The notes under the pieces are model-generated. The model had not been told where the DNA came from. It did no database searches and was given only the letters and a program-made list of their open reading frames with translations. Position numbers and translations under genes: made by a program. Shown here one piece after another: positions 1-21,262 of a stretch of 21,262 nucleotides of DNA (position 1 is the first letter of the stretch; each line of letters starts with the position of its first letter). The DNA lies in IMG/VR virus record IMGVR_UViG_2703718838_000007; one strand, given 5' to 3'. Origin of the DNA: a virus (taxonomy: Duplodnaviria; Heunggongvirae; Uroviricota; Caudoviricetes).

Positions 1-621
1 TCCTTCCAAACCAAGGTTTTTGAGAACCTCGTCAACCAATCCGGCGTCGGCCATTTCTTTGAGCGCATTCGCAATCAATGGGTACTGATCATGTGGATTC
101 GCATTCGCAAGATGTGTATCCATCAAATCATCTGCATACGATTTCGCGATAATAATTTGAGAATCAACATAAGCGCGAGTTGCCAGCACTACGGACGGGT
201 CAATTTTGAGCGTCACGGCGGCGGTGCTGCTGACGATCAGGATCATGCGGACAATCTGAACGCGCCCGCTACCTTCCTGCAACTGCGGCTTATAGGTTTC
301 CGCGCAGTTGGCTACGGCAATCAGATCGCCGTCTTTATCAAACAAACCGATTTCACGGATCCACCACCCGCCCACGTCTTCGGGGATCACCTGTTCGGCA
401 ATAATCTGGTTGGCGTTGTTCGGATCAATGCTCAGGGTATTGAGTGGCGCGCGGCGCAACTCATGAACCAGCGCCGTTTGTGCCGGGTTCGGTGTCGGCA
501 ATGCGCCGTTACCATCGCCTACAGCCATCTGGGTGATCTCAACCTGCGCACCCAATGCCGTGGCATTTGCCAGTTTCGCCGCGCCCACATTGGTTAGCAC
601 GGCATAATATTTAGTCGCCAC
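1..621 (-). CDS. H: Tail fibre protein, N-terminal part only; gene continues past the window start. Not in the ORF track because no stop lies in the window
   Basis: Minus-strand frame open from a GTG at 621 (GGAG about 8 nt upstream) to position 1. Translation begins VATKYYAVLTNVGAAKLANATALGAQVEITQMAVGDG, recalling the conserved N-terminus of P2 gpH. Position after I matches P2 order. Confidence 0.75.
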   Translation of the reverse strand, partial: MATKYYAVLTNVGAAKLANATALGAQVEITQMAVGDGNGALPTPNPAQTALVHELRRAPLNTLSIDPNNANQIIAEQVIPEDVGGWWIREIGLFDKDGDLIAVANCAETYKPQLQEGSGRVQIVRMILIVSSTAAVTLKIDPSVVLATRAYVDSQIIIAKSYADDLMDTHLANANPHDQYPLIANALKEMADAGLVDEVLKNLGLEG

Positions 622-1225
622 TTGCGATCTCCACGGTGTCAATTAAATGGATTGCCGCCCCGGTGTAATCATCACCGCCCACGGCTATGGTTTCAGGGAA
701 ATACGGGTACACGGTCAGCGTATCGCCGGAATAACTACCCGCGCCGATATACAGATCGCCGGTTGTTTGCAGGTGAAGAGACATTCCCAGCATATGACGG
801 CTGCACGGCTTCACATCGGCGATCAGGCGTTCAAGCTCCTGATAGGTTTCTTCACTAATGCCCTGGTCCTCCACCCCAATATCCAGCGTGAAGGTGCCCG
901 GTGCGGTGTCGATGTTCCACCACTCGTTAACCCGGATGAAGAAGCCGAACGGCTCCACAACCCGGCGCATGGCGCCCGTTGTGCCCTTGTACTTATGCAG
1001 GTAGAACGCATCGGCCACCGCCTTTCGTTTTGTGCTGATCGGCCAGGCCTCATCCCAGCGATCAACGGAGAAGGCCCACGCCAGATAGGGCAACAGATCA
1101 GCCCGACACGTCCACGGGTTCCACAACTGGCGCAGCGGCACGGGCACTTCACCCAACGACGCACAGACGCGCGCGGCGACTCGCTCCATTCGGCTGGCGC
1201 TGGGTGGTAACAGATCACTACTCAT
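611..1225 (-). CDS. I: Baseplate assembly protein gpI-like
   Basis: ORF track 611..1234. The ATG at 1225 (MSSDLLPP) overlaps the J stop, so I use it as start; the in-frame GTG at 1234 is the alternative. Position and size fit P2 I. Confidence 0.75.
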   Translation of the reverse strand: MSSDLLPPSASRMERVAARVCASLGEVPVPLRQLWNPWTCRADLLPYLAWAFSVDRWDEAWPISTKRKAVADAFYLHKYKGTTGAMRRVVEPFGFFIRVNEWWNIDTAPGTFTLDIGVEDQGISEETYQELERLIADVKPCSRHMLGMSLHLQTTGDLYIGAGSYSGDTLTVYPYFPETIAVGGDDYTGAAIHLIDTVEIASGD

Positions 1226-2129
1226 CGTAACCACCCACCGTTATGGTGTATTCGGTGCAGTGCGATGCCTGGTAGTCACTCAGCACGATATCCGCAACAG
1301 GCTGTGCCAGTTCCACGCGCTGGACACCTTCGACGTGCAGGGCGGCGTAGATAGCTGAAAGACGGATATCGCGGCCTAAGCGATTCTGCGCGGCAATATA
1401 CGCCTGTAACTGTTGCTCCGATGCCTGCCGGACGGGTTCAGCTTCCGGCCCCGGATATATGTAAAGCGTTGCATCGATCTGATACGGCACGATCTCCGCA
1501 GACTGCACCGTTACCCTGTCGGCCACCGGGCGTACCTCTTCATCGTTCAGTGCAGCAGCGACAACGGAAAGCAGATCTTCGCTGGCTGTTCCGTCACCCT
1601 CGCGCGACAGTACCGAAATGGTGACGCAGGCAGGCGTAGGACTGACCGCCGAAATATCAGCTACGCGCCCGTCTGCCGAACGCCCCCAAAATTCATACGC
1701 CGCCGTTGGCCCGGCCACGCTCAGACCTTCAAAAGCCTGCTGGGTACGCGTACGTAAATCGGGGTCTGACTCCATCACGGCTTCAATTGGCGGGGTAACG
1801 CTGTCGTCTTCTTCCTGAATGGTCAGACGTTCAACGTTGAAATTGACCGCCAGATTATCCAGATCGCTATCCGTGGAATAAGCCAGCATCACCGCGCGGG
1901 CCGCTTCATTCACCCGCTGGCGCAACAGCAATTCGCGATAGCAATTCTCTTCCAGCAGCATGGTTATCGGCTCCGATTCAAGCTCAAGCGTGCGGGCGAT
2001 CTCTTCCTGTTCATCTTCCGGGTACATCGCAATAAATGCGGCTTTGCGCTGCGCGAAAAGCGTTTCGAAGTCCAGCGGTTCAACCACCACGGGCGGCGGT
2101 AGCTGCGATAAATCGATCGTGCCGCTCAT
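1218..2129 (-). CDS. J: Baseplate protein gpJ-like
   Basis: 303-aa ORF, start overlaps the W stop by 4 nt. Size and position match P2 gpJ. Confidence 0.8.
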   Translation of the reverse strand: MSGTIDLSQLPPPVVVEPLDFETLFAQRKAAFIAMYPEDEQEEIARTLELESEPITMLLEENCYRELLLRQRVNEAARAVMLAYSTDSDLDNLAVNFNVERLTIQEEDDSVTPPIEAVMESDPDLRTRTQQAFEGLSVAGPTAAYEFWGRSADGRVADISAVSPTPACVTISVLSREGDGTASEDLLSVVAAALNDEEVRPVADRVTVQSAEIVPYQIDATLYIYPGPEAEPVRQASEQQLQAYIAAQNRLGRDIRLSAIYAALHVEGVQRVELAQPVADIVLSDYQASHCTEYTITVGGYDE

Positions 2130-2488
2130 GCCTGGCCCCTCAATGTAATATCGGCGTTAAATGGCGTCTGATTGTCGGTGCGGTTGGCCTGGATAGTGGC
2201 AACCAGCCGACCGGCACCCGGCGCGCTCAGGGTGATACTGGTCAGAGAGATCCGCGGTTCCCATAAATACAGGGCACTGTAGATGGCAGACATAACGCGC
2301 AGCTTCGTTATGGCGTTATCGACCGGCTGATCTATCAGGTTGAAAAGCTGCGAACCGTAAGCGCGGCGCATCACACGGGAACCGATCGGCGTTAACAGAA
2401 TATCGCCGATAGACTGTGCTATATGCTCGTTGTCGGTGATGGCATGGCCTGAACTGGCATTCATGCCGCTGTAACGGACTGTACTCAT
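2126..2488 (-). CDS. W: Baseplate protein gpW-like (T4 gp25-type)
   Basis: 120 aa; MSTVRYSGMN...VMRRAYGS...WEPR resembles P2 gpW. Start overlaps the V stop. Confidence 0.8.
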   Translation of the reverse strand: MSTVRYSGMNASSGHAITDNEHIAQSIGDILLTPIGSRVMRRAYGSQLFNLIDQPVDNAITKLRVMSAIYSALYLWEPRISLTSITLSAPGAGRLVATIQANRTDNQTPFNADITLRGQA

Positions 2489-3114
2489 ACCGGGCCACCT
2501 GTATTACTACCACCGGACTGGACGCCGCTATGTTTGTGCGAATGGACAACGACACCATTAGACGAAAGCGATCCGCCTGAATGGGTAATATTGCCCTTCA
2601 TTTCCCCGCCGTTTTGTACTTCCAGCGTGGCGGTGATCAGCTTGTTGGTGCAGACCACTTCCGGCGTGTCCAGGGTAACGCGCGTATCTGCCTTGACAGT
2701 TACCACCGGCACGGTGGCGGTAATGGATTCCGACGCGGTGACGCTTGCCGTTTTCACCCCGCTGACAACCAGCGCGCTGGCCTCCGGGTCATATGAGATA
2801 CGGGCGCCATCCGGGTGCAGGATCACGCAGGAGGTAGCGCCAGCATCTGGCGGCGGTGCGTCTTCGCTGTAAAGGCTTCCGGCAATGAATGCCGTTTCCA
2901 TCTCACCGCAGGGGCACAAGATATAAACCTGTTCTCCCACTGTCGGCGCCCACCACGTCACGGCTTCACCGGCGCGCGGCACTGCCCAGCGGATCCAGTC
3001 GGTTTTGTTCTCGCCGGTTTCGACGCGTGCAAGATACTTTTCCGTATCCACTTCCAGCACGGTGCCAATGCGGGCGAGATTGCAGATAAGGCGATAGAGT
3101 TCGTTTAAATTCAT
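2485..3114 (-). CDS. V: Baseplate spike gpV-like
   Basis: 209 aa, ATG verified at 3114. N-terminal OB-fold-like region and Ser/Gly/Thr-rich C-terminus typical of gpV. Confidence 0.8.
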   Translation of the reverse strand: MNLNELYRLICNLARIGTVLEVDTEKYLARVETGENKTDWIRWAVPRAGEAVTWWAPTVGEQVYILCPCGEMETAFIAGSLYSEDAPPPDAGATSCVILHPDGARISYDPEASALVVSGVKTASVTASESITATVPVVTVKADTRVTLDTPEVVCTNKLITATLEVQNGGEMKGNITHSGGSLSSNGVVVHSHKHSGVQSGGSNTGGPV

Positions 3115-3252
3115 AGTGCTGACTGTTTCCCGTGGTGCCGGTTACGCTGTCCGGCGTCGTTTCCACCCGGTAGCAGGCTTTACGACCGTTTCGGCTTTTG
3201 GGTTATGCAGTCAGTATCAGGAGTCGCGCGCGCGCAAACAACGCGGCGCCCT

Positions 3253-3270
3253 TGTGGCGGGTTGGTGACA
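3253..3270 (-). promoter_or_regulatory. Late promoter activator site (TGT-N12-ACA dyad) in the S-V intergenic region; candidate P_V
   Basis: Exact TGT GGCGGGTTGGTG ACA at 3253-3270. A -10-like GATACT lies on the minus strand about 46 nt downstream of the dyad centre, and V starts at 3114. Confidence 0.5.
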
Positions 3271-3271
3271 A

Positions 3272-3916
3272 TCAAATCTCTTGCATGAAGGCGACAACAG
3301 TATCGACCAGCCAGTCTAAATCCCCCTCGGTCATGCCCAGGAGTTCACGCACCGGGTAGCGTGCACGGGCACCCGGCACCACGTTATCGACTTCACCGTA
3401 CTGGTGAACGCTGGCAATTTCGGCGGTATGCCCCTGAAAGCCAACCACTGCCATGCCGCCCGTACCGTAAGCCTTAAGAAAGCGTGCGGTGCGCAGCTTG
3501 CGGAACATCGGATCCTTTCTGGTGCGGTTTTGCTTTGACTGGTTGAGATTGATTTCAATATAGCGCTGGATATCGCGCTTATAGAACGTGCGCAGGGCAC
3601 CGCGATCAACGTCATAGCCGGTGATTGCGCGGTGCTCACCCCTGCCCGTGGTTCGCCAGTTGCGTAACTCCCTGGCCTCATCATTCCATACGAATTTTAT
3701 CCCGCCCTGGGTGCGCAGAATTTTGCGGCGGCGGGCCTGATAGCTTTCACCGCTGGGGTTCTTCTGGCTGGCGATACGCTTTTGCTGGCGCTTACGCAGC
3801 CCGATCGCAACGTCGCGCGTCAGCTTGCGACGGTGTCCGGGCGAAAGCTGCGCGGCAACGCTGGCTAACCAGTCGTCTAACTGCTGGAAGAGGGGATCGG
3901 TTTGTTGTCCTGCCAT
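3272..3916 (-). CDS. S: Tail completion protein gpS-like
   Basis: 214 aa, ATG verified at 3916. Position after R matches P2. Confidence 0.75.
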   Translation of the reverse strand: MAGQQTDPLFQQLDDWLASVAAQLSPGHRRKLTRDVAIGLRKRQQKRIASQKNPSGESYQARRRKILRTQGGIKFVWNDEARELRNWRTTGRGEHRAITGYDVDRGALRTFYKRDIQRYIEINLNQSKQNRTRKDPMFRKLRTARFLKAYGTGGMAVVGFQGHTAEIASVHQYGEVDNVVPGARARYPVRELLGMTEGDLDWLVDTVVAFMQEI

Positions 3917-4371
3917 GTTTCGCCGCTGACCTCATCAACAAATACCAGTGACCACGCGCCAATTTCCGGCCCCGGTGCAGGGTCAGCACGGTGACGGGTG
4001 ACGATCTCGCCATCTTCACGGGTGACGATCACCGCTTCATCAGCCTGAATCTGGATCAGTACGTCCATCGTGCTGTTACTCAGAATATCGGCTTCGAATG
4101 TTATGCCGTTCTGCTGCCTGTCCGGGTTAAACAACAGATCAGGCTGATATAAGCGCGCCCATGCCAGCACCGGCACGCTGATAGTATCCAGAGATTCAGG
4201 GTAATCCATCACCAGCACTTCCAGCGTATAGCGATACTCAAACGCAGCAGCACGCTGGCCGGTGCTGACCATACGACCTTTTCGCAGATAAACCGCCAGA
4301 TTATCGGGATTTTCGCGCAGCCAGGGCACATGCTGGCTTATCATCTGGCGCAGTAAATCGGGTTTAAGCAT
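3877..4371 (-). CDS. R: Tail completion protein gpR-like
   Basis: 164 aa; its ATG at 4371 overlaps the i-spanin stop (TAATG). Position matches P2 R. Confidence 0.75.
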   Translation of the reverse strand: MLKPDLLRQMISQHVPWLRENPDNLAVYLRKGRMVSTGQRAAAFEYRYTLEVLVMDYPESLDTISVPVLAWARLYQPDLLFNPDRQQNGITFEADILSNSTMDVLIQIQADEAVIVTREDGEIVTRHRADPAPGPEIGAWSLVFVDEVSGETWQDNKPIPSSSS

Positions 4372-4901
4372 TACTTATTCCCCCCGGACTTAACCGCATC
4401 ATACGCAGCCTCACAGGCTAATCCTCTGGCTCTTGCTTCATCAGCTTCTCTTGCCAGTTCCCCCGCTCGCTCGTCAGCCCGCTTAAACAGGTCGGCAAGC
4501 AATGCGGCACCGCTGGCTTTTGCCTCGCTTCTGCCGGGAGTTCCGGCACCGCAGGCACGTTCACGGTCTGCCAGTCTTCTGGCGAGTTCGTCGGCTTTGG
4601 CGTGCAGCCCACGAGAAACAGCACTGGCACGATCGGCAGCAGCCTGCACGCCAGCAAGCTGCTGACTGGTTTGTTTTCTGATCGCATCAATTTCACCTTG
4701 TCGGCGTTGTTCTTCTGTCCTGGCCTCAGCCTGCCTTTGCGCCAGCGCGGTGGCGTCGCGTGCATCACGTTGCGCCCACTTTTCACGCCAGTGCTGATCT
4801 GCATCACCGTAACCGGCGCTGTAACGCCAGTGGCTAAAACCCCATACAGCAGCAGCGGCCAGCACAAGACAAACGATCACTTTCCAGCGTGACAACCCCA
4901 T
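4371..4901 (-). CDS. i-spanin (Rz / LysB-like)
   Basis: N-terminal hydrophobic segment (VIVCLVLAAAAVWGF) followed by a charged Ala/Arg/Glu/Gln-rich helical region. Lies in the lysis cassette. Confidence 0.7.
   Translation of the reverse strand: MGLSRWKVIVCLVLAAAAVWGFSHWRYSAGYGDADQHWREKWAQRDARDATALAQRQAEARTEEQRRQGEIDAIRKQTSQQLAGVQAAADRASAVSRGLHAKADELARRLADRERACGAGTPGRSEAKASGAALLADLFKRADERAGELAREADEARARGLACEAAYDAVKSGGNK
4418..4687 (-). CDS. o-spanin (Rz1 / LysC-like lipoprotein), wholly embedded in the i-spanin gene in another frame
   Basis: ATG verified at 4687. Signal peptide ending in a lipobox-like LVGC, Pro-rich mature part, C-terminal Cys. Start choice within the longer ORF 4418..4867 is uncertain. 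Confidence 0.55.
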   Translation of the reverse strand: MRSENKPVSSLLACRLLPIVPVLFLVGCTPKPTNSPEDWQTVNVPAVPELPAEARQKPAVPHCLPTCLSGLTSERGNWQEKLMKQEPED

Positions 4902-5002
4902 ATCTAAACCTCTCGCCAGCTCGCACTGTCATTACCGTACGTGCTGGAGCACTGTCAAAAATGACCGCGCTCGATACGCACGGCCAGCACGGTTAGACAT
5001 GA

Positions 5003-5482
5003 TCACGACTCAGAAACGGAGCGCGTACCGGATAGCTGCGGCAATGGTTGAACATCGACAGGAATATCTTTCGGCCAGCGATATCCAGATACCCGCGATG
5101 TAGAAAACGCACGGATATTCACCGCATCACTCTGATTTCCACCCAGTACCATCAAATCGCCATTTGCCTGCTGACCAACAACAAAGCCAACATGACCGCC
5201 GCCGTCACGGCTGAATACCACCACACAACCATATGCAGGTTTATCCAGCTTCACCCCCCAATTAAGATAAGATGCGGCTGATTCAAAGCGGCTTGATGTG
5301 ATACCTGAACGTTCCAGCACTCCCCCAACGTAAGCCGCACACCACGGCGTTTCGTCGTCCTTAATACCGCCTCGTTTTATATCCTTCCAGAACTGTAAAA
5401 TTAGCGGGTTATGCTCTGGCCCTTTAATTTCCTTTTCACCAATATATTTACGACCTTCAACAATCCATGATGGTTCTTTCAT
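5003..5482 (-). CDS. Endolysin candidate of the CHAP / NlpC-P60-like peptidase type (TIGR02594-like, from memory), not a P2 gpK-type lysozyme
   Basis: 159 aa. Conserved Cys (TPWCAAYVGG) and His (GGHVGFVVG), plus LGGNQSDAV and SGYRWP motifs recalled from that family. Sits between holin and spanins. Confidence 0.6.
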   Translation of the reverse strand: MKEPSWIVEGRKYIGEKEIKGPEHNPLILQFWKDIKRGGIKDDETPWCAAYVGGVLERSGITSSRFESAASYLNWGVKLDKPAYGCVVVFSRDGGGHVGFVVGQQANGDLMVLGGNQSDAVNIRAFSTSRVSGYRWPKDIPVDVQPLPQLSGTRSVSES

Positions 5483-5546
5483 GGCTGCATTCCTCTTTGA
5501 CAGTGAATAAAACCGCCAACCAGCAAATCATTTCAGGTGATGGGAT

Positions 5547-5876
5547 TTATTCCCCGCCCTTCATTCCGCCGATACGGTTTTCGATAAACCCAGTAACTTT
5601 GTTGCGGACTTTATCCGCTCCCATAAATCCGATGGAGGCGCCCACGAACGTTACTGCGTTGGACGGAAGCCCCAGATATTCCAGCGAACCGGCCACAGCA
5701 AGCGTGACAATCCCACATACCAGCGATCCGGTGGCGGTTTTAAGCAAAGACTGCCCATCGTAAAGGCTCATTAGCGCCGAAATACTCAGCGCCGCACCAG
5801 CCGCAAACAGTGTCGGCAGATAAGTAGCGATCCATTTCATTGTTTGTTCGAGTAATCCCGGTGGTGTGTCGTGCAT
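5547..5876 (-). CDS. Holin candidate
   Basis: ATG at 5876 preceded by GGGGGAGGG, 11 nt after the X stop. Protein has two or three hydrophobic segments and a charged C-terminus. A shorter start (MKW, 5840) is possible. Confidence 0.55.
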   Translation of the reverse strand: MHDTPPGLLEQTMKWIATYLPTLFAAGAALSISALMSLYDGQSLLKTATGSLVCGIVTLAVAGSLEYLGLPSNAVTFVGASIGFMGADKVRNKVTGFIENRIGGMKGGE

Positions 5877-5886
5877 ACCCTCCCCC

Positions 5887-6087
5887 TTAATCCCATAGCT
5901 GCACGGTTTCCCGCTGGGCTGGCGGCTGGATCTCTGGCAGGTAGACAATCTGCCCGGCCTGCAACTCAGTGGCGGCGGAAATGCCCTTATTGGCATCGAT
6001 CACCGCCTCGGTAACGCCTGCTGTTCTGCCGTAATAGCGCCAGCAAAGCAGGTCGATCGTGTCGTTTTGCTGCGCCTGAACGTTCAT
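5887..6087 (-). CDS. X: Tail protein gpX-like
   Basis: 66 aa (MNVQAQQNDTIDLLCWRYYG...), size and position as P2 gpX. Confidence 0.75.
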   Translation of the reverse strand: MNVQAQQNDTIDLLCWRYYGRTAGVTEAVIDANKGISAATELQAGQIVYLPEIQPPAQRETVQLWD

Positions 6088-6671
6088 TACACCAACTCCG
6101 CCAGGCCCCGGCTTTCGTCCTGGATATCACGGATTGACCAGCGCACATCCCGCCACAGCGTATCGATCTGCGTGCTCAATGCTGCCGCGTGGTCTTCGCC
6201 TTTACTGGTGGTGTCAATATCGCGGTAGCCTTCAATCAACAGCGCCTTAGTAAGTGAATACACGGCGTTTTTATAGCGCCATACCTTCACGGAAGTGCCA
6301 TTCACCGGACTGGCCGGAATTTCTGCCAATGACTCATAGCCAGCATCAATCTGCACCTGGCGCCACAGGAAAAGCTGATCATTAACATGGGCCACCGCTT
6401 CCACCGTTCGCGACATCAGGCGATCGGTTGTCACCTGCCCATCAAGACGCATCGCGCGGCGTAGTTCAGCCAGCGAAATGACCGGCCAGAATGGCAGGCT
6501 TTCAACTTTCGCGCCGCCATCATCAGGCACGGGATCGGATGGTGGCCGTACTGGCTCAGTGGCTACCAGACTCATGATCTCTACTCCGTATAAGTCAGGC
6601 GGTGGACGGCAGGACGAAGACACGGCGTTGCCTGTTTTCGCCTGCCGTGCCGCCTGGGTGCGCGGGGGCAC
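6087..6671 (-). CDS. L: Head completion protein gpL-like
   Basis: 194 aa ORF between M and X, as in P2. Confidence 0.75.
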   Translation of the reverse strand: MPPRTQAARQAKTGNAVSSSCRPPPDLYGVEIMSLVATEPVRPPSDPVPDDGGAKVESLPFWPVISLAELRRAMRLDGQVTTDRLMSRTVEAVAHVNDQLFLWRQVQIDAGYESLAEIPASPVNGTSVKVWRYKNAVYSLTKALLIEGYRDIDTTSKGEDHAAALSTQIDTLWRDVRWSIRDIQDESRGLAELV

Positions 6672-6677
6672 GTTCGG

Positions 6678-7526
6678 TTATGACGCCGCCTTCTGGCGGG
6701 CTGTCGTGGTTCTTTTCTTCGCTGCCGGCTTATTTTTAGCGGCGGGCTTTTTGGTTTCCCGCTTCGCTTTTGGCTGCGCTGGCGGCGTTGCCGTCTGGAT
6801 TTCGGTGGTGTTTGCTTCTGGCTTGCCGTCTGCGCCGTCACCGTCAGCAGGTTGCCCGGACTTCTTAAGCACACGTTGCAGAAGCTCAATATCACGGGTT
6901 ACGCCTGCTTTTTTCGGGTTCAACACTGCCGCCTGGCGCAGGTATTCAACCGCAGCCGTAAGCGATTCAACGTTGTCAGTCAGGCGCAGCGTATACCCCA
7001 GCGCCTTAAGCAGCTTTGAGCGCACCTCATCCGGCATATCTTCGTTCAGGGTTAAACCCCGTAACGCTTCCAGCAGGTCAGCGGCGACCGGCGCAACAGC
7101 CGGGTTAGCTTTGAATGCAGCCAGGACGGGATCGCAAATTTCTTCCACCAGTACGGTGGCGGTGGTGCGGCGATACTGATCCGGCATCGGCAACTTATGG
7201 CGCAATACGTACTGACCAATGCGCAGGGCTTCGGCGATGTTTCCGCAGTCACAACACCAGATCATGACGGTGGTTAACACGTCGTCAGACTGGCCGGAAT
7301 CTGCTGTAAGTACGCCTTCGATCCACGGCTGATAGTCCGGCAGGAGTTCGCGTTTTAAATCCGCTTTAGCCTTCTGGGACTGGACACGGCTCAAACGGGC
7401 TTTATCCAGTCGCAGGCGGTGAAGCATGGTTTCGTATGCCGTCATTTCAAGCTGCGACGGCTCACGGCTGGCGTGGCGGCGTTCAGCCATCACGCGATTA
7501 AAATGTTGTTGAGCAGGTGTCAACAT
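6678..7526 (-). CDS. M: Terminase small subunit gpM-like, with a Lys/Ala/Pro-rich C-terminal tail
   Basis: 282 aa, positioned as P2 gpM. The last ~60 aa are low-complexity (…KPAAKNKPAAKKRTTTARQKAAS). Confidence 0.8.
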   Translation of the reverse strand: MLTPAQQHFNRVMAERRHASREPSQLEMTAYETMLHRLRLDKARLSRVQSQKAKADLKRELLPDYQPWIEGVLTADSGQSDDVLTTVMIWCCDCGNIAEALRIGQYVLRHKLPMPDQYRRTTATVLVEEICDPVLAAFKANPAVAPVAADLLEALRGLTLNEDMPDEVRSKLLKALGYTLRLTDNVESLTAAVEYLRQAAVLNPKKAGVTRDIELLQRVLKKSGQPADGDGADGKPEANTTEIQTATPPAQPKAKRETKKPAAKNKPAAKKRTTTARQKAAS

Positions 7527-7568
7527 GATGCCCCCAAAGCGGCCAGCAGTTAGCTGGCCTGCGCTGAT

Positions 7569-8615
7569 TTATGGTGCCGGTGCTGGTTCGGCGGCGGTAA
7601 TGCCTTCGATCAGACAGCCGAAGCCGTAATCTTCAACAACATAGGCATCATTTGACGAACTGTAGGTAGAGACACGGTTATATTCCGGCTCTTCCACAAT
7701 GCGGCGGCGGTGCGCACCTTCCTGCCAGTAAATCGACAGGTTTTCCCACGAAGTGATAAACATGCTGCCGTCAGGGAAGAAAGGCGCGATAAACGAAGGC
7801 AGGTTGCCGATCGTCTTACGCGATGCGATCAACTGACCGGCCAGCGCTTCGGAGTTCGGGTTATTGGTGCTTACGGCATTGATGATCGGGAACGAACGGC
7901 TAACCGTCAGGTTACGACCGGTGATCACCACCAGATTGGGCGAATCTTTGTACCACTCGTCCATCAGTGAGTTAACCGCGTCATAAACCAGCGAGTCGTA
8001 GTTACCGTAATCACCTTTAGCGATCACCTGGTTGGAATCGTCGCGGCTGGTCACGGTGATATCTTTCATGACACGTTGCGGCGCGTTTGCGCGGTACTGT
8101 TGCAGCCAGCCGATACCACAATCCTGCAAAAGCGGGTTGGCGTTGCGGTCGGACTTATCCGCGTAGCTGGTTCCGTTAAAGCCGATCATGATGCGATCAA
8201 GCGCGATACGCTGGATGATCTGATTGCTCAGTCGCTGCTGGAAATCCGGGAATTTAGCCCAGGCATCAAGCTGCGCATAAGAGGCGAAAGTATCCGCGTT
8301 CACCTTATTACAGGTGTATTTGTTCGAATCCAGCGCCGTGACGGAAACAGGCTGGCGGCGATCGGTGGTGGAATTATTGGTGCTGGAGATCGGCCCGCTC
8401 ACACCCAGACCGATTTTTTCACCGGACTGATCGTTAACGCCGTAGATATTAATCTTCTTCAACATTTCGGAAGACTGCTGCACCTTGTCTTCAAGCGTCT
8501 GCTCAACGCTCGGATCAATGCTGAACGCCTTTGTTACGTGGGATTTGTTGATGTGATTGAGTTCGGCCTGTCGCTCAAGATACGCATCAAACAATTCACG
8601 GGTAGAATTACGCAT
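7569..8615 (-). CDS. N: Major capsid protein gpN-like
   Basis: 348 aa, size and position as P2 gpN, immediately downstream of the scaffold gene. Confidence 0.85.
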   Translation of the reverse strand: MRNSTRELFDAYLERQAELNHINKSHVTKAFSIDPSVEQTLEDKVQQSSEMLKKINIYGVNDQSGEKIGLGVSGPISSTNNSTTDRRQPVSVTALDSNKYTCNKVNADTFASYAQLDAWAKFPDFQQRLSNQIIQRIALDRIMIGFNGTSYADKSDRNANPLLQDCGIGWLQQYRANAPQRVMKDITVTSRDDSNQVIAKGDYGNYDSLVYDAVNSLMDEWYKDSPNLVVITGRNLTVSRSFPIINAVSTNNPNSEALAGQLIASRKTIGNLPSFIAPFFPDGSMFITSWENLSIYWQEGAHRRRIVEEPEYNRVSTYSSSNDAYVVEDYGFGCLIEGITAAEPAPAP

Positions 8616-8655
8616 AGTTATTTTTCCTGTACTGTTCCTTCGTTACTGACGGCGA

Positions 8656-9501
8656 TCAGCAGTCAGCAAGCTGGGCGTTAGATTTTTCAGTTGCGCCGGT
8701 CGCTTCCGGGCGGCGGTATTTGCTGGCGTCCTGGGTAGAAAGCTGCGCTTTCATCTCGTCGAACTCAGAGCGCAACTTATCCACCGCTTCGGCGGTCTGT
8801 TTGTTCTTAAGCTGCCCTGCGCTCAGTTTTTCCATCTTGTCCAGCAATTCACCCTGGCTTTCCGCTACCAGTTCAACCGCCTGGCGAATATCACCATTTT
8901 CACGATCGAAGTGCTGGCGGGTTCCTGTCAGCATTTCCTTGATACGGGAAAAGAAATTCTTCCCGGTGTCGGACGCTGGCGGCTCTTCCTGCGCAAATTC
9001 AAGTGACGATTCCAGGGTTTCAGTGAAGAAGCATTCAGGTGCATAGTGACGCGCGGCCAGTGGGTTGGCGCTGGCGTTCTGGGTGCAAAACTTCATCATT
9101 TCGGTGCCCAGGCTCGCCGGGTTATCGGTACAGGCCAGCCCCATAAGGTAGGCTTTGCCGGTGTCAGCAAAGGACGGATGCACCTCAATGCTATGGTAGA
9201 TTTTTTGGCGTTTCTTCTTCAGTTCGACCAGTTCATCCGTGGCGTCCACCTTCACCAAAAGCGCCAACTTGCCCTTTAACTGGCCTTCGGCGATTTCTTC
9301 ATATTTCGTTTCAGCAACGTCGCCGTAAGCACGAAAATCACTGTTTGGAGACCAGCCTAAAATGTGTTCCAGATTGACGCGGGCGCCATAGACCTGGGGA
9401 TCGTACTGCTCGGCCATTTCGATAATGTGCTGACGTTCCAGCACGCGGCCATCACAGGTTGCGCCTTCGACTGCGACGCGGAAAAAATTTGTCATTGGCA
9501 T
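8656..9501 (-). CDS. O: Capsid scaffold protein gpO-like
   Basis: ATG at 9501 (MPMTNFFRVAVEGATCDGRV...) preceded by GGAG; resembles the P2 gpO N-terminus. The track's longer ORF uses an upstream non-ATG start. Confidence 0.8.
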   Translation of the reverse strand: MPMTNFFRVAVEGATCDGRVLERQHIIEMAEQYDPQVYGARVNLEHILGWSPNSDFRAYGDVAETKYEEIAEGQLKGKLALLVKVDATDELVELKKKRQKIYHSIEVHPSFADTGKAYLMGLACTDNPASLGTEMMKFCTQNASANPLAARHYAPECFFTETLESSLEFAQEEPPASDTGKNFFSRIKEMLTGTRQHFDRENGDIRQAVELVAESQGELLDKMEKLSAGQLKNKQTAEAVDKLRSEFDEMKAQLSTQDASKYRRPEATGATEKSNAQLADC

Positions 9502-9591
9502 GGTGACAAAGCTCCGGGTTGGTAAGCGATTGATATTAACCAGTGCCCCCAATCATTCCCTTTGCAGCAGGAAGGCGCAAAGCCTTCACTT

Positions 9592-9609
9592 TGTCGGACT
9601 CAGGCGACA
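9592..9609. promoter_or_regulatory. Late promoter activator site (TGT-N12-ACA dyad) in the divergent O/P control region
   Basis: Exact TGT CGGACTCAGGCG ACA inside the longer inverted repeat TTGTCG...CGACAA (9591-9610). Spacing fits a minus-strand late promoter for O; a weaker TTGC-N11-GCAA dyad at 9562-9580 may serve P. Confidence 0.5.
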
Positions 9610-9655
9610 ACCAGCGGCGATATTGTTGCGCGCGCGAGCGCGATAGCCTGTTGCC

Positions 9656-11368
9656 ATGAATACAGCCGAAGACCTCAGCACAAAAGCCAAAAGCCTCTAC
9701 TGGCAGGCGTTTAGCATCACTCAGATTTCTAAGGAAATCGGGGTGAGCATTAACACGATCTACAGTTGGCGCCGCCGCTACGAATGGGATAAAGCCACCC
9801 CCATGCAGCGGGTGCAGGATCGCACACACGTTCGTTACCTGCGCCTGGTGGAAAAGGACGACAAAACCCCGAAGGACTTCAAAGAAATTGACCTGCTGGC
9901 GCGCCAGCTTGACCGCTTTGAACGGCATGAGCGACGCGACCAGGAGAAAGAGAAGAAGGCAAAGACCCCGAAAAACCATTTCACCGAAGAACAGATAACC
10001 CAGCTTCGCGCCCTGGTCTTTGATTCGCTATACGAGCATCAAAAACGCTGGTTCAAACAGTGGAACCGGCGTAACCGCTTTATACTCAAATCGCGCCAGA
10101 TTGGTGCCACCTGGTACTTTGCCCGCGAAGCGCTGTTGCGTGCGCTGGAAACCGGAAATAATCAGATATTCCTGTCAGCCAGCCGCGCCCAGGCGTTCCA
10201 GTTCAAGCGGTTCATTCAGAAGCTGGCAAGGGAAATAGGAGTAGAACTTAAGGGCGGTGATGCCATTGAGTTAAGCAACGGTGCGATCCTGTATTTTCTC
10301 GGCACCTCCGCCGCGACGGCCCAGAGCTACACCGGCGATCTGTACCTTGATGAAGCCTTCTGGATCAGTAATTTCATCAAACTGCGCTCAGTGGCCGCAG
10401 GCATGGCGACACAAAAAGGACTGCGCCGCACCTACTTTTCGACGCCTTCCAGTGAAGAACATGAAGCCTATCCTTTCTGGACTGGCGATCAGTTCAATAA
10501 AAACCGCCGCCGCTCCGATCGGGTGGATATCGACACCAGTTATAAGGCACTGAAAAACGGCAAGCTATGCGGGGATAACATCTGGCGCCAGATAGTCACG
10601 CTGGAAGACGCCGTGAAGCTCGGCTTCGATCTGGTTGATACCGATGAAATCCGTAACGAAAACTCCCCCGACGAATACGCCAACCTGTACGGCTGCATGT
10701 TCGTTAAAGCCGGGGAACGCGCCTTCGACTACAACGCAATTCTGGGCTGCGGCGTTGATGGCTACATGCCGGACGCGTGGCCGGACTGGAACCCGTTTGC
10801 ACCCCGCCCGCTGGGTAATCGCCCTGTCTGGGTTAGCTATGACCCCAACGGCAGCAGCGGCAAAGGCGACAGCGCCGGGCTGGTTGTGCTGGCCCCGCCA
10901 GCCGTGCCGGGTGGTAAGTTCCGCGCGGTAGAGCGCCACCAGTTACGCGGCATGGAGTACGAAGAGCAGGCCAATTTTATTAAAGAGATCACCACCCGCT
11001 ACAACGTGCAGCACATTGCTATCGACGGCACGGGGATCGGCGATGCGGTTTATCAACTGGTGATCAAGTTCTTCCCGCAGGCGGTTAAATACAACTATTC
11101 ACCGGTTCTTAAGCGGTCGATGGTGCTCAAAATGTTGATGGTCATTCGCGCCGGGCGCTTTGAGTTCGACGCCGGAATGATGGATCTCGCACAGTCGTTT
11201 ATGACCGTGCGTAAAGTCACCGCTGGCGGCGTTATTACTTACCAGTCAGATCGCGCCCGTGGCAGCAATCACGGCGATCTGGCATGGGCAACTATGCAGG
11301 GCATTTACAACGAACCGATCGGCGCGGAAGTGACCGGCGATAACGGCAGTTTTGTGGAGGAGTTTTAA
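9656..11368 (+). CDS. P: Terminase large subunit (ATPase) gpP-like
   Basis: 570 aa, ATG verified at 9656. Diverges from O; size and position match P2 gpP. Confidence 0.85.
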   Translation: MNTAEDLSTKAKSLYWQAFSITQISKEIGVSINTIYSWRRRYEWDKATPMQRVQDRTHVRYLRLVEKDDKTPKDFKEIDLLARQLDRFERHERRDQEKEKKAKTPKNHFTEEQITQLRALVFDSLYEHQKRWFKQWNRRNRFILKSRQIGATWYFAREALLRALETGNNQIFLSASRAQAFQFKRFIQKLAREIGVELKGGDAIELSNGAILYFLGTSAATAQSYTGDLYLDEAFWISNFIKLRSVAAGMATQKGLRRTYFSTPSSEEHEAYPFWTGDQFNKNRRRSDRVDIDTSYKALKNGKLCGDNIWRQIVTLEDAVKLGFDLVDTDEIRNENSPDEYANLYGCMFVKAGERAFDYNAILGCGVDGYMPDAWPDWNPFAPRPLGNRPVWVSYDPNGSSGKGDSAGLVVLAPPAVPGGKFRAVERHQLRGMEYEEQANFIKEITTRYNVQHIAIDGTGIGDAVYQLVIKFFPQAVKYNYSPVLKRSMVLKMLMVIRAGRFEFDAGMMDLAQSFMTVRKVTAGGVITYQSDRARGSNHGDLAWATMQGIYNEPIGAEVTGDNGSFVEEF

Positions 11369-12418
11369 TTGAGCGGCAAAAAGAAATTCAGGGCGCCAAC
11401 TGCTGCGCCAGCCAGCACGGCCAGCAACGCAGCCACCCCGCTGGAAAGCGTGGAATCTTTCAGCTTTGGCGACCCGATCGCAGTCAACGATCGCGCGTCT
11501 CTTATGGAGTGCCTCGAATGCCATAACAATGGCCGCTGGTATGAACCACCGATCAGCCCCTACGGGCTTGCGCGCATGTTCGACGTTGCCGCCTATCACC
11601 AGTCACCGCTGATATTTAAACGCAATGTTATCGCCAGTTGCTACATACCACACCCGCTATTGACCCGGCAGGAGTTCACCGCCTGGGTGCAGGATTATTT
11701 AATTTTCGGTAACTGTTACATGGAATGCCGCCGCAACCGACTCGGCCAGCCGATTGAACTGCGGCACAGCCAGGCGAAATATACGCGGCGCGGCATAGAC
11801 CCGGCTCAATTCTGGTTTGTTCCGCGCTACGTTGACGATCACGCGTTCGAACCGGGCAGCGTCTGCCAGATCAAGAACCCCAGCCCGCACCAGGAGATCT
11901 ACGGCGCGCCGGAATATCTGGCCGCGCTACAAAGCGCCATGCTGAACGGTGAAGCAACGGTGTTCCGCCGCAACTACTACATTAACGGCAGTCATGCGGG
12001 TGTGATCGTCTACCTCACTGACCCGGTGGCGAATAATAACGATGTGGAAAAGCTTAAGAAGTCGCTGAAAGATGCACGCGGAAACGGTGCTTTTAAAAAC
12101 CTGTTTGTCTACGCGGCGGGCGGGAAAAAAGACGGCCTGCAAATTATGCCGTTCAGCCAGGTGGCGGCTAAGGATGAGTTTACCGGCATCAAAGACGCCA
12201 CCCGCGACGACCTGTTAGCCGCGCACCGCGTGCCGCCCGTTCTGATGGGGGTAATGCCGAATAACTCCGGTGGCTTCGGCGACGTAGAGAAAGCGGCGAA
12301 GGTGTTTTCCATCAACGAACTGGCCCCGATACAAGAAAGCCTGAAAGAGTTAAACGACTGGCTGGGGATCGACGTGGTGCGCTTCAACCCTTACGCACTG
12401 TTGCAGGCAGCGATCTGA
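11369..12418 (+). CDS. Q: Portal protein gpQ-like
   Basis: 349 aa. TTG start directly after the P stop, preceded by GGAGGAG; last structural gene before cos, as in P2. Confidence 0.8.
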   Translation: MSGKKKFRAPTAAPASTASNAATPLESVESFSFGDPIAVNDRASLMECLECHNNGRWYEPPISPYGLARMFDVAAYHQSPLIFKRNVIASCYIPHPLLTRQEFTAWVQDYLIFGNCYMECRRNRLGQPIELRHSQAKYTRRGIDPAQFWFVPRYVDDHAFEPGSVCQIKNPSPHQEIYGAPEYLAALQSAMLNGEATVFRRNYYINGSHAGVIVYLTDPVANNNDVEKLKKSLKDARGNGAFKNLFVYAAGGKKDGLQIMPFSQVAAKDEFTGIKDATRDDLLAAHRVPPVLMGVMPNNSGGFGDVEKAAKVFSINELAPIQESLKELNDWLGIDVVRFNPYALLQAAI

Positions 12419-12488
12419 CGCCAGCCCGAACACACCCACCACCACCGCGCAAAGGCCTACACGGCCATAACTGACCACACCGCACGTA

Positions 12489-12525
12489 AGCCCCTCAGCA
12501 GCCCGCTGGCAGGGGCTTTTCTTTT
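12489..12525 (+). terminator. Intrinsic terminator downstream of Q
   Basis: AGCCCCT...AGGGGCT stem followed by TTTTCTTTT, about 70 nt after the Q stop. Confidence 0.5.
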
Positions 12526-12627
12526 GCCTCAAACCACCACGGCGAACCGAAAACAACGCAGCAGCGAGGCGCAGCGGCGCGAATATCCGCGCAGATAATA
12601 CCGACCCTATCCCACCCCTCAGCGCGC

Positions 12628-12647
12628 GCTCATTCCCCCGCCTCGCC
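12628..12647 (-). other. cos (cohesive end) site
   Basis: Minus strand reads GGCGAGGCGGGGGAATGAG. The first 12 nt equal the start of the P2 cohesive end as I recall it (GGCGAGGCGGGGAAAGCAC). Location between Q and the tin/old-equivalent locus is as in P2. Confidence 0.55.
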
Positions 12648-12782
12648 CGCACACAGAAACCCCGCTTTTTTGTGCAAATGTGCAAACCACCGGAAGGCCC
12701 GCCCCGTCTGGCCTTAGTTAAGAAAATGACTTTCGAAAAAATTGTGCATTCTCATGCAAGTTTATGCGCCATTTTTGCAGGT

Positions 12783-12807
12783 AAAAAAATCCCGCCGAAG
12801 CGGGATT
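12783..12807 (-). terminator. Intrinsic terminator ending the accessory cassette
   Basis: On the minus strand, a GAATCCCGC-TTCG-GCGGGATT hairpin followed by seven T, 14 nt after the stop of the 12822..13934 gene. Confidence 0.65.
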
Positions 12808-12821
12808 CATTGGTTATCGAA

Positions 12822-13934
12822 TTATGCAGATTTCATTCGATAAGCAGATAAAGAAACAACATTTTCGGTAGCGATTTCTGGGGCAAAATCTAACGAATTA
12901 TCGTTCGCTAACTCCGCTAACATAGCTGGAGTAATACACAAACGCTTGGCTAATGACTCAACATCAACTGACAGATCCGTTAAGAGAAACTTCATTGCCT
13001 TATGAAATAGCTCTGGCTTTTCATTAGGAATCAAATAATCTTCTTTTTCATCAATGGCTTCCCCCTTGCGCTTTAAACCGAAGAATGCCGTTTTATATTG
13101 GGCATCGGTTAAAAGAGAAAGCTGATGTGCTCTATAAATTGTTGCTGCCTTACTAACTTTCCACGTCAGTTTAAACTGACTTAGCCCCTGCCAGTCGATA
13201 CGACCGCCAATTGGGCGAGGAAAATATTTTGCCATCGCCGATCGGGGTAGAAGCAATGCTGATGCAAAACGGTTAGCTTGAGATTCAGTTACCCGATCCC
13301 CCGTTGAAATACCTTCGTGCAAAATCAAATGTGCAACTTCGTGAGCAATATCAAAACGCTGACGGCAAGGCGATTTTTTAGCCGTATTTCTTACAATGAA
13401 TGGCCGACTTAAAGGAACAGAAAGCGCATCCACATCATCAGAGACAGAATCGAAAGAAGTAACAAATGCTCCCAGCTTTTCAGCAAGACGAGTCATGTTG
13501 TCAATCGGCCCAAAACCTAATCCCCAATCAGCCCGGCATTTCTCAGCGGCTCTTTCTATGTCCTCTTGAGTATTTACTCTCAGTTCAGGAAATCTTACTG
13601 GCGGTAAATTCAAGTACTCATCAAAAACTTCAATGAGACGGCGATACAATTCAGCTTTAGCGAGCGTCGCCCACTTAGTAGCCATACGTGTTGAACTACG
13701 CTTGCGGAAGTGAACGATCTCTTCATTCACTGGAGATTGCTCTTGTACTGCGAAAAATTCAGGCGTGACCAGCAATACGGCAGCTAATTTATTCGCAAGC
13801 TCAGGAGTAGGCACAGCCGAGCCGGATTCCAGCCGCTGAATGTACTGGCGGGTCTTATCGACCCGCTCAGCTACTTGCTCCAGTGATAACTCGTGATACA
13901 GACGAGCCAATCGCAAATTAGAACCGTTAAACAC
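12822..13934 (-). CDS. Fused HTH_XRE / M78 (ImmA/IrrE, COG2856-type) zinc metallopeptidase with a ~100-aa C-terminal extension
   Basis: 370 aa. HTH-like LSLEQVAERVDKTRQYIQRLESG at residues ~15-40; HExxH zinc motif in DIAHEVAHLILHEG near residue 200. GTG start at 13934 with AGGTGA upstream (no in-frame ATG retains the HTH). Confidence 0.7.
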   Translation of the reverse strand: MFNGSNLRLARLYHELSLEQVAERVDKTRQYIQRLESGSAVPTPELANKLAAVLLVTPEFFAVQEQSPVNEEIVHFRKRSSTRMATKWATLAKAELYRRLIEVFDEYLNLPPVRFPELRVNTQEDIERAAEKCRADWGLGFGPIDNMTRLAEKLGAFVTSFDSVSDDVDALSVPLSRPFIVRNTAKKSPCRQRFDIAHEVAHLILHEGISTGDRVTESQANRFASALLLPRSAMAKYFPRPIGGRIDWQGLSQFKLTWKVSKAATIYRAHQLSLLTDAQYKTAFFGLKRKGEAIDEKEDYLIPNEKPELFHKAMKFLLTDLSVDVESLAKRLCITPAMLAELANDNSLDFAPEIATENVVSLSAYRMKSA

Positions 13935-13947
13935 TTTTCACCTACTA

Positions 13948-14541
13948 TTATCCGTTATCGCTTTTCTTTTCCTTTTCAGGAACAGAAGCGCTGATATCAT
14001 CCAGCTCAATCTTAACAGGTGCTGGCGGGGTATCGTCTATAGAATGCAGCACAGTTACCCGTTCTTCGCCATACGTCCATAAAGAGAGCATTTCTTCCAG
14101 CGCATTATAACCCGCAAAATGCACTCGCCCACCTTCACCTTCGAACTCTGGTTTCTCTACAACGAAGCGCCAAATCGTAGGGATTGTATCTTCTGATGCG
14201 AATAACTGATCAACACTATTCTTTCGGAAGAAGTTAGCCTTTTTCGGATTAGTCGGATCATCGCTAAAAGAACGGATTGGGATACCGCCAATAGTGATTG
14301 TGTAATCGTTATTGGGATTAGAAAGCCCTAACCAGTCGTATTTTTTTGACATGCACAGTTTGACGATTCGATTCTTCTGGCGTCCAAAAGTGCATGTTGC
14401 GCGGGTATAATTATCATCAAGCGAAGAAGACAAAAGCTCATGTGTGTCTTCCTGCACTTTAAGGAGTGCCTCCGCAATGATAGATAAGCGTTCTTCGGTT
14501 AACTGCGGATGAAACGTCCAAGGTAATGGGTAATTTTGCAT
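13948..14541 (-). CDS. Hypothetical protein, unrecognised partner of the HTH-peptidase
   Basis: 197 aa, ATG at 14541 with AAAGGAAAG upstream. No transmembrane segment or catalytic motif recognisable by eye. Stop lies 13 nt before the next start; region is AT-richer than flanks by eye. Confidence 0.6.
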   Translation of the reverse strand: MQNYPLPWTFHPQLTEERLSIIAEALLKVQEDTHELLSSSLDDNYTRATCTFGRQKNRIVKLCMSKKYDWLGLSNPNNDYTITIGGIPIRSFSDDPTNPKKANFFRKNSVDQLFASEDTIPTIWRFVVEKPEFEGEGGRVHFAGYNALEEMLSLWTYGEERVTVLHSIDDTPPAPVKIELDDISASVPEKEKKSDNG

Positions 14542-14559
14542 CGGGTCACTTTCCTTTCA

Positions 14560-14618
14560 GTGCAAAAATCAAACTTTGTCAACCGGGATAATGGTGCAGA
14601 ATTTTGATTTTGTCAACT
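14560..14618 (-). promoter_or_regulatory. Promoter with two imperfect ~25-bp direct repeats (operator-like) upstream of the 197-aa gene
   Basis: Minus-strand repeats GTTGACAAA...TGCAC at 14594-14618 and 14560-14584. The distal one gives -35 TTGACA, 17-bp spacer, -10 CATTAT. Lies in the 75-bp gap after the A stop. Confidence 0.4.
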
Positions 14619-16977
14619 AACCCCTGTTAATTTTTACAGCCACTTTCCAACGATTGAGAAGCTCGTCAGATTTTTTCTTAACTGCCATTTTTTCAGATGC
14701 CAATTTATCTACCCCAGATGCTGCGCGGTTGCTGGAAACTAACCGCCCATTTTGCACGGTCAAAACGAGATCGCCGCACGCCACTGACGCACCGGCCATC
14801 ATCGATCTGACCATTCCGGCGCTGGCATCAATCCCACGCAGCGCCAGCAGTTCACTGATCTGCTGCTCTTTCACGGATAGCCCGGCCCTCTCTTCCCGTT
14901 CCGGTGGCCGTTTTTTACGCTTACTTCGCACATCGTTACTAAGCCGCTGCGCCAGTTCTCGCTTTTCCTGCCGTGAAAGCGCATCAAAATTCACCGTCTC
15001 GCCCACTTCGTGATCGGCATGTTCAAGACCGTCTGCACCTGTCGCGGGATCCCGCGTACAGTTATTGACAGAACTCCGAGGGGCGGCGCTGCCGCCTGAA
15101 AAACCAACGTCAACGGCCACACCGTCAGCGCTCTGGCGCTTCGGCACGATTTTGTATTGAGTGGTGCGGGTGAAGATCAAAGAGTCATTGCCCGTAATCG
15201 GGCAGTAAATACCAGTGATTCGCTGGACGTTATCACCGTAGGCGTTGCCGTTTTCAGTGGTTTCATAGTTCAGACGGATGCGCAGCTTATCGCGCTCAAC
15301 CAACGGGCCACCCTGGGCTAATACGTAGTTATCCCATTCGCCACCGTTAGCGGCCTGCCGGGCGGTTTCCAGTTCAGGGTGTAACACCAGTTCGCGATCG
15401 CCCAGGCGGCGAAGTTCCCGATATACCGTGACCGGCGCACCGCCGATCTGCTGAAACTGGCGAATAGCCCAGCGCGATGCCCACGCACTAACGCGGAGTG
15501 ACATTTCTTTCAGGTCTTCCCCAGTTTCGTCGTCCTTCTCACCATCGAGCGCGAAGCCGTCGATATTCTTCGAAATGTATTTCGCTATGTAGCCGGTTGC
15601 GCTGCCGTGGGCATCGTCGATCGGCACAACCTGAAAGCGGTTTTCCTGCGCTCCCGGTTCGTTGCCGTCTTCTTTCAGGGCATATTTACGGAAGATTTCG
15701 CGCGCCTGCTCGACGCATTCCGGGCGCATAAAAAGAAGTAAATGCCAGTGGGGTGTTGCATCGTGGTGCGGTTCGACCACGCGGAAACCAAAGACGCGGA
15801 TCCCTTTTCTCTTCCAAGCTGCGCGGGTTCTCGCCCAGACTTTGCAAAGATATTGCTGCGTCTCGCGCGGCGACGCGCCACAGTATTTATTATTGCGGCG
15901 CCCGTTATGCTGCATGGAGTGGTAACGGGAAGGTGCTGTCAGCGTGTAGAAATCACCGGCCAACCCTTCCAGCTTCGCCAGATCTTCAAAGCCGCGCATT
16001 CTCGTCATGAGTTCGCGGCGACGGTTGGCCGGATTGGCAACACTGCCAGCGACTTTATCGATCAGTGAAATGCGCTCGCCCGTGTCCTGGTCTTCCAGTT
16101 CCATAGCCTTGAGGTATTCACGGTTAGCCTTTTTCTGGGCCAGCCATTCCGTAAGGCACGGGGCGCTACTGTATGGGGAAGATTTTTTCTGGACGTATCC
16201 CGCTGCGATCATCAAATGCTCACGCCACCGGGCATGGATACGGCGCAGGCGGTTTAACCACCACTGCGGTGACTCAAGACGGAGAACCGCGCGTAACGCG
16301 TCCTCCGCTTCAAGTTCTTCATTGCAATATGCTGTCCAACCTGGGATCGGCGTTTTCATATGCACCACCAGCGACGCAATACGGCCATAGCCAGAAAGCG
16401 CCGCGAACTCAGGATCTCCGGTGCGTGCCAATTGGTGATCGGACTCGCGTATAAACTCGCTCGTAAAGATATCGGCAAGCGTATAAGCCAGTCTTTTTAA
16501 CTCTTTCTTCCCTGCCCAGAGCATACGGAACAGCTGATCGCGGATTGGCAGCAGAATGCCGGGCATCACAGTGTCAGGCTGGTAAACACTGTTCACGCTA
16601 TCAATTCGCGTTAATACGTGGCGCTCAAAGGTATTAACCAGCCAGTGATCTGCTGCTTTGCGGTCTTTCGCGTCCAGTGCATCCAGCTTCGCGGCAAAGT
16701 GGCGGCGGACATACTGCGGAAGTGAAGCCAGACGGCGACGCAGCAGCTTGCCGCGCTCCGGCTTTTCGTCTTCCGCTACCAGTTCACTGAACGGAATATG
16801 CTTACGCGTGCCGTCCGGCGTGAGATAGTCGAAACCATCCAGCCCCGGCGCTACATCAACGCCAATCGGCTGGTATGGTTTGTTCCCGCCATAAGCGTAA
16901 GGGATAGCATTGTCAGTGCTACCCGGATACGGTGGAGGTGGAGAAGGGGCGCGACGGCCACGGGTTTCCGTGGTCAT
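14617..16977 (-). CDS. A: Rolling-circle replication initiator (endonuclease) gpA-like
   Basis: 786 aa. HUH-like PHWHLLLF and a paired-tyrosine YIAKYISK motif; size and position match P2 gpA. Confidence 0.85.
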   Translation of the reverse strand: MTTETRGRRAPSPPPPYPGSTDNAIPYAYGGNKPYQPIGVDVAPGLDGFDYLTPDGTRKHIPFSELVAEDEKPERGKLLRRRLASLPQYVRRHFAAKLDALDAKDRKAADHWLVNTFERHVLTRIDSVNSVYQPDTVMPGILLPIRDQLFRMLWAGKKELKRLAYTLADIFTSEFIRESDHQLARTGDPEFAALSGYGRIASLVVHMKTPIPGWTAYCNEELEAEDALRAVLRLESPQWWLNRLRRIHARWREHLMIAAGYVQKKSSPYSSAPCLTEWLAQKKANREYLKAMELEDQDTGERISLIDKVAGSVANPANRRRELMTRMRGFEDLAKLEGLAGDFYTLTAPSRYHSMQHNGRRNNKYCGASPRETQQYLCKVWARTRAAWKRKGIRVFGFRVVEPHHDATPHWHLLLFMRPECVEQAREIFRKYALKEDGNEPGAQENRFQVVPIDDAHGSATGYIAKYISKNIDGFALDGEKDDETGEDLKEMSLRVSAWASRWAIRQFQQIGGAPVTVYRELRRLGDRELVLHPELETARQAANGGEWDNYVLAQGGPLVERDKLRIRLNYETTENGNAYGDNVQRITGIYCPITGNDSLIFTRTTQYKIVPKRQSADGVAVDVGFSGGSAAPRSSVNNCTRDPATGADGLEHADHEVGETVNFDALSRQEKRELAQRLSNDVRSKRKKRPPEREERAGLSVKEQQISELLALRGIDASAGMVRSMMAGASVACGDLVLTVQNGRLVSSNRAASGVDKLASEKMAVKKKSDELLNRWKVAVKINRG

Positions 16978-17153
16978 ATTTGAACTACATCCCCTACTTT
17001 AACGGCTTGGGCTTCCTCTTCTGATTTCTTCAGAATTGTGGTTATTGACTCCCTTCCATAAGCTGTTACTTTCGCCTCAACCAACCAATACGGCGCAATC
17101 TCGCCACGACTCACGCTTATGATTTCAACGATCCAGGCGTCTATAAGATTCAT
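16974..17153 (-). CDS. Small hypothetical protein (59 aa), not in the ORF track
   Basis: Hand-translated MNLIDAWIVEIISVSRGEIAPYWLVEAKVTAYGRESITTILKKSEEEAQAVKVGDVVQI. Its ATG overlaps the methyltransferase stop (TAATG) and its TGA overlaps the A start (ATGA). Confidence 0.5.
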   Translation of the reverse strand: MNLIDAWIVEIISVSRGEIAPYWLVEAKVTAYGRESITTILKKSEEEAQAVKVGDVVQI

Positions 17154-18124
17154 TAAAAAGCCTCCAGATCGTCAAACGTGCCCGCCGCAACCATCGCGTT
17201 GTAAGCCGCATCACCCATCACGGCGCCACAATCAGGGCAACCGCCGCCGTAACACCCGCAGCAGTCGCAGACAGGCAGCACGCCGATCACTTCTTTGGCC
17301 TTCTGGCGGTTGTCTTTGTCGGTGCTGACGGAACGTTGCACGCTGATTTCGTGCATCTTGAAGGGCTGATAAATCGCGCGGGTGGCTTCGGTGTCGCTGT
17401 TTGAAATGACGACCTTCACGCCATGCTTACGGTTAACTTCCAGCAGTGCCTGGACTAACTGGCGGTGGTTGTCTTCCGTGAATGGTTCGGTATGGTATTG
17501 GGTGAAGTCCGCTGTTTTGCTCTCAGGCAGATAAGGCGGATCGCAGTAAACGAGAACATCGCCACCCGTGACGACCTGTAAAGAACGCTGGAACGGCGCG
17601 CAAAGAAATATTGCCTTTGTATCGTTGGCCTTTTCGGCAAACAGTCGGATTTCATTTTCTGGAAAGTAGACGCTCTTATACTTGCCAAACGGCACGTTAA
17701 AGCCGGTCTTCCGACTGTATCGGCATAAGCCGTTATAACCGTGGCGATTCAGATACAGGAATTGAGCAGCGCGCATAATGCACGCCATTTCAGCGCCATA
17801 ACGCAACCCACCGCTTTTTACCGTACCCACCTGCTTATTGAACGCGGCGCGGACTTCGTTGTATCCCTGCGGGCTGTTCTTACTGTTGAACAGTTCGCGG
17901 GCCGCATCGATCACTAAGTCCGGGTAACGGGTGACTTCCCGATACAGGTTAATAAGATCCGGGTTGATATCAGCCAGCACATAGCGGCGGTATTCAGTCG
18001 CCAGAAATACCGATGCGCCGCCTACGAACGGTTCGATCAGGCAGTCGGCTTTAGGAAGATGCGGCAGCAGGTCAGGGAGGGCACGGGTTTTACCCCCTGC
18101 CCATTTGATGAACGGGCGGATCAT
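17153..18124 (-). CDS. Dam-like N6-adenine DNA methyltransferase with a Cys-rich C-terminal extension
   Basis: ATG at 18124 gives MIRPFIKWAGGK; motif I-like EPFVGGASVF and catalytic DPPY. C-terminus carries VCDCCGCYGGGCPDC. The track's longer ORF starts at an upstream non-ATG codon. Confidence 0.8.
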   Translation of the reverse strand: MIRPFIKWAGGKTRALPDLLPHLPKADCLIEPFVGGASVFLATEYRRYVLADINPDLINLYREVTRYPDLVIDAARELFNSKNSPQGYNEVRAAFNKQVGTVKSGGLRYGAEMACIMRAAQFLYLNRHGYNGLCRYSRKTGFNVPFGKYKSVYFPENEIRLFAEKANDTKAIFLCAPFQRSLQVVTGGDVLVYCDPPYLPESKTADFTQYHTEPFTEDNHRQLVQALLEVNRKHGVKVVISNSDTEATRAIYQPFKMHEISVQRSVSTDKDNRQKAKEVIGVLPVCDCCGCYGGGCPDCGAVMGDAAYNAMVAAGTFDDLEAF

Positions 18125-18125
18125 T

Positions 18126-18338
18126 TTACAGGACTCCGTAAGGGGAAGAAGGAACAACCGGACGCTGCAACGCCGTGGTAAGGCGCTGGCGCATGTCGTC
18201 GATAAAGCAGGAAACAGAGGGATCGTCAGAAGAAAGGGTTAACTCACCATCGCGGCGGGTTTTAATCGTCAACCCTTCATGCTCAACAGCAGGTAAGAGA
18301 ACGTGCAGGATGAAGTTATATTGATCGCGTTTAGTCAT
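18126..18338 (-). CDS. Small hypothetical early protein (70 aa from the ATG at 18338)
   Basis: ATG at 18338 preceded by TGAGG; stop one nt before the methyltransferase start. An alternative ATG at 18371 is possible. Confidence 0.4.
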   Translation of the reverse strand: MTKRDQYNFILHVLLPAVEHEGLTIKTRRDGELTLSSDDPSVSCFIDDMRQRLTTALQRPVVPSSPYGVL

Positions 18339-18369
18339 GATTCGAAGCCTCAGGATGAGTGAAAGCGCC

Positions 18370-18385
18370 ATCACTTAATTAAGTG
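18370..18385. repeat. Perfect 16-bp palindrome TCACTTAATTAAGTGA
   Basis: Read directly. Sits in an AT-rich gap between two small early ORFs, with a second TTAATTAA at 18408-18415. Confidence 0.6.
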
Positions 18386-18429
18386 ACGACAGTGAAGACT
18401 GTTTTTTAATTAATATTTAACTGGCGTTG

Positions 18430-18660
18430 TTAGCCGATTAAATCTCTCAAAGAATTAACAAGGTTAAAAAGCAATCCTTTGTTTATCTTCTTCGTATAAA
18501 CAAAGGGCTTACTCATTCCCTTAATAAATTGAACCTTGCCAGGCTCAGGTTTAAAGAATTTCCCGTCTGGTGTTTCCAGCCAGCCGCGTGAGTTTTTGAA
18601 GTGTGTAACCTGGCACCCGTGCTTAAGCAGGCTTGCCAGTGATGGGCCTTCATCGTGCAT
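18430..18660 (-). CDS. Small hypothetical early protein (76 aa)
   Basis: ATG at 18660 preceded by AAGGGGG. Translation MHDEGPSLASLLKHGCQVTHF... looks protein-like. Confidence 0.45.
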   Translation of the reverse strand: MHDEGPSLASLLKHGCQVTHFKNSRGWLETPDGKFFKPEPGKVQFIKGMSKPFVYTKKINKGLLFNLVNSLRDLIG

Positions 18661-18895
18661 TACTGCCCCCTTGCTTATACATCTGATCAACCGTGCGCAT
18701 GGCTTCCGCTAAAGCAAAGTCACGCCCGTAATAATCGCCATTACTGGAAATACGATAAGAGTGCTTAAACGTAAATGGATTACGCGGGCACTTTTGAATC
18801 GTGAAGCCACGATATAAATATGAGTGACGACTTAACTGTATTAATTGCACAGCCACAAAAGCCCCCTCACATTCCCAATTTAAGCAATTCACCAT
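18650..18895 (-). CDS. Small hypothetical early protein (about 81 aa); start uncertain
   Basis: Only in-frame starts (18895, 18901) overlap the upstream gene by ~30 nt and lack a clear RBS. Contains a CxxxC pair. Confidence 0.3.
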   Translation of the reverse strand: MVNCLNWECEGAFVAVQLIQLSRHSYLYRGFTIQKCPRNPFTFKHSYRISSNGDYYGRDFALAEAMRTVDQMYKQGGSNAR

Positions 18896-19070
18896 CAACA
18901 TGGCGCGCCACGTCTTTGGTTATTTTCTTAATCAGCTTTTTATCCCTGATCATAAACTCGCCGCTATTGGTGCGAATCATGAAGCCCGTTTGCATATTTT
19001 TTAAATGGGTGTCCAGAATATTGTTACATTCACGCACCCGGTTTTCGTGGTTGGCTGTTTTCTGGCTCAT
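18867..19070 (-). CDS. Small hypothetical early protein (67 aa) immediately downstream of cox
   Basis: ATG at 19070 (MSQKTANHENRVRECNN...) with GAGG about 8 nt upstream, 11 nt after the cox stop. The longer track ORF 18867..19247 overlaps cox in another frame. Confidence 0.5.
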   Translation of the reverse strand: MSQKTANHENRVRECNNILDTHLKNMQTGFMIRTNSGEFMIRDKKLIKKITKDVARHVDGELLKLGM

Positions 19071-19080
19071 CGCGATAACC

Positions 19081-19362
19081 TCAAAGACCGATCCACAACA
19101 ACCACGCGTCGCGCTGTTCTCTCGGACGGTTGTAATAGGCGTCACGCATTGCGCGGTTGAACTCAGGAATATAGATCCAGTTCTCAGCGCGGGCGCCCAG
19201 GCTTTCCGGGTTCTTCCACGGGATGATCGGCAACTTACCGTCTTCAATCATGCTCTTAACCGTGGCGGGCTTCTTACCGATCAATTCGGCAAATTTTGGG
19301 TATGGAACCGCGTCAACAGCGTGACGCACTTCAATGAACCCCTCTAACTCTTTGTCTGTCAT
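19081..19362 (-). CDS. cox: Cox-like excisionase / lytic-switch regulator
   Basis: 93 aa with PYPKFAELIGKKPATVKSMIEDGKLPII...AYYNRPREQRDAWLLWIGL, matching the pattern I recall for P2 Cox. GAGGTAA RBS. Confidence 0.8.
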   Translation of the reverse strand: MTDKELEGFIEVRHAVDAVPYPKFAELIGKKPATVKSMIEDGKLPIIPWKNPESLGARAENWIYIPEFNRAMRDAYYNRPREQRDAWLLWIGL

Positions 19363-19452
19363 AGAATTACCTCTAATTGATTGTTGCCGGGATTTTTTCT
19401 CACGCCCCGGCGCGTGTTACCCTTGTAGCTCTCACACTAATAGGGCAAAAAA

Positions 19453-19692
19453 ATGGACGAATTTAAGGGCGTTTTTCCTCTACCGATTACTGACCTTAAA
19501 GGTCTTAAATTCGACGCCAAGACAGGCGAATTACAACTCGATGTAGTGCTTCCGCACCCTGCTGGTGATATTCCTCTGCGATTGCAGTTTTCAGCAGGGG
19601 TAACACAATCACTTGCATTGAACTTAGCGAGGACACACAAATTTCTGGATGAGCAACTCGAAGGAACACCAGTGACAAACGTTCTGCAATAA
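19453..19692 (+). CDS. Hypothetical 79-aa protein in the cox-C intergenic region, co-oriented with C and int
   Basis: Protein-like translation; AT-richer than neighbours by eye; weak RBS. Competes with an antisense ORF (19505..19789) that looks less protein-like. Confidence 0.35.
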   Translation: MDEFKGVFPLPITDLKGLKFDAKTGELQLDVVLPHPAGDIPLRLQFSAGVTQSLALNLARTHKFLDEQLEGTPVTNVLQ

Positions 19693-19891
19693 CCCGCATA
19701 AATCCACGTTTTTGACTCTCCTTAATCTGGCGGGATCTCATATGTAAGGCTCCGCCCGATTCTTCCTCTCCCTCATGTTTCATAACCATTTGTGCTAATC
19801 TCCCCGTTGGCGCTAGGCGCTTATTTCGGCTTGTAACTGCTTATATTGGCGGTTGCTCATGGTAGAGATTACCACCCTTAAGGAGAATGTT

Positions 19892-20212
19892 ATGGTAGAG
19901 ATCCCTACCCCGTCAAGCAGCGTGGGTGAAAAAATCAGAGCTATCAGGGATGCGGAGGGGTTAACAAGGCAGCAATTCTTTGAATTAACAGGAATACCTG
20001 CTGGCACGCAGAAGTATTACGAGACAGGAAGAGTGGAGAGTATTGGTAGCGATATCTTGCTTAAGATCACTCAGCATTCACGTTTCGCAAAATACACGCT
20101 CTGGCTTATGACAGATAAGACCGCCCCTCAAGCTGGTCAAATCGCACCGGCCCTCGCACACATTGGGCCAGAGTCAACTGGATCAGACCGCTCCGAGAAA
20201 CAAACTGGTTAA
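19892..20212 (+). CDS. C: Immunity repressor, P2 C-like
   Basis: ATG at 19892 with AAGGAG 6 nt upstream. C-terminal region (FAKYTLWLMTDKTAPQAGQIAPALAH) resembles P2 C as I recall it. The track's upstream start at 19853 has no RBS. Confidence 0.8.
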   Translation: MVEIPTPSSSVGEKIRAIRDAEGLTRQQFFELTGIPAGTQKYYETGRVESIGSDILLKITQHSRFAKYTLWLMTDKTAPQAGQIAPALAHIGPESTGSDRSEKQTG

Positions 20213-20281
20213 CTGTTTATAAACATTACATTTTCACTATCTGTTATCAGGATGGGGAAATAAACGCCGGAGGGCTTTCTT

Positions 20282-21262
20282 ATGTCGATTAAGAAGCTCG
20301 AAGGTGGTCAATATGAAGTGGACGTATGGCCGCGCGGACGTAACGGAAAACGTATCCGCAGGCGATTTGAGAAGAAACAAGAGGCAGTTCTTTTTGAGCG
20401 TTATGTATTAGCCAACGCCGACAAAAAAGAATGGCTGGGCGCGAGCGTTGACCGCCGCACCTTAAGCGAGTTGTTAGATACCTGGTGGCTGCTGTATGGA
20501 CAGACTCAGGAAAATGGCGAGATTGAAAAGCGGCACCTGAATAAAACAATCAGGGCGCTGGGTGATCCAGCCGTTAACCGACTGAACAAACGAATGATTG
20601 CACAGCACCGAAGCCAACGGCTGGAAGACGGTATCAGCGCAGCAACGATCAACCGGGATATTTACCGTTTGTCCGGGATGTTCAGCACGTTGATAAAGCT
20701 GGAAGAGTTCAGAAAGGAAAACCCCTGCAAGGGTCTGGAACCACTGAAAGAAGCGCCGCCAGCTATGACCTATCTCGCCAAATCAGAGATCAGCAGATTG
20801 CTGGATACTCTGACTGGCGATGATCGACGCGTAGCACTGCTATGCCTCAGCACTGGCGCTCGTTGGGGTGAAGGCAGCACACTGCGAGGTGAGCAGGTTA
20901 ACCACGGGCGCGTAACGTTCCTTAAGACCAAAAACGGGAAAAAGCGTACGGTTCCGATTTCGGAAGAACTGGAAAAAGAGATCAAGACCAGCGACACCGG
21001 GCCACTGTTCAAAGTTGACTATGAAAACTTCTGCGAACAGCTCAGACAGGTTAAGCCCGATTTACCACGCGGGCAGGCCACGCACGTGCTTCGGCATACG
21101 TTCGCAAGCTGGTTCATGATGAACGGTGGGAACATTATTGCGTTACAGCAAATTCTTGGGCACGCCAGCATACAACAGACGATGGTTTATGCTCACCTTG
21201 CACCTGATTACCTGCAACACGCAGTAACGTTAAACCCTCTCGGCGGTGGTCTGGCGGTGTGA
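20282..21262 (+). CDS. int: Tyrosine integrase, P2 Int-like
   Basis: 326 aa, GGAGGG RBS. C-terminal HVLRHTFAS...MVYAHLAP contains the His/Arg/Tyr catalytic pattern of tyrosine recombinases. Stop is the last codon of the window. Confidence 0.9.
   Translation: MSIKKLEGGQYEVDVWPRGRNGKRIRRRFEKKQEAVLFERYVLANADKKEWLGASVDRRTLSELLDTWWLLYGQTQENGEIEKRHLNKTIRALGDPAVNRLNKRMIAQHRSQRLEDGISAATINRDIYRLSGMFSTLIKLEEFRKENPCKGLEPLKEAPPAMTYLAKSEISRLLDTLTGDDRRVALLCLSTGARWGEGSTLRGEQVNHGRVTFLKTKNGKKRTVPISEELEKEIKTSDTGPLFKVDYENFCEQLRQVKPDLPRGQATHVLRHTFASWFMMNGGNIIALQQILGHASIQQTMVYAHLAPDYLQHAVTLNPLGGGLAV

Follow-up and report, generated by a model that had tools for sequence, protein, structure and literature searches.

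Gene content and boundaries of the cassette

The 21,262-nucleotide stretch of DNA analysed here, referred to throughout as the window, carries two minus-strand genes in the interval that runs from replication gene A to the cos site. They code for proteins of 197 and 370 amino acids, are separated by a 13-nt gap, and are named rmrT and rmrA after the protein families that they match (Table 1). The GC content of the cassette was 43.9%, against 55.8% for gene A and 56.7% for gene Q, and GC3 was 0.37–0.42 for the cassette genes compared with 0.59–0.70 for the flanking genes. Comparison with a copy of the module in Klebsiella oxytoca gave dN/dS values of 0.04 and 0.08 for the two cassette genes. 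Both are under purifying selection and are therefore real genes, not chance open reading frames.

The cos cohesive end was positioned using the genome records of phages SEN4 and SEN5, since base 1 of these records aligns with position 12647 of the window; a P2 cos sequence had no match at up to three mismatches. In blastn comparisons, homology to SEN5 was limited to positions 12648–12787, which are 80% identical to the final 142 nt of the SEN5 genome, and to positions 14705–16836. The K. oxytoca copy, on the other hand, is shared with the window over positions 12784–14730. SEN5 holds four other genes at the same site. The cassette is cargo of the gpA-cos (old/tin) hotspot of a P2/186-like prophage, and its boundaries are new here. 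An earlier note on this DNA had described two co-oriented genes with their own promoter-like element and terminator, AT-richer than their surroundings and placed at the tin/old swap site of P2; the open reading frame coordinates, a promoter scan, the terminator hairpin, the base composition and the different cargo of SEN5 all bore this out.

The gpA-cos-gpQ locus is a recognised hotspot for defence systems (Rousset et al. 2022; Vassallo et al. 2022), and the supplement of the former study already lists a RosmerTA arrangement in the P2 hotspot. The main text of a 2026 preprint on P2/P4 hotspots makes no mention of Rosmer.

Table 1 Features of the cassette and its surroundings (window coordinates)
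Feature	Position	Strand	Description
Portal gene Q	11369..12418	+	Far side of cos from the cassette
cos cohesive end	12629..12647	-	GGCGAGGCGGGGGAATGAG on the minus strand
Conserved cos-proximal segment	12648..12787	.	Between cos and cassette; outside the swapped cargo
Intrinsic terminator hairpin	12787..12808	-	GAATCCCGC-TTCG-GCGGGATTT and T-run; 9-bp stem; 14 nt past rmrA stop codon
Exchangeable cassette	12788..14704	-	Extent relative to phage SEN5; takes in last ~90 nt of gene A
rmrA	12822..13934	-	370 aa, GTG start; presumed antitoxin and autorepressor
Intergenic spacer	13935..13947	-	13 nt; holds AGGTG Shine-Dalgarno of rmrA
rmrT	13948..14541	-	197 aa, ATG start; presumed toxin/effector; PADLOC RmrT model PDLC03929, PHROG 5786
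Operator-like motif copy 2	14561..14583	-	GTTGACAAAGTTTGATTTTTGCA; 34 bp downstream of copy 1
-10 hexamer CATTAT	14588..14593	-	17 nt past TTGACA; promoter scan 10/12 matches
Promoter-like TTGACA-17-CATTAT	14616..14588	-	Directly beyond gene A stop codon
Operator-like motif copy 1	14595..14617	-	GTTGACAAAATCAAAATTCTGCA; its TTGACA (14616-14611) doubles as -35 hexamer
Gene A (replication endonuclease, Phage_GPA)	14617..16977	-	786 aa; upstream border of the hotspot

Promoter and operator-like motif

The promoter-like element upstream of rmrT is overlapped by two copies of an operator-like motif, the second of which spans the region of the transcription start and 5′ UTR. The motif is not a clean palindrome; the window has two occurrences of its pattern GTTGACA-N12-TGCA, where chance would give 0.02. 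The comparison was extended to 61 related loci from Enterobacterales, Betaproteobacteria and Xanthomonadales, in 58 of which an RmrA homologue directly follows rmrT, the three exceptions ending at a contig edge. Of these loci, 57 have the motif in the corresponding place ahead of rmrT, and in 41 loci, as well as in 42 distinct promoter sequences, the form TTGAC(A/G)-N12-(T/G)GCA is doubled over the promoter with a spacing of 33–34 bp. An equivalent cAnnAT hexamer follows motif copy 1 in related loci, and the shared promoter/operator-like element lies upstream of rmrT only. This double 22-bp operator-like motif, overlapping the promoter and conserved from Enterobacterales to Betaproteobacteria, is new here.

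The HTH domain of RmrA most likely binds the two putative 22-bp sites, which would amount to autoregulation. Across the spacer with its AGGTG, rmrT and rmrA are likely to be translationally coupled, and the two genes would form one operon, transcribed from its own sigma-70 promoter to its own terminator.

The HTH-peptidase protein RmrA

RmrA matched the PADLOC model PDLC03943 over nearly its whole length (E = 9.1e-206, positions 1–369 of 370), and 13 further PADLOC RmrA models matched it at E ≤ 6e-33. Two Pfam domains scored above their gathering cut-offs, namely HTH_3 (residues 7–61, E = 2.5e-13) and Peptidase_M78 (residues 151–269, E = 4e-17). The HEVAH motif occupies residues 198–202 and gives the zinc-peptidase site of the M78/ImmA-IrrE type, H198-E199-x-x-H202 with E217. 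Residues H198, E199, H202, E217, N221 and F223 were invariant among 56 RmrA homologues, and the peptidase domain is predicted to be catalytically intact. An invariant H75-F76-R77 stands in the linker, and a C-terminal region follows the peptidase.

At the domain level RmrA is similar to capP (E = 1e-18) and capH (E = 1e-7), and its union of HTH and M78 domains is also that of ImmR/ImmA. One reading of this likeness would make RmrA a damage-responsive switch of the ImmR/ImmA or CapH/CapP kind, acting on prophage induction or on other genes, with RmrT as a regulatory accessory and the HFR linker motif as a possible self-cleavage site. We consider such a role very improbable. The module is not part of the immunity region, and the repressor and Cox genes of the phage itself are at 19081–20212; the fixed pair is also found in non-phage contexts, and in homologous modules the first gene is lethal. 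The sole conserved targets that can be proposed for the HTH domain lie in the promoter of the module itself, and no CBASS genes or other regulated operon adjoin the cassette, rmrT being the one other gene of the unit.

The candidate toxin RmrT

RmrT matched the PADLOC model PDLC03929 (E = 1.6e-94, positions 1–196 of 198). It is an acidic, soluble protein of ~22 kDa (pI 5.0, GRAVY −0.58) in which no hydrophobic segment was found, the highest 19-residue Kyte-Doolittle mean being 0.51. An exhaustive profile search gathered an RmrT family of 478 clusters at 50% identity. Domain fusions that might hint at function were sought across these clusters, nearly all of which proved to be stand-alone proteins of ~200 amino acids to which no known fold could be assigned, and distant members of the family matched PDLC03929 only. 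No relative of RmrT was detectable by structure or by sequence, and this absence of detectable relatives is among what is new here.

Two enzymatic activities were considered and set aside. Weak matches to NaeI, SwaI, AddB and ThaI had raised the idea of a PD-(D/E)xK nuclease, which was rejected because the conserved D…(D/E)xK motif is missing. An ADP-ribosyltransferase, suggested by the ExE-like stretch PEFEGEG, was dropped because this stretch is not conserved outside Enterobacterales.

With both proteins matched full-length by RosmerTA models, the pairing of an HTH-peptidase with the 197-aa protein is one already described as RosmerTA (Millman et al. 2022) and hence known. The earlier note had tentatively named this system, had read an XRE-type HTH and an HEVAH peptidase motif in the second protein, and had suggested that the genes form a module for defence, abortive infection or a toxin-antitoxin-like function in which the 197-aa protein is the effector. 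The profile searches recovered both domains and the system named, and the published homologues of the pair, discussed below, are a toxin and its antidote.

Homologues of the same subtype

The pair E101_02645/E101_02644 reported in a preprint by Rousset et al. 2021 belongs to the same RmrT/RmrA subtype as the pair in the window. A copy in E. coli TW10598 codes for an RmrT and an RmrA that share 62% and 77% identity, respectively, with those of the window, and this RmrA is WP_000481765.1, which is also the accession cited for the antidote E101_02644. The TW10598 copy also shares with the window the protein sizes, the gene order, the double operator-like motif and T46 of RmrT, a residue that falls in the near-invariant motif DDNYT46R. 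Rousset et al. 2021 found that knock-down of clpP was lethal in the presence of the E101_02645/E101_02644 module, that this lethality was suppressed by loss of the prophage or by a T46S change in the toxin, and that repression of the first gene of the module relieved toxicity; when the module was moved to K-12, clpP became essential. These ClpP data were obtained with a homologue of 62% identity, carried by a lambdoid prophage, and are compatible with several models.

The same authors gave identities of 33% and 42% between E101_02645/E101_02644 and Vmi480/Vmi470 of the Vibrio mimicus island MGIVmi1. Vmi480, a 198-aa protein encoded by the first gene, is lethal alone, and Vmi470, a 362-aa HTH-Zn-peptidase, neutralises it and is harmless by itself (Luo et al. 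2015). A tblastn search against plasmids and phages recovered no Vibrio copy and no pLP vectors, so that for the link from the window to Vmi480 we rely on the identities given by Rousset et al. 2021.

These genetics bear on which of the two proteins is toxic. In PD-lambda-2 the Xre-peptidase fusion is toxic alone and is rescued by an upstream HigB-like protein, so that the HTH-peptidase of the window might likewise be the toxin and the small upstream protein its antidote. That the roles are reversed in this way seems scarcely credible, given that in the E101 module toxicity is relieved by repressing the first gene, which is also where the suppressor mutation falls, that Vmi480 is lethal alone whereas Vmi470 is harmless, and that a ΔrmrA mutant of the verified RosmerTA system was unobtainable (Millman et al. 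2022). By analogy with these homologues, RmrT would be the toxic partner, RmrA would neutralise it, and the balance between them would depend on ClpP.

Distribution and the case for defence

At least 24 contigs code for a protein identical to RmrT, and in every one the gene sits between those for GPA and the portal protein of a 186-like prophage. Diverged copies occur at the gpA-cos site of E. coli P2-like prophages, some variants with extra genes. The same module is also carried on plasmids, and elsewhere it lies beside partition genes and a Hok/Gef remnant.

These last settings would suit a pair that serves only for addiction, stabilising a prophage, island or plasmid by post-segregational killing and excluding no phages. 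The earliest descriptions of the homologues, carried by a mobilisable genomic island and by a prophage, indeed treated them as toxin-antitoxin pairs and nothing more, and in the sources searched we found no anti-phage assay of the PDLC03929 subtype of RmrT. We nevertheless judge addiction as the only function to be unlikely, since other RosmerTA systems with a homologous RmrA protect against phages and defence genes are strongly over-represented among the cargo of the gpA-cos site; addiction and defence are, moreover, not mutually exclusive. The cassette belongs to the RosmerTA family and is very probably a two-gene anti-phage module of the toxin-antitoxin type, carried as cargo of the gpA-cos hotspot. 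From what is published on other RosmerTA subtypes, the cassette of the window may be expected to act against phages.

Proposed mode of action

The following mechanism is proposed for RosmerTA in the window; what the peptidase does, what sets the system off and what RmrT acts on are inferences. RmrA would be the antidote, its XRE-type HTH keeping expression low from the two sites that overlap the promoter, and host ClpP-dependent proteolysis and the M78 zinc-peptidase domain of RmrA would jointly keep RmrT harmless. An infecting phage would upset this balance, possibly through inactivation or self-cleavage of RmrA, through blocked resynthesis of RmrA or through interference with Clp proteolysis, and RmrT would be freed. 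The freed RmrT would then arrest growth while the phage cycle is still incomplete, an abortive infection that would shield the lysogens as a population as well as the prophage that they carry.

A bolder version, which we regard as doubtful, holds that RmrT is a toxin of new fold controlled by two proteases in series, being first processed or tagged by the M78 domain of RmrA and then removed by host ClpXP or ClpAP, so that the module guards Clp proteolysis or the integrity of RmrA. Such a guard module would fire when a phage inhibits or saturates the Clp pathway, and if true the two-protease guard would be a mechanism undescribed for any toxin-antitoxin or defence system. As an annotation the assignment is useful but ordinary, as PADLOC or DefenseFinder would flag RosmerTA automatically; the double operator-like motif, the invariant HFR linker and T46 offer handles on how RosmerTA senses infection.

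Comparison with known systems

The verified RosmerTA system described by Millman et al. 2022, for which phage defence was shown, is that of E. coli OLC-716. It shares with the window a toxin-first two-gene operon and an RmrA (31% identity, E = 3e-39) with N-terminal XRE HTH and M78 Zn-peptidase domains. Its RmrT, in contrast, belongs to another sequence family, matching PDLC03935 and also PDLC03932 but not the PDLC03929 of the window protein, and the measured phage defence is that of its own subtype. Homology between the two RmrT proteins was sought and set aside, as BLASTP (E = 11) and three hhalign profile comparisons with the window RmrT family (probability 0.1–1%, E = 0.05–0.6) were all non-significant. 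The AlphaFold models of the window and OLC-716 proteins (pLDDT 74.6 and 78.7) present secondary-structure elements in the same order, beginning with two long helices and three strands, which a long loop connects to three more strands and a disordered tail, and the weak, non-significant profile alignment runs in register with them.

The RosmerTA of Gordonia phage Kita (RmrT_D5), which defends against phage (Ernits et al. 2023), resembles the window pair in being phage-borne and in having an ImmA-type RmrA. Its RmrT, however, is membrane-targeted and depolarising, unlike the window RmrT with its lack of a hydrophobic segment. Both phage-tested systems, OLC-716 and Kita, use RmrT proteins that appear unrelated to that of the window. 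The same-subtype pairs differ from it in location, E101_02645/E101_02644 being in a lambdoid prophage and Vmi480/Vmi470 on a mobilisable island, while the window pair sits in the P2 hotspot.

ImmR/ImmA, DdrO/IrrE and CapH/CapP likewise combine an XRE-type HTH with a COG2856/M78 metallopeptidase bearing an HExxH…E site. There the two domains are separate proteins acting on a separate regulon, whereas in the window they are fused in the 370-aa RmrA and paired with a toxin.

As regards the locus, RosmerTA is, to judge from the text of Rousset et al. 2022 and Vassallo et al. 2022, outside the hotspot systems tested in those studies, and the P2 proteins Old (an ATPase-TOPRIM nuclease) and Tin are unrelated to the window cargo. 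The old/tin locus of P2 and the cassette described here are nevertheless alike in being AT-richer, self-contained cargo that lies between gene A and cos and is swapped in related phages.

Family identity of the cassette

Pfam analysis of the 370-aa RmrA protein revealed an HTH_3 domain (residues 7–61) followed by a Peptidase_M78 domain (residues 151–269), the architecture that the earlier note had read from the sequence, and no Pfam domain was found in the 197-aa RmrT protein. PADLOC assigned both proteins, over their full length, to the two-gene RosmerTA family: model PDLC03929 matched RmrT (E 1.6e-94) and model PDLC03943 matched RmrA (E 9e-206), each end to end. The defence or toxin–antitoxin-like module proposed in the earlier note was thereby borne out, its tentative mention of the RosmerTA arrangement proved right, and the pairing, which it had left open as known or new, was found to be already described (Millman et al. 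2022). The rmrT product belongs to phrog_5786 (unknown function) and the rmrA product to phrog_2439; the NCBIfam spr1629 repressor/antitoxin model also matched RmrA, but below the model cut-off. The system type, the subtype profile models, the toxin–antitoxin behaviour and the presence in the P2 hotspot, the cargo site between gene A and cos, are all previously recorded.

Genes, borders and prophage setting

The window includes part of a P2/186-like prophage, which runs in the reverse direction to the P2 map. The two cassette genes were confirmed as co-oriented open reading frames 13 nt apart, with the predicted promoter-like element and terminator of their own, and as AT-richer than the flanking core genes: the GC content of the cassette is 43.9%, compared with 55.8% in A and 56.7% in Q, and GC3 is 0.37–0.42, compared with 0.59–0.70. 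Both genes are real and under selection, as dN/dS is 0.04 for rmrT and 0.08 for rmrA in comparison with a Klebsiella oxytoca copy of 95% identity.

Positions of the cassette, its signals and the neighbouring core genes
Feature	Position	Strand	Remark
Terminase P	9656-11368	+	first in listed gene order
Portal Q	11369-12418	+	after P, before cos
Terminator	12808..12787	-	strong hairpin and T-run, after rmrA
rmrA	12822..13934	-	ORF, 370 aa; GTG start behind AGGTG Shine-Dalgarno
rmrT	13948..14541	-	ORF, 197 aa
Motif copy 2	14561-14583	-	match to 22-bp motif
Motif copy 1	14595-14617	-	match to 22-bp motif
Promoter match TTGACA-17-CATTAT	starts one base past A stop codon	-	upstream of rmrT
Replication gene A	14617-16977	-	beyond the two cassette genes

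The cohesive end was placed at 12629–12647 (GGCGAGGCGGGGGAATGAG on the minus strand) because base 1 of the genome records of Salmonella phages SEN4 and SEN5 aligns at 12647. What we take to be the P2 cos differs from it at four positions, so that a search with that sequence allowing 3 mismatches gave no match. SEN5 is homologous to the window over 12648–12787 (80% identity across the 142 nt that adjoin cos) and again over 14705–16836 (gene A, 93.5%), and carries four other genes between these segments, a DNA methyltransferase among them. The A-to-cos interval is therefore a swap site, as the earlier note stated for P2-like prophages, and the swapped unit extends from 12788 to 14704 and takes in the final ~90 nt of A. 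In the K. oxytoca copy 12784–14730 is shared at 94.8%, with unrelated sequence in place of the A body, which points to recombination in the A 3' end and in the cos-proximal segment.

The two genes do not always have one history, since at intermediate distances rmrT has diverged far more than rmrA: dN is about 0.30 for rmrT versus 0.075 for rmrA, with dS saturated and about 1.1, respectively. This divergence suggests that alleles have been shuffled or that the toxin evolves faster. Between the window and five related loci (L001, L002, L007, L009 and L062), amino-acid identity is about 62% for rmrT versus 88% for rmrA.

Beyond A, the gene order is Dam methylase, Fil, DUF4761, Cox, a repressor-like HTH gene and integrase, and the end of the window coincides with the integrase stop codon (region 20282–21262). 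In the related assemblies L064–L069 the prophage adjoins cpxP/cpxR-like genes (LTXXQ protein, response regulator). Prophages that are 98% identical (L064/L067 versus L065/L066/L068/L069) differ at two more small sites, window 16974–17153 and 18126–18400: the Dam–A interval holds a 59-aa ORF (the window state) or a DUF4406 gene, and the Fil–Dam interval holds short hypothetical ORFs or a TerB-domain gene with DUF3927. Both look like additional cargo swap sites. The lysis region (5003–5996) is also AT-richer (GC about 0.46–0.50); P2 gene K encodes a lysozyme, and here a CHAP-domain protein gene (5003–5482) lies instead beside a family-3 holin gene (5547–5996).

A double operator-like motif

A 22-bp motif with the consensus GGTTGAC(G/A)AA-N8-A-N-TTGCAC and the core pattern TTGAC(A/G)-N12-(T/G)GCA occurs twice upstream of rmrT at a spacing of 33–34 bp (2 matches in the window versus 0.02 expected by chance). 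At least one copy was present in 57 of 61 loci and both in 41; the motif keeps its position from E. coli to Rhodocyclaceae (Enterobacterales to Betaproteobacteria) amid unrelated surrounding DNA. The -35 hexamer is supplied by the TTGAC of copy 1, and the -10 hexamer lies between the copies; copy 2 spans the transcript start, reaching the ribosome-binding site in many betaproteobacterial loci. On the simplest reading, the two copies are probably an operator pair of the RmrA HTH, that is, an autorepression element. This double regulatory element is newly described here.

Distribution and published genetics of the subtype

An RmrA homologue directly followed rmrT in 58 of the 61 loci, and contig ends truncate the other three. 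The set spans Enterobacterales, Betaproteobacteria, Stenotrophomonas and Methylomonas. P2-like settings were found among these loci only in E. coli and K. oxytoca, so that the pair moves as a unit among prophages, islands and plasmids. RmrT proteins 99.5% identical to that of the window were also seen on two records filed as plasmids, NZ_CP093490.1 (K. pneumoniae, 339 kb) and CP022659.1 (Salmonella, 70 kb). Clustered at 90% identity, the RmrT family forms 565 groups, and at 50% it forms 478; its members are nearly all stand-alone proteins of about 200 aa, no informative domain fusion was found among the clusters, and distant members match PDLC03929 only.

The subtype is present in 29 of 5426 complete E. 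coli genomes, 6 copies lying in the P2 hotspot and 23 in a lambdoid prophage. The latter, the commonest E. coli copy (many ETEC), sits outside P2-like phage, in a Rac/Qin-like prophage; in E. coli TW10598 (NZ_CP035846.1 630643–632368) it adjoins a Hok/Gef remnant and a ParA gene. E. coli XYEH3783 has an RmrT homologue in its P2 hotspot; this homologue is included in the hotspot catalogue of Rousset et al. 2022 and, per the text of that paper, is absent from the systems tested.

The TW10598 proteins, RmrT WP_001179382.1 and RmrA WP_000481765.1, are 62% and 77% identical to those of the window. The same RmrA accession is the antidote E101_02644 of the Rousset et al. 2021 preprint, with WP_001179380.1 as toxin. 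There, knock-down of clpP was lethal, the defect was relieved when the toxin gene was repressed, and suppression arose through loss of the prophage or a T46S change in the toxin; moved into K-12, the module made clpP essential unless the toxin was T46S. The preprint gives the E101 pair 33%/42% identity to Vibrio mimicus Vmi480/Vmi470, of which the 198-aa first gene product is lethal in E. coli and is neutralised by the 362-aa HTH/Zn-peptidase; of the two genes, only vmi470 resisted deletion on its own. A reversal of toxin and antidote roles is less likely, as these published genetics assign toxicity to the first gene.

The best-supported reading is that the cassette is a RosmerTA toxin–antitoxin-type abortive-infection module. 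A role in addiction only is less likely, given that the cassette occupies a defence hotspot and that other RosmerTA systems defend against phages. The same holds for an ImmR/ImmA-like switch controlling the prophage, the pair lying outside the immunity region and travelling into non-phage contexts.

Conserved residues and proposed mechanism

In 56 RmrA sequences the metal and catalytic site (H198, E199, H202, E217, N221, F223) is invariant, as are C190, R191 and R193, and the final ~30 residues are not conserved. The tripeptide H75-F76-R77 in the HTH–peptidase linker (window about 13704–13712), invariant in the same homologues, is a candidate self-cleavage or substrate-mimic site. RmrT is acidic (pI 5.0) and hydrophilic, and its hydropathy profile showed no membrane segment. 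The structure prediction and search suggested in the earlier note yielded a model, with long helices predicted at 16–36 and 44–64, then six strands and a disordered tail, and no significant structural match. T46 falls within the motif DDNYT46RxxxTFGRQ; across 43 sequences D42, R54 and Q55 are invariant and Y45, R47, T51, F52 and G53 at least 90% conserved. No column is invariant in 80 diverse members, where positions at least 75% conserved are mostly hydrophobic, plus R18, D42, R54, R90, D95 and R125.

We propose that RmrA would repress its own operon via the two operators and, by analogy with its homologues, neutralise RmrT; proteolysis probably forms part of its function, since the peptidase site is under strict selection. 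Judging from the 62%-identical toxin, ClpP would be required to keep RmrT harmless. Classical type II systems work the other way round, with the antitoxin broken down by a host protease; the Clp substrate may hence be RmrT itself or an RmrT product made by RmrA.

Comparison with the verified RosmerTA system

Millman et al. 2022 gave RosmerTA its name and verified the system of E. coli OLC-716 (RmrT 239 aa, RmrA 370 aa), which defended E. coli against phages at 37 °C; a ΔrmrA mutant was not obtainable. OLC-716 RmrA is 31% identical to that of the window (E 3e-39) and has S-F-R in place of H-F-R, whereas its RmrT falls in another PADLOC model (PDLC03935 rather than PDLC03929), and neither BLASTP nor three profile–profile comparisons found it significantly similar to the window RmrT. 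AlphaFold models of both RmrT families place predicted secondary-structure elements in the same order, with a weak profile alignment in register, in agreement with a remark by Ernits et al. (Kita paper, 2023).

Follow-up and report, generated by a model that had tools for sequence, protein, structure and literature searches.

A fused XRE-M78 protein of a P2-like prophage as the probable antitoxin of a two-gene RosmerTA module

A single polypeptide that combines a helix-turn-helix (HTH) DNA-binding domain with an M78-type peptidase, and then continues for a further ~100 residues, raises the question of what it regulates, what it cleaves and what its C-terminal part is for. The gene in question is located on a 21,262-nt stretch of DNA from a virus (Caudoviricetes; IMG/VR record IMGVR_UViG_2703718838_000007), which is referred to here as the window. 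We suggest that this gene very probably encodes RmrA, the protein that serves a two-gene RosmerTA anti-phage module as antitoxin and as transcriptional regulator; what is said here of the toxicity of the partner and its neutralisation, of DNA binding, of proteolysis and of phage defence is deduced from sequence and from the properties of studied relatives. The protein aligns over residues 1-369 with positions 1-369 (of 370) of the PADLOC model PDLC03943 (E 9.1e-206), and 13 further PADLOC RmrA models match it with E values from 1e-33 to 1e-71. The pairing with an upstream gene for a 197-aa toxin had escaped the earlier note on this DNA.

Domain architecture and active site of RmrA

The gene and the parts of its product that are discussed first are as follows.

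12822-13934 (stop codon included), minus strand: rmrA, encoding the 370-aa antitoxin/regulator (ORF list; PADLOC, Pfam, PHROG 2439)
13749-13934, minus strand: XRE-type HTH DNA-binding domain, residues 1-62, with the recognition helix at about residues 29-37 (TRQYIQRLE)
13704-13712, minus strand: H75-F76-R77 motif of the inter-domain linker (residues 63-83, from HTH to peptidase body), a candidate cleavage or docking site
13128-13484, minus strand: Peptidase_M78 (ImmA/IrrE) domain, residues 151-269 (Pfam)
13329-13343, minus strand: HEVAH (H198-E199-x-x-H202), zinc-binding/catalytic motif (sequence and invariant columns)
13284-13286, minus strand: E217, probable third zinc ligand (invariant columns)

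The open reading frame begins with a GTG codon, 5-6 nt downstream of an AGGTGA Shine-Dalgarno sequence, and the MFNG N-terminus is common to the homologs. Pfam assigns residues 7-61 to HTH_3 (E 2.5e-13) and residues 151-269 to Peptidase_M78 (E 4.1e-17), so that 101 residues remain C-terminal of the peptidase; the composite architecture that had previously been read from this ORF is thus borne out. The AlphaFold2 model (pLDDT 90.9, pTM 0.87) matches the folds of CapP and IrrE, and also those of CapH, ImmR and DdrO; together with the Pfam results, these matches place the HExxH motif within an M78-type fold (family M78, COG2856) and the HTH at the N-terminus. Sequence searches of the PDB with the peptidase part reached only CapP and IrrE. 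A weak PDB sequence match to 9vzy was also seen.

This architecture is not new. The fusion had been regarded as unusual, a view that does not hold, since more than half of all COG2856 domains are fused to an Xre-type HTH (Makarova et al. 2009, PMC2701414) and all of the ~585 RmrA homologs that we found possess the same fused, ~370-aa arrangement. RosmerTA itself is a catalogued type of module, and the prophage hotspot in which the gene pair lies is likewise known.

The residues H198, E199, H202, H206 and E217 are present in 43 of 43 homologs, and each is conserved to at least 95% in a set of 65 species-representative pairs. E217 opens the sequence E217-SQANRFA, the invariant counterpart of the downstream Glu ligand of M78 proteins in its E-x-x-A-N-x-F-A context. 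We therefore propose that the M78 domain of RmrA is a catalytically competent zinc peptidase, as the complete HExxH + E site, invariant across the family, argues for catalysis. The same observation makes a ligand-sensing role without proteolysis by the M78-like domain, of the kind known from the mycobacterial PrpR/RamB proteins, very unlikely for RmrA, and the partner gene, too, is a toxin gene rather than a metabolic operon.

The rmrTA operon and its prophage setting

Transcription of rmrA is predicted to start upstream of a second gene, and the operon comprises these elements.

13948-14541, minus strand: rmrT, the first gene of the operon, encoding the predicted 197-aa toxin partner (PADLOC RmrT model PDLC03929; PHROG 5786)
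14588-14616, minus strand: sigma-70-type promoter of rmrTA (-35 TTGACA, 17-nt spacer, -10 CATTAT)
14594-14616, minus strand: putative operator O1, TTGACAAA-N10-TGCAC, overlapping the -35 box and the spacer
14560-14582, minus strand: putative operator O2, TTGACAAA-N10-TGCAC, near the transcription start and 34 nt further downstream than O1
12787-12808, minus strand: intrinsic terminator of rmrTA (9-bp stem, T-run)

RmrT aligns with positions 1-196 (of 198) of PDLC03929 (E 1.6e-94). The two co-oriented genes are separated by 13 nt and share one promoter and one terminator, and an RmrT-family gene (hhalign probability 100%) precedes rmrA in nearly all of ~85 related loci.

The promoter matches the consensus at 10 of 12 positions, and five enterobacterial loci show no variation in either CAnnAT or TTGACA; the operator pair upstream of rmrT is likewise invariant in five loci. 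This pair recurs in 52 of 62 distinct upstream regions of related loci (against 4 of 1440 control windows), while the operator motif was found nowhere else in the 21,262-nt window. The right half-site co-varies with residues 33-34 of the RmrA recognition helix, a relationship confounded by phylogeny. A reading of the two TTGACA boxes as tandem promoters only was rejected, because only the first box is accompanied by a conserved -10 element, and because an AAA extension and the right half-sites, the latter co-varying with the recognition helix, are conserved as well. Binding of the protein to the repeat at 14560-14618, which had been suggested by the earlier note, thus has good comparative support in the operators and the helix covariation. 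The XRE domain of RmrA would occupy the two ~23-bp operators that overlap the promoter and thereby repress its own operon, an interpretation for which the comparative evidence is strong.

As low-GC cargo, the rmrTA operon occupies the variable hotspot of a P2-like prophage, with replication gene A on one side and the cos/portal region on the other. GPA (14617-16977, minus strand) and the portal gene (11369-12418, plus strand) flank the module, which takes the position of old/tin; further P2-type genes in the window encode terminase, GPO, the P2 capsid protein, an integrase and a separate 119-aa repressor. The GC content is 0.45-0.47 across rmrTA versus ~0.56 in its flanks. This site corresponds to the defence hotspot of P2-like prophages described by Rousset et al. 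2022 (PMC9122126), where further P2-like prophages harbour the pair as well; it is also present in a lambdoid prophage. A megablast search of the module against a phage collection gave no match, relatives being detectable at the protein level only. Identical proteins are encoded on hundreds of sequenced contigs.

Repressor-like proteins with an HTH and an M78 domain, whether as pairs or as fusions, reside at the immunity region of many Gram-positive phages, and several phage records label RmrA homologs as cI-like repressors. One might hence regard RmrA as an ImmR/ImmA-type repressor and anti-repressor that governs induction of the P2-like prophage, but this is scarcely credible: at 19.5-21.3 kb the prophage carries a dedicated repressor/cox/integrase region, rmrTA is equipped with its own promoter and terminator within a late-side cargo hotspot, the window contains no further copy of the operator motif, and operons with the very same operators are found at lambdoid-prophage, plasmid-like and plain chromosomal locations.

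The assignment of roles to the two proteins relies on studied relatives. RmrA from E. coli UMNF18 is WP_000481765.1, and this protein is the antidote E101_02644 of a toxin-antitoxin module that makes clpP essential; a T46S suppressor of the clpP phenotype maps to the gene upstream of E101_02644 (bioRxiv 10.1101/2020.05.25.114553), and the affected residue corresponds to T46 in the RmrT protein of the window. T46, like the DDNYTR motif, would offer an entry point to the toxin's target. ClpX dependence is known as well for Rosmer modules of Pectobacteriaceae, where rmrA is essential in Tn-seq, and for the pneumococcal RipAB (Spr1629-1630) system (PMC9519441). An anti-phage phenotype is known for Rosmer modules with toxins unrelated to RmrT, those of E. 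coli OLC-716 and of Gordonia phage Kita (PMC10440598 for Kita); for the RmrT family of the window, no documentation of phage defence was found in the literature searched.

The roles could also be exchanged, RmrA then being a toxic protease that the product of the upstream gene inhibits. In PD-lambda-2, the Xre-peptidase fusion (PD-lambda-2B) is itself the toxic component when over-expressed, and the upstream gene (PD-lambda-2A) relieves this toxicity (PMC9519451), which shows that roles within the Xre-peptidase class are not uniform; furthermore, CapP was labelled 'CapP toxin' by its PDB depositors. For RmrA, however, such an exchange is highly improbable. A delta-rmrA version of the OLC-716 module could not be transformed, and rmrA is the gene found essential in Pectobacteriaceae; mutations that suppress the clpP phenotype lie in the gene upstream; and rmrA persists as an orphan in four Photorhabdus loci and one Salmonella houtenae locus in which rmrT has decayed.

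Neutralisation of the toxin and the C-terminal extension

As the antitoxin, RmrA would keep the co-translated RmrT protein harmless and, judging by the genetics of the E. coli ortholog and of the pneumococcal RipAB system, would need the host ClpX and ClpP proteins to do so. The most likely route, we suggest, is that RmrA promotes the ClpXP-dependent removal of RmrT. Candidate substrates of the M78 domain are the linker of RmrA itself, RmrT, or a phage protein. Upon phage infection, neutralisation would fail and RmrT would arrest or kill the cell, an abortive infection envisioned by analogy with the validated Rosmer systems.

In ImmA/ImmR, IrrE/DdrO and CapP/CapH, a separately encoded peptidase cuts the XRE repressor in the region that follows the HTH. 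RmrA carries both an HTH and an intact peptidase on one chain, and H75-F76-R77, conserved to at least 95% in 65 RmrA proteins and represented by SFR in the RmrA verified by Millman, is situated in the linker directly behind the HTH. As a candidate site, this motif is compatible with the cis-acting or autoproteolytic control that had been proposed for the fused protein. In such a LexA-like scheme, a damage or infection signal would activate the M78 domain, which would sever the RmrA HTH at the linker, acting in cis or on a neighbouring subunit, and so de-repress rmrTA, free the toxin, or both. This hypothesis has already been published for proteins of this kind (Makarova 2009, PMC2701414; Ernits 2023, PMC10440598). 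We consider it possible, if rather unlikely; it would supply the activation step, in which capacity it would be compatible with the antitoxin role of RmrA. In the confident model, residue 75 is paired by a beta-bridge with HTH residue 56, a point against this scheme, and self-cleavage alone leaves the requirement for ClpX and ClpP unexplained.

The question of how ClpXP might be engaged directs attention to the C-terminal residues, which divide as follows.

13020-13214, minus strand: helical sub-domain, residues 241-305, conserved and prolonging the peptidase body (model helices and conservation)
12900-13019, minus strand: three-helix unit, residues 306-345, poorly conserved (helices 309-320, 325-331 and 336-343 in the model)
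12825-12899, minus strand: flexible tail, residues 346-370, ending in NVVSLSAYRMKSA, the class-2 terminal motif (pLDDT 46-56)

Judged by conservation and by the structural model, the ~100 residues behind the M78 domain are not one extra domain, as had been supposed, but three parts, the first of which is continuous with the peptidase body. Within residues 241-305, W248, K255, SKAA261-264, Y267, R268, L272, Y280, L287, E296, D299 and E305 are conserved; the mean pairwise identity is 0.57 as compared with 0.64 for the M78 core, residues 270-305 run on unbroken from the peptidase body, and RmrA can be aligned to the verified RmrA as far as residue 302. The mean pairwise identity then drops to 0.29 for residues 306-345, and Pfam scans with the C-terminal 124 and 66 residues retrieved no family at E values up to 10. 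A sensor domain in its own right is thus not what the extension represents.

The extension had also been viewed as a possible sensing or partner-binding part, a view that is upheld only in part. Co-evolution of this region with the toxin was assessed in 65 RmrA/RmrT pairs by partial correlation, with the M78 core as the control variable. The correlation with RmrT was lowest for residues 306-345 (0.15) and the tail (0.19), against 0.48 for the HTH, so that an extension that co-evolves with and binds the toxin is unsupported by these values, in which the fast-evolving segments are possibly saturated. A partner of another kind is hinted at by the tails. The class-2 terminal motif is carried by 102 of 216 distinct RmrA proteins (2 of 547 control ORFs), and an L-x-[LIVM]-[VI] end by 69 (2 of 547 controls); the more restrictive C-terminal pattern [RK].?P.{1,2}L.[LIVM][VI] is fitted by 47 and by none of the 547 controls. 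As both classes of tail recur in relatives with unrelated toxins, they point to a toxin-independent partner.

The more restrictive pattern is also fitted by the verified E. coli RmrA (...IRPSHLRLVK) and by RGGRPALRVVK, the XB peptide through which SspB is tethered to ClpX (PMC3983244). RmrA might accordingly be an adaptor of the type VI kind, comparable to SocA in SocA-SocB, that tethers RmrT to the N-domain of ClpX by its flexible tail, possibly after processing by the M78 domain, so that the toxin is continuously degraded until infection interrupts its delivery. That ClpX and ClpP are essential only where a Rosmer module is present fits this scheme, as do the enrichment of SspB-like ends, the recurrence of both tail classes beside unrelated toxins, and the position of the tail behind a low-pLDDT linker, as in SspB. 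Several observations run counter to it. The tail in the window, NVVSLSAYRMKSA, belongs to class 2 and does not fit the SspB-type pattern; to our knowledge, it bears only a loose resemblance to any ClpX signal. The E101 ortholog, for which the ClpP phenotype is known, ends in a class-2 tail as well. Furthermore, the competence read-out of RipA release in pneumococci followed the depletion of ClpX, whereas the effect of ClpP was almost RipA-independent, a poorer fit with simple degradation. Like self-cleavage, delivery of RmrT by a tethered RmrA is in our view a tentative possibility.

Still more tentative, and to be regarded as doubtful, is the general proposal that the flexible tails of RmrA-type proteins are ClpX-recognition elements: about one third of the relatives and the verified E. 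coli RmrA would mimic the XB tether of SspB (R-P-x-L-R-L/V-V-K-COOH), the NVVSL...YR(x)K(x)A tail in the window would represent a second variant of equivalent function, and RmrA would unite auto-repressor, zinc peptidase and ClpXP adaptor in one chain. No paper that links the RmrA tail to ClpX recognition was found in a literature search. If true, this proposal would provide a mechanistic reason for the essentiality of ClpX and ClpP in the presence of Rosmer modules.

As found, this catalogued module in a known hotspot is of small significance. Its value lies in questions of mechanism: by what means Rosmer antitoxins counteract unrelated toxins, what makes ClpXP necessary for this, and which substrate the peptidase cleaves. 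For these, the analysis offers handles in the putative operators, the invariant HFR motif of the linker, where cleavage might occur, and the toxin-independent tail motifs, of which one class agrees with a peptide known for tethering to ClpX.

RmrA among known toxin-antitoxin and repressor-peptidase systems

The module resembles RosmerTA (Millman et al. 2022; PADLOC, and 'Rosmer' in DefenseFinder) in its toxin-first two-gene operon and in its ~370-aa antitoxin composed of XRE HTH, Zn-peptidase and C-terminal extension. The verified RmrA of E. coli OLC-716 is 31% identical to that of the window over residues 1-302 and possesses an LRLVK-type tail instead of a class-2 tail, whereas the verified 239-aa OLC-716 RmrT is unrelated to RmrT of the window (hhalign probability 0.2%), as is the membrane-depolarising toxin of Kita. 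Closer kin are the E. coli proteins E101_02645/E101_02644 (Rousset et al. 2020/2021), which belong to the same families and share T46 and the operators; in comparison with the cluster of WP_000481765.1 and WP_001179381.1, RmrA is ~77% and RmrT ~63% identical. The E101 copy, for which ClpP dependence was measured, resides in a lambdoid prophage, the copy in the window in the P2 hotspot.

The ClpX-dependent antitoxin RipB of S. pneumoniae (RipA/RipB, Spr1630/Spr1629) has the same XRE and ImmA-like architecture. RmrA aligns over residues 1-344 with the NCBIfam model NF052239 at 158.2 bits, the curated cut-off being 335, and is thus a protein of related architecture from a different sub-family rather than a member of this equivalog. 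An NCBIfam search with RmrT gave no match, and the DnaN-binding toxin RipA bears no detectable relation to it. PD-lambda-2 (Vassallo et al. 2022) consists of three genes, with a HigB-like partner and a toxic fusion protein, whereas rmrTA consists of two; no PD-lambda-2 match was returned by a PADLOC search of the module. With the type VI system SocAB, Rosmer modules share the need for ClpXP to restrain the toxin, and the ends of many RmrA relatives, the tail in the window excepted, fit the XB tether pattern of SspB; SocA and SspB are related to RmrA neither in sequence nor in fold, and the adaptor role of RmrA is putative.

ImmR/ImmA of ICEBs1, DdrO/IrrE of Deinococcus and CapH/CapP of CBASS possess the same HTH and M78 folds, the same zinc site and the same repressor-metallopeptidase logic. 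Their repressors and proteases are encoded by separate genes, whereas RmrA is one chain. IrrE has an alpha/beta GAF-like C-terminal domain, in whose place RmrA, according to the model, carries an all-helical extension and a tail; CapP likewise possesses a GAF-like domain of the alpha/beta type. Finally, the RmrA module would control a single toxin, in contrast to the element excision genes, the DNA-repair regulon and the CBASS operon that are governed by those systems.

A fused HTH-M78 antitoxin of the RosmerTA type

Two adjoining genes of the prophage are central to this analysis.

12822..13934, minus strand: rmrA, GTG start, 370 aa
13948-14541, minus strand: rmrT, 197 aa; matches the PADLOC RmrT model PDLC03929 end to end (E 1.6e-94)

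Pfam places an HTH_3 domain (residues 7-61, E 2.5e-13) and a Peptidase_M78 domain (151-269, E 4.1e-17) in the rmrA product, with 101 residues C-terminal to the latter; the HTH-peptidase chain with a C-terminal extension described in the earlier note is thus confirmed at its exact coordinates. The start codon is credible, since an AGGTGA Shine-Dalgarno sequence lies a few bases 5' of it and every RmrA homolog aligned begins with MFNG or MFKG. H198-E199-V-A-H202, H206 and E217 (in an ESQANRFA context) are invariant in 43 RmrA homologs, and H198, E199, H202, H206 and E217 are at least 95% conserved in 65 proteins from mostly species-representative genomes; the predicted zinc site is complete and conserved. 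An AlphaFold2 model built from the 43-homolog alignment is confident (pLDDT 90.9, pTM 0.87). Together, the Pfam domains, the zinc site and the model indicate that the HExxH motif belongs to an M78-type domain and that the N-terminus is an HTH, the two points on which the earlier reading hinged.

RmrA matches the PADLOC model PDLC03943 end to end (E 9.1e-206), as well as 13 other RmrA models; both proteins have PHROG family matches, and RmrT has no Pfam family. By these matches, the 12822-13934 product is RmrA, the predicted antitoxin of a RosmerTA module, a name introduced by Millman et al. (bioRxiv 10.1101/2022.05.11.491447). In the account of Ernits et al. (PMC10440598), RmrA serves as a hub antitoxin that pairs with numerous distinct RmrT toxins and frequently has a small HTH at its N-terminus. 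The accession of the RmrA homolog in E. coli UMNF18, WP_000481765.1, is the one given by Rousset et al. (bioRxiv 10.1101/2020.05.25.114553) for E101_02644, the "antidote" in a prophage toxin-antitoxin module through which clpP becomes essential in E. coli E101; suppressors carry either a prophage excision or a T46S substitution in the upstream protein, and transfer of the module renders clpP essential in K-12 (same source). The window proteins share about 77% (RmrA) and 63% (RmrT) identity with the cluster of this homolog, and T46 lies within the most conserved RmrT motif, D42-D-N-Y45-T46-R47. Dependence on ClpX has been reported for RipA/RipB (Spr1630/Spr1629), a Rosmer pair of pneumococcus with a toxin directed at the sliding clamp, and for Pectobacteriaceae, where rmrA is an essential gene and clpX becomes one only in strains that carry Rosmer.

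An RmrT-family gene precedes rmrA in almost every related locus. Full-length orphan RmrA proteins occur in Photorhabdus spp. (loci L021, L023, L025, L026) and Salmonella houtenae (L093), where RmrT is a 41-49-aa remnant or absent; this fits toxin loss with antitoxin retention, the pattern expected if RmrA is a harmless antitoxin.

Operators and prophage setting

14594-14616, minus strand: candidate operator unit 1, TTGACAAA-N10-TGCAC, 23 nt
14560-14582, minus strand: candidate operator unit 2, TTGACAAA-N10-TGCAC, 23 nt
12787-12808: clean terminator closing the rmrTA operon

The two units upstream of rmrT are spaced 34 nt apart; unit 1 provides the -35 element of a good sigma-70 promoter (TTGACA, 17 nt, CATTAT; 10/12 matches), and unit 2 is positioned roughly at the transcription start. 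Five enterobacterial loci, the lambdoid one among them, share invariant boxes and an invariant CAnnAT -10 element, with variable bases in between. A wider survey of regions upstream of rmrT (loci L007-L092) found two TTGACAA-like boxes 32-36 nt apart in 52/62 distinct regions versus 4/1440 control windows. Clades differ in the right half-site, and these differences parallel those at residues 33-34 of the RmrA recognition helix.

Residues 33-34 Q/N-R: right half-site GCAC
Residues 33-34 H-K: right half-site GCAA or GCCA
Residues 33-34 S-Q: right half-site GGAAC

The conserved boxes and the helix covariation uphold the proposal that the repeat at 14560-14618 is the putative DNA target of RmrA; the comparative case for auto-regulation of rmrTA through the HTH is good, the half-site covariation being confounded by phylogeny.

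Two tandem copies of TGTGCAAA (12671-12686, plus strand; TTTGCACATTTGCACA on the minus strand) lie downstream of the rmrA terminator, at a distance of about 100 nt; their sequence is the operator right half TTTGCAC(A) in reverse complement. They adjoin a GGCGAGGCGGGGGAATGAG stretch that resembles the P2 cos end; they could reflect a packaging signal, or the match could be fortuitous.

The gene content is that of a P2-like prophage.

7569-9552: capsid and scaffold genes
9656-11368, plus strand: terminase
11369-12418, plus strand: portal
14617-16977, minus strand: GPA replication protein
17153-18157, minus strand: Dam-type methylase (D12-class N6-adenine methyltransferase)
19853-20212: small HTH repressor
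20282-21262: integrase

The rmrTA pair sits between gene A and the cos/portal end, the position of the P2 defence hotspot (Rousset et al., PMC9122126), and has a GC content of 0.45-0.47 against about 0.56 in its flanks. The exact RmrA protein occurs on more than 800 contigs, annotated mainly as Salmonella enterica and other Enterobacteriaceae; cpxP-adjacent prophages are 97-98% identical to the window across an 11-kb core and 91-99% across shorter segments. Several P2-like prophages of E. coli carry related pairs at this hotspot. In E. coli CFIAFB20190157 (L009), rmrTA with identical operators occupies a P2 hotspot together with a ParM partition pair; the copy in E. coli UMNF18 (L010), again with identical operators, is not at the P2 hotspot but in a lambdoid prophage, flanked by a ParA gene with a hok/gef pseudogene and by the nin/Q region. 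The pair travels as a self-contained cassette.

The early region varies among otherwise 97-98% identical prophages, with differing combinations of TerB, DUF4406, a second C5 methylase and an Rv2179c-like exonuclease. In the window, a 59-aa ORF (16974-17153, minus strand) downstream of the D12-class methyltransferase gene ends 4 nt into the start of gene A (overlapping ATGA).

The C-terminal extension and its tail

Mean pairwise identity of RmrA segments in 65 RmrA/RmrT pairs (79 mostly species-representative loci, six other loci and the window)
HTH (1-62): 0.48
Linker (63-83): 0.43
M78 core: 0.64
Residues 241-305: 0.57
Residues 306-345: 0.29
Tail (346-370): 0.19

Within the linker, H75, F76 and R77 are each at least 95% conserved, and residues 241-305 hold numerous invariant positions. 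In a BLASTP comparison with the experimentally verified RmrA of E. coli OLC-716, the alignment covers residues 1-302 (31% identity, E 3e-39) and goes no further. From the segment conservation and the end of this alignment at residue 302, the extension divides into three parts: a conserved helical stretch that continues the peptidase body, a modelled small three-helix unit (309-343) for which a Pfam scan returned no family, and a tail predicted to be flexible (pLDDT about 46-56).

The earlier note had considered the extension as a possible partner-binding part. With the toxin as partner this finds no support: C-terminal divergence tracks RmrT divergence least of all segments (partial correlations 0.15-0.19 across the 65 pairs; saturation could mask a signal).

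Two motif classes, both independent of the toxin, can be distinguished at the extreme C-termini. Class 1, L-x-[LIVM]-[VI] within five residues of the C-terminus, is found in 69/216 distinct RmrA proteins versus 2/547 control ORFs; a stricter form, [RK].?P.{1,2}L.[LIVM][VI], with the consensus (R/K)(R/K)P-x-L-(R/Y)-L-V-x, in 47/216 versus 0/547. The stricter pattern fits the ClpX-tethering (XB) peptide of SspB, RGGRPALRVVK (PMC3983244), and the OLC-716 RmrA tail, ...IRPSHLRLVK, whose toxin is unrelated to the window RmrT. Class 2, N-V-[VI]-S-[LM]-x-x-Y-R-x-K-x-A, occurs in 102/216 RmrA proteins versus 2/547 controls, and also in an RmrA-like protein of Escherichia phage Tritos with a different upstream gene; the window tail belongs to it.

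12825-12866, minus strand: class 2 tail of RmrA (NVVSLSAYRMKSA), residues ~357-370

Since both classes occur within one RmrA clade, they may be interchangeable. Given the tail motifs and the ClpX/ClpP genetics, the hypothesis that the tail is a ClpX-recognition element is attractive, and weaker for the class 2 tail of the window; a literature search found no publication linking RmrA tails to ClpX recognition.

Comparison with known systems

The domains and the putative DNA target proposed in the earlier note stand; the novelty of the fusion does not, as Makarova et al. (PMC2701414) found over half of the domains of COG2856, the M78/ImmA family, fused to an Xre HTH. They also noted that many Xre-M78 fusions adjoin toxins and proposed a LexA-like logic, Vassallo et al. 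(PMC9519451) made the same point on fusions for PD-lambda-2, and all of the ~585 RmrA homologs recovered are about 370 aa long with the same domains. Self-cleavage of RmrA is a hypothesis already in the literature. PDB entry 9vzy (393 aa, 'HTH cro/C1-type domain-containing protein'), for which a literature search found no paper, is a weak match to the RmrA profile (E 0.0054, residues 179-284 versus 197-315) and may be a recently solved HTH-M78 fusion.

The rmrTA pair is a known kind of system, catalogued at the family level; its interest is limited to the mechanism, for which the operators, the HFR motif of the linker and the ClpX-like motifs of the tail offer leads. IrrE and CapP possess an alpha/beta sensor domain, whereas RmrA does not.

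Follow-up and report, generated by a model that had tools for sequence, protein, structure and literature searches.

A putative RosmerTA toxin gene in the gpA-cos-gpQ hotspot of a P2-like prophage

The stretch of viral DNA analysed here (21,262 nucleotides; hereafter the window) carries at positions 13,948 to 14,541 an open reading frame for a protein of 197 amino acids that lies directly ahead of a gene for a helix-turn-helix (HTH) and zinc peptidase protein, and the question raised by this locus is what the first protein does and how the second one bears on it. A sequence-only reading had cast the 197-aa protein as an orphan effector, possibly of a family new to this architecture, that its neighbour regulates or neutralises, an interpretation that is partly supported by the results described below. 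We consider it probable that the open reading frame encodes RmrT, the toxin of a RosmerTA-type toxin-antitoxin or abortive infection module that a P2-like prophage carries as a self-contained cassette in its gpA-cos-gpQ hotspot. Finding the gene adds little by itself, given that it appears to belong to an already catalogued RosmerTA system and that this prophage hotspot is already known for defence systems. Its mode of action matters more, since the family includes the widely used counterselection marker Vmi480, makes ClpP and ClpX conditionally essential, and belongs to an anti-phage family. The remaining interest lies in the target of the toxin, its dependence on ClpXP, a conserved pair of operator-like repeats, and a lead to the sliding clamp; the new element here is a clamp-binding-like loop motif that seems to recur across RmrT families, while the gene itself was already known. 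Coordinates refer to the window, and all features given with coordinates lie on its minus strand except for the portal gene.

A self-contained cassette in a P2 defence hotspot

A P2-like prophage makes up the window, encoding capsid, scaffold, terminase and portal proteins, an integrase and a Dam-like methylase as well as gpA. One border of the hotspot is formed by the P2 gpA-type replication endonuclease gene (14,617 to 16,977; Pfam Phage_GPA, E 9e-105). The gpQ-like portal protein is encoded at 11,369 to 12,418 on the plus strand (Pfam Phage_portal), an annotation that is shared by the matching genes of E. coli and Salmonella phages. A probable cos end (GGCGAGGCGGGGGAATGAG; 12,629 to 12,647) bounds the hotspot and was placed from the genome ends of Salmonella phages SEN4 and SEN5, of which position 1 aligns to window position 12,647; a P2-type cos sequence had no match in the window within three mismatches. 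Between the gpA stop codon (14,617) and this probable cos end at 12,647 lies the rmrT-rmrA cassette, with a GC content of around 0.45 across the cassette as compared to 0.55 to 0.58 in the flanks. The gpA-cos-gpQ region is known as a hotspot of P2-like phages that harbours old and tin in P2 as well as many defence systems (PMC9122126). The cassette of the window occupies this P2 defence hotspot, and in P2-like prophages of E. coli this pair is found at the same place.

The rmrT gene (13,948 to 14,541), as defined by its open reading frame, profile matches, an AlphaFold2 (AF2) model and dN/dS, runs from an ATG at 14,541 to a TAA stop codon at 13,950-13,948 and is preceded by the ribosome-binding site AGGAA nine nucleotides 5' of the ATG. 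It is a real and conserved gene under strong purifying selection, with a dN/dS of ca. 0.04 against the copy of Klebsiella oxytoca; synonymous sites are saturated in comparisons with more distant copies. Its partner rmrA (12,822 to 13,934) starts with a GTG at 13,934 after a gap of 13 nucleotides (13,935-13,947) that contains the ribosome-binding site AGGTGA (13,938 to 13,943, read from the sequence). The tight coupling of the two genes that had been proposed from the sequence therefore holds, both by this short gap with its own ribosome-binding site and by the arrangement at all 57 loci that could be evaluated (see below).

The cassette brings its own control elements. A consensus scan detected a promoter-like site (14,588 to 14,616; 10 of 12 positions matching) that begins a single base past the gpA stop codon and is composed of the -35 element TTGACA (14,616-14,611), a 17-nt spacer and the -10 element CATTAT (14,593-14,588), and this site is kept in P2-like and lambdoid copies alike. 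A first operator-like repeat, TTGACAAA-N10-TGCAC, overlaps the -35 element and the spacer (14,594 to 14,616), and a second repeat of the same form lies 34 bp downstream around the expected transcription start (14,560 to 14,582); their general form is TTGAC(A/G)A-N10-TGCAC. Across five E. coli and window loci the ends of the repeats are invariant and the spacers variable, and the double repeat recurs, as far out as Betaproteobacteria, at most of the 24 loci checked, including some with toxins that are only 32-40% identical. This conservation is consistent with the two repeats being operators bound by the HTH domain of RmrA, through which RmrA would repress the operon, and the operator pair offers a handle on the regulation of the system. 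At the other end, a hairpin followed by a T-run (12,787 to 12,808) with a 9-bp stem, five GC pairs and a TTTTT tail resembles an intrinsic terminator and closes the two-gene operon 14 nucleotides past the rmrA stop codon. With its own promoter, terminator and two operator-like repeats, rmrT-rmrA is a self-contained cassette.

Family membership and characterised relatives

The protein matches the PADLOC RmrT model PDLC03929 (E 1.6e-94; residues 1-196 of the 198-position profile) and phrog_5786 (E 2e-80), for which the PHROGs function entry reads unknown. At 90% identity, 88 clusters match the protein and its profile matches 484 clusters at 50% identity; nearly all of these relatives are stand-alone proteins of around 200 amino acids. 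RmrT can therefore no longer be called an orphan, given that an entry exists in PHROGs and that each of the 103 distant family representatives matches the PADLOC model. For synteny, we sampled 60 loci found with a 31-sequence alignment on contigs from one genome per species, of which 57 had enough sequence to be evaluated. Every one of these, from Enterobacterales to Betaproteobacteria, has an RmrA homologue directly downstream on the same strand, and RmrA is better conserved than RmrT in each case. This constant partner, together with the existing PADLOC and PHROG entries, goes against the suggestion of an effector family new to this architecture. The identical RmrT protein is found in many public enterobacterial genomes, and the pair also occurs on plasmids and, as a version with 62-63% identity, in lambdoid prophages beside hokD. 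Judged by these profile matches, the pair belongs to RosmerTA, a system already catalogued, and its RmrT to a known toxin family.

RmrA, the 370-aa antitoxin or repressor candidate, matches the PADLOC RmrA model PDLC03943 (E 9e-206). It is composed of an XRE-type HTH domain (residues 7-61; 13,752-13,916; Pfam HTH_3, E 2.5e-13), an M78 zinc peptidase domain (residues 151-269; 13,128-13,484; Pfam Peptidase_M78, E 4e-17) with an intact H198-E-x-x-H202 motif (13,329-13,343), and an uncharacterised C-terminal part of around 100 amino acids. It also matches the PADLOC models of capP (1e-18) and capH (1e-7) as well as NCBIfam NF052239 ("spr1629 family repressor/antitoxin") with an E value of 3e-46 that stays under the cutoff of that model. 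The same chemistry of HTH repressor and M78 metallopeptidase is found in ImmR/ImmA, DdrO/IrrE and CapH/CapP, but in these pairs two separate proteins control the transcription of other genes, whereas RmrA has both domains fused and is partnered with a toxin. It is possible that RmrA neutralises RmrT through binding, cleavage or repression.

Experimental insight comes from relatives of the pair. In E. coli E101, clpP is essential owing to the prophage-encoded toxin-antitoxin pair E101_02645/E101_02644, whose toxin (WP_001179380.1) is without any domain and whose antidote is WP_000481765.1 (Rousset et al. 2020/2021). Knock-down of this toxin or its T46S substitution relieves the toxicity seen under clpP repression, and the dependence on clpP passes to K-12 with the E101 pair (Rousset et al.). 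We located the neighbouring toxin alleles WP_001179381/382, and WP_000481765.1 is annotated directly downstream of the 197-aa WP_001179382.1 in several complete genomes. The window RmrT is 62% identical to WP_001179382.1, a near-identical allele that stands in for WP_001179380.1, and the window RmrA is 77% identical to the E101 antidote. The residue equivalent to T46 by alignment position is kept (codon at 14,404 to 14,406) and falls within the most conserved block of RmrT, LDDNYTRxTxTFGRQ. The two pairs appear to form one protein family, though the E101 pair is found outside the P2 hotspot, with hokD and the nin region of lambdoid prophages as neighbours.

A second pair, Vmi480/Vmi470 of Vibrio mimicus, has 33% and 42% identity to the two proteins of E101, respectively (Rousset et al.), and is organised like that of the window, with a 198-aa toxin followed after a short gap by a 362-aa antitoxin of HTH and zinc peptidase domains, but it resides on the mobilisable genomic island MGIVmi1. 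Vmi480 kills E. coli unless Vmi470 is co-expressed, and no deletion of vmi470 by itself can be obtained (Luo et al. 2015); the toxin is employed for counterselection in pLP12. Kinship of Vmi480 to the window RmrT is thus reported by way of the E101 pair and would rest on the published identity of 33%. RosmerTA as such was described as a zinc peptidase antitoxin paired with a toxin whose function was not known, and Delta-rmrA constructs were not transformable (Millman et al. 2022). In Pectobacteriaceae, Tn-seq shows rmrA to be essential, and clpX is needed for viability in RosmerTA-carrying strains only; ClpX is also required for silence of the Rosmer pair RipAB of Streptococcus pneumoniae. By analogy to what has been shown in these relatives, the upstream protein of the window would be toxic and neutralised by the HTH-peptidase, and toxicity would appear upon depletion of ClpP or ClpX. 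The effector role under control of the HTH-peptidase that the sequence-only reading had suggested is thus backed by the PADLOC calls for RmrT and RmrA as well as by the E101 and Vmi480/Vmi470 relatives.

The same experiments speak to the opposite assignment, in which toxicity would come from the HTH-peptidase and rescue from the 197-aa protein. Such an arrangement exists in PD-lambda-2, where the upstream HigB-like protein (A) counters a toxic Xre-peptidase fusion (B), but for the window we find it scarcely credible in view of the lethality of Vmi480 alone, the failure to delete vmi470 on its own, the relief of toxicity by knock-down or T46S substitution of the upstream gene in E101, and the essentiality of rmrA in Tn-seq.

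With RmrT as the toxin, RmrA and ClpXP might together hold it inactive or degraded in the undisturbed cell, and a phage infection that upsets this control would allow RmrT to arrest the cell, possibly by blocking the sliding clamp. This logic resembles that of type VI toxin-antitoxin systems of the SocAB kind in that a cellular protease would act on the antitoxic side. For SocAB of Caulobacter, ClpXP keeps the toxin harmless, which makes ClpXP essential whenever the toxin is present. SocB targets the clamp pocket, too. Unlike RosmerTA, to which it has no homology, SocAB employs a small adaptor protein (SocA) and not an HTH-peptidase.

Whether such an arrest would serve the exclusion of other phages depends on how the pair is deployed. 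Phage defence has been demonstrated for two other RmrT/RmrA combinations, the window cassette sits in a P2 hotspot that is enriched for defence systems, and the cassette moves as a unit between different types of prophages, all of which argues against the view that the pair is solely an addiction, prophage maintenance or regulatory module without a role in excluding other phages. That view draws on the description of Vmi480/470 as a plain toxin-antitoxin system on a genomic island, on the function of the pneumococcal RipAB pair in competence signalling instead of defence, and on ImmA-type peptidases that regulate the induction of mobile elements; moreover, we found no report of anti-phage activity for the Vmi480/E101-type subfamily of the window RmrT in the literature searched. 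On balance we regard it as unlikely. Maintenance would in any case be compatible with defence and not exclusive of it.

Predicted structure of RmrT

The AF2 model of RmrT, built on 31 homologues, has a pLDDT of 81 with a core above 90. In it, two long helices and three strands are followed by a long loop that includes a short helix, then by another three strands and a disordered tail. RmrT is thus a soluble alpha/beta protein as far as the model can tell. Disorder is predicted for residues from around 160 to 197, with pLDDT values below 50 at 162-169 and 184-197, and based on these values and on the tails of other family members we delimit an acidic and charged C-terminal tail of residues 161-197 (13,951 to 14,061). 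The charged C-terminus ...PEKEKKSDNG highlighted by the sequence-only reading is confirmed by the translation as part of this disordered stretch, and tails of this kind are recurrent across the family. A short conserved patch, P-x-V-x-I-E-L-D-x-I, is embedded in the tail.

The same reading had recognised neither a transmembrane helix nor a nucleotide-binding loop nor a nuclease or peptidase motif, which our analyses corroborate. A transmembrane helix is not indicated because hydropathy on the Kyte-Doolittle scale reaches a maximum of only 0.51 (19-residue window), and a motif scan of the protein found Walker A, HExxH and HNH motifs all absent. RmrT had no match in Pfam and NCBIfam, and nothing significant emerged when the protein and profiles of 31 and 103 homologues were compared with Pfam, NCBIfam and PDB sequences. 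Foldseek searches of the model against PDB and BFVD likewise returned nothing significant. One weak match of RmrT to the PH domain of RIAM (E 0.14) was set aside as a chance hit.

A membrane-depolarising mechanism like that of the RmrT-D5 type of Gordonia phage Kita was considered and is unlikely for the window RmrT because it has no hydrophobic segment (maximum of 0.51, as above) and because the AF2 model is that of a soluble protein.

Another conceivable activity is the degradation of DNA or RNA by released RmrT acting as a PD-(D/E)xK-like nuclease. The residues that are conserved among 115 diverse members do include polar ones, namely D42, R54, R90 and R125 and, in part, D95, E111 and E129. 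However, a scan of the folded part of RmrT detected no D...(D/E)xK motif, and the conservation profile of the family lacks the catalytic D...(D/E)-x-K residues as well; RmrT was not filed with these nucleases because this profile is without a nuclease-type motif, and we rate such an activity as very improbable.

Comparison with a RosmerTA system of verified function, that of E. coli OLC-716, shows similarities at the level of architecture. As in the window, the toxin gene comes first in a two-gene operon, RmrA is composed of an XRE-HTH and an M78 zinc peptidase, and PADLOC RmrA models match at 1e-33 to 1e-206. The OLC-716 RmrT, modelled via a 93%-identical homologue, is predicted to have the same order of structural elements as the window RmrT along with a disordered acidic tail, and the order shared by these two RmrT families agrees with the common fold of Rosmer toxins remarked on by Ernits et al. 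At the sequence level the two differ, given that the verified RmrT has 239 amino acids, belongs to PDLC03935 and shows no significant similarity to the window RmrT (BLASTP E 11; hhalign probability 1.9%), and, of the two, defence has been shown for the verified system only. The sole BLASTP similarity between the two falls in the tail patch P-x-V-x-I-E-L-D-x-I.

A clamp-binding-like loop in RmrT families

The target of the toxin is where the family offers a new lead. Among RmrTs, a target is known for RipA alone, namely the beta sliding clamp DnaN. Mutations in the hydrophobic DnaN pocket suppress RipA toxicity and likewise abolish the interaction of the two proteins in yeast two-hybrid assays. 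The bacterial clamp-binding motif is QL[S/D]LF or QxxLF, with xxxLF found in weak binders, and also comes in a hexapeptide form, QLSLPL (PMC12309361). Peptides of the type E-x-x-Q-L-S-L-x-F are found in many members of the window RmrT family at a single site, an exposed loop between strands 3 and 4. The patterns Q[LMI]x[LMF][FL] or Q[LMI]x[LMF]x[FL] occur in 46 of the 103 representatives, compared with 3.95 expected from shuffled sequences (maximum of 10), and the stricter QL[SD]LF or QLxLx[LF] in 21 of 103 compared with 0.77 expected, though homologues are not independent of each other in either count. All but two of the 48 matches to the pattern fall in this one loop. Most other members have variants of the form Q-x-x-hydrophobic-x-hydrophobic or an [LM]F anchor at the site. 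A match to the pattern is not specific by itself because, in a control, it also matches RmrA at 271-QLSLL-275, presumably a structural helix, in 30 of 48 homologues.

The window RmrT has V110-D-Q-L-F114 at this site (14,200 to 14,214), in register with QLDLF of its relative P0155 and with equal loop length. Among close homologues, L113 is invariant and F or W at position 114 is conserved. VDQLF would be a weak form of the motif because it is without Q1 and L2, and it corresponds to the degenerate xxxLF type. We therefore suggest only tentatively that the window RmrT targets the beta sliding clamp DnaN through its loop 110-VDQLF-114, which makes DnaN the likeliest single candidate, though one that is less likely than not to be right.

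The loop peptide could alternatively be where RmrT is recognised or cut by RmrA (or ClpX), with the target of the toxin engaged elsewhere. M78 peptidases of the ImmA/CapP type cut their partner proteins at specific exposed sites, and the loop is both exposed and conserved in families that share nothing but the RmrA partner; the tail patch of RmrT is likewise common to two RmrT families. Against this stands the way in which the motif varies, with a pentapeptide QLDLF and a hexapeptide QLxLx[LF] exchanging at one position just as clamp-binding motifs do, and the genetic link of one RmrT, RipA, to the DnaN pocket. We hold this explanation to be somewhat unlikely.

Returning to the clamp as the candidate target, related peptides seem to recur well beyond the window family. 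In the verified RmrT family, QLKLDL-type peptides occur in 17 of 26 members and NLDLF or QGDLF in distant ones, located in a topologically equivalent loop with pLDDT below 50. The RmrTs of phage phiCD27, of an Enterococcus phage and of a Lacticaseibacillus phage have QLSFF, QYNLF and EISLF, respectively. From these peptides it might be conjectured, with considerable reserve, that several RmrT families unrelated in sequence, including the Vmi480/E101 type, are replication poisons that plug the clamp cleft and are kept in check by a relay of the RmrA zinc peptidase and ClpXP. If this were true, RosmerTA would be a type VI-like, clamp-targeting family of abortive infection systems, and the window RmrT a member with a weak xxxLF-type motif.

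RipA and RipB (spr1630/spr1629; NF052238/NF052239), whose families NCBIfam names "spr1630 family ClpXP-sensitive toxin" and "spr1629 family repressor/antitoxin", resemble this scheme in that ClpX checks the toxin, RipA acts on the hydrophobic pocket of DnaN, and the toxin has a conserved Q-L...L-F peptide; the window RmrA is related to the spr1629 family. RipA nonetheless differs from the window RmrT by belonging to another family (PDLC03931), by its described role in the induction of competence, and by the non-canonical form of its motif, which reads QLTADSxLF in staphylococcal members and lies ahead of the equivalent strand.

Short peptides in the RmrT toxins and in RmrA

In at least four RmrT families, the exposed loop at the equivalent position carries a peptide resembling the binding motif for the beta sliding clamp DnaN, in the forms QLxLxF, QLDLF or xxxLF (RmrT-family alignments A3, A4 and A5; related loci L074-L077), and the families that have it in common show no significant sequence similarity to one another. 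In the RmrT of the window, the loop carries the degenerate form VDQLF (residues 110-114; 14200-14214, minus strand). A similar peptide, QLSLL, lies at residues 271-275 of RmrA (13108-13122, minus strand) and is present in 30 of 48 RmrA homologues, where it is probably part of the terminal helix of the M78 domain, and this occurrence calls for caution regarding the specificity of the clamp-motif regular expression.

In their disordered C-terminal tails (13951-14061, minus strand, in the window; alignments A3 and A4), two RmrT families that are unrelated to each other have a short hydrophobic and acidic patch in common (PVKIELDDIS versus FTPDIDLDIL). It could serve RmrA or ClpX as a docking site or degron. 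Separately, 12 stretches of P0191, a 5046-aa protein from the family profile search, match positions 4-42 of the RmrT-family profile; possible explanations are a repeat protein and an artefact of assembly.

Operator-like repeats upstream of rmrT

The region ahead of rmrT (14560-14616, minus strand) contains a tandem pair of 23-bp repeats of the form TTGAC(A/G)A-N10-TGCAC, 33-34 bp apart, and such pairs also precede rmrT among loci L001-L004 and L011-L058. These repeats are kept from Enterobacterales to Betaproteobacteria with variable N10 spacers, and are likely to be RmrA operators placed over the promoter and transcript start.

The probable cos end and other genes of the window

Around 140 nt past the rmrA terminator, GGCGAGGCGGGGGAATGAG (12629-12647, minus strand), which matches the location of position 1 in the Salmonella phage SEN4 and SEN5 genomes, is the probable cos end. 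In one P2-like prophage of E. coli CFIAFB20190157 (L002, 4740-6019), the hotspot between gpA, cos and gpQ holds a ParM/partition module together with the RosmerTA pair, which fits the report of partition genes in this hotspot in a quarter of P2-like phages.

Elsewhere in the window, the C-terminal part of a Dam-like DNA methyltransferase (phrog_56; 17153-18157, minus strand) includes an unusual stretch rich in Cys and Gly, CDCCGCYGGGCPDCG. The annotation of L001, the E. coli relative, treats the counterpart of this gene as a broken pseudogene. Between methylase and integrase, a 175-aa ORF (18820-19347, plus strand) had no match in PHROG; it falls within a second low-GC stretch of the window (18000-20000, GC about 0.46-0.48) and could belong to the immunity region or be a further accessory gene.

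What the first reader, a model, noticed from the sequence alone, without database searches (positions are those of the whole stretch)
14542..14618. Promoter-like element with two ~25-bp direct repeats directly after the A stop
The 75-bp gap between A and the 197-aa gene holds two imperfect direct repeats, each containing TTGACA; the distal one gives a sigma70-like promoter (TTGACA, 17 bp, CATTAT). The cassette therefore looks independently transcribed and possibly autoregulated by its own HTH protein.
Basis: seen in the sequence. Interest (0 to 1): 0.5.

Follow-up and report, generated by a model that had tools for sequence, protein, structure and literature searches.

The report
Conserved promoter-operator of a RosmerTA cassette
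The two repeats after the phage replication gene are real and belong to the conserved promoter and probable repressor-binding sites of a known toxin-antitoxin anti-phage cassette (RosmerTA), whose control region does not seem to have been described before.

Summary
On the minus strand, two 23-nt units (R1 14616-14594, R2 14582-14560; 34-bp period) fill the 75-bp gap between the stop of P2-type gene A and a 197-aa gene. R1 gives TTGACA-17-CATTAT. The cassette is RosmerTA: RmrT (197 aa) and RmrA (370 aa, XRE HTH plus M78 peptidase). All 41 intact homologous loci found by protein search, from Enterobacterales to Burkholderiales, carry the same pair. TTGAC and GCA are invariant in both units and the interiors are random. 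A -10 (nAnnAT) follows R1 only. R2 covers about +1 to +22. In more distant subfamilies box A (GGTTGACA) stays the same, while box B (TGCAC here) changes, usually in both units of a locus together. That fits a cognate binder, and RmrA's HTH is the only DNA-binding domain the cassette encodes. Best reading: an independent sigma70 promoter whose -35/spacer and start site are covered by tandem RmrA operators (autorepression). This is inferred, not shown. New points: a LexA-box-like palindrome (14624-14639) marks the cassette's left edge inside gene A, and orphan copies of the repeat pair occur in other phages without RmrTA. Known kind, new variant, moderate interest.

The parts
14624..14639 (.). 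LexA-box-like palindrome CTGTAAAAATTAACAG, 7 nt upstream of R1, inside the last codons of gene A; left edge of the conserved cassette in the enteric subclade
   Evidence: It is the only CTGT-N8-ACAG in the window. The same box sits at the same 6-7-nt gap in 15 listed loci, several with unrelated upstream flanks. PWM score is 12.9 bits against 6.5 for the next best site in the window, and 14-26 for most known boxes.
14617..16977 (-). P2-type replication gene A; stop TAG at 14619-14617 abuts R1
   Evidence: Pfam Phage_GPA E 9e-105. The 3' end differs from that of phage SEN5, which is 95% identical elsewhere.
14594..14616 (-). Unit R1, TTGACAAAATCAAAATTCTGCAC: box A 14616-14609 (includes the -35 TTGACA at 14616-14611), box B TGCAC at 14598-14594
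   Evidence: TTGAC and GCA are invariant in 40 of 40 unique loci.
14588..14593 (-). -10 hexamer CATTAT, 17 bp after the -35
   Evidence: The corresponding hexamer has A at position 2 and T at position 6 in 40 of 40 loci and A at position 5 in 32 of 40.
14560..14582 (-). Unit R2, TTGACAAAGTTTGATTTTTGCAC: box A 14582-14575, box B 14564-14560. Covers the predicted start site (about 14579-14582) to about +22. No -10 follows it.
   Evidence: The start-site position is inferred from the -10, not mapped.
14552..14556 (-). Shine-Dalgarno-like AAGGA for rmrT
   Evidence: Read from the sequence.
13948..14541 (-). rmrT, 197-aa toxin of unknown fold
   Evidence: PADLOC RmrT E 1.6e-94, no Pfam hit. AF2 model pLDDT 73.5 with no PDB fold match.
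12822..13934 (-). rmrA, 370-aa antitoxin: XRE HTH (residues 7-61) plus M78 peptidase (151-269, HEVAH)
   Evidence: Pfam HTH_3 E 2.5e-13 and Peptidase_M78 E 4e-17; PADLOC RmrA E 9e-206, with weaker hits to capH and capP.
12787..12808 (-). Intrinsic terminator closing the cassette (GAATCCCGC-TTCG-GCGGGATTT followed by a T run)

Best explanation
The 75-bp gap is the control region of a self-contained RosmerTA cassette (rmrT-rmrA) sitting in the variable slot after gene A of a P2-like prophage. R1 carries a sigma70 promoter (-35 TTGACA, 17-bp spacer, -10 CATTAT). Transcription should therefore start at about 14579-14582, at the beginning of R2. Each 23-bp unit has two recognition boxes: box A (GGTTGACAAA) and box B (TGCAC), 10 bp further on. 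The most likely binder is the N-terminal XRE helix-turn-helix of RmrA, as an oligomer, perhaps together with RmrT. Bound to R1 (-35 to -13) and R2 (about +1 to +22), it would shut out RNA polymerase and keep toxin and antitoxin synthesis low and balanced. Shown here: the repeat, the promoter match, their conservation, and the co-variation of box B. Inferred: the start site, who binds, and that binding represses. A LexA-box-like palindrome at -58 to -43 may add a DNA-damage input in this subclade, but that part is weak.
For: Cassette identity. The antitoxin of the E. coli relative L111 is WP_000481765.1, the accession Rousset et al. give for the E101 antitoxin of a module that makes clpP essential. 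All 41 intact loci found by RmrT protein search carry 2 units (3 units in L040 and L044) at a 33- or 34-bp period directly upstream of rmrT. The only fragment, L047, is a deletion remnant. Among 40 unique loci, TTGAC and GCA are 100% conserved in both units, interior positions 9-13 carry 0-0.9 bits (0-0.4 in R1), and the -10 positions A2 and T6 are 100% conserved after R1 only. The units stay with the cassette in unrelated flanks: parM, hok, and AbiE islands. In subfamilies with 40-54% RmrA identity, box A is kept but box B changes in both units together: TGCAA, AGCAA, AGTCC, AGCAC, GCAT. Within a locus, R1 and R2 are 0.94 identical in box B but only 0.38 in the interior, and 50 of 54 loci are identical at positions 20-23. 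The recognition helix differs by clade in step with the boxes. A motif-only scan of viral contigs gave 57 hits, about 37 of them followed by RmrT plus RmrA, against 2 hits for a permuted control.
Against: There is no experimental start site or binding data, and the papers I could search do not describe Rosmer promoters. About 10 distinct phage contigs carry look-alike pairs with no RmrTA and no RmrA-like HTH in the fetched DNA. The boxes are direct repeats and only weakly dyad-symmetric, which is unusual for XRE dimers. The link between recognition helix and box B has exceptions: L170 and L174 have an HK helix with GCAC. The co-variation rests on few independent lineages (6 classes, permutation p about 0.003). 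No terminator lies between A and R1, so read-through from A can also feed the cassette. In some subfamilies the -10 follows R2 rather than R1 (L105, L151, L174).
Confidence: 0.68

Rival explanations
1. The units are bound by a factor not encoded in the cassette, such as a host regulator or RNA polymerase itself. RmrA's HTH would then have another target or none.
For: Orphan pairs occur without RmrTA in about 10 phage contigs, more than the 2 hits of the permuted control. Box A equals the sigma70 -35 consensus and is invariant even where RmrA has diverged to about 30% identity (L106, L107, L185).
Against: Box B changes between subfamilies that live in the same kinds of host, and it tends to change together with the cassette's own HTH. 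The pair follows the cassette across Gamma- and Betaproteobacteria. At least one orphan (L078) looks like a decayed Rosmer promoter.
Confidence: 0.15
2. This is a plain tandem duplication of a promoter, giving two promoters or one promoter and a dead copy, with no operator function.
For: Each unit starts with TTGACA. In three-unit loci two units are followed by -10-like hexamers, and in some subfamilies the -10 follows R2.
Against: In this family R2 has no usable -10 at a 16-, 17- or 18-bp spacer, yet its boxes are as conserved as those of R1 while its interior is random. A dead copy would decay evenly. Box B is not a known sigma70 element, and it is kept the same in both units.
Confidence: 0.1
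3. This is an RNA-level element: a terminator or attenuator for gene A, or a structured 5' leader.
For: In the window the interiors of R1 and R2 are mutually complementary (12 nt, 92%). The predicted leader pairs with codons about 26-30 of rmrT and buries the ribosome-binding site (-35.8 kcal/mol, z -2.9).
Against: The fold of the intergenic RNA is no better than shuffles (z -0.67), and no terminator is predicted. The R1/R2 complementarity and the leader pairing are confined to the window's nearest relatives (window, L017, weakly L005), while the boxes are universal.
Confidence: 0.04

Closest known systems
RosmerTA (RmrT/RmrA) anti-phage toxin-antitoxin systems (Millman et al. 2022, bioRxiv 10.1101/2022.05.11.491447), and the E. 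coli E101 prophage module that makes clpP essential (Rousset et al., bioRxiv 10.1101/2020.05.25.114553)
   Same: Both proteins match the PADLOC RmrT and RmrA models end to end. The order is toxin first, and the antitoxin combines an HTH with a Zn-peptidase. The E. coli relative with the same repeat pair encodes WP_000481765.1, the E101 antitoxin accession.
   Different: The window's proteins are 62-63% (RmrT) and 76% (RmrA) identical to that relative. The system verified by Millman et al. (E. coli OLC-716) belongs to another subfamily. Its upstream region has a palindrome (ACCTCAAATGAGGT) and no TTGACA repeats. I found no paper describing the promoter or operator of any Rosmer system.
Autoregulated type II toxin-antitoxin operons with HTH antitoxins (e.g. 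MqsRA, HigBA, HipBA; from general knowledge)
   Same: The antitoxin has a DNA-binding domain, and repeated sites overlap the operon's own promoter. The order is toxin first, as in mqsRA and higBA.
   Different: The known operators are palindromes. Here the sites are tandem direct repeats of a two-box unit at a 33-34-bp period, and one box doubles as the -35 hexamer. Binding and conditional cooperativity are untested.
CapH/CapP and ImmR/ImmA (HTH repressor cleaved by an M78 peptidase; Lau et al., bioRxiv 10.1101/2022.04.27.489752; Ernits et al. 2023, PMC10440598)
   Same: RmrA matches both the capH (E 1e-7) and capP (E 1e-18) PADLOC models. This suggests an HTH that represses an immune operon and a peptidase that could relieve the repression.
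   Different: The HTH and the peptidase are one polypeptide here. CapH binds a 22-bp site upstream of the -35, whereas these units cover the -35/spacer and the start site. Self-cleavage is only a hypothesis in the literature.
LexA (SOS) boxes of Gammaproteobacteria, CTGT-N8-ACAG (from general knowledge)
   Same: The core match at 14624-14639 is exact, and it is conserved at a fixed 7-nt distance from R1 in the enteric subclade.
   Different: It lies at -58 to -43, not over the core promoter. It scores below most known boxes in a PWM built from 16 sites recalled from memory. It is absent from the other clades.

Membership tests
RosmerTA defence system | Antitoxin RmrA with a Zn-metallopeptidase (M78, HExxH) domain | tested here: met
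   Pfam PF06114 E 4e-17 over residues 151-269, HEVAH motif in the translation; PADLOC RmrA E 9e-206.
RosmerTA defence system | Adjacent RmrT toxin gene in the same operon | tested here: met
   PADLOC RmrT E 1.6e-94, full length. The rmrT stop and rmrA start are 13 nt apart.
RosmerTA defence system | Toxicity neutralised by RmrA; protection against phage | not testable with these tools
   Only indirect evidence: the E. coli relative shares the antitoxin accession of the E101 module studied by Rousset et al..
Sigma70 promoter | -35 and -10 hexamers at 17 +/- 1 bp, with A2 and T6 in the -10 | tested here: met
   TTGACA-17-CATTAT. A2 and T6 are conserved in 40 of 40 unique loci.
Sigma70 promoter | Mapped transcription start | not testable with these tools
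   No transcript data are available. The start at about 14579-14582 is inferred.
Autoregulatory TA operator | Repeated sites overlapping the operon's own promoter, conserved beyond what the promoter needs | tested here: met
   R2 lacks a -10 but keeps both boxes. The interiors are random.
Autoregulatory TA operator | Site sequence co-varies with the cognate DNA-binding domain | tested here: inconclusive
   Box B classes change in both units together and partly track the recognition helix. There are few independent lineages and two exceptions.
Autoregulatory TA operator | Antitoxin (or TA complex) binds the sites and represses | not testable with these tools
   Needs EMSA or footprinting and reporter assays.
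CapH/CapP-type regulator pair | Separate HTH repressor and peptidase genes upstream of the immune operon | tested here: not met
   The two domains are fused in one 370-aa protein encoded downstream of the toxin.
LexA (SOS) box | CTGT-N8-ACAG core | tested here: met
   Exact match at 14624-14639.
LexA (SOS) box | Overall similarity to known boxes, and overlap with the core promoter | tested here: inconclusive
   12.9 bits against 14-26 for most known boxes (PWM built from memory). The position is -58 to -43.
Intrinsic terminator between A and the cassette | GC-rich hairpin followed by a T run | tested here: not met
   None predicted in 14542-14640. RNA fold z -0.67.

The most novel reading that the evidence does not exclude
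The tandem units form a portable operator code, with an invariant box A and a subfamily-specific box B that keep different Rosmer cassettes regulated independently of each other. The orphan pairs in unrelated phage genomes would then be sites where RmrA-type HTHs act in trans, as decoys or as sensing sites. That would tie autoregulation of the toxin operon to detection of incoming DNA. In the enteric subclade a LexA box would add an SOS input.
Probability: 0.1. Interest if true: 0.7.

Novelty: new variant of a known kind. Interest (0 to 1): 0.42.

Why it matters
How Rosmer systems are kept silent and how they are switched on is still open. A 2025 study of the pneumococcal RipAB system states that autoregulation by the antitoxin could not be excluded (PMC12795458). 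This window gives a concrete, conserved and testable control region: a promoter, two operator units with a constant box and a variable box, and a possible SOS box. It allows simple experiments, namely EMSA, box swaps and reporter fusions. It also offers a sequence signature for finding the start of such cassettes in phage hotspots. The cassette itself is a known type.

Tried and rejected
(1) Terminator or RNA structure for the gap: rejected. The fold is no better than shuffles (z -0.67) and no terminator is predicted.

(2) The complementarity between the interiors of R1 and R2 is not conserved in other loci.

(3) R2 as a second promoter or a leaderless start: rejected. No hexamer with A2 and T6 lies at a 16-18-bp spacer. 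In the Betaproteobacteria the ATG lies 2-4 nt after R2, upstream of any start R2 could direct.

(4) Repeats belonging to gene A or to P2 biology (Cox or C sites, Ogr TGT-N12-ACA): rejected. The pair occurs without gene A, and the palindrome has N8 spacing.

(5) CRP, FNR or sigma54 reading of the boxes: no fit by inspection.

(6) A search for an RmrA-like HTH near the orphan pairs found nothing at E < 5.

(7) RmrT fold: AF2 model of moderate confidence, no PDB match. Sequence search of PDB was also empty.

(8) Confirming the toxin accession of Rousset et al. through cluster members failed. The antitoxin accession was confirmed through RefSeq annotation instead.

(9) A strict rule linking recognition-helix residues (QR or SR versus HK) to the last base of box B does not hold for L170 and L174.

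Full report
**What is at the coordinates.** All genes here are on the minus strand. Gene A (Pfam Phage_GPA, E 9e-105) runs 16977-14617 and ends with TAG at 14619-14617. A 197-aa ORF runs 14541-13948 and a 370-aa ORF runs 13934-12822, followed by a strong intrinsic terminator at 12808-12787.

The 75-bp gap reads, 5' to 3' on the coding strand: TAG TTGACAAAATCAAAATTCTGCAC CATTAT CCCGG TTGACAAAGTTTGATTTTTGCAC TGAAAGGAAAGTGACCCG ATG.

The repeat finder reports the 24-nt direct repeat at 75% identity with a 34-bp period. The promoter scan reports TTGACA-17-CATTAT, 10 of 12 matches. The repeat is not chance. Only 1 of 5000 shuffles of the region reach it, and only 3 of 1060 78-nt windows of the 21-kb window do. 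TTGAC-N14-GCAC occurs twice in the window against 0.18 expected.

**What the cassette is.** The 197-aa protein has no Pfam hit but matches PADLOC RmrT over its whole length (E 1.6e-94). The 370-aa protein is HTH_3 (residues 7-61) plus Peptidase_M78 (151-269, HEVAH). It matches PADLOC RmrA (E 9e-206), with weaker hits to capH and capP.

This is therefore a RosmerTA toxin-antitoxin defence cassette (Millman et al.). The window is a P2-like prophage, 95% identical over 83% of its length to Salmonella phages SEN4 and SEN5. Those phages carry other genes in the same slot after A.

An E. coli relative with the same repeat pair (L111, in a lambdoid prophage next to a hok remnant) encodes antitoxin WP_000481765.1. 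That is the accession Rousset et al. give for the E101 module that makes clpP essential. This ties the family to experimental evidence of toxicity.

**The repeats travel with the cassette.** In E. coli the same two units precede rmrT whether the upstream neighbour is gene A, a parM/parR pair or a hypothetical gene.

A protein-based search with an RmrT alignment gave 43 genome loci from Enterobacterales, Aeromonadaceae, Methylomonas, Burkholderiales, Nitrosomonadales and others, with RmrT identity down to 32%. All 41 loci with an intact 5' region carry two units directly upstream of rmrT, at a period of 34 bp (enterics) or 33 bp (Betaproteobacteria). Two loci, L040 and L044, carry three units. 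The other two loci do not count against this. L045 has no upstream DNA, and L047 is a deletion remnant in which GGTTGACGAT is fused to about codon 37.

Among 40 unique regions:
- TTGAC (positions 1-5) and GCA (20-22) are invariant in both units.
- A7, A8, T19 and C23 are 78-97% conserved.
- Interior positions 9-13 carry 0-0.9 bits (0-0.4 in R1).
- The hexamer after R1 has A at position 2 and T at position 6 in 40 of 40 loci, and A at position 5 in 32 of 40.
- The hexamer after R2 shows no such pattern.

R1 is therefore a conserved sigma70 promoter core. With the -10 ending at 14588, the start is expected at about 14579-14582, which are the first bases of R2. In the Betaproteobacteria the ATG follows R2 by only 2-4 nt, so R2 is essentially the whole leader and cannot itself be a promoter.

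**Evidence that the units are protein-binding sites.** R2 does not need a -35 or anything else for promoter function, yet its two boxes are as conserved as those of R1 while its interior drifts freely.

A search with an RmrA alignment reached subfamilies with 40-54% RmrA identity and RmrT-like toxins of 196-216 aa. They all keep two GGTTGACA(A/G)A boxes 31-34 bp apart, but the second box differs between subfamilies. In most loci it is the same, or nearly the same, in both units:

| Box B in R1 / R2 | Loci |
|---|---|
| TGCAC / TGCAC | the window and most others |
| AGCAC / AGCAC | L174 |
| TGCAA / TGCAA | L150, L014, L016 |
| AGCAA / AGCAA | L152, L159, L160, L163 |
| AGTCC / AGTCC | L156, L161 |
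| GGCAT / AGCAT | L015 |
| TGCCC / TGCCA | L148 |
| ACCGA / AGCGA | L172 |

Within a locus, R1 and R2 are 0.94 identical in box B and 0.93 in box A, but only 0.38 in the interior. That interior value is the same as between loci (0.36). Gene conversion is therefore unlikely to explain the matching boxes. Positions 20-23 are identical in 50 of 54 loci. With one representative per class, 4 of 6 match exactly (permutation p about 0.003).

The only DNA-binding domain that moves with these sites is the HTH of RmrA. Its recognition helix differs by clade in step with the boxes:
- KTRQYIQRLES with TTGACAAA...TGCAC
- VSKQFLSRVET with TTGACGAA...TGCAC
- ...HK(L/V)ET with GCAA, GCCA, GTCC or GCAT

There are exceptions: L170 and L174 have an HK helix with GCAC. 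This evidence is suggestive, not decisive.

**How it most likely works.** RmrA, as an oligomer and perhaps with RmrT, occupies R1 (-35 to -13) and R2 (about +1 to +22) and excludes RNA polymerase. This would be classic negative autoregulation of a toxin-first TA operon.

By analogy with CapH/CapP and ImmR/ImmA, the peptidase domain could relieve repression or release the toxin on a signal. The analogy is to the mode of action, not to membership, because here the two domains are fused. The papers I could search do not describe the promoter of any Rosmer system. The 2025 RipAB paper explicitly leaves autoregulation open.

No terminator separates A from R1, and the RNA of the gap is unstructured (z -0.67). 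Read-through from the phage early operon may therefore add to expression during lytic growth.

**New features around the finding.**

(a) A perfect CTGT-N8-ACAG palindrome (14639-14624) lies 7 nt upstream of R1, inside the last codons of A. It is the only one in the window. The same box sits at the same 6-7-nt distance in 15 listed loci of the enteric subclade. In several of these (L005, L011, L013, L043, L056, L083, L088) the sequence upstream of the box is unrelated. Homology between loci therefore begins at the box, and the C-terminus of A in this phage is encoded by cassette-linked DNA.

In a PWM built from 16 E. coli SOS boxes that I recalled from memory, it scores 12.9 bits. The next best site in the window scores 6.5, and most real boxes score 14-26. 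Its position (-58 to -43) is unusual for LexA repression. I rate an SOS input as possible, not established.

(b) In the window and its closest relative L017, the leader from box B through the ribosome-binding site pairs with codons about 26-30 of rmrT (duplex -24 kcal/mol, z about -3.6 to -4.1; fold of the predicted 5' 141 nt z -2.9). This pairing is not conserved in the family.

**What remains unexplained.** A motif-only scan of viral contigs for the double unit gave 57 hits, against 2 for a permuted control. About 37 hits are followed by RmrT and RmrA. About 10 distinct contigs carry convincing look-alikes with no RmrTA within 3 kb and no RmrA-like HTH in the fetched DNA.

One of them (L078) looks like a decayed enteric Rosmer promoter. 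Another (L054, the same as L092) lies 6 nt beyond the stop of a P2 A-like gene but points into that gene. Others sit between tail genes, next to lysis genes, or upstream of a rusA-like gene. Most lack the -10. They may be remnants, or sites used in trans, or evidence that the binder is not RmrA. This is the main reason my confidence in RmrA as the binder stays below 0.7.

**Other architectures in the wider family.** Still more distant Rosmer systems keep only the duplicated box A at 31 bp (Escherichia phage Tritos, a Zymomonas plasmid, L185). Others use a palindrome instead: an Acinetobacter phage, and the Millman-verified E. coli OLC-716 system with ACCTCAAATGAGGT. In L105, L151 and L174 the -10 follows R2 rather than R1. 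What is constant, then, is a pair of adjacent units, at least one of which overlaps a promoter's -35 and spacer.

**Verdict.** The cassette is a known kind (RosmerTA in a P2 hotspot). The control region is a new variant of a known principle, TA autoregulation. It has an unusual tandem two-box design, a possible SOS box, and unexplained orphan copies. Interest is moderate.

Noticed in passing
window 14624-14639: LexA-box-like palindrome CTGTAAAAATTAACAG inside the last codons of gene A, 7 nt upstream of R1. It is conserved at the same 6-7-nt distance in 15 listed loci and marks where homology between loci begins.
   Followed up: partly
window 14552-14564 with 14453-14465: The rmrT leader (box B of R2 plus the Shine-Dalgarno) can pair with codons about 26-30 of rmrT and bury the ribosome-binding site (fold z -2.9). 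This is seen only in the window, L017 and weakly L005.
   Followed up: partly
L048, L052, L054/L092, L057, L066, L078, L079, L089, L094, L098 (viral contigs): Orphan pairs or triplets of the TTGAC-N14-GCAC unit at a 33-34-bp period, with no rmrT or rmrA nearby and mostly no -10. L052, L094 and L098 share the extension TGCACATTC. They exceed the permuted-pattern control.
   Followed up: partly
window 14617-14720 compared with L192 (phage SEN5): The 3' end of gene A (...WKVAVKINRG*) differs from that of the otherwise 95% identical SEN5. The junction of the variable slot therefore lies inside A, and the cassette supplies A's last codons.
   Followed up: partly
L022 about 1218-2862 and L035 about 1715-2855: In Betaproteobacteria the Rosmer cassette sits back to back with an AbiEi/AbiEii-like pair. 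Their shared intergenic region also holds an inverted repeat, TCAGAA...TTCTGA, conserved across many loci and probably the AbiEi operator.
   Followed up: no
window 13948-14541 (RmrT): The AlphaFold2 model (pLDDT 73.5; two long helices followed by a beta-sheet) has no PDB fold match at E <= 0.001. The suppressor mutation T46S reported for the E101 toxin would fall in the conserved NYTR motif if numbering is shared, which I did not verify.
   Followed up: partly
window 14565-14576 with 14600-14611: The interiors of R1 and R2 are reverse complements of each other (12 nt, 92%). This is not conserved in other loci, so it is probably incidental.
   Followed up: yes
L107 (Escherichia phage Tritos) 1250-1350; L106 (Zymomonas plasmid) 1120-1200: Distant Rosmer cassettes with other toxins also place a second GGTTGACA right after the -10 (31-bp period). 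In Tritos a terminator precedes the promoter.
   Followed up: partly
L047 2990-3040: A deletion derivative in which box A of R1 is fused directly to about codon 37 of rmrT, which makes it a dead cassette.
   Followed up: yes

What the first reader, a model, noticed from the sequence alone, without database searches (positions are those of the whole stretch)
19363..19891. Unusually long cox-C switch region containing a 79-aa ORF co-oriented with C and int
In P2 the cox and C start codons are, as far as I recall, only about 100 bp apart; here about 530 bp separate them. The gap holds a protein-like 79-aa ORF (19453-19692) with visibly lower GC than its neighbours. If transcribed with C it would be expressed in the lysogen, the usual profile of a moron such as a superinfection-exclusion or host-modifying factor.
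Basis: partly seen in the sequence, partly recalled or inferred. Interest (0 to 1): 0.55.

Follow-up and report, generated by a model that had tools for sequence, protein, structure and literature searches.

The report
sieB-type moron cassette in P2-like switch
The extra 440 bp between the cox and C genes of this P2-like prophage is an inserted accessory-gene cassette: a real but uncharacterised 79-residue protein gene preceded by the same conserved hairpin element that precedes the superinfection-exclusion gene sieB in phages lambda and P22.

Summary
Positions 19363-19800 replace 9 bp of the normal switch. The 91 bp next to C, where the two switch promoters are predicted, are intact.

ORF79 (19453-19692, +) is a real gene. 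Its 79-80-aa homologues keep the frame and show dN/dS of 0.09-0.5 in most pairs. They lie beside repressor genes in lambdoid and 186-like prophages. The antisense 94-aa ORF is not conserved.

The new point is the 42 bp upstream (19382-19423). This hairpin plus a TGnTAnnnT motif scores E = 2e-8 against a model built without the window. It also sits upstream of sieB in lambda, P22 and Rac. On the other strand it is the 3' stem-loop of the P22 antisense RNA sas. It precedes more than 50 different cargo ORFs in viral contigs.

In 8 of 19 related prophages the cox-C gap is long; 7 of the 8 carry the element next to cox, with other cargo.

Expression in the lysogen, antisense silencing from Pe and the protein's function are inferred, not shown. 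The protein matches no known family. Its predicted fold resembles COMM domains only weakly.

The parts
19081..19362 (-). cox, the first conserved gene of the early (Pe) operon
   Evidence: Pfam Phage_Cox 2.1e-23; phrog_272 7.9e-39. The Cox proteins of L013 and L014, which carry different cargo, are 100% identical to it.
19363..19800 (.). 438-bp insert that replaces 9 bp (GTGTCATAA) of the standard 100-bp cox-C switch region
   Evidence: Alignment with E. coli MS 57-2: homology breaks exactly at the cox ATG and resumes at 19801. Only 6 of 5426 complete E. coli genomes carry it.
19369..19374 (-). replacement ribosome-binding site for cox (AGAGGT on the - strand), supplied by the insert
   Evidence: Read from the sequence. 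The ancestral site GGGGA now lies at about 19800-19805, in front of the relic ORF.
19382..19423 (+). conserved sieB/sas-type element. Hairpin H1 is 19386-19391 paired with 19406-19411. Alternative hairpin H2 is 19401-19405 paired with 19412-19416. It ends in the extended -10-like TGtTACCCT (19415-19423).
   Evidence: Covariance model R1, built without the window: 32.8 bits, E = 2e-8. Same element upstream of sieB in P22, lambda and Rac. Compensatory changes in both hairpins. TGnTAnnnT at a fixed offset in 51 of 92 contexts.
19363..19460 (-). predicted sas-like antisense segment of the Pe transcript. It is complementary to the ORF79 start, ribosome-binding site and leader, and ends in the H1 hairpin.
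   Evidence: Its fold has two stem-loops, and the 3' one is H1. The P22 sas reads start opposite the sieB ATG and end 17 nt past the homologous hairpin (PMC13397905). Transcription here is inferred.
19453..19692 (+). ORF79: acidic, soluble 79-aa protein with a predicted beta-beta-beta-helix fold. Ribosome-binding site AGGG at 19442-19445.
   Evidence: Homologues of 79-81 aa and the family profile. dN/dS 0.09-0.5 in most pairs. AF2 pLDDT 78.
19729..19756 (+). weak terminator-like hairpin after ORF79 (GGCGGG...CTCCGCC, then CGATTCTTCC)
   Evidence: Fold. A similarly placed hairpin follows the cargo in L013 and L014 and passes the terminator scan there. It does not pass the scan in the window.
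19505..19789 (-). 94-aa antisense ORF, a relic. Its start and first 7 codons (MVMKHEG) match the start of the 158-aa early gene of phage SEN5. It uses the ancestral cox ribosome-binding site.
   Evidence: Homology to SEN5 covers window 19765-19959. ORF translations. The frame is not open in the lambdoid homologues.
19801..19891 (.). intact P2-type switch. Predicted Pc -10 is TATATT at 19842-19847 (+). Predicted Pe is TTGACG-18-TAACAT at 19916-19887 (-). The first of two 19-nt direct repeats (putative C operators) is 19859-19877; the second, 19892-19910, lies just past this feature in the start of C.
   Evidence: 98-99% identical to prophages without the insert. Promoter scan. Repeats. Promoter and operator roles are inferred from consensus and from the P2 model.
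19892..20212 (+). C immunity repressor, P2 type
   Evidence: phrog_147 1.8e-37. 57% identical to P2 C and 60% to Wphi C.
20282..21262 (+). integrase
   Evidence: ORF; annotated as phage integrase in L001 and L002.

Best explanation
Positions 19363-19800 are a moron cassette inserted into the P2-type developmental switch. It sits between the face-to-face promoters Pe and Pc (kept in 19801-19891) and the cox start codon.

The cassette has three parts:
1. A portable 5' module (19382-19423). It is a GC-rich hairpin followed by an extended -10-like TGtTACCCT, with the ATG 29 nt further on.
2. ORF79, a small acidic cytoplasmic protein.
3. A weak hairpin terminator.

The 5' module is the same element that precedes sieB in lambda, P22 and Rac, and dozens of unrelated cargo genes.

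Inferred mechanism:
- In the lysogen, C represses Pe. ORF79 is then transcribed from its own weak promoter towards C and int, and some transcripts may read through into them.
- When Pe fires, on induction or infection, the early transcript must cross the whole cassette in antisense before it reaches cox.
- That transcript contains a sas-like segment, complementary to the ORF79 ribosome-binding site and start codon and ending in the conserved hairpin. Convergent transcription and RNA pairing would shut ORF79 off during the phage's own lytic growth.

Such self-silencing is what P22 uses for the abortive-infection gene sieB. I therefore think ORF79 is most likely a prophage-expressed factor acting against superinfecting phages, or otherwise harmful to lytic growth. 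Its nearly invariant C-terminal helix and tail would contact a conserved target. Its fast-evolving N-terminal sheet would set specificity or oligomerisation.

Shown: the insertion, the coding status of ORF79, the homology of the element, and its association with many cargo genes.
Inferred: promoter activity, antisense control, and the protein's function.
For: Insertion:
- Homology with prophages of the same immunity breaks exactly at the cox ATG and at 19801.
- The insert is rare: 6 of 5426 E. coli genomes.
- L013 and L014 have 100% identical Cox but different cargo.

Hotspot:
- The cox-C gap is at least 537 bp in 8 of 19 related prophages and in phage SEN5.
- The element lies next to cox in 7 of these 8. 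L015 has three copies.

Coding status of ORF79:
- 79-80-aa homologues.
- L008 against L010: 20 synonymous and 9 non-synonymous changes, omega 0.09. Window against L004: omega 0.28.
- Distant 72-96-aa relatives found by profile search.

Context of the homologues:
- They lie just downstream of cI-like repressors, opposite to the left-operon genes, in lambdoid prophages.
- One lies between repressor and int in a 186-like prophage.

The element:
- R1 hit of 32.8 bits, E = 2e-8.
- Identity with the region upstream of sieB in P22 and lambda.
- It coincides with the 3' hairpin of the sas RNA reads (PMC13397905).
- Compensatory pairs.
- 121 copies in front of more than 50 distinct ORFs, including SieB-family proteins.
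- Fixed geometry of TGnTAnnnT and the ATG.
- The antisense segment folds into two stem-loops, as sas folds into three.
Against: - No expression data of any kind exist for this locus.
- The generic promoter scan finds nothing upstream of ORF79. TACCCT is a poor -10 and there is no good -35.
- The hairpin could matter on only one strand, or act mainly as a recombination anchor.
- ORF79 has no hit in PADLOC, Pfam, PHROGs or NCBIfam. It has no membrane segment, unlike SieB. It has no internal in-frame start equivalent to esc.
- dN/dS near 1 in the N-terminal half between some lineages could mean relaxed constraint rather than an arms race.
- The sequences used for the pair counts were partly selected with patterns that fix the stem.
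Confidence: 0.6

Rival explanations
1. ORF79 has no promoter of its own. It is a passive passenger or a decaying remnant. The conserved hairpin works only at the DNA level, as a shared boundary sequence where homologous recombination swaps cargo between phages. It may also work only on the - strand, as an RNA hairpin that stabilises or processes the early transcript in front of cox or ral.
For: - Homology between the window and L013 runs through cox and the hairpin, and stops at about 19420, just before the cargo.
- The hairpin always lies 24-40 nt upstream of the next early gene on the other strand: cox here, orf28/ral in lambda.
- The promoter scan finds no consensus promoter in the window, lambda or P22.
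Against: - ORF79 and its homologues are under purifying selection.
- TGnTAnnnT sits at a fixed offset and the ATG 29-35 nt downstream, in front of unrelated ORFs. This is hard to explain without a transcription and translation signal.
- sieB in P22 is a prophage-expressed gene (PMC10883804).
Confidence: 0.15
2. ORF79 is expressed in the lysogen, but it is a regulator of the prophage's own lysis-lysogeny decision rather than an anti-phage or host-modifying factor. It might modulate C, Cox or Int. Alternatively its promoter might act mainly by reading through into C and int and by colliding with Pe.
For: - The cassette lies inside the switch, convergent with Pe and co-directional with C and int.
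- Only a weak hairpin separates ORF79 from Pc and C.
- All homologues lie next to repressor genes.
- The predicted fold resembles dimerising COMM domains, which suits a protein-binding modulator.
Against: - The same protein family occurs beside unrelated repressors (lambda cI-like with an S24 peptidase domain, short HTH repressors, P2 C). A specific partner among the phage regulators is therefore unlikely.
- Prophages with the same immunity manage without it.
- The slot holds many unrelated cargo genes.
Confidence: 0.15
3. The functional gene in the gap is the 94-aa ORF on the - strand (19505-19789). It would be translated from the Pe transcript using the ancestral cox ribosome-binding site, and ORF79 would be its mirror image.
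For: It begins at the conserved site GGGGAG-N10-ATG and shares its first seven codons with the 158-aa early gene of phage SEN5.
Against: - Beyond codon 7 it has no homologue.
- The corresponding frame is interrupted in the lambdoid copies of the ORF79 region: longest open stretches of 40-72 codons.
- It has no family hits.
- Selection acts on the + frame.
Confidence: 0.05

Closest known systems
sieB-esc-sas module of phages P22 and lambda (superinfection exclusion B with its antisense RNA; Ranade and Poteete 1993, cited from PMC7067206, PMC12197685 and PMC13397905)
   Same: - It has the same conserved hairpin element upstream of the gene.
- The gene lies antisense inside an early lytic operon, next to the immunity region.
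- The opposite strand gives an RNA complementary to the leader and start codon that ends in that hairpin.
   Different: - The cargo is unrelated. ORF79 is a soluble 79-aa protein, not a roughly 190-aa SieB membrane protein (PF14163), and it has no internal esc start.
- The leader is the short type: one hairpin, with the ATG 41 nt after it. The two-hairpin sieB leader has the ATG about 81 nt after the first hairpin in P22.
- The host operon is the P2 Pe-cox operon, which has no N-type antitermination.
P2 developmental switch (C, Cox, face-to-face promoters Pe and Pc) and its Wphi variant
   Same: - The C repressor is 57-60% identical to P2 C and Wphi C.
- A Cox-family protein is present, and the gene order is cox, then C, then int.
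- A 91-bp core carries two direct repeats and convergent promoter-like sites.
   Different: - cox is separated from the core by 438 extra bp, so the early leader grows from about 90 nt to about 520 nt.
- cox uses a new ribosome-binding site.
- The repeat spacing is 33 bp.
Classical morons and P2 accessory loci (old, tin, Z/fun; defence hotspots of P2-like phages in PMC9122126 and PMC13586616)
   Same: It is an autonomous small transcription unit of lower GC. It is present or absent among otherwise similar phages, and it sits in a recurrent variable site.
   Different: - The site is different. The described P2 hotspots lie between gpA and gpQ, downstream of gpL, and near att. PMC13586616 mentions only a broad 'integrase to primase' interval holding 8% of systems.
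- The cargo here matches no known defence protein.
COMM domain (COMMD proteins) and PUR/Whirly-type small beta-alpha folds
   Different: There is no sequence similarity, and the Foldseek E-values are not significant. The model is only moderately confident (pLDDT 78, from 6 sequences). The resemblance is a lead to oligomerisation, not to function.

Membership tests
P2-type (Peduoviridae) C/Cox switch | Cox-family excisionase/repressor encoded divergently from the repressor gene | tested here: met
   Pfam Phage_Cox 2.1e-23 and phrog_272 7.9e-39 for 19081-19362 (-).
P2-type (Peduoviridae) C/Cox switch | Short P2-type C repressor followed by int on the same strand | tested here: met
   106 aa; phrog_147 1.8e-37; 57% identical to P2 C. 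int is at 20282-21262.
P2-type (Peduoviridae) C/Cox switch | Face-to-face promoters Pe and Pc, with direct-repeat C operators at Pe | tested here: inconclusive
   One consensus match on the - strand (TTGACG-18-TAACAT, 19916-19887) and a TATATT on the + strand. Two 19-nt direct repeats lie 33 bp apart. There are no binding or start-site data.
P2-type (Peduoviridae) C/Cox switch | Compact cox-C intergenic region of about 100-140 bp | tested here: not met
   529 bp here, against 100 bp and 136 bp.
Moron (autonomous accessory transcription unit in a prophage) | Present or absent among otherwise near-identical phages, with deviating base composition | tested here: met
   Absent from MS 57-2 and phiT5282H, which have the same immunity. 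45% GC against 49-53% in the neighbours.
Moron (autonomous accessory transcription unit in a prophage) | Own promoter and own terminator | tested here: inconclusive
   A conserved TGnTAnnnT lies at a fixed distance from the hairpin and the ATG, but there is no hit in the generic promoter scan. The downstream hairpin is weak and fails the terminator scan in the window.
Moron (autonomous accessory transcription unit in a prophage) | Expressed from the repressed prophage | not testable with these tools
   Needs RNA-seq or a reporter assay in a lysogen.
sieB/sas-type cassette | Conserved hairpin element upstream of the gene, equal to the 3' stem-loop of sas on the other strand | tested here: met
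   R1 hit at 19382-19423, 32.8 bits, E = 2e-8. P22 scores 52.6 bits and lambda 50.7 bits. The sas reads end 17 nt past the hairpin.
sieB/sas-type cassette | Gene oriented against an early lytic operon that transcribes across it | tested here: met
   ORF79 is on the + strand, between the predicted Pe and cox on the - strand. The position of Pe is itself inferred.
sieB/sas-type cassette | Product belongs to the SieB protein family (PF14163), with an internal Esc start | tested here: not met
   ORF79 has no Pfam hit. It has no internal Met and no hydrophobic segment (sequence).
sieB/sas-type cassette | An antisense RNA is made and switches translation | not testable with these tools
   Only the complementarity and the fold could be examined.
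Known anti-phage defence proteins (PADLOC-DB) | Match to a defence-system profile | tested here: not met
   0 families at E up to 1 for ORF79, P0003 and P0005.
COMM-domain fold | Significant structural match with the beta-beta-beta-alpha topology | tested here: inconclusive

The most novel reading that the evidence does not exclude
The 40-nt hairpin plus -10 element may be a portable, two-faced 'moron driver' shared by unrelated temperate phage lineages (lambdoid, P22-like, Rac, P2-like).

- On one strand it would promote lysogen expression of whatever cargo follows it.
- On the other strand it would form the 3' hairpin of a sas-like antisense RNA, which silences that cargo when the early lytic operon fires.
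- As a conserved boundary it would let cargo genes be swapped by homologous recombination.

Together these would amount to an integron-like cassette system without an integrase. In P2-like phages it would create a previously undescribed cargo hotspot inside the cox-C switch, holding arrays of up to three cassettes. ORF79 would be one of many uncharacterised small exclusion or counter-defence proteins carried by the system.
Probability: 0.35. Interest if true: 0.7.

Novelty: new variant of a known kind. Interest (0 to 1): 0.55.

Why it matters
- A handle on unknown prophage genes. The conserved element is not in Rfam. It carried no annotation under any listed match in complete E. coli genomes. 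Yet it marks more than 50 different cargo ORFs, most of them small proteins of unknown function. sieB is an exclusion gene with antisense self-control. The element could therefore serve as a search flag for new phage-exclusion or counter-defence genes.

- A cargo site inside the P2 switch. The best-studied P2-type genetic switch tolerates 0.4-2 kb of cargo between its promoters and cox, and recurrently acquires it. This changes the length and antisense content of the early leader. It may couple accessory-gene expression to the lysis-lysogeny decision.

- The ORF79 family itself. It is rare: about five clusters at 90% identity among 5.8 billion sequences. It has an invariant C-terminal helix and tail, and a fast-evolving N-terminal half. 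That pattern is worth a direct phenotype test.

Tried and rejected
- Family searches. Pfam, PHROGs, NCBIfam and PADLOC gave nothing for ORF79 or its homologues.
- Rfam. No hit in the gap, nor at the sieB regions of P22 and lambda.
- The 78-aa cargo family. It occupies the same slot in L013, L023 and L015. It shares the 5'UTR motif with an ORF79 homologue (L011) and resembles distant ORF79 relatives (P0009, P0011, P0017) in its C-terminal ...RH tail. I tested whether it is a distant relative of ORF79. hhalign gave probability 0.1%, so I rejected this.
- Flanking homology. I looked for DNA homology between the window cassette and the lambdoid copies beyond the ORF. BLAST found only the 3' half of the ORF, ending at the stop codon. 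The upstream element was recognised only by eye and then confirmed with the covariance model.
- sigma-54, sigma-E and sigma-32 readings of the motif after the hairpin. By eye the spacings did not fit, so I dropped them.
- An H-type pseudoknot of H1 and H2. With no linker nucleotides the geometry is impossible, so I treat them as alternative structures.
- Intrinsic terminator role for H1 on the - strand. No U-tract follows it, and cox lies downstream of it.
- KilS sRNA of Rac as the sas equivalent. It lies about 60 nt beyond the element and is a separate RNA.
- The original sas paper (PubMed id 8339929) is not held in the library.

Full report
**1. The observation**

The right end of the window is the lysogeny end of a P2-like prophage.
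- cox is 19081-19362 on the - strand (Pfam Phage_Cox 2.1e-23; phrog_272).
- The immunity repressor C is 19892-20212 on the + strand (phrog_147 1.8e-37). It is 57% identical to P2 C and 60% to Wphi C.
- int is 20282-21262.

The two start codons are 529 bp apart. The gap is 100 bp in E. coli MS 57-2 and in Enterobacter phage phiT5282H. MS 57-2 encodes the same C protein accession as insert-bearing L001 (WP_000229411.1), and the phiT5282H C is 99% identical to the window's. In a P2 record the gap is 136 bp.

ORF79 (19453-19692, +) exists as described. Its GC content is 45.0%, against 52.8% for cox, 49.2% for C and 53.4% for the whole window.

**2. What the extra DNA is**

Alignment with the insert-free relative shows two sharp breakpoints. 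Homology runs through cox up to its ATG (19362) and resumes at 19801. In between, 438 bp replace the 9 bp GTGTCATAA.

The 91 bp next to C are 98-99% identical to the standard switch. They contain:
- the only consensus promoter match of the region, on the - strand (TTGACG-18-TAACAT, 19916-19887);
- a TATATT on the + strand (19842-19847);
- the first of two 19-nt direct repeats spaced 33 bp apart, at 19859-19877; the second, at 19892-19910, overlaps the C start.

By analogy with P2 (established knowledge), these are Pe, Pc and the C operators. That assignment is inference.

Two consequences follow:
- The insert lies behind Pc and inside the leader of the Pe-cox transcript.
- cox has lost its ancestral ribosome-binding site (GGGGA, now at about 19800-19805). 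It uses a new one supplied by the insert (AGAGGT, + strand 19369-19374).

The insert is rare. It is present in 6 of 5426 complete E. coli genomes and in a Citrobacter freundii protein record.

**3. ORF79 is a real gene**

A search of 5.8 billion protein clusters finds only five relatives. All are 79-80 aa and 52-99% identical over the full-length alignment. A profile search of 1.84 billion representatives adds seven distant small proteins of 72-96 aa with the same pattern.

Codon-level comparison shows an excess of synonymous change:
- L008 against L010: 20 synonymous and 9 non-synonymous differences, omega 0.09.
- Window against the Salmonella copy: omega 0.28.
- The single length difference is one in-frame codon.

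The 94-aa ORF on the opposite strand (19505-19789) is not open in the homologues. Its first seven codons and its ribosome-binding site are homologous to the start of a 158-aa early gene of phage SEN5. It is therefore a relic of a previous occupant of the site.

The C-terminal 28 residues of ORF79 are almost invariant and also conserved at the nucleotide level (dS about 0.2). The N-terminal half is fast-evolving: dS 0.8-1.7, with omega up to about 1 between some lineages.

**4. Where the homologues live**

- In Salmonella, Lelliottia and metagenomic lambdoid prophages, the gene sits immediately downstream of the cI-like repressor. It is on the strand opposite to both the repressor and the left-operon genes (kilR, gam). 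This is the part of the genome where lambda carries rexAB and sieB, and it is visibly variable between otherwise similar prophages.
- A distant relative lies between the repressor and int of a 186-like prophage.

The family is thus consistently part of lysogeny modules, in three different phage architectures.

**5. The conserved element**

Directly next to the cox ATG, every insert-bearing P2-like locus has the same sequence. The window copy reads GCCGGGATTTTTTCTCACGCCCCGGCGCGTGTTACCCT. The lambdoid copies of the ORF79 gene have a variant, GCCTGTCTTTTTcCCACaTCAGGCTCGGTGGTATCCT.

- **Distribution.** Exact-pattern scans of IMG/VR found 58 and 63 contigs with the two variants. They lie in front of more than 50 different first ORFs. 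These include SieB-family proteins (PF14163), a GhoS-like protein, 155-159-aa two-helix membrane proteins, the ECs1072 family, and many 55-97-aa orphans. Of the 58 copies of the first variant, 18 abut a Cox gene.
- **Membership of the window copy.** A covariance model built from 33 of these sequences, excluding the window and the P2-like genome loci, hits the window once. The hit is at 19382-19423, with 32.8 bits and E = 2e-8.
- **In related prophages.** It hits next to cox in 7 of the 8 related prophages with a long gap.
- **At sieB.** It also hits upstream of sieB in P22 (52.6 bits), lambda (50.7 bits) and, more weakly, Rac of E. coli K-12.
- **Link to sas.** Small-RNA sequencing of P22 infection (PMC13397905, Table 2) gives the antisense RNA sas as a 127-nt species. 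It starts opposite the sieB ATG and ends 17 nt past this hairpin. On the opposite strand, therefore, the element is the 3' stem-loop of sas.
- **Curation.** Rfam has no family for it. No annotated feature lay under any of the listed matches in complete E. coli genomes.

**6. Structure and signals of the element**

The stem H1 (19386-19391 with 19406-19411) is paired in 99.6% of cells. Two positions change on both sides: G-C to U-A in 12 sequences and G-C to A-U in one. Rac adds a G-C to C-G variant.

An overlapping alternative stem H2 (CCACGC with GCGTGG; window 19401-19405 with 19412-19416) shows C-G to U-A in six sequences. Some of these sequences were collected with patterns that fix the stem, so the percentage is biased upward. 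The double-sided changes are still informative.

Three or four nucleotides after the hairpin, 51 of 92 distinct contexts carry TGnTAnnnT, the form of an extended -10. The chance expectation is below 1% per site. In 43 of the 50 with a called ORF, the start codon lies 29-35 nt further on. The window has TGtTACCCT at 19415-19423 and its ATG 29 nt later.

A second class, which includes sieB, has an extra covarying hairpin and a TAAACT-type hexamer about 40 nt before the ATG.

I read the element as a portable promoter and leader on the cargo strand, and as an antisense-RNA hairpin on the other strand. The generic promoter scanner does not call it in the window, lambda or P22. Promoter activity therefore remains inferred.

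**7. The cox-C gap is a recurrent cargo site**

I retrieved 28 genomes with the C protein as query. In 19 of them both cox and C could be placed. Eleven have gaps of 97-170 bp and eight have gaps of 537-2082 bp. Phage SEN5 has 884 bp.

The cargo differs between loci:
- a 78-aa family in L013, L023 and L015;
- a 155-159-aa membrane protein in L014 and L021;
- 60-77-aa ORFs and a 158-aa - strand gene in SEN5 and L019.

L015 holds three copies of the element, in tandem cassettes.

L013 and L014 encode Cox proteins 100% identical to the window's, yet carry different cargo. The cargo is therefore swapped on a nearly constant backbone. Homology between the window and L013 ends right after the hairpin (about 19420) and resumes at 19787, so the conserved ends act as exchange boundaries. 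A weak hairpin after ORF79 (19729-19756) has a counterpart after the cargo in L013 and L014 that passes the terminator scan.

Published surveys of P2-like defence hotspots name other sites. They mention only a broad integrase-to-primase interval (PMC13586616).

**8. Most likely mechanism**

Shown:
- the cassette is inserted between the switch core and cox;
- ORF79 is coding;
- the upstream element is homologous to the sieB/sas element;
- the element is associated with many cargo genes.

Inferred:
- With Pe repressed by C, ORF79 is transcribed from its own weak promoter towards C and int. Read-through is possible, because the terminator is weak.
- When Pe fires, RNA polymerase must cross the cassette in antisense to reach cox. 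The resulting RNA is complementary to the ORF79 leader, ribosome-binding site and start, and folds into two stem-loops, the 3' one being H1.
- This parallels sas, which switches off SieB synthesis for the benefit of the phage itself (PMC7067206, PMC12197685).

Built-in self-silencing makes sense for genes that harm lytic growth. I therefore favour an exclusion or abortive-infection type function for ORF79, at modest confidence. The invariant C-terminal helix and tail would be the target-binding part.

Rivals:
- the element is only a recombination boundary or an early-mRNA hairpin;
- ORF79 regulates the prophage's own switch;
- the antisense ORF is the real gene, which is the least likely.

**9. 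Verdict**

Co-transcription with C from Pc is not the best model.

The gene is a new member of an uncharacterised small family. The cassette architecture is a new variant of a known kind: a sieB/sas-type module in a P2-type switch, at a cargo hotspot not described in the surveys read here.

Interest is moderate. There is no new principle yet. There is, however, an unannotated and widely distributed control element that flags many unknown prophage genes and gives directly testable predictions.

Noticed in passing
window 19505-19789 (-) and 19769-19800: The 94-aa antisense ORF starts with MVMKHEG, as does the 158-aa early gene of Salmonella phage SEN5. It sits behind the ancestral cox ribosome-binding site. 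It looks like a relic of a previous cargo gene, but it could still be translated from the Pe transcript.
   Followed up: partly
window 19401-19416; alignment A4: A second hairpin (CCACGC with GCGTGG) overlaps the first and cannot form at the same time. It has its own compensatory change, C-G to U-A, in six sequences. The two may be alternative RNA conformations, or each may be used on a different strand.
   Followed up: partly
window 19453-19692 compared with L004, L008, L010 and L011: The last 28 codons of ORF79 are 85-90% identical at the DNA level to lambdoid copies (dS about 0.2), while the first 52 codons are saturated (dS 0.8-1.7). DNA homology stops exactly at the stop codon. This could be a mosaic junction inside the gene or an extra nucleotide-level constraint.
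   Followed up: partly
L015:918-3001 (Trabulsiella guamensis prophage): This 2082-bp cox-C gap has three copies of the element (938, 1491 and 2444), each followed by its own ORF. It is a tandem array of cassettes.
   Followed up: partly
L167:2562-2606 and 2406-2503 (E. coli K-12 Rac prophage): Rac sieB is preceded by a stem variant of the element (GCCCGG with CCGGGC). The annotated sRNA KilS lies about 60 nt beyond it on the other strand, between the element and kilR. No paper on KilS was found in the library.
   Followed up: partly
window 3339-3381 (-): This is a weak second match to the element model (12.7 bits, E = 0.038), inside a 214-aa ORF of the structural region. It is probably chance.
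   Followed up: no
window 18126-18430, compared with L001 and L002 1100-2070: Between fil and dam the window has an 82-aa ORF and a stretch of 35% GC. The E. coli relatives carry TerB-family and DUF3927 genes there instead. This is a second variable spot in the early operon.
   Followed up: no
L001 and L002 273-1100, against window 17153-18157: The Dam methylase gene is annotated as an incomplete pseudogene in both E. coli relatives. In the window it is an intact 334-aa ORF, with TTG as the first possible start.
   Followed up: no
L034:2357-2974 (Xenorhabdus yunnanensis): This long cox-C gap has no copy of the element. It contains a second C-like HTH ORF of 110 aa instead. This may be a repressor duplication or a misplaced C start.
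   Followed up: no
L013, L023 and L011 5'UTRs: The leader CACACAACCA(A)GAAAGGA is shared by an ORF79-family gene (L011) and the unrelated 78-aa cargo family (L013, L023). The exchange boundary can therefore lie at the start codon itself.
   Followed up: no
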